Origin: Bryobacterales bacterium | GTDB taxonomy: Bacteria > Acidobacteriota > Terriglobia > Bryobacterales > UBA6623 | Length of the DNA stretch: 64,000 nt | NCBI GenBank assembly: GCA_965216545.1 | Contig: OZ244172.1 | Span: 1,670,763 to 1,734,762, forward strand | Direction: 5' to 3' | Shown here: positions 1-64,000 of the stretch, piece by piece | How the letters are laid out: the number at the start of each line of letters is the position of its first letter | Position numbering within the stretch: position 1 is the stretch's first letter | Program-made: the position numbers and the translations under genes | Notes under the pieces: generated by a model | Databases searched by the model: none | The model's input: the letters and a program-made list of their open reading frames with translations, nothing else | Told to the model about the DNA's origin: nothing

Positions 1-411
1 GTCAAGAAACCCAACCAGAAGCTCGAACGCTACGAGCTCGCGGTCGCGTTGGTCGAGCGACGGGGTCGTTTGCTGATGCGCCGCCGGCCCGAGGACGCCG
101 GCGTGATGCCGGGGTTTTGGGAAGCTCCCTACGCCGAAGGGCGAGGGCTTGGCCCCGATTGTCTCTCCGGCCTCGGCATCGAGCTTGGGGAGGCGCTTGG
201 TAACTTTCGTCACGGAATCATGTTCCGGAGCTATGCCGGGGTGGTCTATCTAGCTAGACTATCGGGAAAGAAGCCGGAAGAGTACCGCTGGCTTACGGCC
301 GCACAGCGTGCAGCGCTGCCTGTTTCGACGATCACGGACAAGGCGCTCGCCGCGGCTGGTCGAGAGAAGTCTCGGGGCCCGAGGGCGACTTTCGGCGCTG
401 TAGCGGGTTGA
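1..411 (+). CDS. mutY: A/G-specific adenine glycosylase MutY, C-terminal (NUDIX-like) part; 5' end lies outside the window
   Basis: Frame 1 is open from base 1 (VKKPNQKLERYELAVALVERRGRLLMRRRPEDAGVMPGFWEAP...). The 'vall.rgg.lLmrRRp..g.m.GfWE.P' block is typical of the MutY C-terminal 8-oxoG recognition domain. The track ORF 49..411 is the same frame. Confidence 0.55.
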   Translation, partial: VKKPNQKLERYELAVALVERRGRLLMRRRPEDAGVMPGFWEAPYAEGRGLGPDCLSGLGIELGEALGNFRHGIMFRSYAGVVYLARLSGKKPEEYRWLTAAQRAALPVSTITDKALAAAGREKSRGPRATFGAVAG

Positions 412-433
412 AGTCTCGATAAGGGGTAACATC

Positions 434-1834
434 TTGAATCTCTCACGCGCAGCCGCGACCCTCGCGGCCTCCATCCTTCTTGCGTTTCCGCTGTGTCTGC
501 ATGCGGAGGAAACCGGCGCGGAAGCCGGCCGGACCGGCGGTCCGTTCCCCGGGGAGCGCTCGTGCGGCAGTAGCCGCTGCCACGACGTGACGCCGAACAC
601 AGGAGCGGGCCGGGTCACCATCACGGTAAACGGCGAGCCAGTGGAGCAGTACGCCTACAGGCCGGCCGAGACCGTGCCGGTGCAAGTCCGCGTCGAGGAC
701 CCCGACATCTCACAGGTGTTTTGGGGATTCCAGCTCACGGTACGCAACGCCGGAGACGGCTGCCAATCCGAGGGCTCGTTGGCTGCGGTTGACGACGACA
801 TCGTGGTCGACAGCGGCATCCCTGTCGACCCGTGCGCGGGGCCGGAGTTCGCCACGCACGAGTTTCGGCGGGTGGCCGAGGGCGGGCAGACGTTCCAGTT
901 GAATTGGACTGCGCCGGCGAGCGACGTAGGGCCAGTGATCTTCGCCGCCGCCGGCAACGCGGCCAACGGCAATATGCAAGAGACGGGCGACCGCATCTAC
1001 ATCACCGACCAGACCGTGCAGCCGGCGGCGGGCGAGCCGACGCCGACGCCCTCGATCAGCGCCGGCGGCATCGTGTTGGCGACGCTCGTGCCGAGCGTGA
1101 CGAGCGCGGCGCCGCGCTCGATCGTGAGCATCTTCGGAGAGGAGTTTGCACCAGCCGGGACGCTCAACGTGCAGCCCACGCTCGACGGCGATGGCAAGGT
1201 CTCGACCGAGATGTCGGGGGTGTGCGTCGAGATCGGCGGCCATCGCTCGCCGCTGTTCGCGGTGCTGCCGACTCAGCTCAACCTACAGGCTTCGGATCAG
1301 GTCGGGCTTGGGCCGCAGGCGGTGACAGTGATTCGCGCTTGCGGGCAGGCCGACGAGGCGCGCAGCGAACCGCAGATGGTGGAGATTGCCGAAGCCGCGC
1401 CGGGGTTCTTCGTCTTCACCAGTTTTGGCGGCGAGAATGGCGCGAACCCGATCGCGGCGCTGCACGGCGGCGGTCCCAACGTGGTGGCGCCGCCTGGGTT
1501 GTTCCAGGACAACGCGCAGCAGACGTTTTCGCCGGCGGCGGCGGGTGAGTTCATCAGCCTGTTCGCAACCGGGCTGGGCGCGCTGGTCGAGCCGGTGGCG
1601 GCGGGCGAGATTCCCAACCGGACCGTCGACTTGGCGCGGACGGCGAGGGTAACCATAGGAGGCATCGAGTTGCCGCCCGGCGACGTGTTCTATGTCGGCG
1701 TTGCGCCGTGCTGCGCGGGGCTGTATCAGCTCGTCGTCAAAGTGCCGGAGTCGCTCGGGCCTGGAAACCACGAGGCGACCGTGGCCATCGCCGGCTGGAC
1801 ATCGCCGGCTGGACCGTTCGTACCGGTGGAGTAG
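434..1834 (+). CDS. Secreted protein: N-terminal Cys/His-containing domain plus C-terminal TIGR03437-type (Solibacter uncharacterized C-terminal, IPT-like) domain
   Basis: TTG start 7 nt after AAGGGG. Signal peptide MNLSRAAATLAASILLAFPLCLHA. C-terminal blocks 'APRSIVSIFGEEF' and 'FYVGVAPCCAGLYQLVVKVP' are as I recall the acidobacterial TIGR03437 domain. Confidence 0.75.
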   Translation: MNLSRAAATLAASILLAFPLCLHAEETGAEAGRTGGPFPGERSCGSSRCHDVTPNTGAGRVTITVNGEPVEQYAYRPAETVPVQVRVEDPDISQVFWGFQLTVRNAGDGCQSEGSLAAVDDDIVVDSGIPVDPCAGPEFATHEFRRVAEGGQTFQLNWTAPASDVGPVIFAAAGNAANGNMQETGDRIYITDQTVQPAAGEPTPTPSISAGGIVLATLVPSVTSAAPRSIVSIFGEEFAPAGTLNVQPTLDGDGKVSTEMSGVCVEIGGHRSPLFAVLPTQLNLQASDQVGLGPQAVTVIRACGQADEARSEPQMVEIAEAAPGFFVFTSFGGENGANPIAALHGGGPNVVAPPGLFQDNAQQTFSPAAAGEFISLFATGLGALVEPVAAGEIPNRTVDLARTARVTIGGIELPPGDVFYVGVAPCCAGLYQLVVKVPESLGPGNHEATVAIAGWTSPAGPFVPVE

Positions 1835-1881
1835 CGCCCGGGAGGCAGTCACGAAGCGTGACTGCCCCTACGCCTCGTCCC

Positions 1882-3516
1882 CTACCCCTCGCCCTTCTTC
1901 ATCGCGGCGGCTAGCGCGTCGGAGCAGCGCCAGGCGTTGGCGAGGATCGTCAGGGTCGGGTTCTTCTCCGTTGGGGTTGGGAAGACGCTGCCGTCCATCA
2001 CCCAGACGTTCCGCACTTCGTGCATGCGGCCGTCGCGGTTGACGGCGGAAAGCTTGGGGTCGTCGCCCATGCGGCAAGTGCCGTGCTCGTGGATGGCGGC
2101 GCCGAGCTGGTCGATGTCGCCGCGCTTGTAAGGCAGCGGCTCGGCCTTCATCTCGTGCAGCACTTCCTCGACGACGTCGTACATGCGATCCATCATCTTG
2201 TACTCGTTCTCGCCGAGCGAGTAGTCGATGTGCATCAGCGGAACGCCGAAGCGGTCTTTGCGGTCCCTGCGCACGGTGATGCGGTTGTGAGCGTAGGGCA
2301 GCGCCTCACCGTAAGGGTGCAGTGCGATCAGAGAGGGATAGCGGTCCTTGATGTCCTTTTTGAGGTCCTCGCCGAAACCCGGCCGCGACTTGGCCCACGG
2401 GACCGAGCTCTTGCAACCCGAGCCCCAGAACTGCATGCCCCAACCGCGCAAGTAGCCGCGTTTGGGGTCGGTGTCCTCGAAGCGCGGCAAGTAGATGTGC
2501 GCGCCGGAGATGCCGTCGTCATTGGTGGCCTTCGCGCCGAACAGCTGCGGCGCGTAGGCCTCGACGTGGAAGCGGAATTGCTCGACCAGATAGCGGCCAA
2601 TGACGTCGGAGCCGTTGCCGAGCCCGTTGGGATGGCGGCGAGAGGCTGAGTTAAGCAGGATGCGCGTCGAGTCGACGGCCGAAGCCGCGACGATGACGCG
2701 CTTGGCCGGCACTTGCACCTCTCGCGCCGTAAGCCGGTCGAAATATTGAACGCGGTCGGCCACGCCTTCCTCGTTGGTGAGGATGCGCGAGACGATGGCG
2801 TTCTCGACGATCTCGAGGTTGCCGGTTTCGAGCGAATCGGCGAGCAGGTAGTCGTAGGAGTTGAAGAAAGCGCTGACGTCGCAACCCTGTCCGCAGGCGC
2901 CGCAGTAGTGACATGGCGCGCGGCCGTTGTGCTCTTTGGTGAGAACGGCGCGGCGGCCGTTGACCACCTTGTAGCCCTTGCGTGCGAAGGCCGAACGAAC
3001 GATCTTCTCGCCGCAACGCAGGTTGGGCGGCGGAAGGTGATGCTTGGAGCCGGGCAGCCAGGGCTGGTCGTCGTCGCCGCCGTTGACGCCGATGAGCTTC
3101 TCGACGTTGTCGTAGTAGGGCGCGAGCTCGGAGTAGTGGATCGGCCAGGGGATCTCCCAGCCGTCCTTGGCCGGCTCCTGCATGTTGAGCTCGGAGAAGC
3201 GCAGCGAGACGCGGCCCCAAATGTTGGTCTTGCCGCCGACGCCCCAAACGCGCCTGAGCAGGAAGTCCTGCCCCGCGGCGTTGGTGAAGGGACTCTCGCG
3301 AAGAGGCAGGCCTTCGAAGTCCGGCGGACGCTCGCCGTTAGCGCGCCGCTTGTGAGCTTCCCACGGTTTGACGTGGGACCAGAAGTCGGCCTTGTCGAAC
3401 TTCTCACCGGCTTCGAGCACCAGCACCTTGGCGCCTTTGCGCGCGAGATTCCAGGCAGCCATGCCGCCGCCGGCGCCGGATCCGATGACGACGACATCGA
3501 CGTCTTCGTAAGCCAT
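1882..3516 (-). CDS. GMC-family FAD-dependent oxidoreductase (gluconate 2-dehydrogenase flavoprotein-like large subunit)
   Basis: N-terminal Rossmann motif VDVVVIGSGAGGGMAAWNLARKGAKVLVLEAG. C-terminal 'AAIHEHGTCRMG' GMC active-site block. Immediately follows the small Tat subunit gene on the same strand. Confidence 0.9.
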   Translation of the reverse strand: MAYEDVDVVVIGSGAGGGMAAWNLARKGAKVLVLEAGEKFDKADFWSHVKPWEAHKRRANGERPPDFEGLPLRESPFTNAAGQDFLLRRVWGVGGKTNIWGRVSLRFSELNMQEPAKDGWEIPWPIHYSELAPYYDNVEKLIGVNGGDDDQPWLPGSKHHLPPPNLRCGEKIVRSAFARKGYKVVNGRRAVLTKEHNGRAPCHYCGACGQGCDVSAFFNSYDYLLADSLETGNLEIVENAIVSRILTNEEGVADRVQYFDRLTAREVQVPAKRVIVAASAVDSTRILLNSASRRHPNGLGNGSDVIGRYLVEQFRFHVEAYAPQLFGAKATNDDGISGAHIYLPRFEDTDPKRGYLRGWGMQFWGSGCKSSVPWAKSRPGFGEDLKKDIKDRYPSLIALHPYGEALPYAHNRITVRRDRKDRFGVPLMHIDYSLGENEYKMMDRMYDVVEEVLHEMKAEPLPYKRGDIDQLGAAIHEHGTCRMGDDPKLSAVNRDGRMHEVRNVWVMDGSVFPTPTEKNPTLTILANAWRCSDALAAAMKKGEG

Positions 3517-4008
3517 CTAGGCGTCCTCCCCGCCGTGCTCGGCGTGCTGGCAACCCGGGAAAGAAGCCAAATAGGTCTGACCCTTGTAGCCGAGCTCGTC
3601 GACCATGCCGGCTTCGGTCGCGTAGTAGCGGTCGATGGTGAGGTCCTTGATGGTTCGAAAAGCGGCGCCGCGTTTGCCTTTGTCGTTCATGTAGCGGGTC
3701 ATCAGCGCGGTGCGCCCGCCCGGGTCCAGCTCGAGGAAGCCGTCCTTACGGAAGCGCCTCAGCGCGCCGTCGAGCCGAAGTCGTAGACTGCGGCTCCCTC
3801 GAGCGTCCTCATCGAGCATCCGCGGCACGCCCGCAGCGGCTGCGCCGGGCGAGTCGGTTTGCGGGATGATCGTCTCGGTGAGAGCGGCGAGCAACTCGAA
3901 GTCCCGAGCGTTGAGGGCCTTGGGCTGGTAGTCGTCGGCGAGGGCGGGCGTGGCGGCTCCCGCGCCAGCGATGGCGATGAGCGCCTGGCGGCGTGTGGCT
4001 GAAGGCAT
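3517..4008 (-). CDS. Gluconate 2-dehydrogenase subunit 3-family small subunit with twin-arginine signal
   Basis: 'TRRQALIAIAGAGAATPALA' Tat-type signal. 'TETIIPQTDSPGAAAAGV' block typical of this family. Abuts the GMC gene with no gap (3516/3517). Confidence 0.75.
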   Translation of the reverse strand: MPSATRRQALIAIAGAGAATPALADDYQPKALNARDFELLAALTETIIPQTDSPGAAAAGVPRMLDEDARGSRSLRLRLDGALRRFRKDGFLELDPGGRTALMTRYMNDKGKRGAAFRTIKDLTIDRYYATEAGMVDELGYKGQTYLASFPGCQHAEHGGEDA

Positions 4009-4018
4009 GAGCCTCTTG

Positions 4019-4024
4019 ATTATA
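4019..4024 (-). promoter_or_regulatory. Perfect TATAAT -10 box only 10 nt upstream of the ATG at 4008 (short-leader or leaderless transcript)
   Basis: Minus strand reads TATAATcaagaggctcATG. Confidence 0.35.
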
Positions 4025-4046
4025 CGGACTGAAGGATTAGGCTTGG

Positions 4047-4067
4047 GACCCGCTGGTGAGGCGGGTC
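4047..4067 (-). terminator. Stem-loop immediately after the M50 protease stop codon (no U-tract)
   Basis: GACCCGC-tggtgag-GCGGGTC, a 7-bp perfect stem overlapping the stop codon at 4066-4068. Confidence 0.35.
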
Positions 4068-4794
4068 AAAACACGCCATAGAGCGCCCGCGCACACCAGA
4101 AAAACAGCGGCGAGAACAGCTCTCCGAAGAACCGCCAGGCCAACACCAGGCCCAGGATCGAGAAGCCGGGTTGGCGGAAGAAGTCGAGTAGCTTGAGCGC
4201 GGCCTCGTCCGGCAGCAACAGCCCGATCGCCGTCGCGCCGTCGAGCGGCGGCACGGGGATCAGGTTGAAGGCCATCAACAGCAGGTTGAGAGAAAAGAGA
4301 ATGCTCAGGAAGATGGCGCCGGCTTCGCCCAACTCGGTTGCTCCCGGAGCGACCACGTGGGTGAAGCTGAGCGTGTCGGGGTATTCGAACCACCCGAGCG
4401 CCAGGCCGGTGTGAATCAACAGCGCGGCCAGCAGCACCAGCGCCAGATTCGCCGCCGGGCCGGCGAGCGCCATCCACGCCGCACGCTTGGGATAGCGTTG
4501 TTGCCACAGCGGATTGTAGGGCGCGCTGGCCCACCCGATCATGAAGCCGCTGAGCGCGAATGAGAGGAACGGCACGATGACCGTGCCAAAGACTTCCCGG
4601 CGAATGTGGGGCGCGGGGTTGAGCGTGACCTGCCCGCCGATCGCGGCCGTCGGGTCTCCGAGCCGCTCCGCCGCCCAGGCGTGCGACGCCTCGTGGCAGG
4701 TGAGCGAGAGCAGGAACGCCACGTACCACAGCGGCGCCAAAGCAAGAACGTTCGCGTCGACGATGTCCACGGCGGACCGGTCCAAGTCTAGCAA
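4066..4794 (-). CDS. Site-2 protease family (peptidase M50) integral membrane metalloprotease
   Basis: HExxH inside a hydrophobic segment ('LTCHEASHAWAAERLGD'). Several further hydrophobic helices. 'NLIPVPPLDG' block typical of M50. Confidence 0.8.
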   Translation of the reverse strand: MLDLDRSAVDIVDANVLALAPLWYVAFLLSLTCHEASHAWAAERLGDPTAAIGGQVTLNPAPHIRREVFGTVIVPFLSFALSGFMIGWASAPYNPLWQQRYPKRAAWMALAGPAANLALVLLAALLIHTGLALGWFEYPDTLSFTHVVAPGATELGEAGAIFLSILFSLNLLLMAFNLIPVPPLDGATAIGLLLPDEAALKLLDFFRQPGFSILGLVLAWRFFGELFSPLFFWCARALYGVF

Positions 4795-4864
4795 GCGGGC
4801 GTCGAACCGCCGATCTTTGAGAACGGGCCCGGAGGGCTCGAGCGAGCCGAAGCGTCGCTGGGTC

Positions 4865-4903
4865 TTGACAGAAAATAAGATTTCATTAAGATCAGATTAA
4901 GGA
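4865..4903 (+). promoter_or_regulatory. AT-rich sigma70-type promoter (TTGACA-16 nt-TAAGAT) with three 11-bp-phased TAAGAT/TAAGGA repeats
   Basis: TTGACA at 4865-4870. TAAGAT at 4876-4881 and 4887-4892. TAAGGA at 4898-4903 (also the SD). ATG at 4907. Confidence 0.45.
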
Positions 4904-4906
4904 ACG

Positions 4907-5416
4907 ATGAAGCACGCCGGGCGTCTTTTGGCCTCCGCGTTTGTGTTGGTCGGCATGACCTCCCAGGCGCTCGCCCTCAGCGTGTGCCTGGAAGACCGTG
5001 CGGAGATCGGCGTACCAGCCCGAGCAGGGCTGTTGCGGGAGCTCCACGCCCTATTGCCGGGAATCGAAGTTGAGCTCGGCCGCTGCAACGCTCTGGGCGA
5101 CGCCGATGTGGCGCTTGCCGTGTTGCGCTCGCGGGAAGGCGTCCCCGTGGACGCACTGGGGCTGGCCTACCGGGCCGACGGCGCGATCCTGCCGAGGCTC
5201 GAGCTCTTCGTCGATCCGGTGATGCGCCTGACGCGGGCCGGCGACTGGGAGACTTTGGGGCGGGCGCTGGCGCGCGTGGCTGCGCACGAGCTACTGCACT
5301 ACCGCCGACAGAGCGGCGACCACGACCCACACGGCCTGCTGCAAGCCAGGCTGAGCGCGGCCGAGTTGGTGAGCGAAGACCTTCGCCCGCGGCTCGTCGC
5401 GTCGCTCTATCACTAG
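4907..5416 (+). CDS. Small secreted hypothetical protein with a single HExxH motif
   Basis: Signal peptide MKHAGRLLASAFVLVGMTSQALA. 'RVAAHELLHYRRQSGDHDPHG' contains HExxH followed by further His/Asp. Good promoter and SD upstream. Confidence 0.6.
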   Translation: MKHAGRLLASAFVLVGMTSQALALSVCLEDRAEIGVPARAGLLRELHALLPGIEVELGRCNALGDADVALAVLRSREGVPVDALGLAYRADGAILPRLELFVDPVMRLTRAGDWETLGRALARVAAHELLHYRRQSGDHDPHGLLQARLSAAELVSEDLRPRLVASLYH

Positions 5417-5453
5417 CCCTAGCTGCGCCGAGAGTTGCCTCGATTCGGGGCGC

Positions 5454-8400
5454 TCAAGCCGCTGCCCGGCTGGCTCGCGATCGAAGGCGCTCGGCAACCC
5501 AGGCGCGAACCTGATTGGCGCTCTCCTCCTTGACGTCTTCGTAGCCGCGGATCTGCTCGGGCGCCTTGGCGATCTCGACGACATCTGGCAGGGTCGACGC
5601 GGTGAGGCCGTCGAGCAAGCCGTCCACCGTTTGGCAATACCAATCGACCAACTCACGCTCGAGGCGCCTGGAGGGCAGGTAGCCGAAGGGATCGTAAGCT
5701 GTCCCGCGCAGCGCTTTGAAGCTCGCGAGAAGCCGAAACAGGGGCTTCGCCCAAGACCCGAGCTCGAGCTTGCGCCGGACGCCGAGCCGACGAAGCAGAG
5801 GCGGGTGCAAGTGATAGACGATTCGCATCGGCCGCTCGAAGATGTCGGCGACGCGCGCCTCGAAGGCCGGGTCCGCCAGCAGCCGGGCGACCTCATACTC
5901 GTCCTTGTACGCCATCAGCTTGAACAGGTTCTCGGCGACGGCGCGAGTGAGCGAATTCGACTCGGGCGCCGCCTTTGCCTCAGTCCGCTGCACGCGCTCG
6001 AGGAACGCGCGGTAGTGTCCGGCGTAGTCGGCGTCCTGGTAGCGGGTCAGCTCTTCGGTGCGAGCGCGGATGAGCTCATCGAGCGTGGGCGGGTCGGCAG
6101 GCCGTTCGTCTTGCACGTGTCGGAGCGCCTGCTCGGGATCTTCGGCGCAGACGCGACCCCAGAACAGGGCGCTTAGGTTTTTCTCGACAGCGATGCCGTT
6201 GAGACGCACGGCCTGCTCGACTGCTTCGAGCGAGATCGGGATCAGGCCCCTCTGCCAGGCCGCCCCGACGAGGAAGATGTTGGTCTGCAGGTGGCTGCCG
6301 AAGAGGCGCTCGACGATGCGCGAGGCGTCGACGTAAAGGTTCTCCTCGGCGCGGGAGAAACGGTCGATCGCGCGGCGTAGCTCAGCTTCCGGCGAGATTA
6401 CGGTCAGGCCGCGTCGAACGGACTCGCCGGTCGGCGTCTGATGCGAGTTGACGACGGCGACGGTGCGATCCGCGGCCGTGCGAACCAAATTCCTAGCATT
6501 CGCCGCGCCCACCACGTCGAAGCCGAGCAGGAGATCGGCTGCGCCGTAGCTGACGCGGTTCGCCGTTTCGAGCGGTCGGCGGCTCAGTGTCAGGTGCGCG
6601 ACGACGGCGCCGCCTTTTTGCGCCAAGCCCGTCTGGTCGAGCGTGGAGACGCACAGGCCGTCGAGCAGGGCGGCGGTGGCGAGCAGCGCGTTGATCGTAA
6701 CGACGCCCGTGCCTCCAATGCCGGGCATGAGGATGTGGTACGGCTCAGCCCATTCTCGCCTTGGCGGCGCCGGCGCGGTCGTCTTCGGGAGATCGGGCAG
6801 CGGGCGGCGCTTGCGGCCCGAGCCCTCCTCGATTTCGACGGTGACGAACGAGGGGCAGTCCCCAAGCAGGCACGAAGCATCAACGTTGCAGGAGGACTGG
6901 TGGATGCGGGTCTTGGGGCCGTATTCGGTCTCGACCGGCTCGAGCGAAACGCAGTTCGCCTGACGCACGCAGTCGCCGCAGCCCTCGCACACGCGCTGGT
7001 GGATCATGACGCGTTTCGTTGGCTGCGGCAGGATGCCGCGGCTGCGGCGCCGGCGCCTTTCCGCGGCGCACATCTGGTCGTAGAGCAGCACCGTCGCGCC
7101 GGGCTCGCGCTCGAGCTCGCGCAGCGTCAGCTCGAGATCTTCGCGAGGCCGGACGACGACGTTGGAGGCGAGGCCCGAGCGATCGCGGTATTTCTCGGGC
7201 TCGTCGGCGAGCAGGACGGTCTTACGGACGCCGGCGGCTTCGAGCTCGCGGGTGAGCTCGGGTACGCCGACCGAGCCCGCGGCGTCTTGTCCGCCGGTCA
7301 TGGCGACGACGCCGTTGTGCAGGATCTTGAATGTAATGTTGACGCCGGCCTGCGCCGCCGCAAGCACGCCTTGGCGGCCGGAGTGGAAGTAGGTGCCGTC
7401 GCCTAGGTTCTGGAACAGATGCTTGTGCTTGGTAAACGGCGCCATGCCGATCCAGTGGCCGCCCTCCGAGCCCATGTGCGCGAGCCAGGCGATTCCGCGA
7501 TTGGCGCGGGCGAGCCCGGCCGCCATGCCGTGGCAACCGATGCCGCCGCCGGCGATCTGCCCTTCGAGAAGCAGCGTCGAGCGATTGTGCGGGCATCCTG
7601 AGCAGTAGCCGGCCCTGCGAGCCGGAGCGGCCGAAGACGTCTCGAAGGCCGCTTCGATCTCGTCGAGTCGCCGCAGCCGCTCGCGTACGCCGGGGGCGTC
7701 GCCGAGGAACTGCGACAGCGCCCGCGTGAGAATCTCGGCATCCAGCTCGCCGTGGGCCGGCAGCAACGCGGCGCCGTCGGGGCCTTGCTTGCCATGGATC
7801 GCCGGCCGAGCGGCAGAGTTGTAGAGCAACTCGCGGAGCTGCAATTCGACGAAGCTGCGCTTCTCCTCGACCACCAAGAGAGTCTCGAGCCCGGGCAAGA
7901 ACTCCTCGATGATCGTCGGCTCGATCGGGAAGGCCATGCCGAGCTTGAGGATGCGCACCCCAGCCTGGGCGAGTGCGTCCTCGTCGAGCGCCATGTTCCG
8001 CAAGGCCGATCGCAGGTCGTAGTAGGCCTTGCCGACCGCTACGATGCCGATGCGGTCGCTCGCGCCCCGATTGACGATCCGATTCAGGCCGTTTTCGCGC
8101 GCGAATGCGCGAGCGGCGGCGAGGCGCGTCGAGTAGAGCTCACGCTCGGCCTGGAGCGAGACGGGGACGATGAGCAGCGGATGCATGCGACGATCCGAGG
8201 CGAATCCCTCGGGCTCGACGATCGGCCAACGCTCCGGCGCAAACTCGACCACGCCTCCGCCGTCGCAGACATCGGTCGCGAGCTTGAGCCCGCACCACAC
8301 GCCCGCAAAGCGTGACAGCGCAACGGCGTAGAGGCCGTAGTCGAGAATCTCCTGGGGCGTCCCGGGCGCAAGTACGGGGATGCCAACGTTGTAGAGCGAG

Positions 8401-8879
8401 AATTCGCTCTGGTGCGGGATGGTCGAGCTCTTTGAGACGTGATCGTCGCCGGCGAGGGCGAGCGCCCCGCCAAGCCGCGCCGTTCCGGCCAGGTTGGCGT
8501 GCCGCAGGGCGTCGCCGGAGCGGTCGACGCCGGGGCCTTTGCCGTACCAGATGCCGACGACCCCGTCGACCTGGGGCTCGGGCAGGGTCTCGAGCATCTG
8601 GCTGCCGGCGACCGAGGTTGCGGCGAGGTCTTCGTTGACTCCGGGGACGAAGCGCACGTTGTGCTCGGCGAGCAAGCCCGAGATCCGCTCGAGCGCCAAG
8701 TCGTAGCCGCCCAGGGGCGAGCCTTCATAGCCTGAGATGAGACAGCCGGTGTTGCGACCGGCGCGACGGTCCTGGCGCATCTGCTCGAGCGGCAGGCGAA
8801 CTAGCGCCTGAATGCCGGTCATGTAAGCCGAGCCGGTTTCGAGCGAGTACTTGTCGGCGAGCGTGTAGTCCCGGCGCAT
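5454..8879 (-). CDS. Indolepyruvate:ferredoxin oxidoreductase family protein (fused alpha/beta, 2-oxoacid:ferredoxin oxidoreductase)
   Basis: N-terminus 'RRDYTLADKYSLETGSAYMTGIQALVRLPL'. TPP block 'NLGDGTYFHSG'. Two Cys clusters 'CEGCGDCVRQANC' and 'CNVDASCLLGDCPSF'. 1141 aa fits the fused type. Confidence 0.9.
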   Translation of the reverse strand: MRRDYTLADKYSLETGSAYMTGIQALVRLPLEQMRQDRRAGRNTGCLISGYEGSPLGGYDLALERISGLLAEHNVRFVPGVNEDLAATSVAGSQMLETLPEPQVDGVVGIWYGKGPGVDRSGDALRHANLAGTARLGGALALAGDDHVSKSSTIPHQSEFSLYNVGIPVLAPGTPQEILDYGLYAVALSRFAGVWCGLKLATDVCDGGGVVEFAPERWPIVEPEGFASDRRMHPLLIVPVSLQAERELYSTRLAAARAFARENGLNRIVNRGASDRIGIVAVGKAYYDLRSALRNMALDEDALAQAGVRILKLGMAFPIEPTIIEEFLPGLETLLVVEEKRSFVELQLRELLYNSAARPAIHGKQGPDGAALLPAHGELDAEILTRALSQFLGDAPGVRERLRRLDEIEAAFETSSAAPARRAGYCSGCPHNRSTLLLEGQIAGGGIGCHGMAAGLARANRGIAWLAHMGSEGGHWIGMAPFTKHKHLFQNLGDGTYFHSGRQGVLAAAQAGVNITFKILHNGVVAMTGGQDAAGSVGVPELTRELEAAGVRKTVLLADEPEKYRDRSGLASNVVVRPREDLELTLRELEREPGATVLLYDQMCAAERRRRRSRGILPQPTKRVMIHQRVCEGCGDCVRQANCVSLEPVETEYGPKTRIHQSSCNVDASCLLGDCPSFVTVEIEEGSGRKRRPLPDLPKTTAPAPPRREWAEPYHILMPGIGGTGVVTINALLATAALLDGLCVSTLDQTGLAQKGGAVVAHLTLSRRPLETANRVSYGAADLLLGFDVVGAANARNLVRTAADRTVAVVNSHQTPTGESVRRGLTVISPEAELRRAIDRFSRAEENLYVDASRIVERLFGSHLQTNIFLVGAAWQRGLIPISLEAVEQAVRLNGIAVEKNLSALFWGRVCAEDPEQALRHVQDERPADPPTLDELIRARTEELTRYQDADYAGHYRAFLERVQRTEAKAAPESNSLTRAVAENLFKLMAYKDEYEVARLLADPAFEARVADIFERPMRIVYHLHPPLLRRLGVRRKLELGSWAKPLFRLLASFKALRGTAYDPFGYLPSRRLERELVDWYCQTVDGLLDGLTASTLPDVVEIAKAPEQIRGYEDVKEESANQVRAWVAERLRSRASRAAA

Positions 8880-8927
8880 GCCGACCCGTATTGTACGCGG
8901 GCCAAGTGCGCGGGGGCGCTGCGGAAG

Positions 8928-9521
8928 CTATTCGGCCAGATGCTTGCCCATCTCGTAGACGTAGATGCGGTGAGCGCGCGAGTCGCCGTCGAGCTCGATC
9001 GTCTTCGACGCTTTCCAGCCGCGGAACTGGAAGTCGTGGGAGACCACGCGCGCGCCCTCGGCGAGCTCCTTCTCGAACTTGGGCTTGAGCTGCTCGTTGG
9101 ATGAGCTGAGCAGGTAGACGGTCACCACCGTGGCCGGGCTCAAGTCGGCTTCCATCAAGTGGGCTTGCTGCACGCTGACCAACTCGGCGAGCCCGAGCTC
9201 GTCGACGGTCTTGCGCGTTCGGGCGACCAGCGTGGGATTGATCTCGATGCCGACGGCTTTGGCTTTGAATTTCTGAGCGGCGGCGATGAGGATGCGACCG
9301 TCTCCCGAGCCGAGATCGTAGACGGTGTCGTTCTCGCTGGTCCCGGCGGCTTCGAGCATCTGCTCGACCACCAGCTCAGGAGTCGGCACGTAGGGGGCGA
9401 GGGTGCGCGGGTCGAGGATCTGGTTCTGGGCCGACAAGCTGCCGGCCGAGACGGCCGCGAGCACCGCCGGGGCCATGCGGCGGGTGAGCGAGCGGCGACG
9501 TGCGCCTAGTTTTGCGAGCAT
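8928..9521 (-). CDS. Class I SAM-dependent methyltransferase with N-terminal signal/anchor
   Basis: Motif I 'VYDLGSGDGRILIAAA'. Start moved to the second ATG (9521) because AGGAGA lies 9 nt upstream of it. N-terminus MLAKLGARRRSLTRRMAPAVLAAVSAGSLSA. Confidence 0.75.
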   Translation of the reverse strand: MLAKLGARRRSLTRRMAPAVLAAVSAGSLSAQNQILDPRTLAPYVPTPELVVEQMLEAAGTSENDTVYDLGSGDGRILIAAAQKFKAKAVGIEINPTLVARTRKTVDELGLAELVSVQQAHLMEADLSPATVVTVYLLSSSNEQLKPKFEKELAEGARVVSHDFQFRGWKASKTIELDGDSRAHRIYVYEMGKHLAE

Positions 9522-9720
9522 TTTTTTCGTTCTCCTGCTGTGGAAGAGGAGGTACACGGTCTCAACCTTCTAATCGACAGACGGCTGCCGGCTTGGTCTG
9601 GTGTACAGCAACTTCGGCGAACCGAATCAAACGCTGACGAGAGCCCCTGAAGCTCTCACTGATTCGTACTGTAACACGGGCGATTGAGAGTAAGCGGTTC
9701 GTTTTGATACGGTTGCGCCC

Positions 9721-10722
9721 ATGAAGGCCGCACGGATCGCCGAACCTCGCGCAGAGCTGCGCATCGTGGACGCGCCGGGGCCCGTACCGGGCGAAGGCGA
9801 GGCCGTGGTACGGCTCGAGGCCTGCGGGCTGTGCCGCTCGGACTTGTTCATCCAATCGCTCGAAAGCTTGCCGCACGCGCCGCTGACCTTGGGTCATGAG
9901 GGGATCGGCGTGGTGGAGAAGCTCGGTCCGGGCGTAAAGGGGTTGGCGGCGGGCGACCGCGTGGGCCTGACCTACCTGTACTCGGGCTGCGGCGGTTGCG
10001 AGGCCTGCGCGGCCGGTCGGCCGGAGCTGTGCGCGCGGCAACGCAACCGGGGGTTTCATGTCGACGGCGCCTTTGCCGAGTTGGCGGTGGCGCGGGCGGA
10101 CTGTGTGGTGCGCGTCCCGGCTGAGCTCGAGGCTGCGGTAGCCGCGCCGTTGAACTGTGCGGGATGGACGGCCTATCGCGCCGTGAAGACGGCGGCGCTC
10201 GCGCCACAGGAATGGCTGGCCGTCTGGGGCGCGGGCGGCCTGGGGCAGTTGGCGATCCAACTAGCGAGGCTGGAAGGTTGGCGCGTGGCCGCGGTCGACC
10301 CCAGCGCCGCCAACCTCGAGCTGGCCGCCGAGGCGGGCGCCGAGCTGAGGTTGAACCCAGACCAGGACGATCTACGCAAGGCGTTCAAGTCGATTGGCGG
10401 CGCTCATGGGGCGATCAACTTCGTCGGCAAGGCCGCGGCGGTGCGGAGCGCAGTGCGGGCGGTCCGCCGCGGCGGCTGCGTCGTGCTGGTGGGGCTTGCC
10501 CCGGAGACGATCGAGCTGCCGCTGCTCGACGTAGTGCTCAAGGGGCTGCGTGTAGAGGGCAGCTTCCTGGGCCGGCAAGCCGACCTCGACGCCGTGTTCG
10601 AGCTCGCGGTGCGGGGTCGAATTCGGCCGGCGGCGCAGACTTGCAGCCTCGACGACATTCCCGCCGCGCTCGAGCAGATGCGCGCCGACGCGCTTGCGGG
10701 GCGAATGGTCGCCATGCTCTAG
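9721..10722 (+). CDS. Zinc-dependent alcohol dehydrogenase family (MDR) oxidoreductase
   Basis: 'EACGLCRSDL', 'GHEGIGVV' and the structural-zinc Cys cluster 'CGGCEACAAGRPELC'. NAD fold 'VWGAGGLGQLAIQLA'. Confidence 0.9.
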   Translation: MKAARIAEPRAELRIVDAPGPVPGEGEAVVRLEACGLCRSDLFIQSLESLPHAPLTLGHEGIGVVEKLGPGVKGLAAGDRVGLTYLYSGCGGCEACAAGRPELCARQRNRGFHVDGAFAELAVARADCVVRVPAELEAAVAAPLNCAGWTAYRAVKTAALAPQEWLAVWGAGGLGQLAIQLARLEGWRVAAVDPSAANLELAAEAGAELRLNPDQDDLRKAFKSIGGAHGAINFVGKAAAVRSAVRAVRRGGCVVLVGLAPETIELPLLDVVLKGLRVEGSFLGRQADLDAVFELAVRGRIRPAAQTCSLDDIPAALEQMRADALAGRMVAML

Positions 10723-10791
10723 CTGCAAACGTTTGGAAGAGGAAACCCGATAGAATAGGCAGAATCGGCGACCGCCGAGTCGCCCTGAGAG

Positions 10792-10807
10792 AGGCGTCCG
10801 CCTTTTT
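10792..10807 (+). terminator. Small hairpin plus T5 run downstream of the ADH gene, preceded by a second hairpin at 10767-10784
   Basis: AGGCG-tc-CGCCT followed by TTTTT. Upstream hairpin GGCGAC-cgccga-GTCGCC. Confidence 0.4.
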
Positions 10808-10840
10808 CGACCTCAACAACATCGCGGAGAACACCCCCCT

Positions 10841-12703
10841 ATGCCTGTCGCGCTCAACAGAGAAGCTCTCGCCGGACTCCAGGACAAAGCTACCAAGATG
10901 CGCATCCACTCGGTGCGCTCTACCACGGCTGCCGGAAGCGGCCATCCCACGACTTGCGCTTCGGCGGCGGAGATCATGTCGGCGCTGTTCTTCTCAGTGA
11001 TGCGCTACGACCCGAAGGACCCGGCGAATCCCGCAAACGACATCTTCATCCTCTCCAAGGGCCACGCAGCGCCTATCCTCTACGCAGCTTGGGCCGAAGC
11101 CGGCTACATCCCCGAGAAAGAGCTGCTCAATCTGCGCAAGATCTCCTCCGACCTGGAAGGCCATCCGCCCGTCACGCTGCCTTTCGTAGACGTCGCAACC
11201 GGCTCGCTCGGGCAGGGGCTATCGGTCGGCGTGGGCATGGCGGCGGCGGCGCAGCTCGACAAGCGCGACCAGCGCATTTTCGTGTTGATGGGCGACGGCG
11301 AAATCGCGGAGGGCTCGGTGTGGGAGGCCGCGGCGATGGCTTCCGAATACAAGCTCGGGAACCTGATCGCGACCGTCGACGTGAACCGGCTCGGGCAGAG
11401 CGAGCCAACGATGCTGGGGCACAACATGAACGCCTACAAACGGCGTTTTGCGGCGTTCGGTTGGAACGCGATCGTGGCGGACGGGCACGACGTGCGGGAG
11501 CTGTTGGAGGCCTACAAGTCGGCGCTCGGCAGTGACAAGCCGAGCGTCATCCTCGCAAAGACGTACAAGGGTCGCGGCATTCCCTTTGCGGAGAACGAAG
11601 ACAACTGGCACGGCAAGGCCTTCCCGAAAGGCGAGACGGAGCGGGAGGCGCTTGCGGCGCTCGAGAGCCAGCTCACAGGCTCGAAGTGGAAGTGGAAGCC
11701 GAACAAGCCCAAGGCGCTGCGACGTAAGGCTGCAAAGGCGAAGCCGCTGTCGCCGCCGCCTTACGTCAAGGGCGGTGACAAAGTCGCTTCGCGGCGGGCG
11801 TTCGGTACGGCGCTGGCGGCGTTGGCGAAATCGGATCCTCGGGTGGTGACCTTCGACGGCGACGTCAAGAACTCGACCTACACGCAAGACTTCGAGAAGG
11901 CTGCGCCGGCGCGCTTCTTCCAGAGCTTCATCGCCGAGCAGACGATGGTTGGCGCGGCCATGGGCGCTGCCTGCCGCGGCAAGGTAGCCTTCGCGGCGAG
12001 CTTCGCTTGCTTCCTCACGCGCGCCTATGATTTCCTGCGCATGGCCTCGATCAGCAAGACCAACGTCAAGCTCGTCGGCACCCACGCGGGCATCTCGATT
12101 GGCGAGGACGGGCCTTCTCAAATGGGGCTCGAGGACTTGGCCATGACCTCGGCGCTGCCCGACTACACGGTCCTATACCCCAGCGACGCCACTAGCGCAT
12201 GGCGGGCGATCGAGATCGTGGCGGAAACCCAAGGGCCAGCCTATGTGAGAACCAGCCGGCCCGCGACGCCGATCCTCTACGGTCCGAACGAAGAGTTCGC
12301 GCCGGGCAAGGCCAAGGTCGTGCGCAGGAGCGCGAAGGACCAGGCGACGGTGGTCGGTGCGGGCGTTACGCTGTTCGAGGCGCTCGAGGCCGCCGACAGG
12401 TTGGCGGAGGAAGGGATTGCCGTCCGCGTAATCGACCTGTTCAGCGTCAAGCCGGTGGACAAACGAACGCTCGTTGCGGCCGCGCGGGCAACCAACGGCC
12501 GCGTCGTGACGGTCGAAGATCATTTCGCCTCGGGCGGCGTGGGCGACGCGGTGCTCTCGGCGCTGGCCGAGGAGCCGGGCGTGCGCTTGCGCAAGCTCGC
12601 TGTGCGCGAGATCGCGCGCAGCGGCAAGCCGGCTCAGTTGCTCGACAAGTACGGCATCTCGGCCAAGCACGTGGTGCGGGCGGTGAAGGCGCTGCTGAAG
12701 TAG
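10841..12703 (+). CDS. tkt: Transketolase
   Basis: 'AAGSGHPTTCASAAEIMSALFF'. TPP-binding 'GDGEIAEGSVWEA'. Pyrimidine-binding 'FIAEQTMVGAAMG'. 620 aa. Confidence 0.9.
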   Translation: MPVALNREALAGLQDKATKMRIHSVRSTTAAGSGHPTTCASAAEIMSALFFSVMRYDPKDPANPANDIFILSKGHAAPILYAAWAEAGYIPEKELLNLRKISSDLEGHPPVTLPFVDVATGSLGQGLSVGVGMAAAAQLDKRDQRIFVLMGDGEIAEGSVWEAAAMASEYKLGNLIATVDVNRLGQSEPTMLGHNMNAYKRRFAAFGWNAIVADGHDVRELLEAYKSALGSDKPSVILAKTYKGRGIPFAENEDNWHGKAFPKGETEREALAALESQLTGSKWKWKPNKPKALRRKAAKAKPLSPPPYVKGGDKVASRRAFGTALAALAKSDPRVVTFDGDVKNSTYTQDFEKAAPARFFQSFIAEQTMVGAAMGAACRGKVAFAASFACFLTRAYDFLRMASISKTNVKLVGTHAGISIGEDGPSQMGLEDLAMTSALPDYTVLYPSDATSAWRAIEIVAETQGPAYVRTSRPATPILYGPNEEFAPGKAKVVRRSAKDQATVVGAGVTLFEALEAADRLAEEGIAVRVIDLFSVKPVDKRTLVAAARATNGRVVTVEDHFASGGVGDAVLSALAEEPGVRLRKLAVREIARSGKPAQLLDKYGISAKHVVRAVKALLK

Positions 12704-12736
12704 GGGTTCGGCCGCTGGACCCACGGCGCGCGCGGG

Positions 12737-13567
12737 CTAGGAGAGTTTGTAGGCATCCACCGCCGTGCCGCCGAGGATCCGTTCCTGGTCGCCTGTAGGC
12801 AGGTCCGCGATCCACTTGCGCACCAGCTCGGCCCAGCGCACATACTCCACCGCTACGATGCAGACCGGCCAGTCCGAGCCGAACATCAGCCGCTGCGGCC
12901 CAAAAGCGGACAAGACCGTATCGAAATACGGCTCGAGCTGCTCGGGCGTCCAATTCTGGTAGTCCGCTTCGGTCGCCATCCCGGAGACTTTGCAGTATAC
13001 GTTCGGCCGGTGCGCTAGCTCGACGAGGCGGCTCTGCCAGGGCGCGAGCTCGTTGGCCTTGATGCGCGGCTTGGCGATGTGGTCGACGACGAAGACCTGA
13101 TCCGGATGCCGGTCGACGAACTGGATCGTTTGCGGCAAGTGCTTTTCGAAGATCAGGATGTCGTAGACCAGGTCGAAGTCCTCGAGCAACGCGATCCCGC
13201 GATTGAAGTCGTCCCGCAGCATGTAACGCTCGTCGGCCTCGTCGTGCAGAACGTGGCGAACGGCTTTGAGCTTGGGCTGGCTGGCGAGCGTTTCGAGATG
13301 CTTGCCGACGCCGTCGTCGATGAGCGGGACCCAGCCGACGACGCCCTTGATGAAGTCGTTTCGGGCGGCGTGGCCGAGCAGGAAGTCGTTCTCCTCGAGC
13401 GTTTGTCTCGCTTGTACGCTGACCACGCCGTCGATGCCGGCGGCGGCGATCTCCCGCTCGAGATCGGCCGGGCCGAAGTCGCGCCGAATGGCCGCTTGGG
13501 CGTCGCTCATCCAGCCGTATTCCTCGGCGGAATATTTCCAGAAGTGGTGGTGCGCGTCGATCCGCAT
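12737..13567 (-). CDS. Amidohydrolase-2 family protein (lactonase/decarboxylase-type, e.g. L-fuconolactonase-like)
   Basis: Canonical N-terminus 'MRIDAHHHFW'. The track ORF extends to 13756, but that extension overlaps the divergent neighbour and looks non-protein-like. ATG at 13567. Confidence 0.8.
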   Translation of the reverse strand: MRIDAHHHFWKYSAEEYGWMSDAQAAIRRDFGPADLEREIAAAGIDGVVSVQARQTLEENDFLLGHAARNDFIKGVVGWVPLIDDGVGKHLETLASQPKLKAVRHVLHDEADERYMLRDDFNRGIALLEDFDLVYDILIFEKHLPQTIQFVDRHPDQVFVVDHIAKPRIKANELAPWQSRLVELAHRPNVYCKVSGMATEADYQNWTPEQLEPYFDTVLSAFGPQRLMFGSDWPVCIVAVEYVRWAELVRKWIADLPTGDQERILGGTAVDAYKLS

Positions 13568-13604
13568 GCGTCCCCCGATTGTAGCCGGGCTACAATGCGG
13601 AACG

Positions 13605-14540
13605 ATGAAACGCATCGTCCTGCTTCTGGCTATCGTCGCCCTGCCCGCCGCCGCCCAGATCAAGGTCGGCATCATCGGGCTCGACACCTCGCACGTCGTC
13701 GCCTTTACCAAGATCCTCAACGATCCGAAGAACCCCGACCACGTGCCGGGCGCCAAGGTCGTGGCGGGCTATCCCGGCGGCAGCCCCGACATCGCCTCGA
13801 GCCGTGACCGCCTCGCGGGATTCACCAAACAACTGCGCGAGGAGTGGGGCGTGGAGATCGTGCCGGACATCGAGACGTTGCTCGCGAAGGTGGACGTGGT
13901 ATTGCTCGAATCGGTCGACGGCCGCAAGCATCTCGAGCAGGTCAAGCCGGTGTTCGCCGCGGGCAAGCGCGTATTCATCGACAAGCCGTTGGCGTCGACG
14001 CTCGACGACGCTCGCGAGATCGCGCGGTTGGGCGCCAAGCACGACACGCCGTGGTGGAGCGCGTCGAGCCTGCGCTACTCGAAGGCGGTGTCGGATGTGA
14101 AGGTCGACGGTCTGACGGGCGCGGTCTCGTGGGGGCCGGCGAGCTATGAGCCGACGCACGAGCTCGATCTATCTTGGTACGGCATCCACCCCGTCGAGTT
14201 GCTCTACTCGGTGATGGGGCCCGGCTGCAAGCGTGTGCGGCGGGACTACCACGAAGGGTGGGACGTCATCACCGGCGAGTGGGCCGACGGGCGGTTTGGC
14301 GTCGTTCGCACGATTCGCGAGGGCAAGAAGTCCTACGGCGTGACGGCGTTCGGCGCGAAGAACGTGAAGGTCTCGACCGACGCGGGCGGCGCTTACGGGC
14401 CGTTGCTCAGGAACGTCGTCGAGTTCTTCAAGACCGGGGTCCCGCCGGTGCCGAACGAGGTGACGCTCGAGATCTTCGCCTTCATGGACGCGGCGCAGCG
14501 CTCGAAGCGGCAGGGCGGGGCGCGAGTCGAATTGCGCTAG
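13605..14540 (+). CDS. Secreted Gfo/Idh/MocA-like oxidoreductase
   Basis: Start set at 'MKRIVLLLAIVALPAAAQ' (signal peptide), followed by 'IKVGIIGLDTSHVVAF' Rossmann-like N-terminus. The upstream 113 codons of the track ORF are antisense to the amidohydrolase gene. Confidence 0.7.
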   Translation: MKRIVLLLAIVALPAAAQIKVGIIGLDTSHVVAFTKILNDPKNPDHVPGAKVVAGYPGGSPDIASSRDRLAGFTKQLREEWGVEIVPDIETLLAKVDVVLLESVDGRKHLEQVKPVFAAGKRVFIDKPLASTLDDAREIARLGAKHDTPWWSASSLRYSKAVSDVKVDGLTGAVSWGPASYEPTHELDLSWYGIHPVELLYSVMGPGCKRVRRDYHEGWDVITGEWADGRFGVVRTIREGKKSYGVTAFGAKNVKVSTDAGGAYGPLLRNVVEFFKTGVPPVPNEVTLEIFAFMDAAQRSKRQGGARVELR

Positions 14541-16126
14541 CCGAACCGCCGCTTCGCATCCATGGCCAGCACACGGGCCGCGCCTTTGCCGAAGCGCCCC
14601 TCGAACATCTTCGCGAGGCCGGTTTCGTCGTTCTGGGCGGCCAACCGTGCTAGCACTTTCTCCTGCTCCGCAAAGCCGGCGCGCGTGACAGCCTCGGCGT
14701 CGACCTGGGAGTCGAGAATCGCCCGCAGCTCACGCAAGACGCCCTGCGCCGCGGGGTCCAGGCTGCGGTCGTGCAGCTCCCCCGGGTCCTCATCTAAGTT
14801 GAAGAGCAGATCGTCGTACCAAGTGAAGTGGATGTATTTCCAGGGTCCCTTGCGGACCATGAACGAGCCGGTCGCGTTGCCCTCGGAATGACTCTCAGCG
14901 TAGGCCCAGCCGGGGTGCGGGCCGGACTCGCCCCGCATGAGCGGGAGCAGGGAATGGCCGCGCAGCTCGCCGCTCTCGCCGGCGCCGCTCCATTCGAGCA
15001 GGGACTGCACCAGGTCCACGTGGCTGACCGCGTCGGCCACGCGCCGGCCCTTCGGCACGCCGGGACCGGCAACCACCAGCGGCACGTGCGCGGCCGGCTC
15101 GAGCAGGTTGTTCTTGAGCCACAACCCGTGATCGCCCAGCGCCTCACCGTGGTCGGAGGTGTAGATAAAGATCGTGTTGTCGAGCTGGCCGCTCTCCTCG
15201 AGCGCCCTCCAGACCATGCCGATGTGGTCGTCGAGCTCGGTGATCAGGCCGTAGTAGCCAGCCCGCGCCCGCCGGATGCGCTGCTCGGGGATGGGCGTGG
15301 CGATGCGCTTGAAGTGGCGCAGCTCCTGGAACATCAGGTGCTGCGACTCGAGGTAATCCGCTGGCGCGTGCGGGAGATCGATCGCCTCGCGCGGGTACAT
15401 GTCCCAGTAGTCCTGCCGCGCAACGAAGGCCGGGTGCGGTGCGGTAAAGCCGACGTAGTAGCACCAGGGCCGGTCGAGCCCTTTGGACTTGCCGCGCACG
15501 AACTCGGCGCAACGCTCGGCGCGCGCCTTGTCGCGGTGGTCCTCTTCGCGCGGGCGGCCGTCGATCTGCGGGCGCTCGTTCCAGCGGCAGGCTACAGGGC
15601 TACGGAAGAGCGAAGTGATGTCTGGGCCCTTGTGGTGGCCGTGGTTGGTCTGGCGCTCTTCGAAGCCGATCTCGAAGTCCGGGTTGAGGTCGAACTTGCC
15701 GGTGGCTTCGGTGTGGTAGCCGGCGTTGCGCAGACGGGTCCCCCACGTAGGCCGGCTGCCGTCCCAGACGGTCGAGTTGCAGTAGGACGAGGTCTCGTGC
15801 GGGTAGAGCCCGGTCATCATACAGGCGCGTCCGGGCGTACAGACCGGCGAGCCGCAATAGGCGTTCTCGAAGATGACGCCTTGGCGGGCGATGCGATCCA
15901 GGTTGGGCGTCTTGACCAGCGGATGGCCGGCGTAGCCGGTGTATTTGAAGCTGTGCTGGTCCGAGCAGATGAAGACGATGTTGGGGCGTTGGCGGGCCGA
16001 TTGAGCGGAGGCGGCGGCCGCGGCGCCGAGGGCGGCCACGACCTCGCGGCGCGAGGGAGGACGTCTGGGCATCGGCTGCGAGGATAGCAGACCGCCGGGT
16101 GAGGCCGGAGCCGCCGCCGGGCTCAC
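14537..16126 (-). CDS. Sulfatase (formylglycine-dependent arylsulfatase family), Tat/Sec exported
   Basis: 'NIVFICSDQHS' and the sulfatase signature 'CTPGRACMMTG' (C-x-P-x-R). 'SRREVVAALGAAAAASA' signal. An alternative ATG at 16072 is at least as plausible as 16126. Confidence 0.85.
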   Translation of the reverse strand: MSPAAAPASPGGLLSSQPMPRRPPSRREVVAALGAAAAASAQSARQRPNIVFICSDQHSFKYTGYAGHPLVKTPNLDRIARQGVIFENAYCGSPVCTPGRACMMTGLYPHETSSYCNSTVWDGSRPTWGTRLRNAGYHTEATGKFDLNPDFEIGFEERQTNHGHHKGPDITSLFRSPVACRWNERPQIDGRPREEDHRDKARAERCAEFVRGKSKGLDRPWCYYVGFTAPHPAFVARQDYWDMYPREAIDLPHAPADYLESQHLMFQELRHFKRIATPIPEQRIRRARAGYYGLITELDDHIGMVWRALEESGQLDNTIFIYTSDHGEALGDHGLWLKNNLLEPAAHVPLVVAGPGVPKGRRVADAVSHVDLVQSLLEWSGAGESGELRGHSLLPLMRGESGPHPGWAYAESHSEGNATGSFMVRKGPWKYIHFTWYDDLLFNLDEDPGELHDRSLDPAAQGVLRELRAILDSQVDAEAVTRAGFAEQEKVLARLAAQNDETGLAKMFEGRFGKGAARVLAMDAKRRFG

Positions 16127-17316
16127 TCCACGAGCCTGCCCTGCTCGAGCGTGAGTAGGAAAGGTTGACGCCGCAAGCTGGTCGCCACGCCCTCGAAGGT
16201 GGCTAGCGTCCCGCGGGGCAGCGGACTGCGGCGACGGTTGGCCAGGCGCAGCAAGACCTCCGCTCTGCCGTCTTTCGTCGGCGCCAGACGCAACGCCAGC
16301 GGCCTCTCGGGAGGCTCGTTGGCCACGACATAGAGTCGCATGCGCGGCGTGCGCTTACCCTGCAGATCCGTCCATACGCCCTCTCCGTCGAGGCCTTCGC
16401 GTAGCCGTCGATAGGCGCACTCGAGCGGGCGCTGCTCGCAGAACGCTTCTTCTTCAATGGCCTTGCGCTGCTCTTCCGAGAGCACGCGGGGAGTCTCACG
16501 CGGCGGCAGCGCGTGCTCCGTCGCTAGCCGCTCGAAGTCCTGCAGACCGTCCAGGGTTCCCGCGTAGTCGCGGTAGACCTTGCGCAGGTAGGCGTGGATC
16601 TGCTCCCGGCTCGCTTCCGGTAGCTCCCCTGGCCCGGTGAGCACGGCCGCGCGGGCCAGAGAGAAGAAGGCGGCCTCGTTCTTCTCCGGATCGCGTTGAG
16701 CCATGATGCTCTGCGCCAACCAGTAGGAGGTCTGGGCCGATGCGGGCTCGACCCCAAGCGCATCGACGAGTCGCGCTTCCGCCGCGGCGTGCCGGCTGCG
16801 CTGCATGGCGACCCAGCCGAGCGTGCGCAGGCTGGCTGCGCGGGCTTGCCGCGCGGCGTTGTGCCAAGCTTCGGCGGAAACCTCGGGCGGACGGTTGTCC
16901 GCGTGGAAGCGGGCTTCGATACGACTCTCGAGCAGTGAGCGGGCGGCCTGCTCGGCGCGACGTAGCGCAGGCTCGTCGGCGGCGCCGGAGACCGGAGCGA
17001 GAGAAGCCAAGGCGTAGTGCGCCCCGAAGTCGTCGGGCTCGAGTGCAAGCACGCGCTCGGCAGCCCCGATTGCCCGCGGCGTATCGCTGGCTTCGCGGAA
17101 GGCGCGCAAGTAGAGCTGTGCGCGCAGGACCGCGAGGTCGGTGTGCGCGTATTCGTCCGTCCAGGCTCGGAGTGTTTCGAGACGCTTCGCCACATCCTTC
17201 TCGGCCAAGGCCCGTTGCACCAGGGCATACTCGCGTTCGTCCTTGGCCCGCGGCGGCTCGGCGGCGGCTACGGCAGCGATCGCAACACAGCACAGTAAGC
17301 AAAGTCGTCCAGGCAC
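16123..17316 (-). CDS. Secreted helical-repeat (TPR-like) hypothetical protein
   Basis: Signal peptide MPGRLCLLCCVAIAAVAAA. Ala/Leu/Arg-rich helical N-terminal half. Lies between the anti-sigma and sulfatase genes on the same strand. Confidence 0.6.
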   Translation of the reverse strand: MPGRLCLLCCVAIAAVAAAEPPRAKDEREYALVQRALAEKDVAKRLETLRAWTDEYAHTDLAVLRAQLYLRAFREASDTPRAIGAAERVLALEPDDFGAHYALASLAPVSGAADEPALRRAEQAARSLLESRIEARFHADNRPPEVSAEAWHNAARQARAASLRTLGWVAMQRSRHAAAEARLVDALGVEPASAQTSYWLAQSIMAQRDPEKNEAAFFSLARAAVLTGPGELPEASREQIHAYLRKVYRDYAGTLDGLQDFERLATEHALPPRETPRVLSEEQRKAIEEEAFCEQRPLECAYRRLREGLDGEGVWTDLQGKRTPRMRLYVVANEPPERPLALRLAPTKDGRAEVLLRLANRRRSPLPRGTLATFEGVATSLRRQPFLLTLEQGRLVE

Positions 17317-17367
17317 AGTTCCTCCTCGCCGCCACGGCGGCTTCGAATCGTGATAACGCGCCGGCGG

Positions 17368-17934
17368 CTACAGCTCCCGCAGGCTGAACATGCCGGCCAG
17401 ATCGGGGGGCGGCGCTGGCTCGAGCGTCGGGGGCGGGGGCCCGGCCAAAACCACCAACGGAACCAGGTTCGGGCGATAGCGCGGCGGCTGAAACCTCTCG
17501 AGCGGCCTGACCACCGGCAGCCCGCCTAGCGCGTGTGCGGGCAAGCGCGCCACAGAAGCGTGCATGACGGGCGGCGCGCTTTCGGCGGCGGCCAGCGCCC
17601 GAGGCGGCGGCTGGACCGTCGCTGCGGACGGCATCGAAAAGCGCTCCGGCGCAGGTTGCCCCCGCCCCAGCAGAAGACCAGCAACGAGCGCCGCAGCGAC
17701 TGCGCCCGCCGCCGCCGCACGAGTCGGCGTTCTAGCGGCGGCCGCCGCTAGAACGGCGCCGCAGTGAGGACAGGAAGCGGCGTGCCCGCGCTGGCGCCCG
17801 CCGAGCCGCTCCCGCGCAAGCGCGCCTAGCGGGGGACAGGCGGGAGCCCGTGAAGGATGCCGGGCGGGCGCGGCCGCCTCGCTTCGCCTGCGCATCCACT
17901 CGAGCTCCGCGGCCATGCGCTCGTTCGCCGTCAT
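17368..17934 (-). CDS. Putative single-pass membrane anti-sigma factor
   Basis: ATGA start/stop overlap with the ECF sigma gene (17931-17934). 'CPP...SCPHC' Cys/His cluster. One hydrophobic helix 'AAAAGAVAAALVAGLLLG'. Pro-rich C-terminus. Confidence 0.5.
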   Translation of the reverse strand: MTANERMAAELEWMRRRSEAAAPARHPSRAPACPPLGALARERLGGRQRGHAASCPHCGAVLAAAAARTPTRAAAAGAVAAALVAGLLLGRGQPAPERFSMPSAATVQPPPRALAAAESAPPVMHASVARLPAHALGGLPVVRPLERFQPPRYRPNLVPLVVLAGPPPPTLEPAPPPDLAGMFSLREL

Positions 17935-18539
17935 CGGTCGGCTCCCCGCGCGGCCGTCGCGGGCCGGAGCAACGGCTCGTCATCGGCCAGCAACCGGCGT
18001 AGGCGTTTGAGCGCCCGATCTCGGTGCGCGCCAACCGTGCCGCTGCGCAGCCCCAGAATCTCTGCCGTTTCCGCGTAGGTGAACCCCTCCCAGCAAGTCA
18101 GCAGAACGACGTCACGCTGGCGCTCGGTGAGCCGGCTGAGCGCGCCCGAGAGCCGCTCCTCGTGCAGCAGACGCTCCTCGGCGGAGGCGCGCGGGTCGAC
18201 TGCCTCCTCGCTATCGTCGGCCTGCCAAAGCCTCTCGAGGCGACGCGCCCAGCTCCGAATCAGGTCATGTCGGAGATTCGTTGCAATGGCAAAAAGCCAA
18301 GGGCGAAAGGCGCCGCGCGCGGGGTCGAATCCCGCCGAATGCGCCGCGGCTTTGTAGAGGGCAGTCTCGGCCAAATCCTCAGCGGCGTTGCGCGCCTCGG
18401 GCGGCAACCGCAGACGCAGAAAGGCCGTCAGCTCGGGAAACCGGCGGGCATAGATCGTCTCGAACGCTCGGTCGTCGCCGTCGCGGTAGGCGACGAACAA
18501 CTCCTCGTCAGACCGCACGCGCTTGGTTGATTCCGCCAT
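17931..18539 (-). CDS. ECF-type RNA polymerase sigma-70 family factor
   Basis: Region 2 'RFPELTAFLRLRL...DLAETALYKA'. Region 4 HTH 'VVLLTCWEGFTYAETAEILGLRSGTVGAHRDRALKRLR'. Confidence 0.85.
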   Translation of the reverse strand: MAESTKRVRSDEELFVAYRDGDDRAFETIYARRFPELTAFLRLRLPPEARNAAEDLAETALYKAAAHSAGFDPARGAFRPWLFAIATNLRHDLIRSWARRLERLWQADDSEEAVDPRASAEERLLHEERLSGALSRLTERQRDVVLLTCWEGFTYAETAEILGLRSGTVGAHRDRALKRLRRLLADDEPLLRPATAARGADR

Positions 18540-18721
18540 TCGCCTTCACTGCTGACTACGTTTCTAGACGCCGCGAACTTTACTTCGCCCCGAAAAAAAT
18601 CGCATCACGCTGCTCGCGGCGCGCTCGATGACGGGCCGAGGCGGGGCGCGGGTCGAGGCCATTCCGGTCGATCGCGTTCGAGAGCTGCTGCAGCGGCGCA
18701 ACCGAGCGCTCGGGGAGACGG

Positions 18722-19333
18722 TTGACCGCAATCCTGCTCCCCGTTAGGCTAGGTGTGTACGTGGAAGTCTACCGACCAGCACGGCAGTATCTTCCGGCGT
18801 CGTTAACCGCCTTCGCCCTGGCGATGTTCTCGGCGTGGTGCGGCATCGAGTGGGCGATGGCGTTTCTGCCGGCCGGACTGTTCGTCCTCAGCGCCCTGCT
18901 GTTGGGCTACTTGGGAACGCGACCCCCCATCGAGATCAGCGAGGATGGGCTGCGGATCGGCGCCAGGATGCTGCGCTGGTCCGACATTCGCAGTATCGAA
19001 TCGACGTCCTGGAATTCGCCGCTCGTTCTCAACCTCACGCTGTCGGGGGGCGAGAGCAGGCGGCTGGTCTACCCGGGCGATGTCGCCTCGGCGGACCGGC
19101 TCCTGCGGCAGTTCCGTCGATTGGCCCGAGGCACGGCGGTTGACGGCGTGGTGAGACCGCCGGCGCTACCGGAGACCGCCCCGATCCGCGTGGAGTCGCG
19201 AACCATTCACGCGCCGCGCCCTCGCCTGCTGCGGGCCGAAGACGAAGAGGACGTGCGACGGATCTATCGCAAGCTCAAGCGCGCGGGCCGCTCGGTGCAC
19301 GGCGCCGACGAGCGCAGCGATGGCGGCCAGTGA
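18722..19333 (+). CDS. Hypothetical membrane protein (two hydrophobic helices plus a small cytoplasmic PH-like segment)
   Basis: TTG start in the track. 'FALAMFSAWCGIEWAMAFLPAGLFVLSALLLGYLG' then 'IEISEDGLRIGARMLRWSDIRSIE'. Start codon uncertain. Confidence 0.5.
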   Translation: MTAILLPVRLGVYVEVYRPARQYLPASLTAFALAMFSAWCGIEWAMAFLPAGLFVLSALLLGYLGTRPPIEISEDGLRIGARMLRWSDIRSIESTSWNSPLVLNLTLSGGESRRLVYPGDVASADRLLRQFRRLARGTAVDGVVRPPALPETAPIRVESRTIHAPRPRLLRAEDEEDVRRIYRKLKRAGRSVHGADERSDGGQ

Positions 19334-19431
19334 CGGCGCCTGAGCTCGCCTGTCTACAATGAAACTGAGGTCTGCTTCGGGCTTCTAGCCCGAGGATCTC
19401 CCTTCCCGCCAGCGAGCGCCCGCCGGCCGAG

Positions 19432-21186
19432 ATGCTCTCGACGCTGCGTACCCTGCTGCCCTACCTGCTGCACTATCGCTGGCAGTACGCCGCTGGATTT
19501 GCGGCGCTAACCGCCCGCGTGGCGTTCGCCGCGTCGGTCCCGTTTACGCTCAAGTTTGTGATCGACGCTCTAGCCGCGCGAGCGACGACCGGGCTGCTGA
19601 TGCGCTACGCGGGGTTGCTGCTCGCCTTGGCCTTCGGCCGGGCCGTGTTCCAGTACGCCACCAGACGGATTTTGATGGGTGTCTCGCGCGACATCGAGTA
19701 CGAGCTGCGCAACGACTTCGCCGGACGCCTGCTCGAGATGCCTTTGCGGTTCTTCGGCTCGTTTTCGACGGGTGACCTGATGTCGCGCGCGGTGAACGAC
19801 CTCAACGCCGTCCGGATGATGCTCGGCCAGGGTCTGATGTTCGCCTTGGAGACGAGCCTGATGTTCGTGGCGATTCTCGGGGTGATGAGCACGGTCGATT
19901 GGCAGCTAACGGCACTGGTGTTTCTGCCCGTGCCGTTGGTCACGCTCACTGTTAGCCACTACGGCCGCAAGACGCACGAACGCTTCCTCGAAGTCCAGCA
20001 GGGAATGGCCAGCCTGACCACGGCTGTCGAAGAATCGCTCACCGCGGCGCGCACTATTCGAGCCTACGCCCGGGGCGACTCCGAGCTGCGCCGTTTCGGC
20101 GCGCGCAACGACCGCCTCTTCGACCGCAACATGGCCTTGATCAAGGTGTGGCAGAGGATGTACCCGCAGATCGAGCTGCTCACTGGATTGACCTATGCCA
20201 TCGTGCTTGGTTTCGGCGGCTGGCGCGCGATCGAGGGTGAGCTCACGGTGGGCGATTTCGTCATGTTCATGACTTATATGGGGATTCTGAGCTGGCCGAT
20301 GATCAGCGTCGGGTGGGTGATCAATCTAGCGGAGCGCGCCAGCGCGTCGTTGAGCCGTATCAACGAGGTGCTGCTGCACCCGGTGGCGATCGCGGACGGC
20401 GAGCGGACCGACTACGCGATCGCCGGGATCCGGGGCGACCTCGAGGTTCGCAACGTGAGCGTGCTTTACCCCGGCGCGGCCGAGCCGGCGCTCGCGGATG
20501 TCTCGGCGGAAATCCCGGCCGGAACGACGGTGGCCGTCGTCGGCGCGGTAGGCTCCGGCAAGACCACGCTGCTGCGGCTGGTTGCGCGATTGCTGGATCC
20601 GACGACCGGAACCGTGTTGGTTGACGGCTTGGAGCAGAGGACCATCCCGCTCGGACTGCTGCGCGGCTCGATTGGCTGCGTCCCGCAAGACAGCGCGCTG
20701 TTCCACCGCTCGGTGCGAGAGAACCTGCTGTTGGGCAAGCCGGACGCCGCGGACTGGGAGATCGAGGAAGCTTGCGGCGTCGCGCATGTCTGGGACGAAA
20801 TCCTCGCGCTTCCCCAGGGCTTGGACACACCGATCGGCGAACGGGGCGTGACGCTTTCGGGCGGCCAACGTCAGCGCCTGGCGCTGGCGCGGGCGCTGCT
20901 CCGCGATCCGCGCATTCTGATTCTCGATGACGCCCTCTCGCACGTCGATGCGGCGACCGAAGCGCAGATCCTGGACCGCCTGCGGGTCTATATGCGGAAC
21001 CGCACCGCGCTGATCGTCTCGCATCGCCCCGCCGCGGCGGAGATGGCGGATCAAGTGCTGACGCTCGAGGGCGGCCGCATCGTCGAGCGCGGCTCGCACC
21101 AGCAGCTCCTCGGCATGGGGGGGCGATACGCCCAGATCTACCGCCGGCAGACGCTCGAGGAGGAGTTGACCCGCGATGGCGGCTGA
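19432..21186 (+). CDS. ABC exporter, fused permease/ATPase (heterodimer partner 1, MdlA/B-like)
   Basis: Six-helix TMD followed by Walker A 'GAVGSGKTT', signature 'LSGGQRQR' and Walker B 'ILILDD'. Confidence 0.9.
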   Translation: MLSTLRTLLPYLLHYRWQYAAGFAALTARVAFAASVPFTLKFVIDALAARATTGLLMRYAGLLLALAFGRAVFQYATRRILMGVSRDIEYELRNDFAGRLLEMPLRFFGSFSTGDLMSRAVNDLNAVRMMLGQGLMFALETSLMFVAILGVMSTVDWQLTALVFLPVPLVTLTVSHYGRKTHERFLEVQQGMASLTTAVEESLTAARTIRAYARGDSELRRFGARNDRLFDRNMALIKVWQRMYPQIELLTGLTYAIVLGFGGWRAIEGELTVGDFVMFMTYMGILSWPMISVGWVINLAERASASLSRINEVLLHPVAIADGERTDYAIAGIRGDLEVRNVSVLYPGAAEPALADVSAEIPAGTTVAVVGAVGSGKTTLLRLVARLLDPTTGTVLVDGLEQRTIPLGLLRGSIGCVPQDSALFHRSVRENLLLGKPDAADWEIEEACGVAHVWDEILALPQGLDTPIGERGVTLSGGQRQRLALARALLRDPRILILDDALSHVDAATEAQILDRLRVYMRNRTALIVSHRPAAAEMADQVLTLEGGRIVERGSHQQLLGMGGRYAQIYRRQTLEEELTRDGG

Positions 21187-22996
21187 CAGCGCGGCCTCGC
21201 ACGGCCAGATGCCCGATGGCGCGCTGGCGCGGCGCTTGTTGGCGTACCTGGCGCCGTACCGCTCCTGGGCTGTCGGCTCGGTCGTGCTGCTCGTCTGCCA
21301 TTCTCTGTTGGGCGCCGTCGGGCCGGTGCTGACGAAGATGGCGGTCGACCATTCGCTGCGCCCATCGGGCCCTCGGATGTTTCCCGAAACGCTTCTGCCG
21401 GCGGACCGCGTCGAGGGGCTGCTCGCGATCACCGCCGTCTACGCCGGCGTCCTACTCATGATCTACCTGCTCCGGGCTTGGCAGATCGCGCTGATGAACC
21501 GTACCGGACAGCGGGTGATGCACGATTTGCGACGAGAGGTGTTCGCTCGGCTGCAACGGATGAGCATCCAGTCCTTCGATCGCGGCCGCGTCGGCCAGTT
21601 GGTGACGCGCACGACGACGGATGTAGGTGCGCTGAGCGAGATGTTTACCTCAGGCGTGGTCGCCGTCGCGGGCGACCTGCTGACGCTGGTCTTCATCACC
21701 GCCGCGATGCTGTGGCTGAGCCCAGCGCTCACCCTGGCCATGGGCGCGGTCGCTCCGGCCGTGCTCCTGATCACGGCCTGGTTTCGCCGCCGGACGCGAC
21801 GGGACTACCGCGAAGTGCGCAGCGCGATCTCGCGCATCCACTCCTACTTTCAAGAGACCATCCCGGCCGTCTCGATTCTGCAATTGTTCAACCGCGAGCA
21901 GCACAGCTACACCGAGCTCGACGAGCTCAACGAAGAACACCGTCGAGCCAACTTGAGCGCGGTGCGAGCCCAGGCGCTATTCTTCCCCGCCGTCGAGCTG
22001 CTGGCGGTTTTCGCGGTGTGCTCGTTGCTGGTGGCCGGCGGATGGCTGATGGAGAATCAGGGCCTCTCGCTCGGCGTCGTCGTGGCGTTCTTGCAATACG
22101 GTTCGCGGGTGTTTCGGCCGCTGCGCGAGCTGAGCGAAAAGATCAATCTGTTCCAGTCGGCAATGGCGGCCGCCGAGCGCATCTTCGAGCTCCTCGATAC
22201 GCCGCCCGACGAGCCGGAGGAAGGCGCCCCGCCGCCCGTTAAGCGGGTCGCGCAAAGCGTGGAGTTCGACCAGGTCTGGTTCGCCTATCGAGGGGAGGAC
22301 TGGGTGCTGACCGACGTCAGCTTCGCGGTTGAGCCCGGGGAGATGGTGGCTCTGGTGGGTCACACCGGCTCCGGCAAGACCAGCCTGCTCAACCTGCTGC
22401 TGCGGTTCTACGAGCCGCAACGGGGACGGATCCTGGTCGGCGGGCGCGACATTCGCGAGTGGCCCAGGCAGCAGCTGCGCCGGCAGTTCGGCGTGGTGTT
22501 GCAGGACACCGCGCTGCTCTCGGGCACGATCGCGGAGAACATCCGTCTGGACGACGAGGCGATCAACCACGAGCGGGTCGTGGAAGCAGCGCTGAAGACG
22601 CGGCTCGATCAGATGGTGAGACGTTTGCCGGACGGCTACGAGTCCGAGACGGGCGAGCGCGGCGCGCAGCTCTCGGCCGGCGAACGTCAACTCGTGGGAT
22701 TCACGCGGGCGCTGGCTCACAATCCCGCGTTCTTGTTGCTCGATGAGGCGACGTCGGCGATTGACCCCGAGACCGAGCGTCACATCCAGAGCGCCCTGGC
22801 GCGCGTGGTCGAAGGGCACGCCTCGATCGTGGTCGCTCATCGTCTTTCCACTATTCGCCGCGCAGACCGCATCGTGGTGATGCACAAGGGTCGCGTCCGC
22901 GAGGTTGGCAAGCATCAGGAGCTCTTCGACGCTGGAGGCCTCTACGCCAAGCTCTACCGGCTGCAATTCGCCGACCAAGAGTCGTCGCCGCAATAG
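21176..22996 (+). CDS. ABC exporter, fused permease/ATPase (heterodimer partner 2)
   Basis: Overlaps the previous gene by 11 nt. Walker A 'GHTGSGKTS', signature 'LSAGERQL', Walker B 'FLLLDE'. Confidence 0.9.
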   Translation: MAADSAASHGQMPDGALARRLLAYLAPYRSWAVGSVVLLVCHSLLGAVGPVLTKMAVDHSLRPSGPRMFPETLLPADRVEGLLAITAVYAGVLLMIYLLRAWQIALMNRTGQRVMHDLRREVFARLQRMSIQSFDRGRVGQLVTRTTTDVGALSEMFTSGVVAVAGDLLTLVFITAAMLWLSPALTLAMGAVAPAVLLITAWFRRRTRRDYREVRSAISRIHSYFQETIPAVSILQLFNREQHSYTELDELNEEHRRANLSAVRAQALFFPAVELLAVFAVCSLLVAGGWLMENQGLSLGVVVAFLQYGSRVFRPLRELSEKINLFQSAMAAAERIFELLDTPPDEPEEGAPPPVKRVAQSVEFDQVWFAYRGEDWVLTDVSFAVEPGEMVALVGHTGSGKTSLLNLLLRFYEPQRGRILVGGRDIREWPRQQLRRQFGVVLQDTALLSGTIAENIRLDDEAINHERVVEAALKTRLDQMVRRLPDGYESETGERGAQLSAGERQLVGFTRALAHNPAFLLLDEATSAIDPETERHIQSALARVVEGHASIVVAHRLSTIRRADRIVVMHKGRVREVGKHQELFDAGGLYAKLYRLQFADQESSPQ

Positions 22997-23010
22997 CCGG
23001 CGGCGCGGAA

Positions 23011-24957
23011 CTACCAATCCAGACGCGCGCCGACCTCGAGCCCCCTCCGCGCGGCCTCGCCGGCGGCCAGCTCCAGCACGTAGCGAGATGGTTCGGCGGG
23101 CCCGAATGAGGGGCAGATCTGGGTTTCGCACGGCGGCGTATCGGGGTGAATGAAGATGATCTCGCGCTCAGCGTTCATCCAGATGATGTCCAGAGGAGCA
23201 AGGGTGTTGAGCATCCAGAAACTGTAGACGCCGTCGCTCTCGAAAAGGAAGAGCATGCCCTTTTCTGGGGGGACGACGGGGCGGTGCATCAGACCGCGAG
23301 CGCGCTCGGAGGCCGTCACCGCGAGCTCGGCTTGAACGATCTCGCCCGATGGCAGTGTGACCGGCGTGGATGCGAGGTGAACGGGGCCGAGGTCGACCTC
23401 AACCTGGTCGTCACGGCGAAAGACGATCCAGCCGGCGGCCCCCTGGGTCGCGAGCTCCAGCGGCTCGTAGACGGCGTCGCTGAAAGTCAGCGAGACGCGT
23501 TGCGAAGGCACGTTCGCAAGGAAAGCTCGCGGGACGTGCAGCTCGGTCGCGTCGGCGCTCGAGCTACACAGGGCAAACTCGGGGCCGAGGCTCGAGGAAC
23601 CGGTTCCGATGGAGGCCAGAATCCTGCGGCGCGCCCGCCCGTCGGCCTCGTAGGCGATCGTCAGACCGCTCTCGCGGGCGAGTGCGGGCAGCGCCTCGCG
23701 GTTGAAGAAGCGCGCCGGCAAGCCCGTCTCCAAGCGCCCGGAGAAGGCTGGAAAGCCATCAGCACCGGCCGACTCCACGGTATAGGGCCCTGGCTCGAGC
23801 AGCAGGTTCGATTCCGGAGTCGCGAGGTGGGTCGGCTGGCCGAGGGAGAAAGGAGGCTCGGCCCAACTCGGGTCCGCGGCGGGATTCACCGCGAGAGTCC
23901 CTTGGCCGATGGGCCCGCTCACCGCGATCGACTCGACGAACGCCATTCCAAACGGGTTCGAGGAGGTGACGATTGGCGGCGTCAGGCACGAGCCTGCCGG
24001 CGGCGTACGAGCGATGTCGTCGCGCCGCAGCGGAAGCTCCGGGGCGGCCGTCGATCGGGACGCCTGAATCAGCGTCGTCGCGCGCGCCTCCTCGATGACC
24101 GCGTCGAGCACGAAGGTGCGGTTGAGCTCGATCTCGGCAAGCTCGCCCATGAACGGCGCCAGCAAGCCGTCGTGGCTCTCTTCACACCCTTCGCCCGGCG
24201 CGGCGATGCCGACGGTGACCACATTGCTCACCAAGTCGTCGCCAATCTCCGCCCAAACCGGAACGAAGCACCCGAGCGACGCTTCGAGCGGGACGACGTA
24301 GTTGATCTGGTCCAACCCCACGCAGCACGGTGCGCGGCCGTGATAGAAGATATCCGCCTCTACGCCCGCGACGAACACTCGAGCACGCGCGGGCAGGTCG
24401 CCGGCGGGTGCGGGGAATAGGTCTCCCTCAGGCGCCGGGCCAAGACCGGTCGCCCACAGCGTCGCGGCGTCTCCGGGGTGGAGCGGGACGAGCGGGTCGG
24501 CGCCGGCGGGTCGGGCCCGGCCATAGGCCGCCTCCTGAGCCTCGAAGATGCCGACACTCGCCTGGACCACCTTGATCCACAGTTCATTCGAGGCGACCCC
24601 GTCGCGCACGATGCGCAGCCGGTGCAGACCAACCGGGACGGCGGACGGCAGGATGGCGTTGATCTGGTTGGCGCCGACGTAGAGCAGCGGCGCGAGCAAC
24701 GTCTCGCCGCCCGCTGTCACGATCAGCGCCTGTACGCCGCCGAGGGCCGTCGGCAAGGGCAGCTCGCGAGCTTCGAGCCCGCGCGGGCCCAAGCTCTCAC
24801 CGAAAACGGAAAAGATTGACCCGCGCGCTAGCGCGCCCCCGGGTACGGCGGGAGAGAGGTAGCTGGCGGCGTTGACCGCGCCGGAGGGGAAGATGCGCGG
24901 CTGCGCAACGAGGCCTGCGACCGTGATGAGGACCGCCAGGACGAGTCGCAGGGCCAC
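23011..24957 (-). CDS. Secreted fusion protein: N-terminal TIGR03437-type domain, unknown middle region, C-terminal DUF192 domain
   Basis: Signal MALRLVLAVLITVAGLVAQ. 'IFPSGAVNAASY...GSIFSVFGESLG...FYHGRAPCCVGLDQINYVVP' (TIGR03437-like). C-terminus 'ERARGLMHRP...GMLFLFESDGVYSFWMLNTLAPLDIIWMN...YVLELAAGEA' (DUF192-like). Confidence 0.75.
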   Translation of the reverse strand: MALRLVLAVLITVAGLVAQPRIFPSGAVNAASYLSPAVPGGALARGSIFSVFGESLGPRGLEARELPLPTALGGVQALIVTAGGETLLAPLLYVGANQINAILPSAVPVGLHRLRIVRDGVASNELWIKVVQASVGIFEAQEAAYGRARPAGADPLVPLHPGDAATLWATGLGPAPEGDLFPAPAGDLPARARVFVAGVEADIFYHGRAPCCVGLDQINYVVPLEASLGCFVPVWAEIGDDLVSNVVTVGIAAPGEGCEESHDGLLAPFMGELAEIELNRTFVLDAVIEEARATTLIQASRSTAAPELPLRRDDIARTPPAGSCLTPPIVTSSNPFGMAFVESIAVSGPIGQGTLAVNPAADPSWAEPPFSLGQPTHLATPESNLLLEPGPYTVESAGADGFPAFSGRLETGLPARFFNREALPALARESGLTIAYEADGRARRRILASIGTGSSSLGPEFALCSSSADATELHVPRAFLANVPSQRVSLTFSDAVYEPLELATQGAAGWIVFRRDDQVEVDLGPVHLASTPVTLPSGEIVQAELAVTASERARGLMHRPVVPPEKGMLFLFESDGVYSFWMLNTLAPLDIIWMNAEREIIFIHPDTPPCETQICPSFGPAEPSRYVLELAAGEAARRGLEVGARLDW

Positions 24958-25003
24958 TCTGTCAGTTTAGACGGCGAAGGTCGCGGCGCTCCTCGGCTCG
25001 GGC

Positions 25004-27136
25004 CTACTCGAGAACCAGGTAGGCGCTGTCCTGGTAGACGACCGTCTGCAGCCCGTGCTGCTCGGCGGCCGCACGCAAGGCTTCGCCGGTGGGACTGGTG
25101 GGGAGAACCAAGTATTCCGGGCCCGACGCCTGGATGACTCGGCCGATGAGCTCGGCCTTGGCGTCCGACATCGGCCCGCGAAGCTCGATGCAGCGAAATC
25201 GAAGCGGATCGCGAGCGTAGCCGAGCGCACAGTTGCCCACGGCCAGGGCGTCTTGCTCAGGCGCCATGCGGGCATTGAGAAACTCGACCGAGGCGTAGCC
25301 GGACAGCATGGCGCGCAGGTATTGATCGCGGTCGAGCTGACGCGCGAAATAGCGCAGTTGGATCGGGTTGATCTCGAGCAGCAGCGCGGGCAACGCGGCG
25401 AATGAGAAGCAATACGCAAAAGCCGCTACGGCGATGCGGCGCACCCAGCGATTGGCAGAGTCCGCGAGCGCCTCGACACGGTGCGCGGTCAACAGAGTCA
25501 ACAGGAATAGCAGCGGACCGCCATAGCGCACCACGCCCCAGCTATAGATCCAATAGACGCCGAAGAGTGCGCAGAACACCAGGCAATCGCGCTCGTTCGC
25601 CGAACCCTCCCGGCGGCGCAGCAGCAGCCACGAGGCGGAGAAGAAGAGGAGGTAGAAGCCGAGCGGATTGTCCGACGGCCCCTCGTTGGTCAAGCGGCCG
25701 CGGAAGTGCGCGATCCACGGATAGCTAATCCGGTCGAGCCAAGGGGTGCGGCTCATGCCGCCCACCGCCGGCAGCGCTGTCGCCGCATACTCCACGCCAG
25801 CAGGGAATACCGGGTTGCCGGTGGCGAGCCAGGTCCTCAGGTGCCAACTGAAGCCGACCGCCAAGCACACCGCGGCCATCGCCGCCCCCAACCGCCAGCG
25901 CGCACGCTGGCGCCAGAGGCGCCCGAGGGCGAGCAGGCCCAGCGGAACAGCGCCGAACAGCGCAACGTGTTTCGTCCCGAAACAGAGCCCGAGAAAGAAA
26001 GCGGCAAGCAGCAGGCGGCGCCGCGGCTGGCCGTCGCGAGCGGCGATGACGCAGAGCAAGGTCGCGAGCTCGAAGTAGGTCAGCATGCTGTCGTTCTTGG
26101 CGATGGCGCCGCTCCAGCTCAGCACGGGAATCGTCATCCCGGCGGCTAATCCCGCCACGGCCGCCGTGCGGGAGAGACCGCAGCGGCGGCCGATGGCGAG
26201 CAGGGCGAGCCAGGCGAGCAGGGCGAACAGCGGTGAGATCAACTGGGCGGCCGGTTGGCCGGCCAGCGCCCAAACCGCCGTCAGCAACGCCTCGAACGAC
26301 TGCGGATAGTAGAAGTAGGCGGCGGAATGCCCCAACGAGAACAGTCTGCGGCTGCCTTCCTGGTAGACCCCGGGCAGGATGGGCAGCGGCGTGAGCTCGC
26401 CGGTCGCCAAATAGTGGCGGGCCGCCGGCATGTGGAACGAGATCGGGTCGGTCGCGGTGGCCGGCGCCATCGCCGCCAGCCACATGGCCGCTAGAAACAG
26501 CGGAAGGAAAGCGACCAAGACCGCGATCAGCGGCGAAGATCCGCGTGCGACCTCGCCCCAAGCGCGATCGAGCCGGCGTAGGGCGCGCCAAGCTTCAGGG
26601 ATGCGGCTGCGAAACGCCGCCAGGGCGCCAGCGATCAGAGCTGCGAACAGCCACGGGTCGAGCAACCCGGAGAGTCCGAGCGCGATGAGGGCCAGGATCC
26701 ACAGCCCGATTCCAGTCCCGGTCGGCAGAGCCAGGCTCTCGGCAGCGGACGCCCCGCCAAGCCCGAGCCGGCGCAAGGCGGCCGACCCGGCGGCGTAGCA
26801 GGCCAGCGCCCACACGCCTACGACGATCAACGCTAACGGCTCCTGGACGAGCGTTACGACGACGGCGAGAGCAGCGGCGAGACGCAACTCGCGCCCGCGC
26901 CACGCCGGCGGGCAGAACCGATGGTAGAGCCAACCCGCCGCCGCGAGGCTGAGCAGGACCGCGACGATGGCCGGGCCGACCCCGGGTCCGGTATCTCGGA
27001 AGTACCCCAGGTGCCAGCCCAATGGCCCTAGCGTGAGCGCCAACCCGGCGCACGCCCAGGCGAGCCATAGCACGTGCACCGCGGCCCGGCCCAGCGGCGG
27101 ACGCGGCTCGAGCTGCGATGGCGTCGCTGAGCTCAA
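25004..27136 (-). CDS. Large polytopic membrane protein, possible GT-C fold (PMT/ArnT-like) glycosyltransferase with C-terminal soluble domain
   Basis: More than 12 hydrophobic helices. Loop 'TDPISFHMPAARHYLATGE' resembles the first periplasmic loop of GT-C enzymes. The functional call is weak. Confidence 0.6.
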   Translation of the reverse strand: MSSATPSQLEPRPPLGRAAVHVLWLAWACAGLALTLGPLGWHLGYFRDTGPGVGPAIVAVLLSLAAAGWLYHRFCPPAWRGRELRLAAALAVVVTLVQEPLALIVVGVWALACYAAGSAALRRLGLGGASAAESLALPTGTGIGLWILALIALGLSGLLDPWLFAALIAGALAAFRSRIPEAWRALRRLDRAWGEVARGSSPLIAVLVAFLPLFLAAMWLAAMAPATATDPISFHMPAARHYLATGELTPLPILPGVYQEGSRRLFSLGHSAAYFYYPQSFEALLTAVWALAGQPAAQLISPLFALLAWLALLAIGRRCGLSRTAAVAGLAAGMTIPVLSWSGAIAKNDSMLTYFELATLLCVIAARDGQPRRRLLLAAFFLGLCFGTKHVALFGAVPLGLLALGRLWRQRARWRLGAAMAAVCLAVGFSWHLRTWLATGNPVFPAGVEYAATALPAVGGMSRTPWLDRISYPWIAHFRGRLTNEGPSDNPLGFYLLFFSASWLLLRRREGSANERDCLVFCALFGVYWIYSWGVVRYGGPLLFLLTLLTAHRVEALADSANRWVRRIAVAAFAYCFSFAALPALLLEINPIQLRYFARQLDRDQYLRAMLSGYASVEFLNARMAPEQDALAVGNCALGYARDPLRFRCIELRGPMSDAKAELIGRVIQASGPEYLVLPTSPTGEALRAAAEQHGLQTVVYQDSAYLVLE

Positions 27137-27170
27137 GGCCCCAGCGTAGTGAAAACAACCCGGCGGGCGC

Positions 27171-27413
27171 TCAGATTCCCAGCCGGTCGAGCAGATCAGG
27201 CTCGAGCGGTTCCGCCTCGGCCAATTCCTCGCGCAACGCTTTCACCAGCCCCGCCATCTCCCCCCCAAAGCGCTCGCACCAGTCGCAGCCGCGAAGATGC
27301 GCTTCGAGGTTCTCGCGTGCGTCGGCGGCGAGCTCGTTGTCGAGATAGTCGGAGAGCCGCTCGAGCACTTCGAAGCAGAACAAGCCCGCGACTTTTCGTT
27401 GCTGCGGTTTCAT
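27171..27413 (-). CDS. Cytoplasmic zinc-binding (ZAS, RsrA-like) anti-sigma factor
   Basis: Start moved to 'MKPQQ' (ATGA overlap with the sigma stop at 27410-27413). Exact HxxxCxxC motif 'HLRGCDWC' plus an upstream Cys ('LFCFEV'). 80 aa, no TM helix. Confidence 0.7.
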   Translation of the reverse strand: MKPQQRKVAGLFCFEVLERLSDYLDNELAADARENLEAHLRGCDWCERFGGEMAGLVKALREELAEAEPLEPDLLDRLGI

Positions 27414-27979
27414 GAGCGCCTCCCGGCTCGAACGGCGACGGCCAATCGCAAACGCGCCCGATGTAGCCGGCTCTTCATCGCCGCCTGGCTCAGCCCGAGC
27501 ACAACGCACGTACGGTCGCCACGCATACCTTCCAAGTCGCGCAACAGCAGGATCTCACGGTCGTTGGGCCGCAGGGAATCGAGCGCTTGCCTTAGCCGGT
27601 CGCGATCTTCGGCTAACACGGCCAGCGACTCCGGGTCGTCCTCGCCCCAACCGGCGGCGCGGCCCAGAGCCTCTAGATCGCCGATCGGCTGCGGCGCGCG
27701 AGCCCGCCGGCTGTTGAGGCGATACGCCGCGTTCCTCAGGATCGTGAACAACCAGGTTTGGAGGGAAGCCTCGCCGCGGAAGCCGGACAGGGACTCGAGC
27801 GCCGCCACCAGAGCGTCCTGCAGAACGTCCTCGGCGTCTTCGCGGCGAGCGGTCAGAGTCCGAGCGTAACGGAACAGGCTGGGACCGTGACGCTCGGCAA
27901 TCGCGCGAAAGGCCGCGCGATCGCCCCGGCGGGCTCTCTCGACTAGCTCTTCGTCGCCGTGGACTCCCGCAGCGGACAA
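27410..27979 (-). CDS. ECF-type RNA polymerase sigma factor
   Basis: 'ELVERARRGDRAAFRAIAERHGPSLFRYA' (region 2). 'EILLLRDLEGMRGDRTCVVLGLSQAAMKSRLHRARLRL' (region 4). Confidence 0.85.
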   Translation of the reverse strand: MSAAGVHGDEELVERARRGDRAAFRAIAERHGPSLFRYARTLTARREDAEDVLQDALVAALESLSGFRGEASLQTWLFTILRNAAYRLNSRRARAPQPIGDLEALGRAAGWGEDDPESLAVLAEDRDRLRQALDSLRPNDREILLLRDLEGMRGDRTCVVLGLSQAAMKSRLHRARLRLAVAVRAGRRS

Positions 27980-28164
27980 GTGGACACTCCCAACAAGCTG
28001 TACAGCGGACAGCTCCCTAGAATACCCGTCGCCAAGGGAACGACGCCAATCCAGCCCCAGGGCGCCAGCGGCCCCATCGCGGCGCCGCCAATCAGGGCCG
28101 CTCCCGCGAGAACGCGGACCACGCGATCCGCTGCGCCTTCATTCTTCATTCCTAGCTTGGTCAT
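27943..28164 (-). CDS. DUF2892 (YgaP C-terminal-like) small membrane protein
   Basis: Start set at 'MTKLGMKNEG' (GAGGAG 8 nt upstream). 'DRVVRVLAGAALIGGA...GWIGVVPLATGILGSCPLYSLLGVSTCPL' is the DUF2892 pattern as I recall it. Confidence 0.65.
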   Translation of the reverse strand: MTKLGMKNEGAADRVVRVLAGAALIGGAAMGPLAPWGWIGVVPLATGILGSCPLYSLLGVSTCPLRESTATKS

Positions 28165-28264
28165 CTTCGTTTCTCCTCGTTCGCGGCCCATCGCCGCTGT
28201 CTTCACAGGCGTAGAGTCACGAGGCCGCAAAAGGATTCACAGGGCGCGGAAGCTTTTTCGGCGC

Positions 28265-28486
28265 CTATCGACGACCCAACCAGGAGAGCGCCAGGGTGAG
28301 CAGCACGCTGAGCACGATGGAGGTGACGATGGGGAAGTAGACGGTGGTGTTTTTCCCACGCCAGACGACGTCGCCGGGAAGGTTGAACGGGCGGATCCCG
28401 AGCTTGGGGCCGATCAGCACGACTACGCCGAGCAGCGCCAAGCCGAGACCCAGAAAGATCAGAATCTTCCCGAGGTGCATCGGCAT
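28265..28486 (-). CDS. DUF2905 family small membrane protein
   Basis: 'LGKILIFLGLGLALLGVVVLIGPKLG...LPGDVVWRGKNTTVYFPIVTSIVLSVLLTL' matches the DUF2905 pattern. Confidence 0.7.
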   Translation of the reverse strand: MPMHLGKILIFLGLGLALLGVVVLIGPKLGIRPFNLPGDVVWRGKNTTVYFPIVTSIVLSVLLTLALSWLGRR

Positions 28487-28520
28487 GCCATCTTACACCA
28501 CCGGGGTGGCGCCGCTGCCG

Positions 28521-29852
28521 CTACGCCCTGGGGGCCTCGTAGACGACCTTCTCGGCGCGCGGGTCCCAGAACAGCACCTTGCCCTCGCGGAAGCTCTGCA
28601 CGCCCATCGTGATGACGACTTGGGCGTGATATCCCGTGTTGGCGTCGAGATTGGGCTTCGTCCGGCTCTTGACGCAGTCGAGGAAGTTCTGCATGTGAGC
28701 GTCGACGGGCGTCTCCGCGACCGGGATATCCATCGACCGGTAGCCGAATTTCTTGATGAACTCGTCCTCGTGGATGCGCTCGGCCTTGACGGTGATGTGG
28801 TCCGTCTCGCCCTCGAAGCGCCCGTGGTCGACCATCGTGATCGTCCCCTTCTGTCCGCGGATGAGCCCCGGGATGTGAGTGGAGTTCGCCATTGACGAGC
28901 TGAGCACGAGCGAGTGGCCCTTGGGGAAGTCGGCCAGCAAGTTGAACGTGTCTGGCACTTCGCGATCGGGGAAAGCCCAGATGCCGCCGCTGGAGACGAC
29001 GCGCCGGGGGAACTGCGGCTCGCCCCAGCAGATCTGAAGCGGCGCCACCACGTGATAGAACAGGTCAGTCGCCACGCCGCCCGAGTAGTCCCAGAACTTC
29101 CGGAACCGGAAGTAGCGCTGCGGGTCGAAGTCGCGCTTGCGAGCCGGCCCGAGCCACATGTCCCAGTCAATGTAGTCGACGCCCTTGCCGTCGGGACCCG
29201 CCTCGGGCTCGATGCGCCAACCGCGACCGTTGTTGCGCTCAGGCGTCGAATTCCATTCTCCGGCGAGCGAGTTGCGGTGATAAGAGCCCTGGCTCGAGAT
29301 CAACTTGCCGATCATGCCGTCTTGGATGGCTTTGCGGGCCTTCCACCACTGATCGCGCGATGTCGTCTGCGAGCCGACTTGCAGGACTCGGCCTGTTTCC
29401 TCCACCACGCGGACGACCTGCTTGGCCTCCTCGATGGTGTGGGTCATGGGCTTCTCGAGGTAGACGTCCTTGCCCGCTCTCATCGCCTCGATCGCGATCG
29501 AGGCATGCCAGTGGTCAGGCGTGGCGACGATGACCGCATCGATGTCGTCGCGGCCGATGATCTCGCGATAGTCCAGGGTCGCGAATTCCGCTTTGGAGGT
29601 TTCCTGCGCAAGCCGCTTGCGCTTCTCGTAGACGTCGCAGACTGCCTGAATGTGGACGCCGGAGCCGCCCTCCTCCATGCCCAGCACCAGACGCATCAAG
29701 CTGGAGCCGCGCCCGCCGACGCCGATCATGCCGACTTGCACCGCTTCATTGGCGGTGCGTCGCTGCGGGGTCGCTTCCGCCGCCGAGACGCCAGCCGCGG
29801 AAGCTGCTACACCAAGGAATTGACGCCGATTCCAAACGTTGATCCGAGACAC
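28521..29852 (-). CDS. Tat-exported Gfo/Idh/MocA family oxidoreductase
   Basis: GTG start at 29852 with GGAGGG 10 nt upstream. '[20 protein letters not shown]' Tat signal. '[12 protein letters not shown]' Rossmann. The track ORF's longer N-terminus runs through an intrinsic terminator and was trimmed. Confidence 0.85.
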
Positions 29853-29875
29853 CTTCAGGAAACCCTCCGACGGCG

Positions 29876-29884
29876 ATTCTACCA
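29876..29884 (-). promoter_or_regulatory. Extended -10 element TGgTAGAAT upstream of the Gfo/Idh/MocA gene
   Basis: Minus strand reads ...ggtTGGTAGAATcgccgtcGGAGGGtttcctgaagGTG. Confidence 0.3.
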
Positions 29885-29911
29885 ACCGCGGAGGCCGCAA
29901 TGCCGCGAAGT

Positions 29912-29947
29912 AAAAAAAAATAGGCCGGTTCGACGCCCGAACCGGCC
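29912..29947 (-). terminator. Strong rho-independent terminator (minus strand): 10-bp perfect GC-rich stem, 5-nt loop, T9 run
   Basis: Minus strand reads GGCCGGTTCG-ggcgt-CGAACCGGCC-ta-TTTTTTTTT. Arms at 29923-29932 and 29938-29947. A9 on the plus strand at 29912-29920. Confidence 0.8.
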
Positions 29948-30141
29948 CATCGACAACGCTGAGCTCTGTCCCCCCGGTGAACCCAGCGTGTCGTCCCTGG
30001 TACACGAGAAGTTTGCCACGGGCCGGGAAAATCCCTCAATAGGCCGTTCGGTACAAATTGAGCATGGTACGAAAGTACCTAAGGTACTCTCGTCAATCCG
30101 CCTTGCGGGGGGCCGGGGTTCGGGAAGAGCGGGCCGAGTCT

Positions 30142-30651
30142 CTATTGCCGTCCGCGGCGGTTTTCCAGACGCCGCGGCGCGCCGGCAAGCGGCTGTACGC
30201 TGCCCTTGCCGCAAACCGCCACGCCGTTCTCCCGGAGCGCTGTCAGCAGGTTGTATAGCAACGCGTAAACGACTTGTTCGCTAAGGCTTTGCCGCCCCGG
30301 CAAGCGAAAGCCCGCGGGCAGCTCGGTCGACAGCGCAATGCGCATGCGATTCGAGATCGGTTTGCCGTCTTCGATGCAGTTGGCGACGGTGAGCGGGGTC
30401 TGGAGCACCGCGCCTGTGAGCCCGTCCACATAGAACTGGCAGCGGGAAAACCATCCCAGGTTCGAAGGTTGCGCAGCGTCGAAGAGCAGGAGCGAGTCGC
30501 CCTCGGTGGAGGGGGTCACTTCCAAGATGAGCAGGCGGGAGGTCTCCTCGATGGAGCAGTCGAAGCCAGCCTGCTGCACGAGGTTGCGGATCACGTCGTG
30601 ATCCGGCTCGAGCGCGACGAGCTGCCGGCCTCCAGCCTGCAAGAACCGCAT
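30142..30651 (-). CDS. Hypothetical protein (169 aa), no family recognised; divergent from the HipA-like/DUF3037 pair
   Basis: Unbiased, globular-looking composition (MRFLQAGGRQLVALEPDHDVIRNLVQQAGFDCSIEETSRLLILEV...). The competing ORFs on the other strand and frames are Arg/Ala/Pro-rich. No SD. A -10-like box lies 8 nt upstream. Confidence 0.6.
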   Translation of the reverse strand: MRFLQAGGRQLVALEPDHDVIRNLVQQAGFDCSIEETSRLLILEVTPSTEGDSLLLFDAAQPSNLGWFSRCQFYVDGLTGAVLQTPLTVANCIEDGKPISNRMRIALSTELPAGFRLPGRQSLSEQVVYALLYNLLTALRENGVAVCGKGSVQPLAGAPRRLENRRGRQ

Positions 30652-30659
30652 ATGGGCTG

Positions 30660-30668
30660 ATCATACCA
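30660..30668 (-). promoter_or_regulatory. Extended -10 element TGgTATGAT 8 nt upstream of the ATG at 30651 (suggests a leaderless mRNA)
   Basis: Minus strand reads cgaacggTGGTATGATcagcccatATG. Confidence 0.35.
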
Positions 30669-30744
30669 CCGTTCGGGGCGGGTCATTCCCCCCAGCGGCG
30701 CCGGCGGGCGATGCCGCGGCTGCGCGAGCAGGCGTCCCATTTTG

Positions 30745-30792
30745 GGACTTTCTTGGGCGGGAGCTGGCAGGCGCCTAGAAAGTCCGTATAAT
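30745..30792 (+). promoter_or_regulatory. Promoter of the kinase/DUF3037 operon: CTGGCA-17 nt-TATAAT bracketed by a perfect 9-bp inverted repeat (candidate operator)
   Basis: GGACTTTCT at 30745-30753 and AGAAAGTCC at 30777-30785, with a 23-nt spacer containing the -35-like CTGGCA at 30764-30769. TATAAT at 30787-30792. GGAGG SD at 30830-30834. GTG at 30840. Confidence 0.45.
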
Positions 30793-30839
30793 GGCCGCCT
30801 GACGTCGGCCCAGAGAGCCTGGGGCCGCCGGAGGCTACC

Positions 30840-31718
30840 GTGGCTGTCCTCGCGTGCGAGCACATCAAGAAGATGCGCGGCGGTTCGAGCGCGCACTTGT
30901 TGCTCGCCGAGGATGGCCGCTATTACGTGGTCAAGTTCCGCGACAATCCGCAGCACGCGCGCATCCTCGTCAACGAGCTGATTTGCTATGTACTGTTGGA
31001 CTACCTCGGGCTGCCGACGCCGGAGTGGACGATCGTCGACGTTCCGGACTGGCTCGTCGAGGGCACGCCTGAGATGACGCTCGAGTTTGGCAGAGACTCG
31101 CGACCGTGCATGCCGGGGCTGCACTTCGGCTCACGCTACCCCGTGGATCCGGCGCGGCAGGCGGTCTACGACTACGTGCCGTTGAGCTTGCTGCGCTTGG
31201 TGGTCAACCGCGAAACATTCCTGGGCATGGTCGCTTTCGACAAGTGGGTCTCCAACGCAGACGGACGGCAGGCGATCTTCTTCCGCGCTCGCGCCGGAGA
31301 GTGGCTTTCGCCCGAGCGGCTCGAAGCGGACCCCGAACATGGACCAAGGTCTCTGGTTTACGTCGTCAACATGATCGACCACGGCTTCGCGTTCAATGCG
31401 CAGCATTGGGACTTTTCTGAGAATCCTGAGCAGGGCCTCTATACCAGGCGGGAGGTCTATGACGGCGTTCGGGGATACGACGATTTCGAGCCCTGGCTGA
31501 GCCGCATCCTCAACATGCCGCCGGCTGTGCTCGACGACGCTTTCAAGTACGTGCCGACGCAGTGGTATGAGCGCCAGTGGGATGAGCTCGAGTCGCTGTT
31601 GGAGCGGCTCTATGCGCGCCGGTCCGAGACGCCGGAGCTGATTCGCAAGAGCAAGCTCGCCGCGCGCGATCCGTTTCCTCAATGGCGGCTCGCAGCCGCT
31701 TCGAAGGGGGCGCGGTAG
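30840..31718 (+). CDS. HipA-like (protein-kinase-like fold) kinase family protein
   Basis: Motif order of a HipA/PI3-4K-like kinase. Gly-rich 'KKMRGGSSAHLL' (aa 11-22). 'YYVVKF' Lys (aa 28-33). 'FDKWVSNADGRQAIFF' (aa 133-148), compare HipA 'DGHAKNF'. 'MIDHGFAF' (aa 178-185, DxG Mg-binding-like). GTG start with GGAGG 5 nt upstream. Confidence 0.75.
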   Translation: MAVLACEHIKKMRGGSSAHLLLAEDGRYYVVKFRDNPQHARILVNELICYVLLDYLGLPTPEWTIVDVPDWLVEGTPEMTLEFGRDSRPCMPGLHFGSRYPVDPARQAVYDYVPLSLLRLVVNRETFLGMVAFDKWVSNADGRQAIFFRARAGEWLSPERLEADPEHGPRSLVYVVNMIDHGFAFNAQHWDFSENPEQGLYTRREVYDGVRGYDDFEPWLSRILNMPPAVLDDAFKYVPTQWYERQWDELESLLERLYARRSETPELIRKSKLAARDPFPQWRLAAASKGAR

Positions 31719-32510
31719 ATGGCCGAGCTCAGCCGCTACTACTACCGTTTGCTGCGCTACGTCCCGCGCGCGGAGGCTGGCGAGCTCTACAACGTTGCGG
31801 TGCTCTGCTACGACGAACGAGGGCGCGTCGTCGACGCCCGCTTTACGCCCGATTTCGATCGCATGCGCTGCAACCCGGCCGCCGACCTGGAATTTCTCGG
31901 ACGACTTCGCGGCGAGTTCGAAGACGCCCTGATCCTCGGGGAAGGCTTTACCGAGTACGCCACGGAGCTGACGGACCCAGAGCGGAATGATTTCGACGCG
32001 ACCGAGCCGAAGGTTTTTGGGACGACCGATCTATCCTCATGGATCGTCGACTTCACCGCCCGCAAGTTGGCCACCCAGCCGCCCCTCGAAGACGGGCGGG
32101 CGGAGAGGAGCCGCGGCGTGGGCCGAAGCGCGGTGCGGCATCGCATGAGCGAGACCTTCGCGCAACACGGCCTTTTTCTCAACGGGCACGGTATGCAGCG
32201 TGATGTACACGTCAAGTACGGAGAGCCGGTCGATGAGTTCGTTTTTGACTTCGGCTATGCCAGCCAGACGAAAGAGCAGCACTTTTTGCAGGCGATGGGC
32301 CTGCGGGGCGCCAAGACCGAGGCTCGCAGCTTGATTCTGGTGCTGCAGGAGTGCGGCGGCGTCGGGGAGCTAACCGTCGTAGCCGACGACGCGCTGGGAG
32401 ACGACGTCCGCAACATGCTCAGCGTGCGCGGCGTCGGGGCGGTCAACTTGTCCGCGATCGACACCTACGCCGGCACGATCCGCGAAAAGATGGGGCTGGG
32501 CCCGCGGTAG
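31719..32510 (+). CDS. DUF3037 domain-containing protein
   Basis: ATG directly abuts the kinase stop codon (TAG 31716-31718, ATG 31719-31721). The N-terminus 'YYYRLLRYVPRAEAGELYNVAVLCYDERG' is the DUF3037 signature as I recall it (y.y.lRYvPd..rgEf.NvGvvl). The C-terminal half is unrecognised. Confidence 0.7.
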   Translation: MAELSRYYYRLLRYVPRAEAGELYNVAVLCYDERGRVVDARFTPDFDRMRCNPAADLEFLGRLRGEFEDALILGEGFTEYATELTDPERNDFDATEPKVFGTTDLSSWIVDFTARKLATQPPLEDGRAERSRGVGRSAVRHRMSETFAQHGLFLNGHGMQRDVHVKYGEPVDEFVFDFGYASQTKEQHFLQAMGLRGAKTEARSLILVLQECGGVGELTVVADDALGDDVRNMLSVRGVGAVNLSAIDTYAGTIREKMGLGPR

Positions 32511-32530
32511 GGCATCCCAGGCTAAGGCGC

Positions 32531-32588
32531 GACGTTGCGGTGGCGCTCGACCTCCCGAACTCCCGAGGTGGAGACCACGGTCAACGTC
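32531..32588. terminator. Long imperfect hairpin between the convergent DUF3037 and sugar-isomerase genes
   Basis: GACGTTGCGGTGG (32531-32543) pairs with CCACGGTCAACGTC (32575-32588), with an inner CCTC...GAGG pairing. No U-tract. Confidence 0.4.
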
Positions 32589-32605
32589 GCCCTCACGTTG
32601 GGCGA

Positions 32606-33472
32606 CTATCCAAACAGCTCGCGGAAGGCTGGAAACGAGTTGCGGAAGCCATCCTCGAACGTGCCGTCGTCGGGCCGGTACACGCTCTCGAACGAGACGA
32701 CACCGGAGTAGCCGTCACGCTCGAGCGCGGCGGCTACCTCGCGGTAGTACGCGATCATCTCGCCTTCGCCGAAGCGGCGCTGATCGACCGTCGCCTTGGG
32801 GATGTCGACGGTCAAGTCCTTTACGTGCAGATGGCCGAGGAAGCCGCCTCGCAAAGCCGCGTAGCCGTCCGGGTAGGCGGGCTCGTTGCAGAACAGGCTG
32901 TTGCCGGGGTCCCACAGGATCTTCAGCCGGTCACTGCCCATCTCCTCGACGAGCTTACGCCCGAGCCAGGCGGAGTTGATGATGGCGTTGTTGCCGGTCT
33001 CGACAACCAGCGTGACGTCTCGGTCTTCGGCAAGCTGCACGGCCGGCGCGAGCAGCGCCCGGAGCTTCTCCCACGCGCCTCGAGAGACGACCCAGTGCTC
33101 GGAGCCGTTCGAGCCGAACAAGATCATCTCCTTGCGGAAGCTCATGATGCGCACCAAGCCACACTCGAGGGCCTTAGCGGTGTCGATGCAGCGGCCGAGC
33201 GCATCCATATGCCGCGAGTGGTTGGCGTCGCCCGCCTCGGTTTCGCCAACGAGCATGCCGACGAAGTTGTGTCGCGAGATGCAACAGACCTGCATGCCGC
33301 GCCGTTGAACGAGGTCCTGGACGCGGCCAATCTCGGCGTCGTCGAGGTCGCCGACTTCCTTGTCCCACAGAAACTGCAGCTCAGCCTGGCGCAGGCCATG
33401 CTCGCTCATCACGTCGAGCGCGTGCTCGAGCTCGCGGCTGATGCCGTCGGTGATGACTCCTAACTCCGCCAT
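32606..33472 (-). CDS. Sugar phosphate isomerase/epimerase (xylose isomerase-like TIM barrel) family protein
   Basis: 288 aa with alternating beta/alpha pattern. 'LVVETGNNAI' and 'HLHVKD' metal-ligand blocks typical of the AP endonuclease 2 / xylose isomerase-like TIM family. Confidence 0.8.
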   Translation of the reverse strand: MAELGVITDGISRELEHALDVMSEHGLRQAELQFLWDKEVGDLDDAEIGRVQDLVQRRGMQVCCISRHNFVGMLVGETEAGDANHSRHMDALGRCIDTAKALECGLVRIMSFRKEMILFGSNGSEHWVVSRGAWEKLRALLAPAVQLAEDRDVTLVVETGNNAIINSAWLGRKLVEEMGSDRLKILWDPGNSLFCNEPAYPDGYAALRGGFLGHLHVKDLTVDIPKATVDQRRFGEGEMIAYYREVAAALERDGYSGVVSFESVYRPDDGTFEDGFRNSFPAFRELFG

Positions 33473-33485
33473 CGGATGTCCTCTC

Positions 33486-34376
33486 CTACCAGGTCGCCTC
33501 GGTTCCTGCGATCTCCTCGAGCCACTTGACGATCGACCAGTTGTCGCCTTCGGGGAAGCGCGAGACGCCGGCCTGGAACATCTCGTAGGCGGCGCTGGTG
33601 GCGAACATGGCCGCGCCAGCCTCCCGGGCGACGCTCATCGTGATGCCGAGGTCCTTGTACATGGTGCCGATGTGGCTGCCGGTGTTCTCGAATTTGCGGT
33701 CTAGGATCAGGCGCGCGCAGTTCTCGAACAGCGGGCTGCCAACAGCGCTCGACTGGATGACGTTGAACAGAGTCTCGCCCTTGACTCCGGCTTTGTGACC
33801 CATCACGAGCGTCTCGAAGGTGGCGGCGAAGGTGCAGCCGATCATCGCTTGCAGCGCGGCCTTGACGGTCTGGCCTTGGCCGATCTGCTCGCCGACGTGG
33901 AAGACGACCTTCGAGATCGCGTCGAATGCGTCACGGTTGGCTTCGAGCGCGTCCGGCGCGGCGGCGGTCATCAAAGTGAGGGCGCCGTTCTCCGCTCCGG
34001 GCTTGCCGCCCGATACAGGGGAGTCGATCAGCCTGACGCCACTGGCGGCCAGCGGCTCTTCGAGCGCGCGGACCTCCGAGGGCAAAATCGTAGCGGTGAC
34101 GATGACGGTATTCCCCGACTCCAGACCTTCGAGCAGGCCGCCCGGGCCGAGCACGGCCTCGTGCGCCTGCTTCCCGTTGAGCACCATTACGAAAACGGTT
34201 TCGCACGCTGCGCCGAGCTCGGCGCAGCTCTCGGCGCGCTTGCCGCCCGACCCTTCGAGCATCGCCATCCGCTCGTCGCGCGGGTCGTAGCCGTGGACCG
34301 TGAAGCCGGCCCCAAGCAGATTGCGGGCGATGCCGATGCCCATGTCGCCTAGTCCGATGACTCCGAGTGATCTCAT
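33486..34376 (-). CDS. NAD(P)-dependent 3-hydroxyisobutyrate dehydrogenase-family oxidoreductase (sugar-acid dehydrogenase type)
   Basis: Start set at '[31 protein letters not shown]' (Rossmann GxGxxG at the N-terminus). '[15 protein letters not shown]' block. The upstream 57 codons of the track ORF were rejected. Confidence 0.85.
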
Positions 34377-34528
34377 CCGATATATCCGTTCTCGCGGCGC
34401 GCGCGCGATGGCAAAGGGGCAGCATAGCGCATCCATGCGCCGCCGCTGCGCGGTTGCGAGCGGGGCGAGCCGCGGGCCACACTGAACGGGGCGTGCGGCG
34501 GCTGGTCGCGCGCGGAAAAACCAACCTG

Positions 34529-36847
34529 ATGGCGCGCATCGTTCCAATCCTCGTTCTGTTTGCGGTGCTGCCGCTGACCGGCCAGCCGGCGCTGTGGTAT
34601 GACGAGCCCGCCGCCGGATGGCTCGAAGCCTTGCCGGTCGGGAACGGACGGCTGGGCGGCATGGTGTTCGGACGTACCGAAAAGGAACGCATCCAGCTCA
34701 ACGAGGATTCGCTCTGGGCAGGCTCGCCGATCGAGCGCGATCGCAAAGGCGCCTACGAGCATCTGCCCGAGATTCGGCGGCTGCTGTTCGCGGGCCGCTA
34801 CGTCGAGGCCGAGCAGCTCGTCGAGCGGGAGATCATGGGCGAGCGCATCTATCCGCGGGGATACCAGACCCTTGGCGATCTGTGGATGGAGACGGATCCG
34901 GCGCAGAACGTGGCGAGCTACCGCCGCGAGCTCGATCTAGGCGCCGGCATCGCTCGTACCGAGTGGCGCGATCGCGGGATGCGTCTCGAGCGCGAGGTAT
35001 TTGCCAGCGTGCCGGCGCAGGCGTTGGTGGTGCGCTACGGGAGTGATCAACCCGGGGGCGTTTCGGTGCGCTTGCGGCTGGACCGCGTGACCGACGCCGA
35101 GTCGTCGGCATCCGGCGATACGTTGATGCTGCGAGGGCGCGCGACCCATGATGGCGAGCATCCCGGGGTGCGCTTCGAAGCGCGCGCCCGCGCCGTCGTC
35201 GAGGGCGGCAGCGTCGTGGCGGAAGGCGACGCGTTGCGGGTGCGCGGCGCGGACGCGCTGACCGTTGTGTTGGTCGCGGCTACGAGCTATCGCGGCGAGC
35301 AGGCGTTGGCCGAGCTTGGCAAGCGGCTGGACGCCGTCTCGAAGCGAAGTTTCGACGATCTACACGCAGAGCACGTGGCCGACCACAGACGTCTATTCGA
35401 CCGCGTCTCGCTCCAGCTCGGCGGCGAGGACCAGCGCGCGAAGCCGACCGACGACCGCTTGGCGGCGATGCGCGCCGGCGGCGACGACCCGGACCTGCTG
35501 GCGACTTACTTTCAGTACGGCCGCTACCTGCTGATGGGCTCTTCGCGGCCTGGCTCGCTACCGGCCAACCTGCAAGGGCTGTGGAGCCACCACATCGAAG
35601 CGCCGTGGAACGTCGACTACCACATCAACGTGAACGTGCAGATGAACTACTGGCCGGCCGAGGCGACGAACCTCTCCGAGCTGCACGAGCCGTTGTTCGA
35701 TCTGATTGACAACCTGCGCCCGCGCGGGCGCAAGACGGCGCGAGACGTCTACAATGCGCGCGGTTTCGTGGCGCACCACACGACCGACGCATGGTGGTGG
35801 ACGAGCCCAATCGGGCGCGCCCAATATGGCATGTGGCCTACCGGCGCAGCCTGGCTGGCGGCGCACCTGTGGGAGCGCTACCTGTTCACCGGCGACCGGG
35901 AGTTCTTGCGCAATCGCGCCTATCCGGCTCTCAGAGAAGCGTCCGAATTCTTTCTCGACTGGCTCGTCGAGAACCCCAAGACCGGCAAGCTCGTCAGCGG
36001 GCCCTCAACATCGCCCGAGAACCCGTTCAAGACGCCCGACGGGCTGGCGCGGCTGACCATGGGCCCGGCGATGGATCAGCAGATCATCCATCAACTGTTC
36101 TCGAATACGCTGAACTCGGCGGAGGTATTGGGCGTCAACGACGATTTCGTACGCGAGGTGCGCGAAAAACGGGAGCGGCTCGCGGGCCCGCGGATCGATG
36201 CGGCGGGCCGGTTGATGGAATGGCCGGAGCCGCTGGAGGCCGGAAATCCCGGACATCGGCACATCTCGCACGCCTACGCGCTGCACCCGGGATCGCAGAT
36301 CACCTTGCGCGGCTCGCCCGAGCTCGCCGCTGCGATTCGCAAGACCATCGAGCACCGGCTGGCCAACGGGGGCGGCCACACCGGCTGGAGCCGCGCGTGG
36401 CTCATCAACTTGTGGGCGAGGCTGGAGGACGGCGAAAAGGCGCACGAGAATCTGCAGGCGCTTTTGCGCAAGTCGACGCTTTCGAACCTCTTTGACACCC
36501 ACCCGCCGTTCCAGATCGACGGCAACTTCGGCGGCACGGCGGCCGTCGCCGAGATGTTGCTGCAGTCGCATGCCGACGAGCTACACCTGTTGGCGGCTCT
36601 GCCGCGGGCCTGGCCGAGCGGCTCGGTTCGCGGGCTGCGTGCGCGGGGCGGCTTCGAAGTCTCGATCGATTGGCGGGACGGCAAGCTGGCGCGCGCCGAG
36701 ATCCGCTCGCTGCTCGGAGAGCGTTGCCGCCTGCGCGGTGCGCAGCGAGTGACGAGCGAAGGCCGGCCGGTCGCGGTCGAGCGGCGCTCGGACGGCGCGG
36801 TCGAATTTCCCACCGAGCGAGGCGCCGTCTACGTCGCCACGCGCTAG
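34529..36847 (+). CDS. Glycoside hydrolase family 95 (alpha-L-fucosidase-like)
   Basis: Start at '[19 protein letters not shown]' (signal). '[27 protein letters not shown]...[13 protein letters not shown]' is the GH95 N-terminal signature. '[18 protein letters not shown]' and '[19 protein letters not shown]' catalytic-domain blocks. Confidence 0.85.
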
Positions 36848-36906
36848 TGTAGAGCGGACGAGATGACCGGGGATCTCTTTGCGCCGGTAGGCGCATCGCA
36901 AGAAGC

Positions 36907-37082
36907 AGCCACGGGCGCCACGCCCGTGGCATCCAGTGGAGCCGCCCCTTCACTCGGCCCTGGCAAGGGCCTGGCTACAACCGAGCGGCGCCCCCTGAAG
37001 GGCGCTCCCGGAATATCAGCGCCTTCCCGGATCCACGGGTCTCACCCGAGGCTCTTTCCTGCCTGGCGCCTTTGGCGCCCAA
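36907..37082. repeat. Multi-hairpin GC-rich extragenic repeat, copy A (inverted relative to copy B at 63024-63195)
   Basis: The reverse complement aligns with 63024-63195 over about 175 bp at roughly 70% identity by eye. Shared blocks: TTGGGCGCCAARGGCGCC, GGCAGGAWAGAGCC, CGGGTnnnACCCGTGGA, GCGCCCTnnnnGGGGCGC, AGCCAGGCCCTTGYCAGGGCCGA, CGGGCGYGGCGCCCG. Confidence 0.7.
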
Positions 37083-37141
37083 TCATACTGCGTCCGCTTC
37101 TGGCGCCTGCAGGGACTGCGGAGCCAGCACGCTAGCCCGCG

Positions 37142-38143
37142 ATGAACCTGGGAATCGACAACGTCCTGGGCGCCGGCTTGCTCGTCGCCACGCTCTGCGG
37201 TTGTGCAGGGACGAGCCAAGACTTCCAGTTCCGCTACGCCCACGCGCAGCCCACCGGCCACCCGCGCAGTGTTTCGATGGAGCTCTTCGAGCGCGAGCTC
37301 GAGAGTCGCACCGGCGGACGCATTCAAGTGGAGAACTACTTCTCCGGCGTGCTGGGCGGTGAGCGCGACCTGATGGACATGGTGGCGACAGGCGTGTTGC
37401 AGGGCACCCGCGGCGGGCTGTTCGCCGACGCCAGCCCAAAGTACGCCCTGTTCCAGCTCCCTTTCTTGGTAGAGAACTGGGACCAGGCGCTGCGGCTGGT
37501 CTACAGCGACCTCGCCGACCGCATCAACCGCAGCGCCCGAGAGCACGGCTTCTACGTGCCCGCCTGCGGCATCTCGCAAGGCTTCCGCGCCCACACCAAC
37601 AGCGTGCGCCCGATCCTCGGCCCCGAAGATCTCGCCGGGCTCAAGATGCGCGTGCCGCCGCAAGAGGTCTACGTGGAAACGGCGCGCGCCTTCGGCGCCA
37701 ATCCCCAGGAGATCGCCTTTGTCGAGGTGTATCAGGCCATCCGCACCGGAGTGATCGACGGTCAAGACAATGCGCTGTCGAACATCTGGGATTTTCGGCT
37801 GCACGAGGTGCAGACCTACTTGACGATCACGAACTACTCCACCGGCCCCGACCCGTTCCTGATGAATCTCGAATGGCGCGAAGCGTTACCGCCGGATTTG
37901 CAGCAGACCCTCGACGAGGTCGCGCGCGAAACCATCCGCTACAGCGACCGGCTCAACCGCGAGACCGAGAGCGACTATCTCGAGAGGCTCTCGCGGGAGA
38001 TGGAGATGGCTAAGATCGACGGCGAAGGGCTCGAGCGATTTCGGCAGAAGGCGCAGTCGGTCTACGAAACGTTCATCGCCAAGGGCTACTTTACGCGGGA
38101 AGAGGTCGAGGAGGCGCGGCGTATCGCGCGCGGAGAGCGATGA
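37142..38143 (+). CDS. dctP: TRAP transporter substrate-binding protein (DctP family), lipoprotein-type signal
   Basis: 'LLVATLCGCAG' signal. 'FRYAHAQPTGHPRS', 'LPFLVENWDQA' and 'MRVPPQEVYVET' are typical DctP blocks. Followed by DctQ/DctM. Confidence 0.85.
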   Translation: MNLGIDNVLGAGLLVATLCGCAGTSQDFQFRYAHAQPTGHPRSVSMELFERELESRTGGRIQVENYFSGVLGGERDLMDMVATGVLQGTRGGLFADASPKYALFQLPFLVENWDQALRLVYSDLADRINRSAREHGFYVPACGISQGFRAHTNSVRPILGPEDLAGLKMRVPPQEVYVETARAFGANPQEIAFVEVYQAIRTGVIDGQDNALSNIWDFRLHEVQTYLTITNYSTGPDPFLMNLEWREALPPDLQQTLDEVARETIRYSDRLNRETESDYLERLSREMEMAKIDGEGLERFRQKAQSVYETFIAKGYFTREEVEEARRIARGER

Positions 38144-38622
38144 CGCTCGATGCGATCGAGTCGAAATTGTCACGCGCGATCGAAGCGGTCGCGGCCGCTT
38201 GCCTGCTCGCGATTCTTGTGTTGATCGCCGCGCTGGTCCTGCTGCGCTACGTCTTCAACGCCGGAATCGTGGGGGCCAACGAGGCGTCGGTGATCCTGTT
38301 CGTCTACGCCAGCGCTCTAGGCGCCGCGGTCGAGGCGGGCAGGGGGCGGCACATCGCGATTGCGTTCGCGGTCGACAAGCTCGGCCCCGCGGGGCGACGT
38401 TGGGCGCGGGCGGCGGCGTTCTCGCTGGTCGCGCTGCTCAACGCCTGGATTGCGTGGCTTAGCTTGGGATGGATCGAGGCAACGGGCGAGTTTCTGATGC
38501 CCGCGACGCAACTGCCGCGCTTTGCGGTGCAGGCTGCAATTCCGCTCGGTTGCGGGCTAGCGACGCTCTACTGTCTGTTGGCCGTGCGGCGGGTCCTCGC
38601 CGGCGGGGACCCGGCGCGATGA
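38140..38622 (+). CDS. dctQ: TRAP transporter small permease (DctQ family)
   Basis: 160 aa with four hydrophobic helices. ATGA overlaps on both sides (38140-38143 and 38619-38622). Confidence 0.8.
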   Translation: MTLDAIESKLSRAIEAVAAACLLAILVLIAALVLLRYVFNAGIVGANEASVILFVYASALGAAVEAGRGRHIAIAFAVDKLGPAGRRWARAAAFSLVALLNAWIAWLSLGWIEATGEFLMPATQLPRFAVQAAIPLGCGLATLYCLLAVRRVLAGGDPAR

Positions 38623-39896
38623 CGCTTCTACTGCTCGCCCTGGTCGCGCTGATCATCGCGGGCGCGCCCATCGCCTACGCCCTGGGGCTCTCGGCGTTGG
38701 CGTTTTTTCTCGTCGAAGACCCGGCGATGCTCCGGGTGCTGCCGCAGCGCCTGTTCGCCGGGCTCAATTCCTACGCGCTCCTCGCGCTGCCGCTGTTCAT
38801 CTTGATGGGGCTGGTGATGAACGCGGCGCAGATCACCGGGCGGATCCTCGAGCTGAGCGCCCTCGTCGTGGGGAGGCTCAAGGGAGGGTTGGGGCTAGTC
38901 AACGTCGCCGCCAGCATGCTCTTCGGCGGCATCTCGGGCTCTTCGGCGTCCGACACGGCGTCCATCGGCGCCGTGTTGATTCCCGAAATGGAGAAGCGCG
39001 GGTATCCGCCGGCCTTCGCCGCCGGCGTCACCGTGGCCTCGTCAACCATGGGTATGATTATCCCGCCAAGCATTCCCATGGTGCTCTACGCTGTGGTCGC
39101 GCAGGAGTCGGTGGGACGCCTGTTCTTGGCGGGCGCAATTCCGGGGCTGCTGATCGGCCTGTTGCAACTCGTGATCGCGCTGGAGATCGCGCGGCGCCGC
39201 GACTATCCCGCCGAGGTTGTCACGCCCGGGTGGCGAACGGCTCTCGAGAACACGTTTCGCTCGACGCCGGTCCTGGCGATGCCGCTGGTCATCGTGGGAG
39301 CGGTCGTTTTCGGCGTCGCGACCGCGACCGAGAGCGCGGCGTTGGGGGTGATCTACGCCCTCGCCGTGGGGTTCTGGCTCACACGGGCAATGACGGCGGG
39401 CGCGTTGTGGGAGAGCTTGCGGCAGGCGGCGCGGACGAGCGCGAAGATCATGATGATCATCGCATTCTCGCAGGTCTACATCTGGATTTTGGCGCTCGAG
39501 CGCATCCCAGAATCGATCGCCGCGACGGTGACGGGGTTGGGGTTGGGACCGCTGGCCACGCTGCTGGTCGTGGACGCGATCATCCTCGTGGCGGGCACGG
39601 TGATCGACGTTAGCCCGGCGATCCTGTTGCTCACGCCGGTCTTTCTGCCCGCCCTGTCGGCGGCCGGCGTCTCGCCGGTTCAGTTCGGCGTCATCCTGGT
39701 TTCGGGCTTGGCGGTCGGAGCGTGCACGCCCCCGGTTGGCAACTGCTTGAACGTCTGCGCGGCGATTTCCCGCTTGGGGATTGGAGCGATCTTCCGGGGC
39801 GCGTCGCCGTTCTTGGCCGCCAACGTCGCTGTCATGCTGCTCTGCACGCTGTTCCCGCGGCTGGTGCTGTGGTTGCCTTCCGTTCTGATGGAGTAG
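38619..39896 (+). CDS. dctM: TRAP transporter large permease (DctM family)
   Basis: Start set at 'MTLLLLALVALIIAGAPIAYALGL' (canonical DctM N-terminus; ATGA overlap with dctQ). 'FGGISGSSASDTASIGAVLIPEM' block. Confidence 0.9.
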   Translation: MTLLLLALVALIIAGAPIAYALGLSALAFFLVEDPAMLRVLPQRLFAGLNSYALLALPLFILMGLVMNAAQITGRILELSALVVGRLKGGLGLVNVAASMLFGGISGSSASDTASIGAVLIPEMEKRGYPPAFAAGVTVASSTMGMIIPPSIPMVLYAVVAQESVGRLFLAGAIPGLLIGLLQLVIALEIARRRDYPAEVVTPGWRTALENTFRSTPVLAMPLVIVGAVVFGVATATESAALGVIYALAVGFWLTRAMTAGALWESLRQAARTSAKIMMIIAFSQVYIWILALERIPESIAATVTGLGLGPLATLLVVDAIILVAGTVIDVSPAILLLTPVFLPALSAAGVSPVQFGVILVSGLAVGACTPPVGNCLNVCAAISRLGIGAIFRGASPFLAANVAVMLLCTLFPRLVLWLPSVLME

Positions 39897-39920
39897 CAGC
39901 GCCCCGATGGCCGCTTTTCG

Positions 39921-41861
39921 CTACTGCCAGCTCTCGTCGAAAAATCCCGCCTGGACAGCGGACCCGTCATCCGTCGCTAAGACCGCCCAGTCGCCGAGCC
40001 GCGGGTAGAGCAATGCGTTGGTGCCTCGGAACTCCGCTGCGTGGAAGGTGTGCCCGCTGTTGAGCACCACGTAGCGCTCCGGGTTGAGCGGATTGGGACG
40101 GATCAGCGCCGGCAGACGGGTCGCGGCGTCGAAGCGCCGACCGCCGAGCTCGAGCGCGCGCCTGTCCCAACTCAGCGGCAGCCCCTTGAGAATGCGGGCG
40201 ATGAGGGCGTTGCTGCCCGGATCCCCAAACAAGATCAGGTTCTTGCCGGCAATGTCGTGCGGTGTGACTTCTCGATCGGTTTTGATCGGGACGTCGCCCC
40301 GAAGCCATTTGGGGAGCTCGCGTTGGAATCGCCGCAGCCGCGCGGTCGCGGCTCGGTGGGCGGCCTGGTTCCAAGGCCGGCCGCTGGGCGCAACCGCCAG
40401 GAACGGCGCCGTGAAGGCGTCGTCGATCGGTCCCGCCAGCCCGGGCCGCTTCACAGCAGAGGCGCCGCGCATGGCTTGCTCGGAGGGGTAGGCGCGCCAC
40501 GCACCGCCCTTGCGCCCGAGATAGACCGTCGCCGTATGCTGCGGCGGCAGTCGCACCTCGGTCCCGTCGATGTCGACGGCGGCGACCGCGCCGGCATCCT
40601 CGAGCACCAGCCGGCTGACGTTCCCGGTAGTGACGCGGACCGTCGCGCCATCGCGCTCGGCGACGACCTCGGCATGCTCGTACATGCGCTCCAGCCCGTC
40701 GATCCGCACCCAGAACGCATGGGCGTAGCGGGTGGTGCGGGTGACGAAGCGAATGCGGTCCGGAACCCGCCGTCCACGCTCGACCGCCGCATCGAGAAAG
40801 GCGTTCGAGCGGCGCTTGCTCTCGGGGTGAAAGCGGTGGCCGGTCTTGGGCCCGACCAAGAAGATAGCCCGCAGCGAATCGGTTCCGAAGTCGAGGCCGT
40901 CGGGGTGGAACACGGCGCCGTCGCGCGCGAGCGCTTCGCGGATGTTGACCGATGCTTGCAGTTGCGCATCGTCCTCGCCGCCGTAACCGACCACGGCGAA
41001 CAACCGGGCGTTGGGGGCGTAGTCTACGGCGTCGTAGATGTGCATCGCGCGCTTGTGCCGACCCGGCACGACCTCGGGCAAGCTCTTGCGTGCGTAGACC
41101 AAAGTGTCGGTAAAGCCCGCGCCGGCTTCGATCGCCGCCCAGCGATCCGGGTGGTGCAGGCCCAGATGCCACGCGCCGGCGCCGCCCATTGAGAAGCCGC
41201 GCAGCACAACCCGGTCGCGATCGACGCGGTAGGCGCGCTCGACCGCGGCCATGGCCTCGAACACGTCCCGCTCGCCCGCCCAGCGGTAGGCGTTGTTGGT
41301 GCGGCCGTAGACTTCGAGCTGCAAGTAGGCGGGCGATGGCGTCCCGGCCCGCGGCCGTGCCGCGCTGCTGAGAAAGCTCACTTCGTTGAGCCGGGAGTTG
41401 CGCCCGTGTAGGACGACGTCGAGCCGCATCGGTTCGCCGCGGTAACCGGGCGGGACGTGGATGATGTAGGGCTGTACGCTGCCGTCGAGGCCTGAGCGGT
41501 ACCCGCGCACGATGCGGCCGGGCCGCCCCAACCAGGGGGTCTCGCCTCGACTCAATGCCTCGGCACGCTCGCGGCCTTCCGCCGCCGCGTTGAGAGCGTC
41601 GTGAATGTAGATCTTGCGGTGGTACTCCTCCGGGTAACGCAGCATCCAGACCAGCGCCTTGTGGAAGACCTCCACGTCGACGAGGATCTCATCGGGGACG
41701 CCCTGACGCCGCAGTTGCTCGACCTGCCGGCCGAGCGCCGCGGTCTGCTTCCCGAGCATCTCGAGCTCGACGCCAGTGGGACGGAAGGGCGGTTCGCCTT
41801 GCTGGCCAACCAGGACCGCCCCGGCGGCGAGCAGGCTCAACGATAACAGCGAGCGCTTCAC
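39921..41861 (-). CDS. Secreted alpha/beta hydrolase (prolyl oligopeptidase/esterase-type) with large C-terminal extension
   Basis: Signal MKRSLLSLSLLAAGAVLVG. Nucleophile elbow 'LRGFSMGGAGAWHLG' (GxSxG). Confidence 0.75.
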   Translation of the reverse strand: MKRSLLSLSLLAAGAVLVGQQGEPPFRPTGVELEMLGKQTAALGRQVEQLRRQGVPDEILVDVEVFHKALVWMLRYPEEYHRKIYIHDALNAAAEGRERAEALSRGETPWLGRPGRIVRGYRSGLDGSVQPYIIHVPPGYRGEPMRLDVVLHGRNSRLNEVSFLSSAARPRAGTPSPAYLQLEVYGRTNNAYRWAGERDVFEAMAAVERAYRVDRDRVVLRGFSMGGAGAWHLGLHHPDRWAAIEAGAGFTDTLVYARKSLPEVVPGRHKRAMHIYDAVDYAPNARLFAVVGYGGEDDAQLQASVNIREALARDGAVFHPDGLDFGTDSLRAIFLVGPKTGHRFHPESKRRSNAFLDAAVERGRRVPDRIRFVTRTTRYAHAFWVRIDGLERMYEHAEVVAERDGATVRVTTGNVSRLVLEDAGAVAAVDIDGTEVRLPPQHTATVYLGRKGGAWRAYPSEQAMRGASAVKRPGLAGPIDDAFTAPFLAVAPSGRPWNQAAHRAATARLRRFQRELPKWLRGDVPIKTDREVTPHDIAGKNLILFGDPGSNALIARILKGLPLSWDRRALELGGRRFDAATRLPALIRPNPLNPERYVVLNSGHTFHAAEFRGTNALLYPRLGDWAVLATDDGSAVQAGFFDESWQ

Positions 41862-41888
41862 GACTCGGATTGTCGCCGATCGCGACGC

Positions 41889-43010
41889 TTACTTCCAGCC
41901 GACGCGCCCGCGCCGCGCCACGGCGTAGTAAAAACCGAAGAACGCCGCCAAGTTGATCATGGTGAAGTAGTAGGGCAGCCGCAGGGCTCGCGCCCGCAGC
42001 CAGCCCAAAGCGCCGAGCGCGGCAAGCGCGTAGAAGCCCGTCTGGAGCGCGAGCGTCAGACGGTAGAAGGGCGATTCCAGCACAAACAGATTGGCGACGC
42101 AGGCGGCCAGCAGGGCGAACGGCGCAACCAGTCGGGCGGCCTTGTGCGAGAGGAAGAAGAACAGCGTGAGCCATTGCGAGGGCGGCCAGAACAGGCCCTT
42201 CATCTCGGCGAGCTGGGCGAAATTGCCGGCCATCAGGCGAACGCGCCGGCCGAATCCGCTCGAGTCCTGCGCCTCCTCCCAAGCCAGCGCCTCGGGCTCG
42301 TAGGCGGCGCGGTAGCCCTGCGCGACGATGCGCATTGGGATCACGAAATCGTCGTTGATGACGCTCGGGTCGGGGAAGGGATAGAGCGTACGGCGAATCG
42401 CGTAGAGTGCGCCGTGCGCGCCCAGGATCGAGCCCAGAGCCGCCTCGCGCTCCTTGAGGAAAGTCTCATAGCGCCAGTAGAAGTCCTCCTGCTTGCCCAG
42501 CGCCGCTCCGGCTTCGTTGCGAATCTTGTAGATGCCGCTGACTGCGCCGACCTTGGGATCGGCGAAGTTCGAGGCGAGCCGCCGTAGGGCGTCGGGCTCG
42601 GGCATGGTCGCGGCGTCTGAGAAGACGACGATCTCGGATTCCACCCGCCGCATCACGTCGTTGAGCATCGCGAGCTTGCCACGATTCTGCTCGAACGCCA
42701 TGATGCGCACGCGCTCGTCGCTCTCGAACGCCCGCGCTCGCTCCACCGTGTCGTCTCGCGAGCCGTCGGAGGCGACGACGATCTCGAGCTTGTCAGCGGG
42801 ATAGTCGAGCGCTAGACACGCTTCGAGCTTCTCGACGATGACATCCTGCTCGTCATAAGCGGGAATGACGAGCGAGATCGACGGCGTATGCGGGGCCTTG
42901 GCGACCTCTCGCCGATAGACCGCGGTCAAGGCCGCCAGGGCGGCGGGAAAGCCAACATAAACGTAACCAACCAGGGCCGCCGAAACCCAAAAGACCCACA
43001 GGGCGACCAT
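41889..43010 (-). CDS. Membrane-bound family 2 glycosyltransferase (processive synthase-like)
   Basis: 'ISLVIPAYDEQDVI', 'VVASDGSRDDT' and 'VVFSDAATMPEPDAL' (DxD region), with N- and C-terminal TM helices. Confidence 0.85.
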   Translation of the reverse strand: MVALWVFWVSAALVGYVYVGFPAALAALTAVYRREVAKAPHTPSISLVIPAYDEQDVIVEKLEACLALDYPADKLEIVVASDGSRDDTVERARAFESDERVRIMAFEQNRGKLAMLNDVMRRVESEIVVFSDAATMPEPDALRRLASNFADPKVGAVSGIYKIRNEAGAALGKQEDFYWRYETFLKEREAALGSILGAHGALYAIRRTLYPFPDPSVINDDFVIPMRIVAQGYRAAYEPEALAWEEAQDSSGFGRRVRLMAGNFAQLAEMKGLFWPPSQWLTLFFFLSHKAARLVAPFALLAACVANLFVLESPFYRLTLALQTGFYALAALGALGWLRARALRLPYYFTMINLAAFFGFYYAVARRGRVGWK

Positions 43011-43051
43011 CCCACCCGATTGTACACTGGGGTTAGAGGCCCGCTAAGTCC

Positions 43052-45091
43052 ATGACGCGCTTGCACATCGCGGCCCTTGCGGCACTGCTTCTCGGCAGCG
43101 CCTTGGTCGCCCAGCAAGTCACCTTCCGCAGCGAGACCGTGCTGATGGAGGTCGAGGTGCGCGTGACCGGGCGCCGCGGCGCTCCCGTGCGCGACCTCGG
43201 CCCCGACGACTTCCGGCTCTACGAGAACGGCGAGCTGCAGCAGATCCGCGCTTTCGAGCGGGTGGACGCCGCCGGGCAGGGGCAGGCCTTCGTCCGCGCG
43301 GCGCCTCCACCGAGAGCACGGCCCGCCGACGGGTTGGCCCCGGAGACCCAGGCGGACCAGCTTCGCCGCAGCCTGTTTCTCTATATCGCCGCCCGCGGGC
43401 GCCAGATCGATCGCCAACCGATCGTCGACGCCATCCGGCGATTCCTCGACGATCAACTGCGCCCCGGCGTCTACGTTTCGATCGAGGGCCGACCGTTTAC
43501 CTCCAATCGACGGCAGCTCGAGCGCGACCTCGAAGACATGGCCGGTGCGAACCTCTCGCTGGGCGGCGGCACGACTGACCGAATCTCGATGGCGCTCGAG
43601 GACGAGACCGACGCCATGGTCGAGGACATCGCCGAGCTCAACGCACAATTCGGGGCGGAAGAAGGGGGCGCGACGCCGGTCGAGGAGCTCTACGGGGCGC
43701 TCACCTTCTATCGCTACATCCGCCTGGCGCAGACGCTCGGCGCTTTCCCGGGCAAGAAGGCCGTGGTGCTGTTCTCGGCCGGCATGCGGATTGACGACGC
43801 CAACTTGGACCTGGTGAGCCGTTTCGCCGCCGAAGCCACTCGTGCACGCGTCAGCTTCTACACCGTCGACACGCGCCGCCTCATGGCCAGCCCGGAATAC
43901 GACGCCGAGTCCGCGGCGGCGCCCTCGCGCCTGGCCGTGGAGGCCTTCCAGGACAACCAAGACGGCCTGTTCACCCTCGCGAAGAATTCCGGCGGCCGGG
44001 CAATCCAGAACACCAACCAGCTCGGCGAGATCTTCGACGTCGTACTCGAAGACTCGAGCGAGTACTACATCCTCGGCTACTATCCCGAAGACGTCTCGCA
44101 GCAGGGCCGCTTCCGCAAGATTCGCATCGAGGTCGACCGCGAGCGCGTGAAGCTGGACTACCGCAAGGGCTACTACGAGGAGAAGCAGTTCGAGCGCATG
44201 ACCGACGCCGAGAAGCGGCTCCAGCTGCTGCAGGCGCTCGAGCTCGAAACGGCCTTTTCCGACGTGCCGCTCTCGGCCGGCTTCGAGTTCTTCCGCGGTG
44301 AGGCCGGGCGCACCGTGCTGGGCTATTCCGTCGGTCTGCACCCCAGCTCGATGCCGGCTGAGCGCAAGGGCAAGAACTGGGAGGTTGATTTCTCGATCGT
44401 GGCCCGCGCGATGCATCTCGACGGAGAGCAGCGGTCGGCGGTGGAGGAGCGCCGCCTGCGCGTGCGCGTGCCGGCCGAAGCCTACGAGCGCATGCAATCG
44501 GACCCTTCTGCGCGGCTGCAGTACGTCTCGACGATGCAGATTCCGGCCGGGCGCCATCAGTGGCGCGTCATCGTGCGAGACGAGACCAGCGGCAGGCTCG
44601 GCAGCTACAAGGCGATCGTGACCGCGCCGGACTTCGACGGCGGGCACCCGGCGAGCTCTCTGCTGGTAACCGGGCGCGTTCAAGACCGGCCCGAGCCCAA
44701 AAAGAAGAACAAGAAGGGCGAGCCGGAAGCCGCCGGGCCGTTCGACATCGGGAGCTACCGCCTCTCGCCCGACTCCGATCGCATCTTCCGGCAGGGAGAC
44801 CCGCTCTACGCGCTCTACGATGTCTACGGCTACCGGCCGGTGGATCTTGCGCGGCCCGACAGCGCCAAGCTGGCGTTGTTTCGCGACCGCCAGCGCCTGG
44901 AGTCGATTCCGGTCACCGCCTACCGTGTCGCTGTCGACCGCCCGTCGAGCAGAGTCCGCTACCTCACCGTGCTGGACACGGCCAAGCTCAAGCCGGGCGA
45001 CTACGTGCTCGGCGCCCTGGTGCCGACCGGCGCCAAGAACGAGTCGGGGCTGGTTTGGCGGCGGTTTCGCGTGACCGGCGACGAGCCCTAG
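43052..45091 (+). CDS. VWFA-related acidobacterial domain protein (TIGR03436-type), secreted
   Basis: Signal MTRLHIAALAALLLGSALVAQ, then 'VTFRSETVLMEVEVRVTGRRGAPVRDLGPDDFRLYENGELQQI', the family's N-terminal signature as I recall it. Confidence 0.75.
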   Translation: MTRLHIAALAALLLGSALVAQQVTFRSETVLMEVEVRVTGRRGAPVRDLGPDDFRLYENGELQQIRAFERVDAAGQGQAFVRAAPPPRARPADGLAPETQADQLRRSLFLYIAARGRQIDRQPIVDAIRRFLDDQLRPGVYVSIEGRPFTSNRRQLERDLEDMAGANLSLGGGTTDRISMALEDETDAMVEDIAELNAQFGAEEGGATPVEELYGALTFYRYIRLAQTLGAFPGKKAVVLFSAGMRIDDANLDLVSRFAAEATRARVSFYTVDTRRLMASPEYDAESAAAPSRLAVEAFQDNQDGLFTLAKNSGGRAIQNTNQLGEIFDVVLEDSSEYYILGYYPEDVSQQGRFRKIRIEVDRERVKLDYRKGYYEEKQFERMTDAEKRLQLLQALELETAFSDVPLSAGFEFFRGEAGRTVLGYSVGLHPSSMPAERKGKNWEVDFSIVARAMHLDGEQRSAVEERRLRVRVPAEAYERMQSDPSARLQYVSTMQIPAGRHQWRVIVRDETSGRLGSYKAIVTAPDFDGGHPASSLLVTGRVQDRPEPKKKNKKGEPEAAGPFDIGSYRLSPDSDRIFRQGDPLYALYDVYGYRPVDLARPDSAKLALFRDRQRLESIPVTAYRVAVDRPSSRVRYLTVLDTAKLKPGDYVLGALVPTGAKNESGLVWRRFRVTGDEP

Positions 45092-45120
45092 TCTAGCGGG
45101 ATACAATCGGGGGTTTCCCG

Positions 45121-46194
45121 ATGTCCTCTGTCCTCCGTATTGGCCTCATCGGCGCCGGATCGGTCGCCAGCCGCGTGCATGCTCCCGGGCTACGTTTGTG
45201 CCCGGATGTCGAGATCGTCGCGGCCGCCGACCCCAACGCCGAGGCCGCGGCGGCGATCGGCGCCCAGCAGGTTTTCGACAGCCCGGCTCGACTGCTCGCC
45301 GACGCCGGTGTCGACGCCGTCGTGATCGCCATCCCCAACCACATGCATCACGACGTCGTGCTCGAAGCCGTCGCCGCCGGCAAGCACGTGCTCTGCGAAA
45401 AGCCGCTGGCCATGGGAGCGCCAGAGGCCGAGACCATGCTGGAAGCGGCGGAGCAGGCCGGCGTGGTTCACATGACGGCGTTCACCTACGCCTTCATGCC
45501 GGCCGCCCGCTATCTGACGCACCTGGTCGGCCAGGGCGAGCTCGGCGAGGTGCGCTCGGTGCGCTGCGCCTATCAGATGGCGCTCGCGGGCCACGTTCTC
45601 GGCTGGCGTTCGCAGTCCTCGCTGGCAGGCTCGGGCGTGCTGGGAGACCTGGGCAGCCACGTCATCCATATCGTGCTCGATCTCGCCGGCGAGCTCGAAG
45701 CGCTCAGCGGCTGGCAGAAGCGCTTCCGCGACGACCCCGGATCCGACGTCGAAGACTGGATCAGCTTCCTGGGCGAGTTCGCCTCGGGGGCGGTGGGGAC
45801 GTTCGAGATCTCCCGCGTCTGCCCCGGGCGCGGCGCCGACGTGGGTGAGAACATGTTCATCGAGGTCTACGGCTCAAAGGGCGCCGCCGCACTGACGATG
45901 CAGGAGCCCCGCGCCCTACGCGTTGCGATCGGCGAGGCCGGCGCCGACCCAACGAAGCCGCTGGAGCGAATCCAGGTCCCGCCCGAGTATTGGAAGCTGT
46001 CCGGCGCGCCGCGCCAGCTCGACGGAGGCGACCCCCGCTGGAGCTATCGCTACGATCAAGCGTTCCGCTTCGTCTCGAACATCCGCGACGGCGAGGTGCG
46101 AGAGCCCTCGTTCCGAGCGGGCTTGCGGACGCAGCGTGTCCTGGATGCAGCGTTGCTTTCGGCGGCGACGCGCGAGTGGACTCGGATCTGCTAG
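45121..46194 (+). CDS. Gfo/Idh/MocA family oxidoreductase (cytoplasmic)
   Basis: 'LRIGLIGAGSVASRVHAPGL' and 'VLCEKPLAM' signature blocks. Confidence 0.85.
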   Translation: MSSVLRIGLIGAGSVASRVHAPGLRLCPDVEIVAAADPNAEAAAAIGAQQVFDSPARLLADAGVDAVVIAIPNHMHHDVVLEAVAAGKHVLCEKPLAMGAPEAETMLEAAEQAGVVHMTAFTYAFMPAARYLTHLVGQGELGEVRSVRCAYQMALAGHVLGWRSQSSLAGSGVLGDLGSHVIHIVLDLAGELEALSGWQKRFRDDPGSDVEDWISFLGEFASGAVGTFEISRVCPGRGADVGENMFIEVYGSKGAAALTMQEPRALRVAIGEAGADPTKPLERIQVPPEYWKLSGAPRQLDGGDPRWSYRYDQAFRFVSNIRDGEVREPSFRAGLRTQRVLDAALLSAATREWTRIC

Positions 46195-46277
46195 GCGGGC
46201 GGATCCGTCGGAGTCGCATCCCGCGAGGGTGCGTTTGCGCGCGAACGCCGCAGAGCCTCCGACCGCAAGCATTTCCC

Positions 46278-47702
46278 CTACTCGTCGGACTCGCCGTCGA
46301 AGTCGCCCGCCGGCTCCTCAGGCTGGACCTCGGCCTCCGCGGCCGATTCTTCCTCCTCGGGCGAAGCGTCTTCGGGCCCCTCGGGCGGATCGGCCGAGTC
46401 TTCCCCGCTCGAGAGCCCGCCCGTCGCCTCCTCGTTGGAGGGGTTTGCGTCGAGTCGCAGGCGGAACGGCTCGCCGCCGCTCCAACGGTACCAGTCCGCG
46501 CACTCGAACTGTGCCTCGCGCTCCTCGGGCGGCTCGAAGCCGACCTCAGGCAGCCCGATCGAGACGTCGATCTGGCGTTCCAGGCAGGAGTTCTTGATTC
46601 TCCCCGCGACGACGTTGAGGATCTCCTGCAGGGCGTCCAGCGGCGGCTCCGATCCATCGTCTTCGCCCGGCTCCTCGCCCAACATCGCGGCCAACAGCCC
46701 GCGGGGCAGGTCGCGACCCGACTCGATGTCGAGTCGCATCTTGAACTCGCCGTTGTCCGCGGTGATCTCGATCCAACCATATGCGCCGCCTGGTCCCGAT
46801 TCTGGCGGTTGCTCGACCTTTTCCGGCTCGACGCCGGTCAGCATCCCCAGCGCTTGGTAGGCCGCAGTCTTGATCTCGCCCTGCAGCGACGACGCCCATG
46901 CCAGCAAGCCGCGCTCGGGCGCTTCTCCGCCGCGCAGGACCGACAGCAGCTCCGAGCGCATCGTCTCGGGCACGAACGAGCGTGAGACCACGCCCTTGAC
47001 GCCTTCCGCACTCGGCTCTCCCCCGCCCTCGCGCAGCTCATAGACCGCGGGCGGGTCTCCGCCGGGCAGTCGAGCGAGGCGGTCGATCAGAAACTCGGCG
47101 TTGAGGCCCGGCATGCCCGCATCGAACAGCAACAGGTCGGGTCGAAAACGCAAGGTCTTGACCAGCGTCTCGGCGACCGTGCGCGCGGTCTGAACCGCAA
47201 AGTCGGTCTCGAGCGTCGACTCGGCGAAGGCGCAGTAGTTCGGATCCGCGTCGGCGACCAGCACCCGCGTCCGCGAGTTGTCGCTGCTGTGCCCCATGGT
47301 CTGGCGGCGCTCGTAGATGCGTTCGGCGGCGCGCTTGAGACGTCCGATAACCCACTCGTACTGCAGAGGCTTGAGCAGGTAGTCCGAGACGCCCAGCTCG
47401 ATCGCCTGCTTGACCTTTTCCTCGGCGGAGACCTGCGAGGCGATCAAGACCTCGAGCTTCTTGCGACCGGGGTCGGCCTGCAGCAGGCTGAGCATGTCGA
47501 TTCCGTTGAGGACCGGCATGTTGATGTCGGAGACGATCATCTCGACGCCGCCTTGGGAGACCTGTTCGAGCGCCTGCAGCCCGTCGCTGGCCTCGCGCAC
47601 CCTGGCGGTCATCGAGCGCTCGATCCAGCGTTTGAGCAGCAACCGCACCGACGGCTCGTCGTCCACGATCAGGATTTCGATCGGTTGCAGATCTGCGCTC
47701 AT
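46278..47702 (-). CDS. Response regulator: REC, degenerate REC and CheX-like domain with an acidic C-terminal tail
   Basis: REC1 'ILIVDDEPSV...IVSDINMPVLNG...DYLLKP'. REC2-like 'VLVADADPN...LLLFDAGMPGLN'. C-terminal 'LDALQEILNVVAGRIKNSC' resembles the CheX/CheC motif. The tail is about 40% Asp/Glu. Confidence 0.8.
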   Translation of the reverse strand: MSADLQPIEILIVDDEPSVRLLLKRWIERSMTARVREASDGLQALEQVSQGGVEMIVSDINMPVLNGIDMLSLLQADPGRKKLEVLIASQVSAEEKVKQAIELGVSDYLLKPLQYEWVIGRLKRAAERIYERRQTMGHSSDNSRTRVLVADADPNYCAFAESTLETDFAVQTARTVAETLVKTLRFRPDLLLFDAGMPGLNAEFLIDRLARLPGGDPPAVYELREGGGEPSAEGVKGVVSRSFVPETMRSELLSVLRGGEAPERGLLAWASSLQGEIKTAAYQALGMLTGVEPEKVEQPPESGPGGAYGWIEITADNGEFKMRLDIESGRDLPRGLLAAMLGEEPGEDDGSEPPLDALQEILNVVAGRIKNSCLERQIDVSIGLPEVGFEPPEEREAQFECADWYRWSGGEPFRLRLDANPSNEEATGGLSSGEDSADPPEGPEDASPEEEESAAEAEVQPEEPAGDFDGESDE

Positions 47703-47794
47703 GCCCCGGACCGGCGCCGCACCAATAGCGGCCGGATCTCCCCTTGCTCTCTCATCGGCGCGATCGAGTCGCCGAGTTAGGCTCGGCCAGACGC

Positions 47795-47822
47795 ACGAAG
47801 GGCGCCCCGCGGGGCGCCCTTC
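47795..47822 (-). terminator. Perfect 13-bp GC palindrome downstream of the TonB-receptor gene
   Basis: CGAAGGGCGCCCC-gc-GGGGCGCCCTTCG, about 25 nt after the stop at 47848. No U-tract. Confidence 0.55.
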
Positions 47823-47847
47823 GCAGATGCCGGTTTGAGATGCCGGG

Positions 47848-50800
47848 CTAGAAGATGAACTTCAGCGCGAACTGGTTCGTCCGCATCGCGCGAGCCGTGG
47901 TGACGCGGCCGAAGTTGTTCGAGCCACGACCGGTACCCGGCGTGTTCCAGTTCGGATGGTTCGCGAAGTTGAACGACTCGAACCGGAACTGTAGGTTGTA
48001 CCGCTCGGTGAAGCGGAAGTTCTTCATCATCGAGAAATCCCAGTTAATCACGCCGGGCGAGATCGCTGGGTTCCGGTTAACGTTGCCGGAACGCGCCGAC
48101 AGCTGGTTGAACTCCTCGCCGTTGATCGAGATTGGTACATCGCAGGCGATAGCGGCGGAGTTGTGTCCGCCATTGTTGCTGGAGAAGTCCGCGTTGAAGA
48201 ACTGAGCTGCCGTGCGCTCGCCACGCGGCAAGTTGTAGGACGGACCCGTGGCATCACCGCGATTCTGTTGGCGGTGCCCCGCGAGATCCCCGCAGTACCC
48301 GACTTCGCGGGGGGTTCCCGTCGAAAGGGTGATGATCGAACCTGCCTGCCAACCGCCGGCGACGGCTTCCATTATCCGGTTCTCGAACCGCAGCGGGATG
48401 TCATAGAGCAATGAACCCGTGAAACGGTGCGCCGTATGGAATTGCGACAAGCCACGTTCAAAGCTCAAGTCGTAGTTGTTCCGCGGGAACAGGTTGTCGC
48501 CCGACTGCGTCCGGATGGCCGAACCACGGTCGATCGCACGACTCCAGGTATAGCCCAGCAGGTAGGTGAACCCGCTGTCGTAGCGCTGGCGCGCTTTGAG
48601 GGCAAGCGCGTCGTAGTCCGAGTCCGACACATTGGCGATCGTCTGGATGCGGTTGAAGATATCACCGCCGAACGGCCGCCGCTGCGACTGGGTCGACAGG
48701 TCGGTCGGATCCGCGCGGAAGGTCGGCGTGTTAAACCCGTACATCCGCTGCAACTTGCGACCCTGGTTGCCGGCGTAGCCGACCTCCAGAAGGGTCGTGT
48801 CGTTGAGCTGATGCTGGACGTTGAACAGGTATTGGATCACGTACGGCGTGCGACGCCGGGCGTCGTTGGCAAATGTGTACAGACCCGAGACGCAGGGGCC
48901 GTCCCAGTCCGAGCACACGGCGCCGCCGCCCGGCTTGTTGCCCCACGGATCGTCGAGGTTTGTCGTTGGGATGACGTCGTTCGAGTTCGCCGTGTCGCGG
49001 AAGCCGAAGTTGCGGCCCATGTCGAAGACCGGGTTGCCTGTGTCTTGGGCGTAGAAGACGCCCACGCCTGTGCGGATCGTCGTCTTCTCGCTCATTTGGT
49101 AGGCGACGCCAACACGCGGCGCGAAGTCGTTGGTATCGAGCTGTTGCATCGCACAGTTGAACAGCACGTCGCAGCCGGTCGCCTTTGGAACGATGTCGGC
49201 CAAGTGCACGGCCAGACCCTCGTGGAAGTCGCCTTCACGGGGGCGCACCTGCACGGGTGTTTGGCAGCCCTCGTCGATACCAGTGTTGTCGACGCCCGGG
49301 CAGAACATCTGCACGCTCATGATGCCGCGATAGCGGTCCTTGAACGGAGGCGTCAGTTCGTAGCGTAGACCCAGGTTCAAGGTCAGCTTGGCGTTCACCT
49401 TCCAGGTGTCCTCGGCGTAGAGGGCGAACGAGTTCCGTCGGAACTGCGTGTTGGCGATACCGAGCGAGCGGGTCGCCTCCTGCATCCAGCCGAGCAGACC
49501 GCTCGCGAAGGCGTCGCCCGTGCCGGTGAGATCGGAGGGGTCGGCCGAGTAGCGGCTGTCAAAGTTCAGATTGCCGCGCGGAAACTGGTTGCCCACTTGG
49601 TTGAAGCGTGTATCGAGATACTCGCCGCCGAACTTGATTGTATGGTTGCCGCGCACCCAACTGACGTTGTCGGTGAGCTGGTAGGTGCGGTTGTGGTTCA
49701 CGAATGGGCCACTGGTTGACTCGCCCCAGCCAGACACGAAGTTGTTTGCGCCGCTAAAGCCGACTTGGGGACTGCCCCAGGCAACCTCGATAGGCGGGAC
49801 CAAGCCCGGAATACCGAGCTCGGAGGTAACGTCGCGGACGTTGTTGAAGAATGTGTTGACGCCGTTGTCGAAGATGTTCGCGCCCAGGCGCAGCTCGTTC
49901 ACGATGGTCGGCGAGACCGTCCACACGTTGGAAAGCATGATCTGGTCGACCTGCGTGTTGATGAAGCGGTCCTGAATTTCGAAGGTGCCGCCCTGCGTGA
50001 AGACCTCATCACCCCAGGAGTAGCGTCCGAACCACTGCGAGTTCGAGCTCTGGTTGAAGTCGATGCGGGTGGTGAACTGGTCCCAGTCCAACGGCCGGCC
50101 GTTGTTGCGTGTGTAGTTGAAAGGCGAGCCCGGCGCATTCACGACCGCGCCTGGGACGTTCGGATCCGGAAGGAACTCGAACATCTGGACAAACGGCCGC
50201 TTGTGACGCGACGTCGGGACTTGCCTGTTCGGGAACGGATCGGCCGTGAACTGGCTGGTAGTCCCAATCTGGCGGATCGTATCCGGATCGTAGATGTCCT
50301 TCAGATTCGGATTCGAGAAGTCGCCATTGCGCATCGCCTGGTCGGCCACAGTTGCGGTTGCGAAACCCGAAACACGCTCGCGGAAACCCTCGTAGTTGGC
50401 CATGAAGAACAGCTTGTTCTTGATGATCGGTCCCGTGGCGGTAAAGCCGAACTGGTTGCGGCGGAAGGGATCCTTGTCCCCGTGCTGGTTCCAAGTGCGC
50501 GCCTGGATCTTGTCATTCCGCAGGAAGTGGAACACTGTGCCGTGGAACTCGTTGCCGCCGGCGCGGGTCGTCACGTTGATCTGCGAGGTCGACTTTCCGT
50601 ACTGCGCCGAGTAGACGCCGGTCTGCACCTTGAACTCCTGCAGCGCGTCGACCGAGGGCCGCACGACGAAGGTGTTGAAGTTCGGGTCCGTATTCTCCAC
50701 GCCGTCCAGCGTGAAGCGGTTGAACATCTGGCGCTGGCCTGCGATCGAGATCGACTGGTTGGCGCGCTGGCCGCCCTGGCGAGAGTTCGCCTGACCGCCC

Positions 50801-51333
50801 GAGCCCATCTCCGCTGTCACGTTGGTGGATAGCTTGACGAGGTTGAGGTAGTTGCGGCCGTTGATCGGCAGGTCGACGATGCGTTGCTGGTCGATGACCG
50901 TACCGAGCGAGGTGTCGGCCGTCTGGAGCATCTGGGCGCCGGCCTGAACCTCGATGACCTCGGTCACCGCGCCGATCTCCATGACGAAGTTGACTTGCTG
51001 GACGTCGCCGACCTCGACGATGCGGTCGCTGACGGTCGCGGTCTTGAATCCGTCGAGCTCGGCGGTCAGGTTGTAGACCCCGGGATTGAGGAAAGGCACC
51101 GAGAAGCTGCCGACCTCGTTCGTTTCGACCGAACGGCTGACGTTGGTCGCCGTGTTCGTGATGGTCACCTGGGCGCCGGCGATGACAGCGCCGGAAGGAT
51201 CCGTAACGGTGCCGGCGATCTCGCCGAAGGTTTGCGCGCCGGCCGGCGAGACGGCCAGCACGAACGCTACGGCGATCGTGCAGAGGAACGCAAGCGGCGA
51301 ACTGGGCCGCATTCGCGTGTCAGAAAGTTTCAT
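47848..51333 (-). CDS. TonB-dependent outer-membrane receptor with N-terminal carboxypeptidase-regulatory-like domain
   Basis: Start at 'MKLSDTRMRPSSPLAFLCTIAVAFVLAVSPAGAQ' (GGGAGA 8 nt upstream). 'GTVTDPSGAVIAGAQVTITN...GSFSVPFLNPGVYNL' (CarboxypepD_reg). Plug-like 'DLPINGRNYLNL'. Terminal '...FALKFIF' with C-terminal Phe. Confidence 0.85.
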   Translation of the reverse strand: MKLSDTRMRPSSPLAFLCTIAVAFVLAVSPAGAQTFGEIAGTVTDPSGAVIAGAQVTITNTATNVSRSVETNEVGSFSVPFLNPGVYNLTAELDGFKTATVSDRIVEVGDVQQVNFVMEIGAVTEVIEVQAGAQMLQTADTSLGTVIDQQRIVDLPINGRNYLNLVKLSTNVTAEMGSGGQANSRQGGQRANQSISIAGQRQMFNRFTLDGVENTDPNFNTFVVRPSVDALQEFKVQTGVYSAQYGKSTSQINVTTRAGGNEFHGTVFHFLRNDKIQARTWNQHGDKDPFRRNQFGFTATGPIIKNKLFFMANYEGFRERVSGFATATVADQAMRNGDFSNPNLKDIYDPDTIRQIGTTSQFTADPFPNRQVPTSRHKRPFVQMFEFLPDPNVPGAVVNAPGSPFNYTRNNGRPLDWDQFTTRIDFNQSSNSQWFGRYSWGDEVFTQGGTFEIQDRFINTQVDQIMLSNVWTVSPTIVNELRLGANIFDNGVNTFFNNVRDVTSELGIPGLVPPIEVAWGSPQVGFSGANNFVSGWGESTSGPFVNHNRTYQLTDNVSWVRGNHTIKFGGEYLDTRFNQVGNQFPRGNLNFDSRYSADPSDLTGTGDAFASGLLGWMQEATRSLGIANTQFRRNSFALYAEDTWKVNAKLTLNLGLRYELTPPFKDRYRGIMSVQMFCPGVDNTGIDEGCQTPVQVRPREGDFHEGLAVHLADIVPKATGCDVLFNCAMQQLDTNDFAPRVGVAYQMSEKTTIRTGVGVFYAQDTGNPVFDMGRNFGFRDTANSNDVIPTTNLDDPWGNKPGGGAVCSDWDGPCVSGLYTFANDARRRTPYVIQYLFNVQHQLNDTTLLEVGYAGNQGRKLQRMYGFNTPTFRADPTDLSTQSQRRPFGGDIFNRIQTIANVSDSDYDALALKARQRYDSGFTYLLGYTWSRAIDRGSAIRTQSGDNLFPRNNYDLSFERGLSQFHTAHRFTGSLLYDIPLRFENRIMEAVAGGWQAGSIITLSTGTPREVGYCGDLAGHRQQNRGDATGPSYNLPRGERTAAQFFNADFSSNNGGHNSAAIACDVPISINGEEFNQLSARSGNVNRNPAISPGVINWDFSMMKNFRFTERYNLQFRFESFNFANHPNWNTPGTGRGSNNFGRVTTARAMRTNQFALKFIF

Positions 51334-51656
51334 TCGACTTGTCTCCCAAATCCCTGGAGTCGCTATTGTCGTGCGAAATTCGTGCCGGACCATTCGACTT
51401 CGCCGCCGCCGGTGCGACGGCCATGCGCGTTGGGCGGACCCCTTTTCGCCGTTGGCGCCAAGTCAAGACCAGCATCATCGGGCTCTCGGGCGGCGATCGC
51501 TCGTGATCGCCGCGTGCATCGTTATCGATCAGCTCATCCGCCGATCTCCATGACTTTTACCACGGCGTTTCATCGAGGCGCAACCGCACAACAGACTGCC
51601 ACCTAGCCATTTAACAATTGGATCATCGTTGGCGCCACGTCGGCCAAGCACCTAAC

Positions 51657-51702
51657 TTGTCAGCATAAAGTACTTGACAAACAACCACCCAAGCGCTACC
51701 CT
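51657..51702 (+). promoter_or_regulatory. TTGACA-17 nt-TACCCT promoter with an inverted repeat TTGTCA-N12-TGACAA overlapping the -35; the ATG lies only 9 nt after the -10
   Basis: TTGTCA 51657-51662, TGACAA 51675-51680, TTGACA 51674-51679, TACCCT 51697-51702, ATG 51712. Confidence 0.3.
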
Positions 51703-51711
51703 CGTCCTCGG

Positions 51712-52320
51712 ATGGCTTCGCCGAATCCGCTTCCGCCACGGCCCGAGCCGGTCGTGCTCCACGACCGCGCGATGGACAACCTGCAGTTCATCCGCGAGAC
51801 GATGGAACGCTCGGCCGTCTTCACGGCTGTTCCAGGATGGGGCGCCGTTGGAGTCGGTTGCGTGGGCGGCGCGGCAGCGGCCTTTGGAGCCCGCCAGGCC
51901 ACCCAGGAAGGTTGGCTGGCGGTTTGGCTGGCCGCCGCGGCGCTGGCTGCGGTGGCCGCCGGCCTGTCGATGAGCCGCAAGCTGGCTCGCAGCCCGCAGC
52001 CTTCGGCGCGCGCGCTGCGCAACTTCGCGCTCGGGCTGGTGCCGCCGGCCGCCGTGGGAGCGTTGCTGACCGTGGCGCTCTGGCGTGGCGGCGCCATCGA
52101 GCTGATCCCGGCGGTATGGCTGCTCACCTACGGCGCCGGCATCGTCACCGGCGGAGCGTTCTCGGTCAAGGCGGTGCCGATCATGGGCCTGACTTTCATG
52201 GTCCTCGGCGCGCTCGCGCTGTTCGCGCCCCCGAGCGCGCACCACCTGCTGCTCGGCGCCGGGTTCGGCTTGGCTCACGTCGTTTTCGGTCTGGTCATCG
52301 CGAGGAAATATGGCGGCTGA
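51712..52320 (+). CDS. Hypothetical polytopic membrane protein (5-6 helices)
   Basis: Repeated hydrophobic Ala/Gly/Leu helices. Overlaps the downstream winged-helix regulator gene by 11 nt (operon). Confidence 0.6.
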   Translation: MASPNPLPPRPEPVVLHDRAMDNLQFIRETMERSAVFTAVPGWGAVGVGCVGGAAAAFGARQATQEGWLAVWLAAAALAAVAAGLSMSRKLARSPQPSARALRNFALGLVPPAAVGALLTVALWRGGAIELIPAVWLLTYGAGIVTGGAFSVKAVPIMGLTFMVLGALALFAPPSAHHLLLGAGFGLAHVVFGLVIARKYGG

Positions 52321-52690
52321 ACCTCTACCTAAACCGGGCGAGCAAGCCCCTGCCGAGAGCAGCGGACCCGCGCCGCAGCCCGGCTCGAGCTCGCGCGCGC
52401 TGCGGCTCGATCGCGTCATCCACGAGCGCGCCCGGTTGGCGATCGTCAGCGCGCTGGCCGCCACCGACGCCCTCAGCTTCACCGAGCTCAAGGCCCTGCT
52501 CGAGGTCACTGACGGCAACCTCAGCGTCCACGCCCGCAAGCTCGAGGACGCCGGCTACATCAAGGCCGAGAAGAGCTTTCAGAACCGCATGCCACACACC
52601 GAGTTCCGCCTGACGCCGGAAGGTCGCAACGCGCTGGATCGCTACATCGCGCACATGGAAGCGCTGATCCAAGCCGCGAAGGCCGGTTAG
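52310..52690 (+). CDS. Winged-helix (HTH_34 / ArsR-MarR-like) transcriptional regulator
   Basis: '[51 protein letters not shown]' is a typical winged-helix block. Confidence 0.75.
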
Positions 52691-52718
52691 GCCCCTTTTT
52701 TTGGAGGTTTACTTTACG

Positions 52719-53441
52719 ATGCCAAGTACTTTTACACCGAATCACGTCGCGATCATCATGGACGGCAACGGCCGCTGGGCCGAGGCGCGCGGGCTGCCGC
52801 GCGCCCACGGTCACCTTGCTGGAGCCGACGCGGTGCGACGAACCGTCACAGCAGCCGTCGAGCGCGGCCTGCCTTATCTGACTCTCTACGCCTTCTCATG
52901 CGAGAACTGGCGCCGGCCGCGGGCGGAGGTCGAAGGGCTGATGGGCCTGTTCAGCCGCTATCTCGCCTCGGAGACGCGGCACTGCGCCGAGCAAGGCGTA
53001 CGCCTCTCGGTCATCGGCCGCCGCGACCGCCTGCCTGAAGGGCTCGTCACCCAGATTCGAAGAGCCGAGCGCACCACTGCGGGTGCGAACAAGCTGAACC
53101 TGCGGATTGCGGTCGACTACTCCGCGCGGGACGCCGCGGTGCGGGCAGCGGCCGCCCTGCTGGTCTCGGCCTCTCAGCCGGCCGAGTGCTCGCTCGAGAG
53201 CTTCTCCCGGGCGCTGGCAACCCAAACCCACGCCGAGGCGGCAGCGCCGCCCATCGACCTGCTGATTCGCACCGGCGGCGAGCTGCGCTTGAGCGACCAG
53301 ATGGCGTGGGAAGCGGCCTACGCCGAGCTGCTGTTCCTCGAGAAGATGTGGCCCGAGTGTGGGGCCGACGACCTGGCGGCGGCCTGCGAGGAATTCGCCG
53401 GCCGCGAGCGACGCTTCGGAGCCCTGGCCAAGGCCGGGTAG
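52719..53441 (+). CDS. uppS: Isoprenyl transferase / undecaprenyl diphosphate synthase
   Basis: '[13 protein letters not shown]' signature, '[13 protein letters not shown]' and '[14 protein letters not shown]'. ATG at 52719 with GGAGG 11 nt upstream. Confidence 0.9.
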
Positions 53442-53470
53442 CGTGTTGCAACCGCGTCCGCAGATGGTAG

Positions 53471-53491
53471 GGGCACGGAGCCGCCGTGCCC
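53471..53491. terminator. Hairpin between the convergent uppS and HEAT-repeat genes
   Basis: GGGCACGG-agccg-CCGTGCCC (8-bp stem). A second AGTGGT/ACCACT pairing follows at about 53505-53527. Confidence 0.4.
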
Positions 53492-53526
53492 GCTCCCGTT
53501 CATCCCAGTGGTTCTGGGAACTACCA

Positions 53527-54852
53527 CTAGAGACGAGCCCGTAGGTTGTTGAGCTCGCGTAGCGCGGCCTCGGCGACCTTAGGGTTGGTATCGCGGGTCA
53601 GCCGCTCCAGGTGGGGTTCGCTTTCCCGCGTACCACTGCGGGCGACCACGTAGGCCAACTCGATCTTCTGCTGCTCGGTGCCGCTGGTCAGCGGACCGTA
53701 GAGCTTGGGCAGAACCTGCGGGTCGCGCGCCAACTCGGTCAGAAACGGCCGCGCCTCGAGCCGGTGGAACCGCGAATCCAGCCCGTCGATGAGGTAGCTC
53801 AACATGTTCAGATCGCCGAGGCTGGCGGCGGCAAACGCCAACGACTGGCGCACCGACTCGTTCTTCTCGGTCGCGAAAGATTCCTGAACCACCTCGAGGT
53901 CGGCCGGGTTTCCCGAGCGGCCCAGCCCTTCGGCGGCCGCGCCGCGCAGCCGATCGTCTTTGTCCCGCAGGTAGAGCAGGAAGACTTTGTCCTGGCCGTT
54001 GTCAGGAATCTTGGCGAGCGCGGTGAGCGCACTGCGCTGGACAGCCTTGTCGCGGTCTCCCCGGACCATCAGGTTGAGGGGCTCGACGGCCTCCCGGACG
54101 CGCAGTTGGCCGACGGCCTCGGCGGCCTCGCGCCGAATTCTCTTGCTCGGGTCTTCGAGCAGCGGCACCAGCGACCGGCCGGCGTCGAGATCGCCGATCT
54201 TCTCGATCGAACGAATCGACTCCACCGCGATGGTTTCGTCGCGCGACTGCAGCCCCTTTTCGAGATCAGAGATCGCCGGGCGAGCCCGCAGAATCCCCGC
54301 AGCACGGGCGGCGTTGGCGCGAGACTCCATGCTGCTGCCGCCGGAGATCAGCGGGACGATTGCGTCGATCGCCTCAGGCGCGACCCTTACCGAAGGCTCG
54401 ACCTTGACAGGCTCCGGCTCGCGGAACCGATCCTTGAGCGCCTTGCCGAACGATTTGACCGAGCTCAGCCAGCCGAACTTGACATAGCCCGGCACGTAGA
54501 GGTCGACCAATCCGTCCACGGCAAGAGATTGGATCTCGGGCGCTGCATCGCGGGTCATTTCCACCAGGCCCGGCAAGCAATGCGGCGAGCCAATCTTGAT
54601 CAAAGCGATCACCACGTCCTCACGAACTTCGGGGGCGGGGTCGCGCGTGACGGTCTTCAGAGCCGAGCAGGCGCTCTGGGCGTCAATCTGTTGTTTTCTG
54701 CCCTTTTCTCCGGTCTCGTTTACAGCCTTTTTCCGGACCTTGGCATCCGGATTGTCGATGTCGCCGAGCTGCGCCGGCAGGCTGGCGGGCACGCACGCGA
54801 GAGCGACGAGAGCGAGCAGGGGGTTTAGGCGTTGAAAGGTCATCGCCCTCAT
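53527..54852 (-). CDS. Secreted HEAT-repeat protein
   Basis: Signal MRAMTFQRLNPLLALVALACVPASLPA. Repeated 'D....VR..A...LG' HEAT/PBS-lyase-like units throughout. Confidence 0.75.
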   Translation of the reverse strand: MRAMTFQRLNPLLALVALACVPASLPAQLGDIDNPDAKVRKKAVNETGEKGRKQQIDAQSACSALKTVTRDPAPEVREDVVIALIKIGSPHCLPGLVEMTRDAAPEIQSLAVDGLVDLYVPGYVKFGWLSSVKSFGKALKDRFREPEPVKVEPSVRVAPEAIDAIVPLISGGSSMESRANAARAAGILRARPAISDLEKGLQSRDETIAVESIRSIEKIGDLDAGRSLVPLLEDPSKRIRREAAEAVGQLRVREAVEPLNLMVRGDRDKAVQRSALTALAKIPDNGQDKVFLLYLRDKDDRLRGAAAEGLGRSGNPADLEVVQESFATEKNESVRQSLAFAAASLGDLNMLSYLIDGLDSRFHRLEARPFLTELARDPQVLPKLYGPLTSGTEQQKIELAYVVARSGTRESEPHLERLTRDTNPKVAEAALRELNNLRARL

Positions 54853-54869
54853 TATATGAGGGATTTGCC

Positions 54870-55709
54870 TTAGATGTGCTCCAACTCTACCCGGTTCGGA
54901 ATCAGCCCGGCGGCGTAACCGGCGTCGAGGAGAAGCTGCGCCGACTCGAGCGTCTCAGGGCGCATTTCGGTCGTGAAATGATTGACGTACATTCCTACGA
55001 AGCGGTCCGCATCGCGCGAGGCGAGACCGCGCCCAAACTGCAGGGCGTACTCGAGCGCCTCGGAGCGATGATCGAGGGCGTACTGGATGCTCTCGCTCAA
55101 GCAGCGCCGGGATTCCGACTGCACCTCAGGCGGCAAGCTGCGTAGCATGGAGTTCGCGCCCAACGGCAGCGGCAGCCCATGCTTCTGCTTCCACCACACG
55201 CCCAGGTCGAGGATGCTTCGTAGCCCCGAGGAGCCCCAGGTGAGCTGGCCTTCGTGGATGATCAAACCGGCGTCGGCCTCGCCACGCTCGACCGCCGGCA
55301 TGATCTCGTCGAAGGCGATCACCTTGGGCTCGAAGCTCGGCTCGAAGAGCTTGAGCGTCAGATAGGCGGTCGTCATCAACCCGGGGACGGCGATGGTCTT
55401 GCCGGCGAGCTCTCGCGGGTCCAGAGCTTCCCGCGCCACCACGATGGGGCCGTAGTTGTCGCCCACGCTCGAGCCGGCCGAGGTGAGGATGTATTTGTCG
55501 GCAACGTAGGGGTAGGCGTGATAGGAGATGGCCGTCATGGCGTAGCGGCCCTGCTGGGCGGCCACGTTGAGCGATTGGATGTCGCTCAAGATGTGCCGGA
55601 ACTCGACCGTCTCGGAGCTGACGAAGCCCTTGGCCAGGGCGTAAAACATGAACGCGTCGTCGGAATCGGGGCTATGCGCGATCTCGACGACGAACTTGGA
55701 ATCGGACAT
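54870..55709 (-). CDS. MqnA/MqnD/SBP-family protein (futalosine-pathway menaquinone biosynthesis-like)
   Basis: Start set at 'MSDSKFVVEIAHSPDSDDAFMFYALAKG'; 'SPDSDDAFMFYAL' resembles the family N-terminus. The upstream 64 codons of the track ORF look non-coding. No clear SD, so the start is uncertain. Confidence 0.65.
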   Translation of the reverse strand: MSDSKFVVEIAHSPDSDDAFMFYALAKGFVSSETVEFRHILSDIQSLNVAAQQGRYAMTAISYHAYPYVADKYILTSAGSSVGDNYGPIVVAREALDPRELAGKTIAVPGLMTTAYLTLKLFEPSFEPKVIAFDEIMPAVERGEADAGLIIHEGQLTWGSSGLRSILDLGVWWKQKHGLPLPLGANSMLRSLPPEVQSESRRCLSESIQYALDHRSEALEYALQFGRGLASRDADRFVGMYVNHFTTEMRPETLESAQLLLDAGYAAGLIPNRVELEHI

Positions 55710-55768
55710 GGAAGGGAGCGGCGGAGCGGGCGAAGCCGCTCGCGACCCTCCACTGTAGCACCGGCGCT

Positions 55769-56062
55769 CTATTGCCAGCGCTCGGCGGTCTGCTCGCTGG
55801 TCACCAGGGAGTCGAAGATGGCCAATACCTGTTTGCGGTAGGCGTACATCTTCTGGACCTCTTCGCGAAATCGCGCGTCCCATTCTCGCGCTCGCATCCA
55901 CTTGCGCACCAGGGTGGGCGGGATGTCGATCTCCTCGCGAATCGCCTCGGCGGAGTGGCCGCGCAGGAACAGGCCGTAGAACATGGCCGCTTCGCGCTGC
56001 GGCGAATAGAACTCGGTCTCGGCCTTGCTCGGCTTGCGGCTCTTGGGCGATGTTTTACCCAT
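55769..56062 (-). CDS. Small basic hypothetical protein with an HTH-like segment
   Basis: 'MGKTSPKSRKPSKAETEF...FLRGHSAEAIREEIDIPPTLVRKWMRAREWD'. Start chosen at the internal ATG. Family not recognised. Confidence 0.45.
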   Translation of the reverse strand: MGKTSPKSRKPSKAETEFYSPQREAAMFYGLFLRGHSAEAIREEIDIPPTLVRKWMRAREWDARFREEVQKMYAYRKQVLAIFDSLVTSEQTAERWQ

Positions 56063-56156
56063 CGTTCCGTCCGGCTCGGGGAGCCGGAAAAGCTCAGTAT
56101 AGTCGTGAGCCCGGATGCTGACAACCACCCTGGCGGCTAGAATTTGAGAGACATCG

Positions 56157-56885
56157 ATGCGGGCGAAATGGGCGGTTGCGGGTCTGGGCGGAGCGGCTCT
56201 GGGAGCGGCGGGATTCGCCGCATACGCAGCGGCCTGCCCGCGCGCCAGAGCGTGGGCGCCTGGCTTTCATCGTGGGCCGCGCCAAGGACGCAATCTGGCG
56301 CTGACCTTCGATGACGGGCCGAGCAACGAGACGCCGCGGTTCCTCGACGCACTGAGCGAGCACGGGATGCGGGCCACGTTCTTCGTGTGCGGCGCCAACG
56401 TCGCGCGGCGGCCGGGCCTGGCGCGCCGGATCGTCGCTGAAGGCCATGAGATCGCCAACCACACGCAGAATCACCTCTGCCTGCCGGCGCTGCGGTCGGC
56501 GCGGGTGCGCGAGGAGGTGTGGCGCGCGCAGCGCACGATCGAAAACGCGACCGGCGTCTCGCCGCAATCGTTCCGGCCGCCGTTCGGTCTGCGCGCTCCG
56601 GCGTTGCGGCCGGCGCTCGAGGATCTAGGGCTCTTGGCGGTGCATTGGACCCTCATCGGCAACGACTGGAAGTGGCCGGCGGACCGCATCTACGAAAAGC
56701 TGGTGCGCGGCGTGGAGCCGGGCGGCGTGGTTTGCCTGCACGACGGCCACGAGACGCGACCGACGGCAAACCGAAGCGAAACGCTGAAGGCTCTGCGGGC
56801 GCTCGCGCCGCGCCTGCGCGAGCAGCAGTACCAGTTCGTGACGGCTCGCGAGATGGCTGGAATGCTAAAATTGCGCGCGGCATGA
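56157..56885 (+). CDS. Polysaccharide deacetylase (NodB homology domain) family protein
   Basis: 'LALTFDDGPSNETPRFLDAL...ATFFVCG...GHEIANHTQNH' (TFDDGP and H-x4-H motifs). Confidence 0.85.
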   Translation: MRAKWAVAGLGGAALGAAGFAAYAAACPRARAWAPGFHRGPRQGRNLALTFDDGPSNETPRFLDALSEHGMRATFFVCGANVARRPGLARRIVAEGHEIANHTQNHLCLPALRSARVREEVWRAQRTIENATGVSPQSFRPPFGLRAPALRPALEDLGLLAVHWTLIGNDWKWPADRIYEKLVRGVEPGGVVCLHDGHETRPTANRSETLKALRALAPRLREQQYQFVTAREMAGMLKLRAA

Positions 56886-59665
56886 TGCACCGCATAACCC
56901 TGCTCGTCCTGAGCTTCTCGGCGCTCTCCCCGGCGGCCGAGCTCGCCAGCGTCTATCTGGAGCTTGGCGTCGGCGCCAAACAGGCCGACAGTTGGGACGG
57001 ATCGCTGTCGGTTTCCGGCGGCTCTGTCGAGGGGATCGAAAGCCGTCACTTCGACGGCGCCAGCGAGCTGACCGGCGAGAGCTCGTGGAAGGCAGCGGTG
57101 CGACGCAAGGCGATCGACGGCTTCCCGCGCGTGAACTATAACGAGATGAGCCCGGCGGAGCTGCCGCCAGCGGTGTTTGCCCCGATCGGCGTCTACGCCA
57201 GGATCCAGGCCGAGAGCTCGACGCGGGTGCGGGTCAAGACGGCGCAGGGGAACTTCGAGTTCCGCATCTCCGAGCTCTCGCTCGACGCCAAGCCGTTCCT
57301 CGATGGCCGCGCGCTCGTTTCGCTGGCTTCTCCGGTGCACAAGCTCAGCACAGCGGAGTACGAGGACGACGAGGCGGCGATCGCGACGTTGCCCAATGGC
57401 GATGTCGTCGTGGCTTGGGTTGCCTACCGCGATCGTGGCGACCGCGTGATGATGCGCACGCTCTCGGGCGGGAGTTGGTCTGCGGCGGAGGAAGTCTCGC
57501 CGGCGCCAGGCGACTTTTTCCGGGTCTCGCTGGGCGTCGACGCCGACGGCGGCGTGCTGGTTTTTTGGGCCGTCCGGGACATGACAAAATGGGACATTTT
57601 CAGCCGCCGCAAGGCTGCCGGCGGGTCCTGGTCGGCGGCGCAAAAGGTGAGCGCGGAGGGCTCCAATACGTTCCACCGGGCGGCGAGCTCGGGGCGCGGC
57701 GACGTGCTGGTGGTGTGGCAGAGTTTTCGCGGATCCGACTCCGACATCTGGGGTCGCCGTTGGTTCAACGGCCGCTGGAGCCAGCCGCGTCAAATCAGCG
57801 AATCGCCGGCGAACGACTGGGAGCCTTTCGTCGCCGCGGGCGCGGACGGCTCGGGCGTGATCGTTTGGGATAGCTATGACAAGGGCAACTACGACGTCTT
57901 CGTCCGAGCGTTCCGGCAGAACGGCATGGGCCCGATCCAGCAGCTCACCACCAGCCCGCGCTTCCAGGCGCACGCCACCGCCGCGATCGACCCCGAAGGC
58001 CGCGCCTGGGTCGCTTGGGACGAGTCGGGGGCAAATTGGGGAAAGGATCAGGGCTATCTGATCACGCCGCCGATGGGCGTGCCGCTGCACCAGGAGCGCA
58101 GCATGCGGGTCGCGGTTTGGGACGGCTCGAAGTGGCGCGAGCCCAAGAAAAAGCTCGATCCGTTCTATCCTTATCAGCTCTACCCCAACTTCGAGAATCC
58201 GCAGATCGCCTTCGACGGCGCGGGCGTGTTGAACGTCGTCTTCCGCCACTGGACCAAGCAGCAGGCGCACTCGATCGGCTCGAAGATGATGTGGGAGAAC
58301 TTCGTGACACGCTTCGACGGGGAGCGTTGGACGCGTCCGCGTCCGCTGGCGCACTCGGCCGGCTCGATCGAGAAGCGCCCGGCGCTGGCGCGGGACGGCT
58401 CCGGCGCACTGCACACCGCCTGGATGACCGACGAGCGCCCGTTCGACGAGCTGATTCCGCAGAACGCCGAGATCTACTATGCGAAGCTCGGCTCGGCCGC
58501 GGCGCCGCCGGCCTACGGCGACGAGCAGTTCGCGCCGTTTTCCGAGCCCTTCGCCGAAGAGGTTCCGGTCCACCCGTTCGAGGCCGAAAACGTCAAGGCC
58601 ATTCGGGACCACGTCGTCGAGGCGGGGTCGGAGCGGTACAAGATCTATCGCGGCGACATGCATCGCCACACCGACGTCTCACAGGACTTCAAGTACGACG
58701 GCTCGCTGCTCGAGGTCTACCGCTACGCGCTCGACGCGGCCGGCTTCGACTACATCGTGCCGACCGACCATCAGCTCGGCTACGACCAAGAGTTCACCTG
58801 GTGGCAGGACGAGAAACTGAAGGATCTATTCCACGTTCCCGGCCGGTTCGTGCCGCTGTTCGGCTACGAGCGCAGCGTCAATTTCCCCAACGGCCACCGC
58901 AACGTGATCTTCGCCAAGCGCGGCACGCGGACCCTGCCGGTGGATCCGGTGGAGCGGCGCGGCGACAAGCGCACCGGCCCGGTCCTGTTCCCCTACCTCC
59001 GGCGGAACGACGGCATCTCGATGCCGCACTCCTCCGGCACCGCCCAAGGCACCGACTTCGCCGACAATGACCCCGAGGTTGAGCCCCTGCTCGAGATTTT
59101 CCAAGGCTATCGCGCGAGCTACGAGTACATGGGCGCGCCGCTGGCCGCGAGCCCGCAGCGGCTCCGCGAGCAGCGTTCCGGATTCAACCCGCTGGGCTAC
59201 TACTGGAACGCGCTGGCGAAGGGCTACAAGATGGGCGTGCAGGCCTCTTCGGACCACTGGTCGACGCACATCTCCTACGCCATGATCGTCGCCGAGGAGT
59301 TTACCCGCGAGTCGATGTTCGAAGCGCTCAAGAAACGGCACGCTTACGGCGCGACCGACAATATCATCCTCGACTTCCAAGCCGAGACCGCCGACGGCGA
59401 GCGCTACATCATGGGCGACATCATCGATTCGGATTCCGACCAAGCGCCGACGCTGGTGATCCATGCCGCTGGGACCGACCGCATCAAGCAGCTCATCATC
59501 GTGAAGAACCAGGAGATCATCTACGAGCGCCGGCCCAACGCCGACTCGACCACGATTCGCTACCGCGACGCAGACTTCGAGGCCGGATCGAACTACTACT
59601 ACTACGTGCGCGTGCTGCAGAACAACGGCATGGTGGCGTGGAGCTCGCCGATCTGGGTGGAGTAG
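56882..59665 (+). CDS. Secreted protein: N-terminal beta-propeller-like repeats plus C-terminal PHP-like (HxH) metallohydrolase domain
   Basis: Start at 'MMHRITLLVLSFSALSPAAE' (ATGA overlap with the deacetylase stop). Repeated 'G.v.V.W......D.d....r...G.WS....vS' blades. 'YRGDMHRHTDVSQD...DYIVPTDH' metal-binding blocks. Confidence 0.75.
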   Translation: MMHRITLLVLSFSALSPAAELASVYLELGVGAKQADSWDGSLSVSGGSVEGIESRHFDGASELTGESSWKAAVRRKAIDGFPRVNYNEMSPAELPPAVFAPIGVYARIQAESSTRVRVKTAQGNFEFRISELSLDAKPFLDGRALVSLASPVHKLSTAEYEDDEAAIATLPNGDVVVAWVAYRDRGDRVMMRTLSGGSWSAAEEVSPAPGDFFRVSLGVDADGGVLVFWAVRDMTKWDIFSRRKAAGGSWSAAQKVSAEGSNTFHRAASSGRGDVLVVWQSFRGSDSDIWGRRWFNGRWSQPRQISESPANDWEPFVAAGADGSGVIVWDSYDKGNYDVFVRAFRQNGMGPIQQLTTSPRFQAHATAAIDPEGRAWVAWDESGANWGKDQGYLITPPMGVPLHQERSMRVAVWDGSKWREPKKKLDPFYPYQLYPNFENPQIAFDGAGVLNVVFRHWTKQQAHSIGSKMMWENFVTRFDGERWTRPRPLAHSAGSIEKRPALARDGSGALHTAWMTDERPFDELIPQNAEIYYAKLGSAAAPPAYGDEQFAPFSEPFAEEVPVHPFEAENVKAIRDHVVEAGSERYKIYRGDMHRHTDVSQDFKYDGSLLEVYRYALDAAGFDYIVPTDHQLGYDQEFTWWQDEKLKDLFHVPGRFVPLFGYERSVNFPNGHRNVIFAKRGTRTLPVDPVERRGDKRTGPVLFPYLRRNDGISMPHSSGTAQGTDFADNDPEVEPLLEIFQGYRASYEYMGAPLAASPQRLREQRSGFNPLGYYWNALAKGYKMGVQASSDHWSTHISYAMIVAEEFTRESMFEALKKRHAYGATDNIILDFQAETADGERYIMGDIIDSDSDQAPTLVIHAAGTDRIKQLIIVKNQEIIYERRPNADSTTIRYRDADFEAGSNYYYYVRVLQNNGMVAWSSPIWVE

Positions 59666-59673
59666 GATCAGCC

Positions 59674-60573
59674 ATGTACCGCTATCTGCTCGCGTTCGCT
59701 CTTTCGTTGCTCGTTGGGACGTCTCAGGCGGCTCGCGCCGCGGACGCCGCGGACTTCGCCGCCACGGTCGCCGGCGGCTATCGTGTCGTACCCAACATCG
59801 TCTACGAGACCGCGAACGGATACGAGAACCGGCTCGACCTCTACCTGCCCAGGGGCGACGGCGGCCCGTATCCCACACTGGTCTACACCCACGGCGGCGG
59901 CTGGGTCGGCGGGACGAAGGAGGCGACGGTGCTCCAGATCATCCCCTACCTCGAGAAGGGTTTCGCCATCGTCAACGTGGAGTACCGGCTGGCGCGTCAT
60001 TCGCTCGCGCCAGCGGCTATCGCCGACTGCCGCTGTGCGCTGAGGTGGGTCTATGCCAACGCGGACGAGCACGGGTTCGACACGTCGAAAATCGTGACGA
60101 CCGGAGGTTCCGCCGGCGGCCATCTGTCATTGACCACCGGGACGATGCCCAAGTCAGCCGGGTTCGACTATGAGTGCACGACCGGCAGCCCGGACACCGA
60201 GCTCGACGTCGCGGCGGTGATCAATTGGTACGGCATCACCGACGTCGAGGATCTGCTTTCCGGGCCCAACCAGAAACGCTATGCCGTGCGCTGGCTCGGC
60301 AGCCTGCCGAACCGCGCGGAAGTCGCGCGCCGCGCCTCGCCGATCCGCTACGTACGCAGGGGATTGCCTCCAATCCTGACGATCCACGGCAATGCCGACC
60401 CAACGGTGCCGTATCAGCATGCGGTCGACTACCACCAGGCGCTCGCCAAGCACGGCGTGCCGAACCAACTCGTCACCGTGCCGGGCGGCAAGCACGGCGG
60501 CTTCTCGCCCAGCGAGTACCGCAAGCTCTACAGCGACATCTTCGCGTTCCTCGCCAAGTACGGCGTGCTCTGA
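59674..60573 (+). CDS. Secreted alpha/beta hydrolase (esterase/lipase, HGGG type)
   Basis: Signal MYRYLLAFALSLLVGTSQAARA. Oxyanion 'VYTHGGGWVGG'. Nucleophile 'TGGSAGGHLS'. 'IHGNADPTVPY'. Confidence 0.85.
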   Translation: MYRYLLAFALSLLVGTSQAARAADAADFAATVAGGYRVVPNIVYETANGYENRLDLYLPRGDGGPYPTLVYTHGGGWVGGTKEATVLQIIPYLEKGFAIVNVEYRLARHSLAPAAIADCRCALRWVYANADEHGFDTSKIVTTGGSAGGHLSLTTGTMPKSAGFDYECTTGSPDTELDVAAVINWYGITDVEDLLSGPNQKRYAVRWLGSLPNRAEVARRASPIRYVRRGLPPILTIHGNADPTVPYQHAVDYHQALAKHGVPNQLVTVPGGKHGGFSPSEYRKLYSDIFAFLAKYGVL

Positions 60574-60574
60574 G

Positions 60575-61451
60575 ATGGGCCAGGCGGCGTCCAGCAGCGG
60601 CCCGTGTCTGGTATGCGGCGCCTCATCGAGCGGAGTTGGAGAAAAGTCCGGCTACCCTTTCTACCGCTGTCCCTCATGCGGGCTCCTGTTCGTCTGGCCT
60701 CTGCCGGTCAGACAACCTCGAGATCTACTCCGAGGACTATTTCGCTGGCGCACAACAAGGGTTCGGCTACGTGGACTACGACCAGGACAAGGCGAAGATG
60801 GCGTCGACGTTCGAGTCCTACCTCGATGTACTGACTACTGAGACGGGGGCCGTCGGCGACCTGTTGGACGTGGGCGCCGCGACTGGATTCTTTCTGGATC
60901 TTGCTCAGAACCGAGGTTGGCGGTGCGTGGGCGTGGAGCCTTCAGCCTTTGCCGTACGCGAGGCCGCGAGCAAGGGCCTGAACGTACGAGAAGGGGTCAT
61001 CGAAGAGCTCGACGCACCGGATGGGAGCTTCGACGTCGTGACGATGTGGGACGTAGTCGAGCATGTCCGCGATCCCCGTGCGGCTCTCGGCGCCGCCCAT
61101 CGTCTCCTGCGCCCTGGCGGCGTGCTCGCGATCAACACACCTGACTCGGGCAGTGTTCTGGCGCGCGTGTTGGGACTGCGATGGCACTTGGTCGTACCTC
61201 CAGAGCATCTCGTGCTGTTTCACCAAAAGTCGCTGCGTCTGCTACTCGACGAGCAGCATTTTCGAGTCTCTTCGATGAAGCGGATTGGGAAACGCTTTAC
61301 CGTCCAGTACGTGCTTCAAACCCTGGCCCGGTGGCAAGGCCTGGGGCTGTGGTGGCGCGCGGCCGAGCTTTCCCGCCAAACCCGAGTGGGAGAGCTAGGC
61401 GTTTCGATCAATCTGCGCGACAACGTGTTCGTCCTGGCGCGCCGGCTCTAG
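60575..61451 (+). pseudogene. Class I SAM-dependent methyltransferase with N-terminal zinc ribbon, interrupted by a 1-nt frameshift near 60704-60708
   Basis: Frame of 60575 gives MGQAASSSGPCLVCG...YRCPSCGLLFVWPLP (CxxC...CxxC), then nonsense and a TGA at 60839-60841. The +1 frame from about 60708 gives SDNLEIYSEDYFAG...LLDVGAATGFFL (motif I)...VVTMWDVVEH...RPGGVLAINTP, running to 61451. Confidence 0.7.
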
Positions 61452-61604
61452 CGGCCGCGCTGTCGTCCAAGACACTCGCTGACGCGGGAGCGGTGCGGGC
61501 GCCGCAGCACCGCGGCGGGCGGCCTGGAGCCGCCCGCTCTGGGAGGACTAAGGCAACGAGGGACTCGCCAAGATCGAGAAATTTGGTTAGAGTGTCAACA
61601 GAAC

Positions 61605-61621
61605 TTAACCCAACCTTAACC
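61605..61621 (+). promoter_or_regulatory. Pho-box-like direct repeat TTAACC-N5-TTAACC (11-bp phasing), 10 nt upstream of a TACATT -10 candidate
   Basis: TTAACC at 61605-61610 and 61616-61621. GTCAAC at 61594-61599 in the same phase. TACATT at 61632-61637. Porin GTG at 61659. Confidence 0.4.
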
Positions 61622-61658
61622 TAGAGGCGGTTACATTACAGTTCGTTAGCTTGAGACT

Positions 61659-63005
61659 GTGAGTGGACCCTTGACCGAAGCGAGCCCTCCCCGATCGATC
61701 GGCCTGCTGGCGCTGGCGCTCCTTCTGGTCGGCTCACCGGTGTTGGCCGACGACGCGGATTCAGCGGCGGCTCCAGCCGAGATGGCCGCCGCGCGCGGCG
61801 CCTCGGCGAGCAATGCGCCCGCGGCGATCGGTCCGATCCTGGAGGGCGAAGAGCCGGCCGCAGAAGAGCGTCAGCCCGAGCGGGTCCGCTACTCGCGCAA
61901 GGGGCTCGAGATCGGTTCGGGCGAGAGCGCAGTCCGCGCCCGAATCAACGTGCGCTCGCAGTTGCGTTTCTCGAGCCCGTTCGCCAGCGCTCCGCGCAAG
62001 GAGACCCACTTCGAACGCGACTCCGACCCGGACCTTCGCTTCCGTCGAGCGCGGTTCAAGGCATCGGGCCACATCGGCGTTTCCTGGCTCAAGTACAAGT
62101 ACGAGCACGACCTAATTGACGGCAGGCTGCTCGACGCCCGCTTTACGGTGGCCAAGTGGGAGTGGCTGCAATTCTCGGCCGGCCAGTGGAAGGCGGAGTT
62201 CAGCCGCGAACGAGTCGACTCCTCGGGCAACCAGCAGTTCGCCGAGCGCTCGATCACCAATCGCGCCTTCACGGTCGATCGCCAGAAAGGCGTGATGCTG
62301 CATGGCCGTGTGGGCAAGGGCCAGTGGTGGGACTCGCAGTACTTCTCGGGCCTATTTACCGGCAATGGTCGCGGCTTCTACCACCAGGGCTTTCAAGGCA
62401 CGGACCACGACGACGGCGCCGGTCTGTGGATCAACCGCTACCAATGGAACGCTTCAGGCGGGGGCGTGGGCTTTTCCCAGAGCGACATCGGCCGAACGCA
62501 AACGCCGGCGCTGTCGCTGGCGGTGGCTTCGGCGCGCAATCGCAGCCGCTACACGCGCTTCTCGAGCTCGGGCGGCGGCCAACTCGACGGCTTCGAGGCG
62601 GGAGCGCCGGGGCAGTATTCGATTCATCAGGAGCTGATCGAAGCCGCGTTCAAGTATCGCGGTTTCTCGTCGCAAAACGAGTATCACTGGAAGCGCGTGC
62701 GCGACAACCTCTCGGGCCGGCGAGTCCCGATGCAGGGCATGGTGTTGCAGGCCGGCTACTTCTTCCACGAGCTTTGGCCCGCGATCCCTCGTCAGCTCGA
62801 GCTCGGCGTGCGAAAGGCGTTCGTGGACCCGGACACGCGCCATGTCGCCAATCGCCAGAGAGAGGTCGCGTTCGTCGTCAACTGGTTCTTCGAGAGCCAC
62901 AACAACAAGCTGACGTTCGACACCTCGCGGTACGCGCTCGGCCGCACCGCGGGCGCGGATCTGCACGATACGCAGATCCGCACGCAGTGGGAATTCACCT
63001 TCTGA
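61659..63005 (+). CDS. Phosphate-selective porin O/P (OprO/OprP-like) family outer-membrane protein
   Basis: Signal 'IGLLALALLLVGSPVLA'. Alternating beta-strand pattern. 'RARINVRSQLRFS' and 'FRFRRARFKASGH' blocks resemble Porin_O_P. C-terminal '...QWEFTF'. Confidence 0.7.
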   Translation: MSGPLTEASPPRSIGLLALALLLVGSPVLADDADSAAAPAEMAAARGASASNAPAAIGPILEGEEPAAEERQPERVRYSRKGLEIGSGESAVRARINVRSQLRFSSPFASAPRKETHFERDSDPDLRFRRARFKASGHIGVSWLKYKYEHDLIDGRLLDARFTVAKWEWLQFSAGQWKAEFSRERVDSSGNQQFAERSITNRAFTVDRQKGVMLHGRVGKGQWWDSQYFSGLFTGNGRGFYHQGFQGTDHDDGAGLWINRYQWNASGGGVGFSQSDIGRTQTPALSLAVASARNRSRYTRFSSSGGGQLDGFEAGAPGQYSIHQELIEAAFKYRGFSSQNEYHWKRVRDNLSGRRVPMQGMVLQAGYFFHELWPAIPRQLELGVRKAFVDPDTRHVANRQREVAFVVNWFFESHNNKLTFDTSRYALGRTAGADLHDTQIRTQWEFTF

Positions 63006-63023
63006 CTAGTCCTGTTCACACTC

Positions 63024-63195
63024 TTGGGCGCCAAGGGCGCCCGGCAGGATAGAGCCACGGGTATAACCCGTGGAGCTGGGGAGGCCCCGCTTCTGCGGGC
63101 GCCCTGCAAGGGGCGCAGCTCAGCCGCAGCCAGGCCCTTGTCAGGGCCGATCCGGAGGGGCGCCATTCGATTCCCCGGGCGCGGCGCCCGAGGCT
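63024..63195. repeat. Multi-hairpin GC-rich extragenic repeat, copy B
   Basis: Aligns with the reverse complement of 36907-37082 (see copy A). Homology ends at about 63195, where lower-GC IS-type sequence begins. Confidence 0.7.
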
Positions 63196-64000
63196 TCCAT
63201 GAGGAGGTTCGGTGTTGTCAAGTCGAGGGTCTAGGCTGGGGTTGTTTTCCGTTGAGACGAGATCAGGCTTCCATCCGCACTCGGGTTGCGGCCGAATCGA
63301 TGTGGGCCGCGGTGCTCGTTGTGGTCCGATTGACTCGTTCGTGGCGGCGCTGCTCGCTGTTTTTCGGCCTTGTTTTGGGGCCTGCCACGGGGGCGCAGTC
63401 GCCGCCGGACTCGTCTTCCAAGATCGATACCCTTTCCTCCGATTCCCTCTGTGTCGCCTCCGTCTCTGTTCCTCCTCCTTCTAAGAAATTCTTCTTGCCG
63501 CTCTCGCTTACGCCGCTTGCGCGAGCCCGATCGTCGGGTCGAAGTCCTCGTCGGTGCGCCACAGCGTGTGCAGCAGCACCGCCAGCTTGCGCGCCACCGC
63601 CACCGCCGCGCGCTTCTTGCCGCGCTTGCTCGTCCCGGCCAGCTTCAGCCCCCAACGCTTCAACGCGCAGTCGAGCCCATTCCGGCCCAGAACGTAGTGG
63701 GCGCACTGCACCAAGTAGCGCCGCAACATGCGGTTGCCCGTCTTGGTGATCCCCAGCTCCGGCTTGCTCTCGCCCGATTCCTTGCGGGAGGGACGAAGGC
63801 CGACCACCGCCCCAGCCGCCCGCGAGTTGCTCAATCTCGCCACGTCGCCGTCGAGCTCGAGCACGAACGTCAGCGCTGTCAGCGGCCCCACCCCACGCAC
63901 GCTCAGCAGCCTCTTGGTCTGCTCTCGATAGCGCTCATGAGAGAGTTCGAGCACCTGTTTGTCGTAAACCCTGATCTGGGCGCTCATCTGCTCGATCACT
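63196..64000 (-). mobile_element. IS110-family insertion sequence, 3' portion (continues beyond the window)
   Basis: Contains the C-terminal half of an IS110-type transposase plus a 312-bp compositionally distinct (CT-rich on plus, lower GC) non-coding tail. The left boundary is inferred from loss of homology between the two repeat copies. Confidence 0.6.
63508..64000 (-). CDS. IS110-family transposase, C-terminal part (Transposase_20 domain); N-terminus outside the window
   Basis: 'LLSVRGVGPLTALTFVLELDGDVARLSNSRAAGAVVGLRPSRKESGESKPELGITKTGNRMLRRYLVQCAHYVL...AAVAVARKLAVLLHTLWR' matches the conserved IS110 C-terminal domain. The ORF is open to the window edge. Confidence 0.85.
   Translation of the reverse strand, partial: VIEQMSAQIRVYDKQVLELSHERYREQTKRLLSVRGVGPLTALTFVLELDGDVARLSNSRAAGAVVGLRPSRKESGESKPELGITKTGNRMLRRYLVQCAHYVLGRNGLDCALKRWGLKLAGTSKRGKKRAAVAVARKLAVLLHTLWRTDEDFDPTIGLAQAA

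Follow-up and report, generated by a model that had tools for sequence, protein, structure and literature searches.

A divergent HipA_2 kinase/DUF3037 cassette of the HipAD (DS-6, PDC-M66) family in a Bryobacterales bacterium

In the chromosome of a Bryobacterales bacterium (Acidobacteriota), a gene for a HipA-like kinase is directly followed by a gene for a DUF3037 protein, which raises the question of whether the two form a new toxin or conflict system, as an earlier note on this DNA had proposed, or a divergent version of a known one. The window, i.e. the whole stretch of DNA that was analysed, comprises 64,000 nucleotides, and within it the cassette consists of two plus-strand ORFs (30840–31718 and 31719–32510), with the TAG of gene 1 (31716–31718) directly abutting the ATG of gene 2 (31719–31721), exactly as the note had described them. 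Gene 1 begins with GTG and encodes a protein-kinase-like protein of 292 aa, in which K32 (30933–30935), N45/E46, D141 (31260–31262) and D180 of the DHG motif (31377–31379) are the residues of interest. Gene 2 encodes a HipD-like partner of 263 aa with an N-domain (residues 1–120; 31719–32078), a disordered linker (residues 125–131) and a C-domain (residues 134–263; 32118–32507). All of the motifs that had been quoted in support of the two assignments (KKMRGGSSAHLL, YYVVKF, FDKWVSNADGRQAIFF, MIDHGFAF and YYYRLLRYVPRAEAGELYNVAVLCYDERG) are present, and the profile search that the note had called for agreed with both: gene 1 matches HipA_2 (PF20613) at 49.3 bits (cut-off 27, E 5e-13), although across profile positions 6–122 of 240 only, which is the N-terminal half, and gene 2 matches DUF3037 (PF11236) at 30.6 bits (cut-off 22.6) over residues 9–72. 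Among the matches listed, 120/120 homologues of the kinase carry PF20613. A sequence search of the PDB with both proteins gave no useful match. The GC3 of the cassette is 0.82, compared to 0.85–0.865 in neighbouring genes.

This pairing is already catalogued (PADLOC PDC-M66, described there as a candidate phage-defence system), has been named HipAD, and has been shown to defend E. coli against phage, so it is not a new conflict system and the label "uncharacterised" is outdated; the cassette is a divergent Bryobacterales member of the HipA_2 kinase/DUF3037 family, also known as HipAD, DS-6 or PDC-M66. HipAD/DS-6 is attributed to Brenes & Laub 2025 (as cited in PMC13092281), with DeWeirdt et al., Science 2026, as a further source, and is known from E. 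coli and its lambdoid prophages, such as phage PhiR5_1, whose GenBank record (PV340545.1) labels the pair "HipA toxin / HipD antitoxin". Phage defence by HipA/HipD kinase toxin-antitoxin pairs was shown to work in E. coli in 2025–2026 (PMC13092281, PMC12548924). For DS-6, the catalytic mutant D139A of the kinase (DS-6A) loses defence in E. coli, and AlphaFold3 predicts both an A–B complex and DNA binding (PMC13092281). For the HipA/DUF3037 module in the Retron-Sda1 operon, deletion of the kinase abolishes defence, while deletion of the DUF3037 gene is toxic (PMC12548924).

Profile–profile comparison with hhalign linked both window families to this system, as the window kinase family aligns with DS-6A over 209 columns (probability 98.3%, E 1e-14) and the partner family aligns with the HipD family (32 proteins) at full length over 241 columns (probability 97.8%, E 7e-13). 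The layout is alike as well: a HipA_2 kinase gene precedes a gene for a DUF3037 protein of ~270 aa on one strand, and the stop codon of the first touches or overlaps the start codon of the second (the same order and coupling occur in DS-6 and in PhiR5_1), no HipB-type HTH partner is present, and the catalytic Asp (D139 in DS-6A, D141 in the window) and the Asp of the DHx motif are kept. However, identity in the profile alignment is only ~26% for the kinase and 12% for the partner, and the window kinase is 43 aa longer than DS-6A, with an insertion at approximately residues 150–170 and a long C-terminal helix. Its Pfam and PADLOC matches are limited to the N-terminal half of each profile, its host belongs to the Acidobacteriota rather than the Enterobacteria, and its cassette lies amid chromosomal housekeeping genes rather than in a prophage immunity region. 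Against PADLOC, the window proteins match PDC-M66A (E 7e-8) and PDC-M66B (E 6e-6) in the same gene order, with coverage limited to kinase residues 26–143 and partner residues 5–49. DS-6A and DS-6B are themselves full-length members of HipA_2 and PDC-M66B, respectively; DS-6B matches PDC-M66B end to end, and DS-6A covers positions 11–174 of 270 in PDC-M66A. The Retron-Sda1 module, likened here by description only, is likewise a two-gene kinase and DUF3037 unit, which functions alone, whereas no reverse transcriptase, ncRNA or HTH gene adjoins the window cassette.

Resemblance to the classical HipBA and HipBST systems lies at the level of fold and arrangement. The kinase shares its fold with the HipA/CtkA/PI4KII group (HipA structures were matched by Foldseek at E 6e-4 to 5e-3), has apparent counterparts of HipA D309 and D332, and has a gene for a candidate protein neutraliser next to it, but at the sequence level it bears virtually no resemblance to E. 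coli HipA (hhalign, probability 10.8%, 26 columns), scores below threshold for the HipA_C domain (16.2 bits, cut-off 30.5), and is without the N-terminal HipA subdomain. The gene order is also reversed, with a downstream, non-HTH antitoxin candidate. The earlier note was right that a HipB-type HTH partner is missing and that the DUF3037 gene takes the coupled position: no HTH protein adjoins the cassette, and the sole upstream ORF is divergent, has no Pfam match and is not conserved with the pair. A third component, for which the 169-aa divergent neighbour had been put forward, was rejected, as this protein has no match in Pfam, NCBIfam or PADLOC and stands beside no other copy of the pair.

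The kinase model (AF2, pLDDT 89.7, pTM 0.88) retrieved PI4KIIalpha, Fam20C, CtkA, HipA and a bacterial Ser/Thr kinase as fold matches. Across 37 homologues down to 49% identity, 41 columns are invariant, including K32, D134, N139, R143, Q144 and D180. The catalytic loop reads DGRQAI in place of the DGHAKN of HipA, so that the His, Lys and Asn of HipA are missing. D141, which directly follows a helix ending at residue 137 in the AF2 model, aligns with D139 of DS-6A, and D180 aligns with D164. Judging from the aligned motifs, we take D141 to be the equivalent of HipA D309, and the assignment of D141 and D180 to the catalytic and metal-binding aspartates of HipA, already made in the note, holds, in line with the loss of defence in DS-6A D139A. 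We also considered D134-x4-N139 as an alternative catalytic Asp/Asn pair, which was dropped because the defence-dead D139A substitution maps to D141. The window copy has D141, and 14/23 paired kinases have Asn at this position.

The partner model (AF2, pLDDT 89.1) has two domains, and its C-domain goes undetected by Pfam and PADLOC models. Foldseek matches of the partner model include VC1899/Cdn1/Card1/Can2, NucS, Exo5, T7 endonuclease I, restriction enzymes, Cas4 and a DUF1828 protein. Matches to the Card1/Can2/VC1899 type (E 7e-5 to 1e-2, TM ~0.35, 7–14% identity) are at the level of fold and concern one partner domain, which the output does not specify; T7 endonuclease I, restriction enzymes and Cas4 were also matched in BFVD. 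The secondary-structure order of the C-domain (alpha-beta-beta-beta-alpha-beta) is that of the PD-(D/E)xK core. Together, these models suggest that one partner domain, probably the C-domain given this order, falls in the restriction-endonuclease (PD-(D/E)xK) fold class in a catalytically degenerate form: in contrast to the Card1/Can2/VC1899 nucleases, gene 2 has no conserved D...(D/E)xK motif in its C-domain (there is no (D/E)xK in the third strand), and no CARF domain was identified in it. The invariant C-domain residues are R136, D177, Y180, A192, L218 and L234. Median pairwise identity is 62% among the kinases and 42% among the partners, with the kinase more conserved in 252/253 pairs. A 555-aa kinase–DUF3037 fusion (P0143) was considered as Rosetta-stone evidence for the pairing and rejected, as one G has been lost from a G7 run before the stop codon; the MAGs that contain it also have a neighbouring EF-G gene split into six ORFs, and the fusion is probably a homopolymer assembly error.

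Upstream of the pair lies a sigma-70-like promoter (30764–30792, plus strand; -35 CTGGCA, 17-nt spacer, -10 TATAAT at 30787–30792; 10/12 matches), which is the only such site within 30000–32800 (1 found compared to 0.3 expected). Its TATAAT and the flanking CCG...G are invariant in 6/6 orthologous upstream regions, which bears out the promoter named in the earlier note. A Shine-Dalgarno GGAGG (30830–30834, plus strand) stands 5 nt ahead of the GTG start, with GGAGGC at the aligned position in the window and in the orthologous loci L001 and L086. Further upstream, a conserved block, GTCCCATTTTGGGAC (30734–30748, plus strand), which is a small hairpin-like element flagged by a terminator-like scan, aligns with the orthologous upstream regions and is where DNA homology with these loci ends on the 5' side; in the orthologues, the upstream SLT/LysM gene stops just ahead of its counterpart. 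The operator-like inverted repeat of the note is real, as a long imperfect dyad (30729–30801; arms 30729–30756 and 30774–30801, 28 nt each and 75% complementary) spans the -35 and -10 and folds with a z-score of -3.45 (0/200 shuffles fold as well). However, it is specific to the window and was not found in the orthologues (fold z-scores -1.0 to +0.8), which leaves a conserved operator unsupported. A short dyad, GTTT(T/C)C..G(A/G)AAAC, read by eye from the upstream sequences, recurs in several orthologues. Of the hairpins that had been placed at both outer ends, the 3' intergenic region is indeed structured (32511–32606, including the hairpin GTCGCCC-N7-GGGCGAC at 32586–32606; fold z -2.67 for 32505–32612, with 2/200 shuffles folding as well), but it is common to the convergent xylose-isomerase-like gene and 32505–32612 has no T-run. 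It may act as a terminator.

Species-representative genomes contain at least 548 loci with a relative, of which the best 80 all come from Acidobacteriota, mostly Bryobacterales. The branch that includes the window copy is confined to Bryobacterales, where its neighbours are housekeeping genes and its inheritance seems to have been largely vertical. In 22/22 paired-clade loci of other genomes, the DUF3037 gene is directly downstream of the kinase gene, and the closer metagenomic relatives (L001, L002 and L084–L091) share this adjacency. A sister clade consists of 60 loci with a catalytically intact kinase (K32, N45/E46, D141 and D180 are kept in 60/60) and no DUF3037 gene or relic of one within 5 kb, which is hard to square with an obligatorily toxic kinase. 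Around the closest relatives, an EF-G-like gene and an SLT/LysM gene are found in conserved synteny; the order of EF-G-like, SLT/LysM and kinase genes is shared by the solo clade and the paired clade, where it recurs in several sub-branches. The paired cassette also occurs in at least 7 different contexts and carries its own promoter along, as fits a semi-autonomous module, and the window copy is relocated together with its promoter. Its flanks are metabolic and housekeeping genes, as had been noted; defence, prophage and mobile-element genes are absent to a distance of about 10 kb from the cassette, there is no tRNA gene at the window locus, and a search of IMG/VR found no relatives. The neighbourhood census that the note had suggested showed that the adjacency recurs, with housekeeping rather than defence or mobile surroundings for the window copy and its closest relatives. 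This lineage context (housekeeping genes, a vertical appearance and a partner-less sister clade) speaks against a typical mobile island of defence or conflict genes. Elsewhere, a solo HipA_2 kinase gene on a plasmid from Peribacillus is coupled to a gene for a glycosyltransferase.

The reading that we favour, with moderate confidence, makes the cassette a HipAD-type module for toxin-antitoxin function or abortive infection. A single promoter would drive the translationally coupled pair, the kinase (with its PI4KII/CtkA/HipA-group fold and K32, D141 and D180) would act as a growth-arresting effector, and the DUF3037 protein would bind and neutralise it. The gene structure, family membership, folds, intact catalytic residues, recurrent adjacency and faster evolution of the partner are seen in the present data; toxicity, neutralisation and phage defence are carried over to the window pair from its homologues. 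The DUF3037 protein may also bind promoter DNA and so autoregulate the cassette, and a trigger, for instance phage infection, could release the kinase, which would then phosphorylate an essential host target, with infection aborted or growth arrested as the outcome; the EF-G paralogue and aminoacyl-tRNA synthetases would be natural candidates for the substrate. For the window pair, we infer the DNA binding, the autoregulation, the trigger and the target. A kinase toxin with a DUF3037 antitoxin or sensor in the style of abortive infection, as the earlier note had it, would correspond to what the homologue experiments show (PMC13092281, PMC12548924). We counted the remote similarity, the atypical context, the partner-less sister clade, D141N and the altered catalytic loop against the HipAD-type reading.

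The pair might instead have been domesticated for signalling, with a vertically inherited chromosomal HipA_2 regulator phosphorylating a physiological target, DUF3037 serving not as an antitoxin but as a modulator, sensor or adaptor that can be dispensed with, and no role in defence or addiction in this lineage. We regard this as a real rival, though clearly the less likely one. It is consistent with the concentration of the best relatives in Acidobacteriota and mostly Bryobacterales, with the EF-G-like, SLT/LysM and kinase synteny common to both clades, with the intact residues of the 60 solo kinases and their lack of a nearby DUF3037 gene, with the strong conservation of the kinase, with the absence of mobile and defence genes around the cassette, and with the existence of solo HipA_2 kinases elsewhere, such as that of Peribacillus. 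However, all tested homologous pairs act as toxin-antitoxin defence (PMC13092281, PMC12548924), the cassette has moved to at least 7 contexts with its own promoter, the partner changes far more quickly than the kinase, as is typical of antitoxins and sensors, and a partner for the solo kinases may lie at another place in their genomes. Even more tentatively, the HipA_2 kinase may not be a mobile toxin in Bryobacterales at all, but a chromosomal gene of ancient residence that is passed on vertically next to an EF-G paralogue and a lytic transglycosylase. On this view, one large clade has long retained a catalytically intact kinase in the absence of DUF3037, and the partnered clade has repeatedly exchanged the Asp that is critical in DS-6A for Asn.

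A plain chromosomal toxin-antitoxin system for addiction or persistence, in which the kinase would induce dormancy under stress as in HipBA and have no part in phage defence, would share the two-gene architecture and a HipA-related kinase fold, and both the dyad symmetry of the window promoter (compatible with autoregulation) and the chromosomal, non-island location agree with it. We nevertheless consider it quite unlikely, as the tested homologues were discovered through phage-defence phenotypes (PMC13092281, PMC12548924), the long dyad is not conserved in orthologues, and the solo clade speaks against strong toxicity. That the cassette is a decaying or inactive remnant, i.e. a pseudokinase in a pair without current function, seems very improbable: while the catalytic loop has lost the His, Lys and Asn of HipA and D141N is frequent in paired relatives, both ORFs are intact with coding-like GC3 (0.82), the promoter and Shine-Dalgarno site are conserved, 41 columns are invariant across the 37 homologues, and the window copy itself has D141.

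Returning to the HipAD-type module, the window cassette extends HipAD to the Acidobacteriota, at the limit of sequence detectability, and the structural models indicate that the partner keeps its two-domain architecture with a nuclease-like fold. New here are the Bryobacterales-confined branch, the relocated window copy, the partner-less sister clade of 60 loci, and the Asn at the position of D141 in 14/23 paired kinases. The paired and partner-less clades, combined with the D/N variation at the critical Asp, provide a natural experiment that could reveal whether toxicity is intrinsic to the kinase and which role the DUF3037 protein really plays. If the kinase is a long-standing resident of these genomes, DUF3037/HipD would not be an obligatory antitoxin but a sensor or modulator that evolves fast. 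HipA_2 kinases would then act on a physiological substrate in a housekeeping role, which defence systems later exploited, or the reverse.

Two forward-strand open reading frames stand exactly where the earlier note had placed them, and all of its quoted peptide motifs were found in the two proteins. Gene 1 (30840-31718, +; 292 aa) has a GTG start with GGAGG five bases before it, and gene 2 (31719-32510, +; 263 aa) begins at an ATG directly after the gene 1 TAG. As the note had proposed, they encode a HipA-like kinase and a DUF3037 protein, both above the Pfam cut-offs: gene 1 is HipA_2 (PF20613, 49.3 bits against a cut-off of 27, with the match confined to profile positions 6-122 of 240) and gene 2 is DUF3037 (PF11236, residues 9-72, 30.6 bits against 22.6). 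Classical HipA_C stayed under threshold in gene 1 (16 bits, Pfam), an NCBIfam search of the two proteins gave no significant match, and the PADLOC models PDC-M66A and PDC-M66B match the gene 1 and gene 2 products, respectively.

The pair is not uncharacterised, as the note had supposed: it is already catalogued in PADLOC as PDC-M66, named HipAD, and tested for phage defence both as DS-6 and in Retron-Sda1. The Retron-Sda1 study called DUF3037 "strongly associated" with HipA-like kinases and identified the two as PDC-M66; loss of the kinase gene abolished defence against phage Bas51, a DUF3037 deletion was toxic, and the retron parts were dispensable (PMC12548924). DS-6 of E. coli was validated by DefensePredictor, its defence is lost in the DS-6A catalytic mutant D139A (mutant and DS-6 sequences from the supplement of the Science paper), and AlphaFold3 predicts a DS-6A-DS-6B complex as well as DNA binding by DS-6B (PMC13092281). 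That paper renames DS-6 as HipAD and cites the same authors' independent prophage find as Brenes & Laub 2025. In GenBank, a "HipA toxin" and a "HipD antitoxin" are annotated beside cI in Escherichia phage PhiR5_1 (PV340545.1).

Both window proteins can be linked to the validated DS-6 system by profile comparison. DS-6A matches HipA_2 over its full length (258 bits) and DS-6B matches PDC-M66B end to end. The window kinase family (37 homologues aligned) matched DS-6A with a probability of 98.3% (E 1e-14, 209 columns, 26% identity), aligning ILNAD139RT of DS-6A with VSNAD141GRQ and D164 (LIDHN) with D180 (MIDHG); these alignments bear out the note's choice of D141 and D180 as the key aspartates. 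For the partner, the single DS-6B sequence aligned with the N-domain only, and a HipD-family profile (32 members) aligned with the window partner family over 241 columns (6-264 against 3-269; probability 97.8%, E 7e-13), so the entire two-domain architecture is common to both. The cassette belongs to the HipA_2/DUF3037 (HipAD, DS-6, PDC-M66) family, of which it is a remote but genuine and intact member.

The kinase was modelled confidently (pLDDT 89.7, pTM 0.88) and matches PI4KIIalpha, Fam20C, H. pylori CtkA, HipA and a bacterial Ser/Thr kinase (E 3e-6 to 5e-3, TM about 0.45-0.54). Invariant positions in homologues down to 49% identity include K32, N36/Q38/H39, N45/E46, D134, K135, N139, R143, Q144 and D180/H181. 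Relative to the E. coli HipA loop FQWLIGATDGHAKNF, the window kinase loop FDKWVSNADGRQAIF keeps the Asp and lacks the His, Lys and Asn, and direct profile comparison with E. coli HipA gave negligible similarity. The partner model (pLDDT 89.1) has two domains, residues 1-117 and 136-263, with a disordered linker between. Its top PDB matches were VC1899, Cdn1, Card1 and Can2, followed by NucS/EndoMS and Exo5; in BFVD, two full-length phage proteins ranked above T7 endonuclease I, restriction endonucleases, a DUF1828 protein, Cas4 and Vsr-like proteins. These matches share the PD-(D/E)xK fold, with which the alpha-beta-beta-beta-alpha-beta order of the C-domain agrees. Because no (D/E)xK motif is conserved in the partner family, we read this domain as probably non-catalytic and possibly DNA-binding.

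Kinase homologues are numerous (4412 at E <= 1e-3, the top one 86% identical); among the matches listed, 120/120 carry PF20613 and those with names are Acidobacteria or Bryobacterales MAGs. The partner is far rarer, with 22 matches in a word-index search and 63 clusters (12 at E <= 1e-30) in an exhaustive phmmer search of 1.84 billion representatives. Species-representative genomes held at least 548 loci with a relative, the best 80 all Acidobacteriota and mostly Bryobacterales; ORFs were called in the relatives' loci and searched with HMMs built from our alignments. A DUF3037 gene lies directly 3' of the kinase in 22 loci (kinases 52-66% identical to the window's), the recurrence that the note had proposed to check. 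A further 60 loci (L023-L083, e.g. L025:5001-5834; kinases 46-52% identical; Bryobacteraceae, Solibacteraceae and others) are solo: no DUF3037 gene was found within 5 kb by HMM search, none by a broader unfiltered HMM including DS-6B, and no relics by tblastn. A neighbour-joining tree cleanly separated paired from solo kinases, placing the window in the paired clade as sister to L001. Another partner-less context for HipA_2-like kinases is L093:2477-3253 (Peribacillus sp. R9-11 plasmid pB, NZ_CP133765.1), where the gene for a "HipA family kinase" (26% identity to the window kinase across 89% of its length) has a 4-bp overlap with the stop of the gene for a family-4 glycosyltransferase. Its setting is a dTDP-rhamnose/O-antigen cluster, and no DUF3037 gene lies close by. 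A 555-aa kinase-DUF3037 "fusion" (MEZ5362490.1, "HipA family kinase") in two MAGs (L090:5860-5880, L091:3089-3109) was rejected as a natural protein: it lacks one G of a G7 run just ahead of the stop codon, compared with L084 and L085, and is probably a homopolymer sequencing error, since the EF-G gene in the same assembly is broken into six ORFs.

An SLT/LysM gene lies 5' of the kinase in 46/60 solo loci and 6/22 paired genome loci, usually with an EF-G-like gene ahead of it; context clustering adds L013 to the paired SLT/LysM group. The order EF-G-like GTPase (694 aa), large SLT and multi-LysM lytic transglycosylase, HipA_2 kinase (L001:2716-7877, L084:1-4268, L088:868-5871) occurs in both kinase clades, and recurs in further close metagenomic relatives (77-79% identity). 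This site is likely the ancestral location. Translation factors and tRNA synthetases are the classical targets of HipA-family kinases, so one could imagine the EF-G paralogue as a substrate, which is pure speculation. Paired loci occupy at least seven contexts, the window's being unique. DNA homology to orthologous loci starts about 105 nt 5' of the kinase start codon, taking in the GTCCCATTTTGGGAC block, GAAA(A/G)(C/T)CCGTATAATG and CGCCTGA, and covers the promoter; the cassette was therefore relocated together with it. This sigma-70-like promoter, CTGGCA-17-TATAAT (30764-30792), is the only such site in 30000-32800 and is enclosed by an imperfect dyad with 28-nt arms (30729-30756/30774-30801). 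The operator-like repeat held up in the window, where it folds far above shuffles (z -3.45), but the promoters of orthologues show no such excess over shuffles, and the long dyad is particular to this window. Reading by eye, a short GTTT(T/C)C...G(A/G)AAAC dyad occupies the -35 to -10 interval in several orthologues.

No defence or mobile-element genes were found within about 10 kb of the cassette, no tRNA gene or Rfam match in the window, and no relatives in IMG/VR. The divergent 169-aa ORF (30142-30651, -), floated earlier as a third component, is coding-like (GC3 0.82) and looks from its sequence like a real gene. Pfam, NCBIfam and PADLOC gave no match to it, one partial match (27 aa, 67% identity) lies at the edge of L041, and it was found beside no other copy of the pair; the system comprises two genes. 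Nearby, translations alone suggest an ECF-type sigma factor-like ORF (27410-27979, -) overlapping a putative zinc-finger anti-sigma ORF (27171-27509), then two small membrane-protein ORFs (27943-28486); all of these are unrelated to the cassette. An upstream GTG at 30005 would lengthen the Gfo/Idh/MocA ORF (28521-30005, -) to 494 aa; the earlier, shorter call (to 29852) begins closer to the predicted signal/TAT-like N-terminus.

By homology, the best-supported mechanism, which we favour by a little, is a kinase effector that the DUF3037/HipD partner would hold neutralised and that phage infection or stress would set free. When the 23 paired loci are compared with one another, kinases have a median pairwise identity of 62% and partners one of 42%, and in 252/253 pairs the kinase is the better conserved of the two, a pattern consistent with relaxed or diversifying selection on an antitoxin or sensor. 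In the main rival reading, which we rate as less likely, the kinase has been domesticated for regulation and has an accessory modulator; the vertical, housekeeping context and the partner-less kinase clade speak for it. All 60 solo kinases keep K32, N45/E46, D141, D180 and every other key residue. Position 141, D in the window kinase (31260-31262), is N in 14/23 paired and 0/60 solo kinases, with the D/N change spread over several sub-branches (aligned position in L004-L022). Partner-less intact kinases and frequent D-to-N change at a residue critical in DS-6A sit awkwardly with a simple picture of a lethal toxin held by its antitoxin. Since the system is already known and named, it offers little new in kind; the remaining interest lies in the natural experiment presented by the Bryobacterales.

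Follow-up and report, generated by a model that had tools for sequence, protein, structure and literature searches.

What kind of element is a hairpin-rich sequence of about 175 bases that occurs twice, in opposite orientations, within 64 kb of a Bryobacterales genome, and how does it relate to the insertion sequence (IS) whose end coincides with the start of one of its copies? The window, that is, the whole stretch of 64,000 nucleotides that was analysed (contig OZ244172.1, positions 1,670,763 to 1,734,762), had received a first-pass annotation that described the two copies, listed five conserved stems and proposed a REP/BIME-like palindrome cluster, a MITE or a structured RNA family. The transposase fragment beside the second copy and its non-coding RNA region were absent from that annotation; they are the most informative part of the context. 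We characterised the repeat, the neighbouring IS and the sequences at which the two meet.

A discrete, non-coding repeat in two diverged copies

The features of the repeat are as follows:

36907–37082, forward strand: repeat copy A, downstream of the GH95 stop at 36847 and upstream of the dctP start at 37142
36908–36930, 36956–36971, 36988–37005, 37036–37048 and 37065–37079, forward strand: hairpins H1, H3, H4, H6 and H7 of copy A
37050–37063, forward strand: conserved linker of copy A, GGCTCTTTCCTGCC
36881–36894, forward strand: small hairpin 5' of copy A, GCGCC-GGTA-GGCGC, read from the sequence
63024–63195, reverse strand: repeat copy B, antisense to the porin gene, whose stop (63005) lies 18 nt away
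63190–63176 (extended form 63193–63173), 63148–63133, 63116–63099, 63070–63058 and 63041–63027, reverse strand: hairpins H1, H3, H4, H6 and H7 of copy B
63056–63043, reverse strand: linker of copy B

Copy A (36907–37082, forward) and copy B (63195–63024, reverse) aligned end to end, with 134 of 176 columns identical (76%) and two indels of 2 nt each. The inverted, whole-length similarity that the first-pass annotation had put at about 70% by eye is therefore real, as is the placement of the copies between GH95 and dctP and downstream of a porin: the neighbouring genes were confirmed as GH95, DctPQM and Porin_O_P. A BLASTN comparison of copy A with the other, distal 24 kb of the window returned a single match (78% over 177 nt, E=4e-35), and an nhmmer profile built from the pair retrieved two sites only in the whole 64 kb, with E-values of 1e-55 and 9e-53, the next being about 1. 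Two conserved blocks each occurred twice in the window, compared with zero expected from 100 shuffles. Beyond A and B, neither the profile nor motif searches with single hairpins revealed further copies in the window. The similarity stops abruptly at either end, with unrelated genes beyond.

Given a genome of 66% G+C, in which short GC palindromes are common, such a resemblance might be suspected of being accidental, or of being what is left of a local segmental duplication without any element identity. The probability of either is virtually nil. The E-value obtained over 177 nt, the sharp ends and the unrelated flanks rule them out, and the block counts also stand against chance. The element of about 175 bases is a discrete repeat, present as two diverged copies; its status as a 'family' rests on these two copies within 64 kb. 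Its similarity begins with AGCC (36907 in copy A and 63195 in copy B), exactly where copy B meets the IS, and the 5' boundary of the repeat family can therefore not be read from the two copies. Copy A may extend leftwards, for example through the hairpin at 36881–36894, which may be part of the repeat; copy B breaks off at the corresponding position.

The third-position G+C content (GC3) across the repeat was 0.68–0.76 in every frame, compared with about 0.9 in local genes. A coding hypothesis was rejected on account of this low GC3 and of the 2-nt indels between the copies. The repeat is non-coding and intergenic, and should be masked as such in annotation; the spurious open reading frames at 36863–37135 and 63024–63749, both on the forward strand, are not genes. 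Copy A is intercistronic and co-directional with both GH95 and dctP, and copy B lies just 3' of the porin gene, antisense to it; both orientations relative to neighbouring genes are represented. Consensus scans, which are weak for an organism this rich in G+C, found no sigma-70-like promoter, no forward-strand terminator and no U-tract terminators in the sense of the upstream genes. The sole hairpin resembling a terminator was found on the reverse strand, at H1 of copy A.

The five stems of the first-pass annotation were all found in both copies, and elsewhere in the 64 kb their motifs were represented by just one GGCGCC-n3-GGCGCC, at 25909. The pattern that it had described as stems kept and loops varying could be quantified: 2 of the 64 stem columns differed between A and B, compared with 8 of 19 loop columns and 32 of 93 columns in the remaining sequence (Fisher test of stems versus the rest, p=2.4e-7). 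Both stem changes fall in one pair of H1, where A-U is replaced by U.G. This double substitution, the one compensatory change among 32 pairs and, with two sequences, devoid of statistical power, retains pairing on the forward strand only. The stems are constrained, selection or conversion preserving their sequence while loops and spacers drift, and the conserved property is apparently the stem sequence, not pairing alone. The predicted fold has an energy of -89 kcal/mol on the forward strand (z = -2.7) and -101 kcal/mol on the reverse strand (z = -2.5).

The hairpins are not all of one kind. H1 (CGGGCGCC...), H7 (GGGCGCC...) and H4, an inverted form of the same unit, are variants of a single palindrome, while H3 and H6 are palindromes distinct from it; hence, the element is a mosaic. 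H1, H6 and H7 each contain a half-site-like sequence of the CCACGGG or CGGGCGCC type, and the linker GGCUCUWUCCUGCC is common to both copies. A terminal inverted repeat of 7 bp, GGGCGCC...GGCGCCC, lies within hairpins H1 and H7 and makes end-to-end pairing possible.

Relatives of the repeat were sought in several collections. Rfam 15 gave no match at gathering threshold over the whole window and, at E up to 10, weak unrelated matches only, far below the gathering scores of the families concerned. A blastn search of a plasmid collection found nothing similar to the repeat. Exact-match scans retrieved 16 loci in genome contigs, taken from one genome per species (with GGCTCTNTCCTGCCNGGCGCC), 16 in JGI metagenomes (with ACCCGNGGCTCTNTCCTGCC) and 10 in viral contigs, but all 42 were dismissed as chance matches, since agreement was confined to the 19–21-nt motif. 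These scans of public collections used overlapping blocks of the 3' domain, and diverged relatives would escape them. The orthologous dctP loci (L017–L020, with 70–81% protein identity) contain no such element and differ in synteny. Forward-frame translations of the repeat yielded no candidates in protein databases, and the matches of reverse-frame translations were unrelated tandem-repeat proteins.

The insertion sequence adjoining copy B

Copy B begins exactly at the end of an IS110-family element of the IS1111 type, the 3' part of which lies in the window:

63508–64000, reverse strand: last 163 codons of a transposase gene of the IS110 family, which continues past the end of the window
63256–63415, reverse strand: putative seek/bridge RNA, encoded in the non-coding region 3' of the IS transposase gene and conserved across six lineages
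63384–63391, reverse strand: guide-like segment CCCGUGGC, part of the first loop (5' strand)
63265–63274, reverse strand: guide-like segment AUGGAAGCCU, identical to the 10-nt IS/repeat junction at 63200–63191
63192–63221, reverse strand: IS right end, where it meets copy B (TTGACA at 63221–63216, ...AACCT up to 63205, then CCTCATGGAAG-CC at 63204–63192)

The transposase fragment, whose open reading frame has a strong coding signal, matched Transposase_20 (PF02371, E=1.7e-18), and its more distant homologues carry PF01548, the N-terminal DEDD (RuvC-like) catalytic domain, a part of the gene that here falls past the window end at 64000. It contains the motif GLRPSRKESG, which corresponds to the GL-P----S(t)G motif described for transposases of the IS1111 group (PMC11187229). 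Between the transposase stop (63508) and the end of the IS, where copy B begins, lie about 300 nt of non-coding DNA. The Transposase_20 domain, the motif and this downstream non-coding region together indicate an element of the IS1111 type. IS110 and IS1111 elements employ bridge or seek RNAs (PMC11187229, PMC11208160), which in the IS1111 group are encoded downstream of tnp (PMC11187229, PMC11208160).

The closest homologues of the transposase were found in metagenomic fragments, with identities of 66–81%, and we compared the surrounding DNA. The 3' non-coding region of the IS is conserved across six lineages, and the metagenomic relatives share a terminus, ...CATGGAAGCC, after which they continue into differing hairpins. 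In the window, L038/L039, L053 and L041, the conserved IS sequence reads ...CTTGACA-n11-CCT-CCTCATGGAAGC(C/A) and then becomes lineage-specific, the sequences past the junction being unrelated to one another. The flank nevertheless opens with a GC-rich hairpin in three lineages: CCTCGGGCG-CCG-CGCCCGGGG in the window, which is H1 of copy B, CCCCGGGT-AAA-ACCCGGGG in L038, and CCCCG-TTTA-CGGGG in L053. L038 and L039, which come from different samples, show no differences over 844 nt of the IS, at least 4 in the next 85 nt, and full divergence thereafter. This is the appearance expected of two separate insertions, each into its own copy of a REP-like repeat, although both contigs end there and assembly noise may contribute.

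The exact position of the right end can be narrowed to two candidates. In L037 and L040, homology is lost 11 nt earlier, after ...CCT, where L037 passes into an IS256-type element and L040 into unrelated DNA. In addition, an invariant TTGACA lies 11 nt from ...CCT, a spacing that would suit a junction promoter if the IS ended at ...CCT, and would misfit an end at GCC; a junction promoter has been described for ISEc11 (PMC11187229). In view of this early loss of homology and of the TTGACA spacing, two positions are considered for the right end of the IS: 63205 and, as the likelier of the two, the CC at 63193–63192 (about 63193).

A putative guide RNA and its matches to the junction

The predicted fold of the putative guide RNA consists of an outer stem (GUCCG/CGGAC), a stem GGCGGCG-CUGC/GCAG-CGCCGCC around an internal loop that holds a hairpin GGCC...GGCC, and a second hairpin, GCGGCC/GGCCGC, with invariant strands beside it. 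When the fold was tested on the alignment, 92.5% of the cells were paired, five pairs showed double changes, and none of 500 shuffles reached the covariation score. There is moderate support for a structured RNA carried by the IS in its 3' non-coding region.

Two segments of this RNA correspond to the DNA at the junction, one directly and one in the antisense sense. In four lineages the direct match, AUGGAAGCCN, has the same sequence as the junction. Its positions 9 and 10 covary with the flank: guide bases and flank read CU/CT in the window, CC/CC in L038, CC/CC in L053 and A(U)/A(C) in L041. In shuffles of the non-coding region, each of these direct matches had a p of about 0.02–0.06. The antisense segment CCCGUGGC is the reverse complement of GCCACGGG in copy A (36908–36915) at all 8 positions, and of GCCTCGGG in copy B (63194–63187) at 7 of 8, with one U.T mismatch. 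It changes to CCCGGGGC in L038 and AAUGGGG in L053, and the flanks opposite it are GCC(A/T)CGGG in the window, GCCCCGGG in L038 and CCCCGTT in L053. Following ATGGAAG, the sequence is CC-TCGGG in copy B, CC-CCGGG in L038 and CC-CCGTT in L053. As read from the alignment, the antisense loop strand is the reverse complement of the flank, and the two differ between L038 and L053 by two compensatory double changes and one G.U pair. L041 deviates: there, it is the opposite strand of the loop that matches the flank in antisense. Taken individually, the matches between guide and flank are modest, with p of 0.02–0.2 in shuffles; that of the antisense match in L038 is about 0.1.

Three statements about the RNA each have moderate support: one of its strands repeats the last bases of the IS and the CC core (AUGGAAG-CC); the other is complementary to the CC core and the 5' foot of H1; and both guide segments change with the flank across related IS, the flank always being the foot of a GC-rich hairpin. 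The antisense and sense matches overlap at GCC, the former lying 5' of the latter. In the terms introduced for the donor and target guides of bridge RNAs (PMC11208160), the sense segment would behave as a left-donor guide, comprising 7 nt of the IS end and the CC core, and the antisense segment as a right-target guide, comprising the core and the right target. In the seekRNAs of IS1111 elements, too, the top-strand match precedes the bottom-strand match on the 5' side, with overlap between them in the target (PMC11187229).

Other short matches were discarded. One candidate left-target guide, in which AGCAGC of loop 1 matches copy A (36904–36909), was judged coincidental, as it lies in an invariant, paired part of the RNA. 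The 8-nt matches ATCTCGTC and GACGAGAT in the window and GCTGTTGA in L038 are within chance expectation.

Nature of the repeat and comparison with known systems

On balance, we lean towards reading the repeat as a lineage-specific, REP/BIME-like palindrome mosaic that is used as a landing site by an RNA-guided element of the IS1111 type. A REP/BIME-like nature is the best fit because the repeat is a non-coding, intergenic and GC-rich mosaic of palindromes, with conserved stems and linkers, present in both orientations and with an IS110/IS1111 element at one copy. The right end of that IS adjoins H1 of copy B, and the guide-like segments match the junction and the H1 foot. REPs or hairpin-gated intergenic repeats are the targets of ISPa11, ISPpu9 and ISPpu10 (PMC11187229, PMC12288879, bioRxiv 10.64898/2026.03.19.712850), and ISPpu10 requires a hairpin beside its target (bioRxiv 10.64898/2026.03.19.712850).

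Under this interpretation, transcripts (or, for short periods, the DNA) would fold into these hairpins between cistrons and at gene 3' ends. REP-type hairpins at such places can stabilise RNA or terminate transcription, a role that their position alone would suggest here. The foot of H1 would constitute a site of sequence plus hairpin recognised by the complex of recombinase and guide RNA, the 5' foot supplying the right half of the target, and the repeat would thereby offer the IS a harmless intergenic landing site. Copy B would be an occupied site and copy A a potential empty one, given its perfect pairing with the resident guide. The left junction of the IS, its left-target guide and its subterminal inverted repeats lie beyond the window; the IS may have interrupted a longer repeat.

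Of the three kinds of element that the first-pass annotation had put forward, REP/BIME stands as the best fit, while the MITE and the structured RNA are weakened by the missing target-site duplication at copy A, the missing Rfam match and the missing promoter and terminator. It is unlikely that the repeat is itself mobile, be it as a MITE or as a passenger that the recombinase of the adjacent IS (IS110/IS1111 type) would move in trans, in the manner of ssr9, which moves both with and without ISPpu9. Copy B would then be a module that has remained joined to the IS, and copy A would be a solo module. Discrete boundaries, the 7-bp terminal inverted repeat, the position of copy B directly downstream of the IS right end and the half-site-like sequences of H1, H6 and H7 would all agree with mobility, and ISPpu9 provides a precedent: its sRNA module, ssr9, lies downstream of tnp and has three solo copies, all flanked by boxes resembling the IS ends (PMC12288879). 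However, no direct repeat flanks copy A as a target-site duplication would (at copy B, the IS occupies the 5' edge), and the 3' end of the repeat is unlike the IS right end, no box of that kind being seen there; the IS left end lies beyond the window. Moreover, relatives of the IS with 71–80% protein identity and conserved non-coding regions have unrelated sequence past the junction, and the identical IS of L038 and L039 is followed by non-identical hairpin flanks, which indicates that the flank was not carried along by the IS. Pairing between the antisense guide and H1 is also what the bridge-RNA model expects of target rather than donor DNA (PMC11208160). In a variant that we regard as very unlikely, the mosaic, with CCACGGG- or CGGGCGCC-type feet on H1, H6 and H7, is no passive landing site but a non-autonomous hitch-hiker imitating the half-sites used by the IS1111-type recombinase. 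If true, it would be an 'RNA-guided MITE' copied or moved in trans by an RNA-guided recombinase, analogous to ssr9 of ISPpu9 and yet distinct from it.

A structured RNA gene or cis-regulatory RNA family, its two paralogues being read from the strand that places H1 first, is quite unlikely as well. The five conserved stems with their variable loops, the stability of the predicted fold on both strands, the H1 substitution that keeps pairing solely on the forward strand and the retained linker would be in keeping with it. Against this, Rfam is silent even at E up to 10, the consensus scans found neither a sigma-70-like promoter nor a forward-strand terminator, and exact-motif scans found no homologues in other genomes. 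The contexts of the two copies also disagree, since copy A could be a dctP leader, whereas copy B faces the 3' end of the convergent porin gene. Finally, the stems are kept by sequence, with a single compensatory pair among 32, in a comparison of two sequences that lacks power.

Returning to the reading of the repeat as an IS landing site, the neighbouring IS agrees in several respects with characterised members of the IS1111 group, such as ISEc11, ISPa11 and ISKpn4 (PMC11187229, PMC11208160). It has the same Transposase_20 C-terminal domain with GL-P----SG, a long structured non-coding region downstream of tnp built of stem and internal-loop modules, a top-strand match 5' of a bottom-strand match with overlap in the target, TTGACA near the right end, and the foot of a hairpin repeat as its target. 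It differs in that only its 3' third lies in the window and that its nearest relatives are at most 81% identical. The ssr9 module of ISPpu9 in P. putida KT2440 (PMC12288879) resembles the repeat as a structured non-coding module of about 100–200 nt, located 3' of an IS110-family transposase gene and having solo copies. However, ssr9 is bordered by A'/B' boxes that reproduce the IS ends and is itself complementary to an antisense RNA encoded by the IS (PMC12288879); neither such boxes nor such complementarity were found here. Unlike ssr9, the repeat pairs with the IS guide as a target, and related IS have other flanks.

On its own, the repeat would be a routine feature of GC-rich bacterial genomes. 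The locus is of value as an example from nature, so far unannotated, in which an RNA-guided IS1111-type element occurs together with its hairpin target. The co-variation of guide and flank over several uncultured lineages amounts to a small comparative set on the natural retargeting of bridge or seek RNAs, and it points to the foot of a GC-rich hairpin as the preferred context, in agreement with the recent 'structure-gated' results on ISPpu10.

Among palindromic repeats, the closest likeness is to the REP/BIME of enterobacteria and pseudomonads, which share with this element the non-coding intergenic or 3' position, the imperfect GC-rich palindromes, the conserved stems and linkers, the occurrence in either orientation and the use as an insertion site by IS of the IS110/IS1111 families. 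There is no sequence similarity, and the architecture differs: REP/BIME form variable clusters of one or two units of about 35 bp, unlike the single fixed order of five different hairpins over about 175 bp found here. REPs have a conserved GTAG-type head and an associated RAYT gene. The present repeat has no GTAG-type head, and no RAYT-type gene was seen among the approximately 25 open reading frames scanned in the window. RIME and ERIC/IRU, intergenic mosaic repeats of 100–200 bp that are defined by tens to hundreds of copies, are similar in size, in their fixed order of palindromes, in being restricted to particular lineages and in their location in transcribed intergenic regions; their sequences are unrelated, and against their copy numbers stand the two copies documented here in 64 kb. 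The sequence of the repeat is without a described relative, while its kind, and the relationship between an IS and a target of this type, are already known.

A second guide-complementary sequence in the hairpin repeat

The following features accompany the two copies of the ~175-base non-coding hairpin repeat, copy A (36907-37082, plus strand) and copy B (63195-63024, minus strand):

36881-36894, plus strand: small hairpin GCGCC-GGTA-GGCGC, between the GH95 stop codon and copy A
36863-37135, plus strand: ORF of 90 codons, spanning copy A
63024-63749, plus strand: ORF of 241 codons, spanning copy B and the non-coding region of the adjacent insertion sequence (IS)
63205-64000, minus strand: partial IS110-family (IS1111-type) IS, comprising the transposase C-terminus and a ~300-nt structured 3′ non-coding region

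Hairpin H6 has TCCACGGGT as its 5′ arm, at 37033-37041 in copy A and at 63073-63065 in copy B. In both copies this arm shares the heptamer CCACGGG with hairpin H1 of copy A, and each repeat copy thus contains a second sequence complementary to CCCGUGG, the guide-like segment of the putative seek/bridge RNA of the IS. The small hairpin at 36881-36894 may belong to the repeat as well, in a stretch that would lie 5′ of the position where copy B is interrupted. A lone palindrome resembling hairpin H7 (GGCGCC-AGA-GGCGCC, 25909-25923), located within a PMT_2-like ORF (25004-27136), probably reflects chance, given the GC-rich sequence. Neither ORF spanning a repeat copy showed a coding signal; if annotated, both would be spurious gene calls.

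Gene neighbourhood of copy A

In the nearest relatives compared (orthologous dctP loci L018 and L020), a divergent NAD_binding_2/NAD_binding_11 dehydrogenase gene immediately adjoins dctP. The window instead has the GH95 gene, together with copy A, between these two genes (33486-37142), an arrangement suggestive of insertion or rearrangement at this locus. Elsewhere, a gene for a HipA-like kinase (HipA_2) adjoins a DUF3037 gene (30840-32510, plus strand), possibly forming a toxin-antitoxin-like pair.

The insertion sequence and its metagenomic relatives

The IS region beside copy B matched no family in Rfam; an invariant TTGACA lies close to the right end of the element. Among metagenomic loci encoding homologues of its transposase, two carry a ~70-nt two-hairpin element 3′ of the IS:

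L038, 847-931
L039, 838-913

The IS is identical in both (0 differences in 844). The two-hairpin element, CCCCGGGT-AAA-ACCCGGGG ... CCCCGGGT-TTC-ACCCGGGG, is not identical between them, and the DNA past it is unrelated. This element looks like a member of a REP-like family that the same lineage of IS targets in a different organism.

In two further loci, the IS1111-type right end adjoins a different insertion sequence, namely an IS256-type (Transposase_mut) element in L037 (~925-2323) and an IS4/IS5-type (DDE_Tnp_1) element in L041 (~760-1564). Either these IS1111-type relatives target the termini of other insertion sequences, or the sites would be nested-insertion hotspots.
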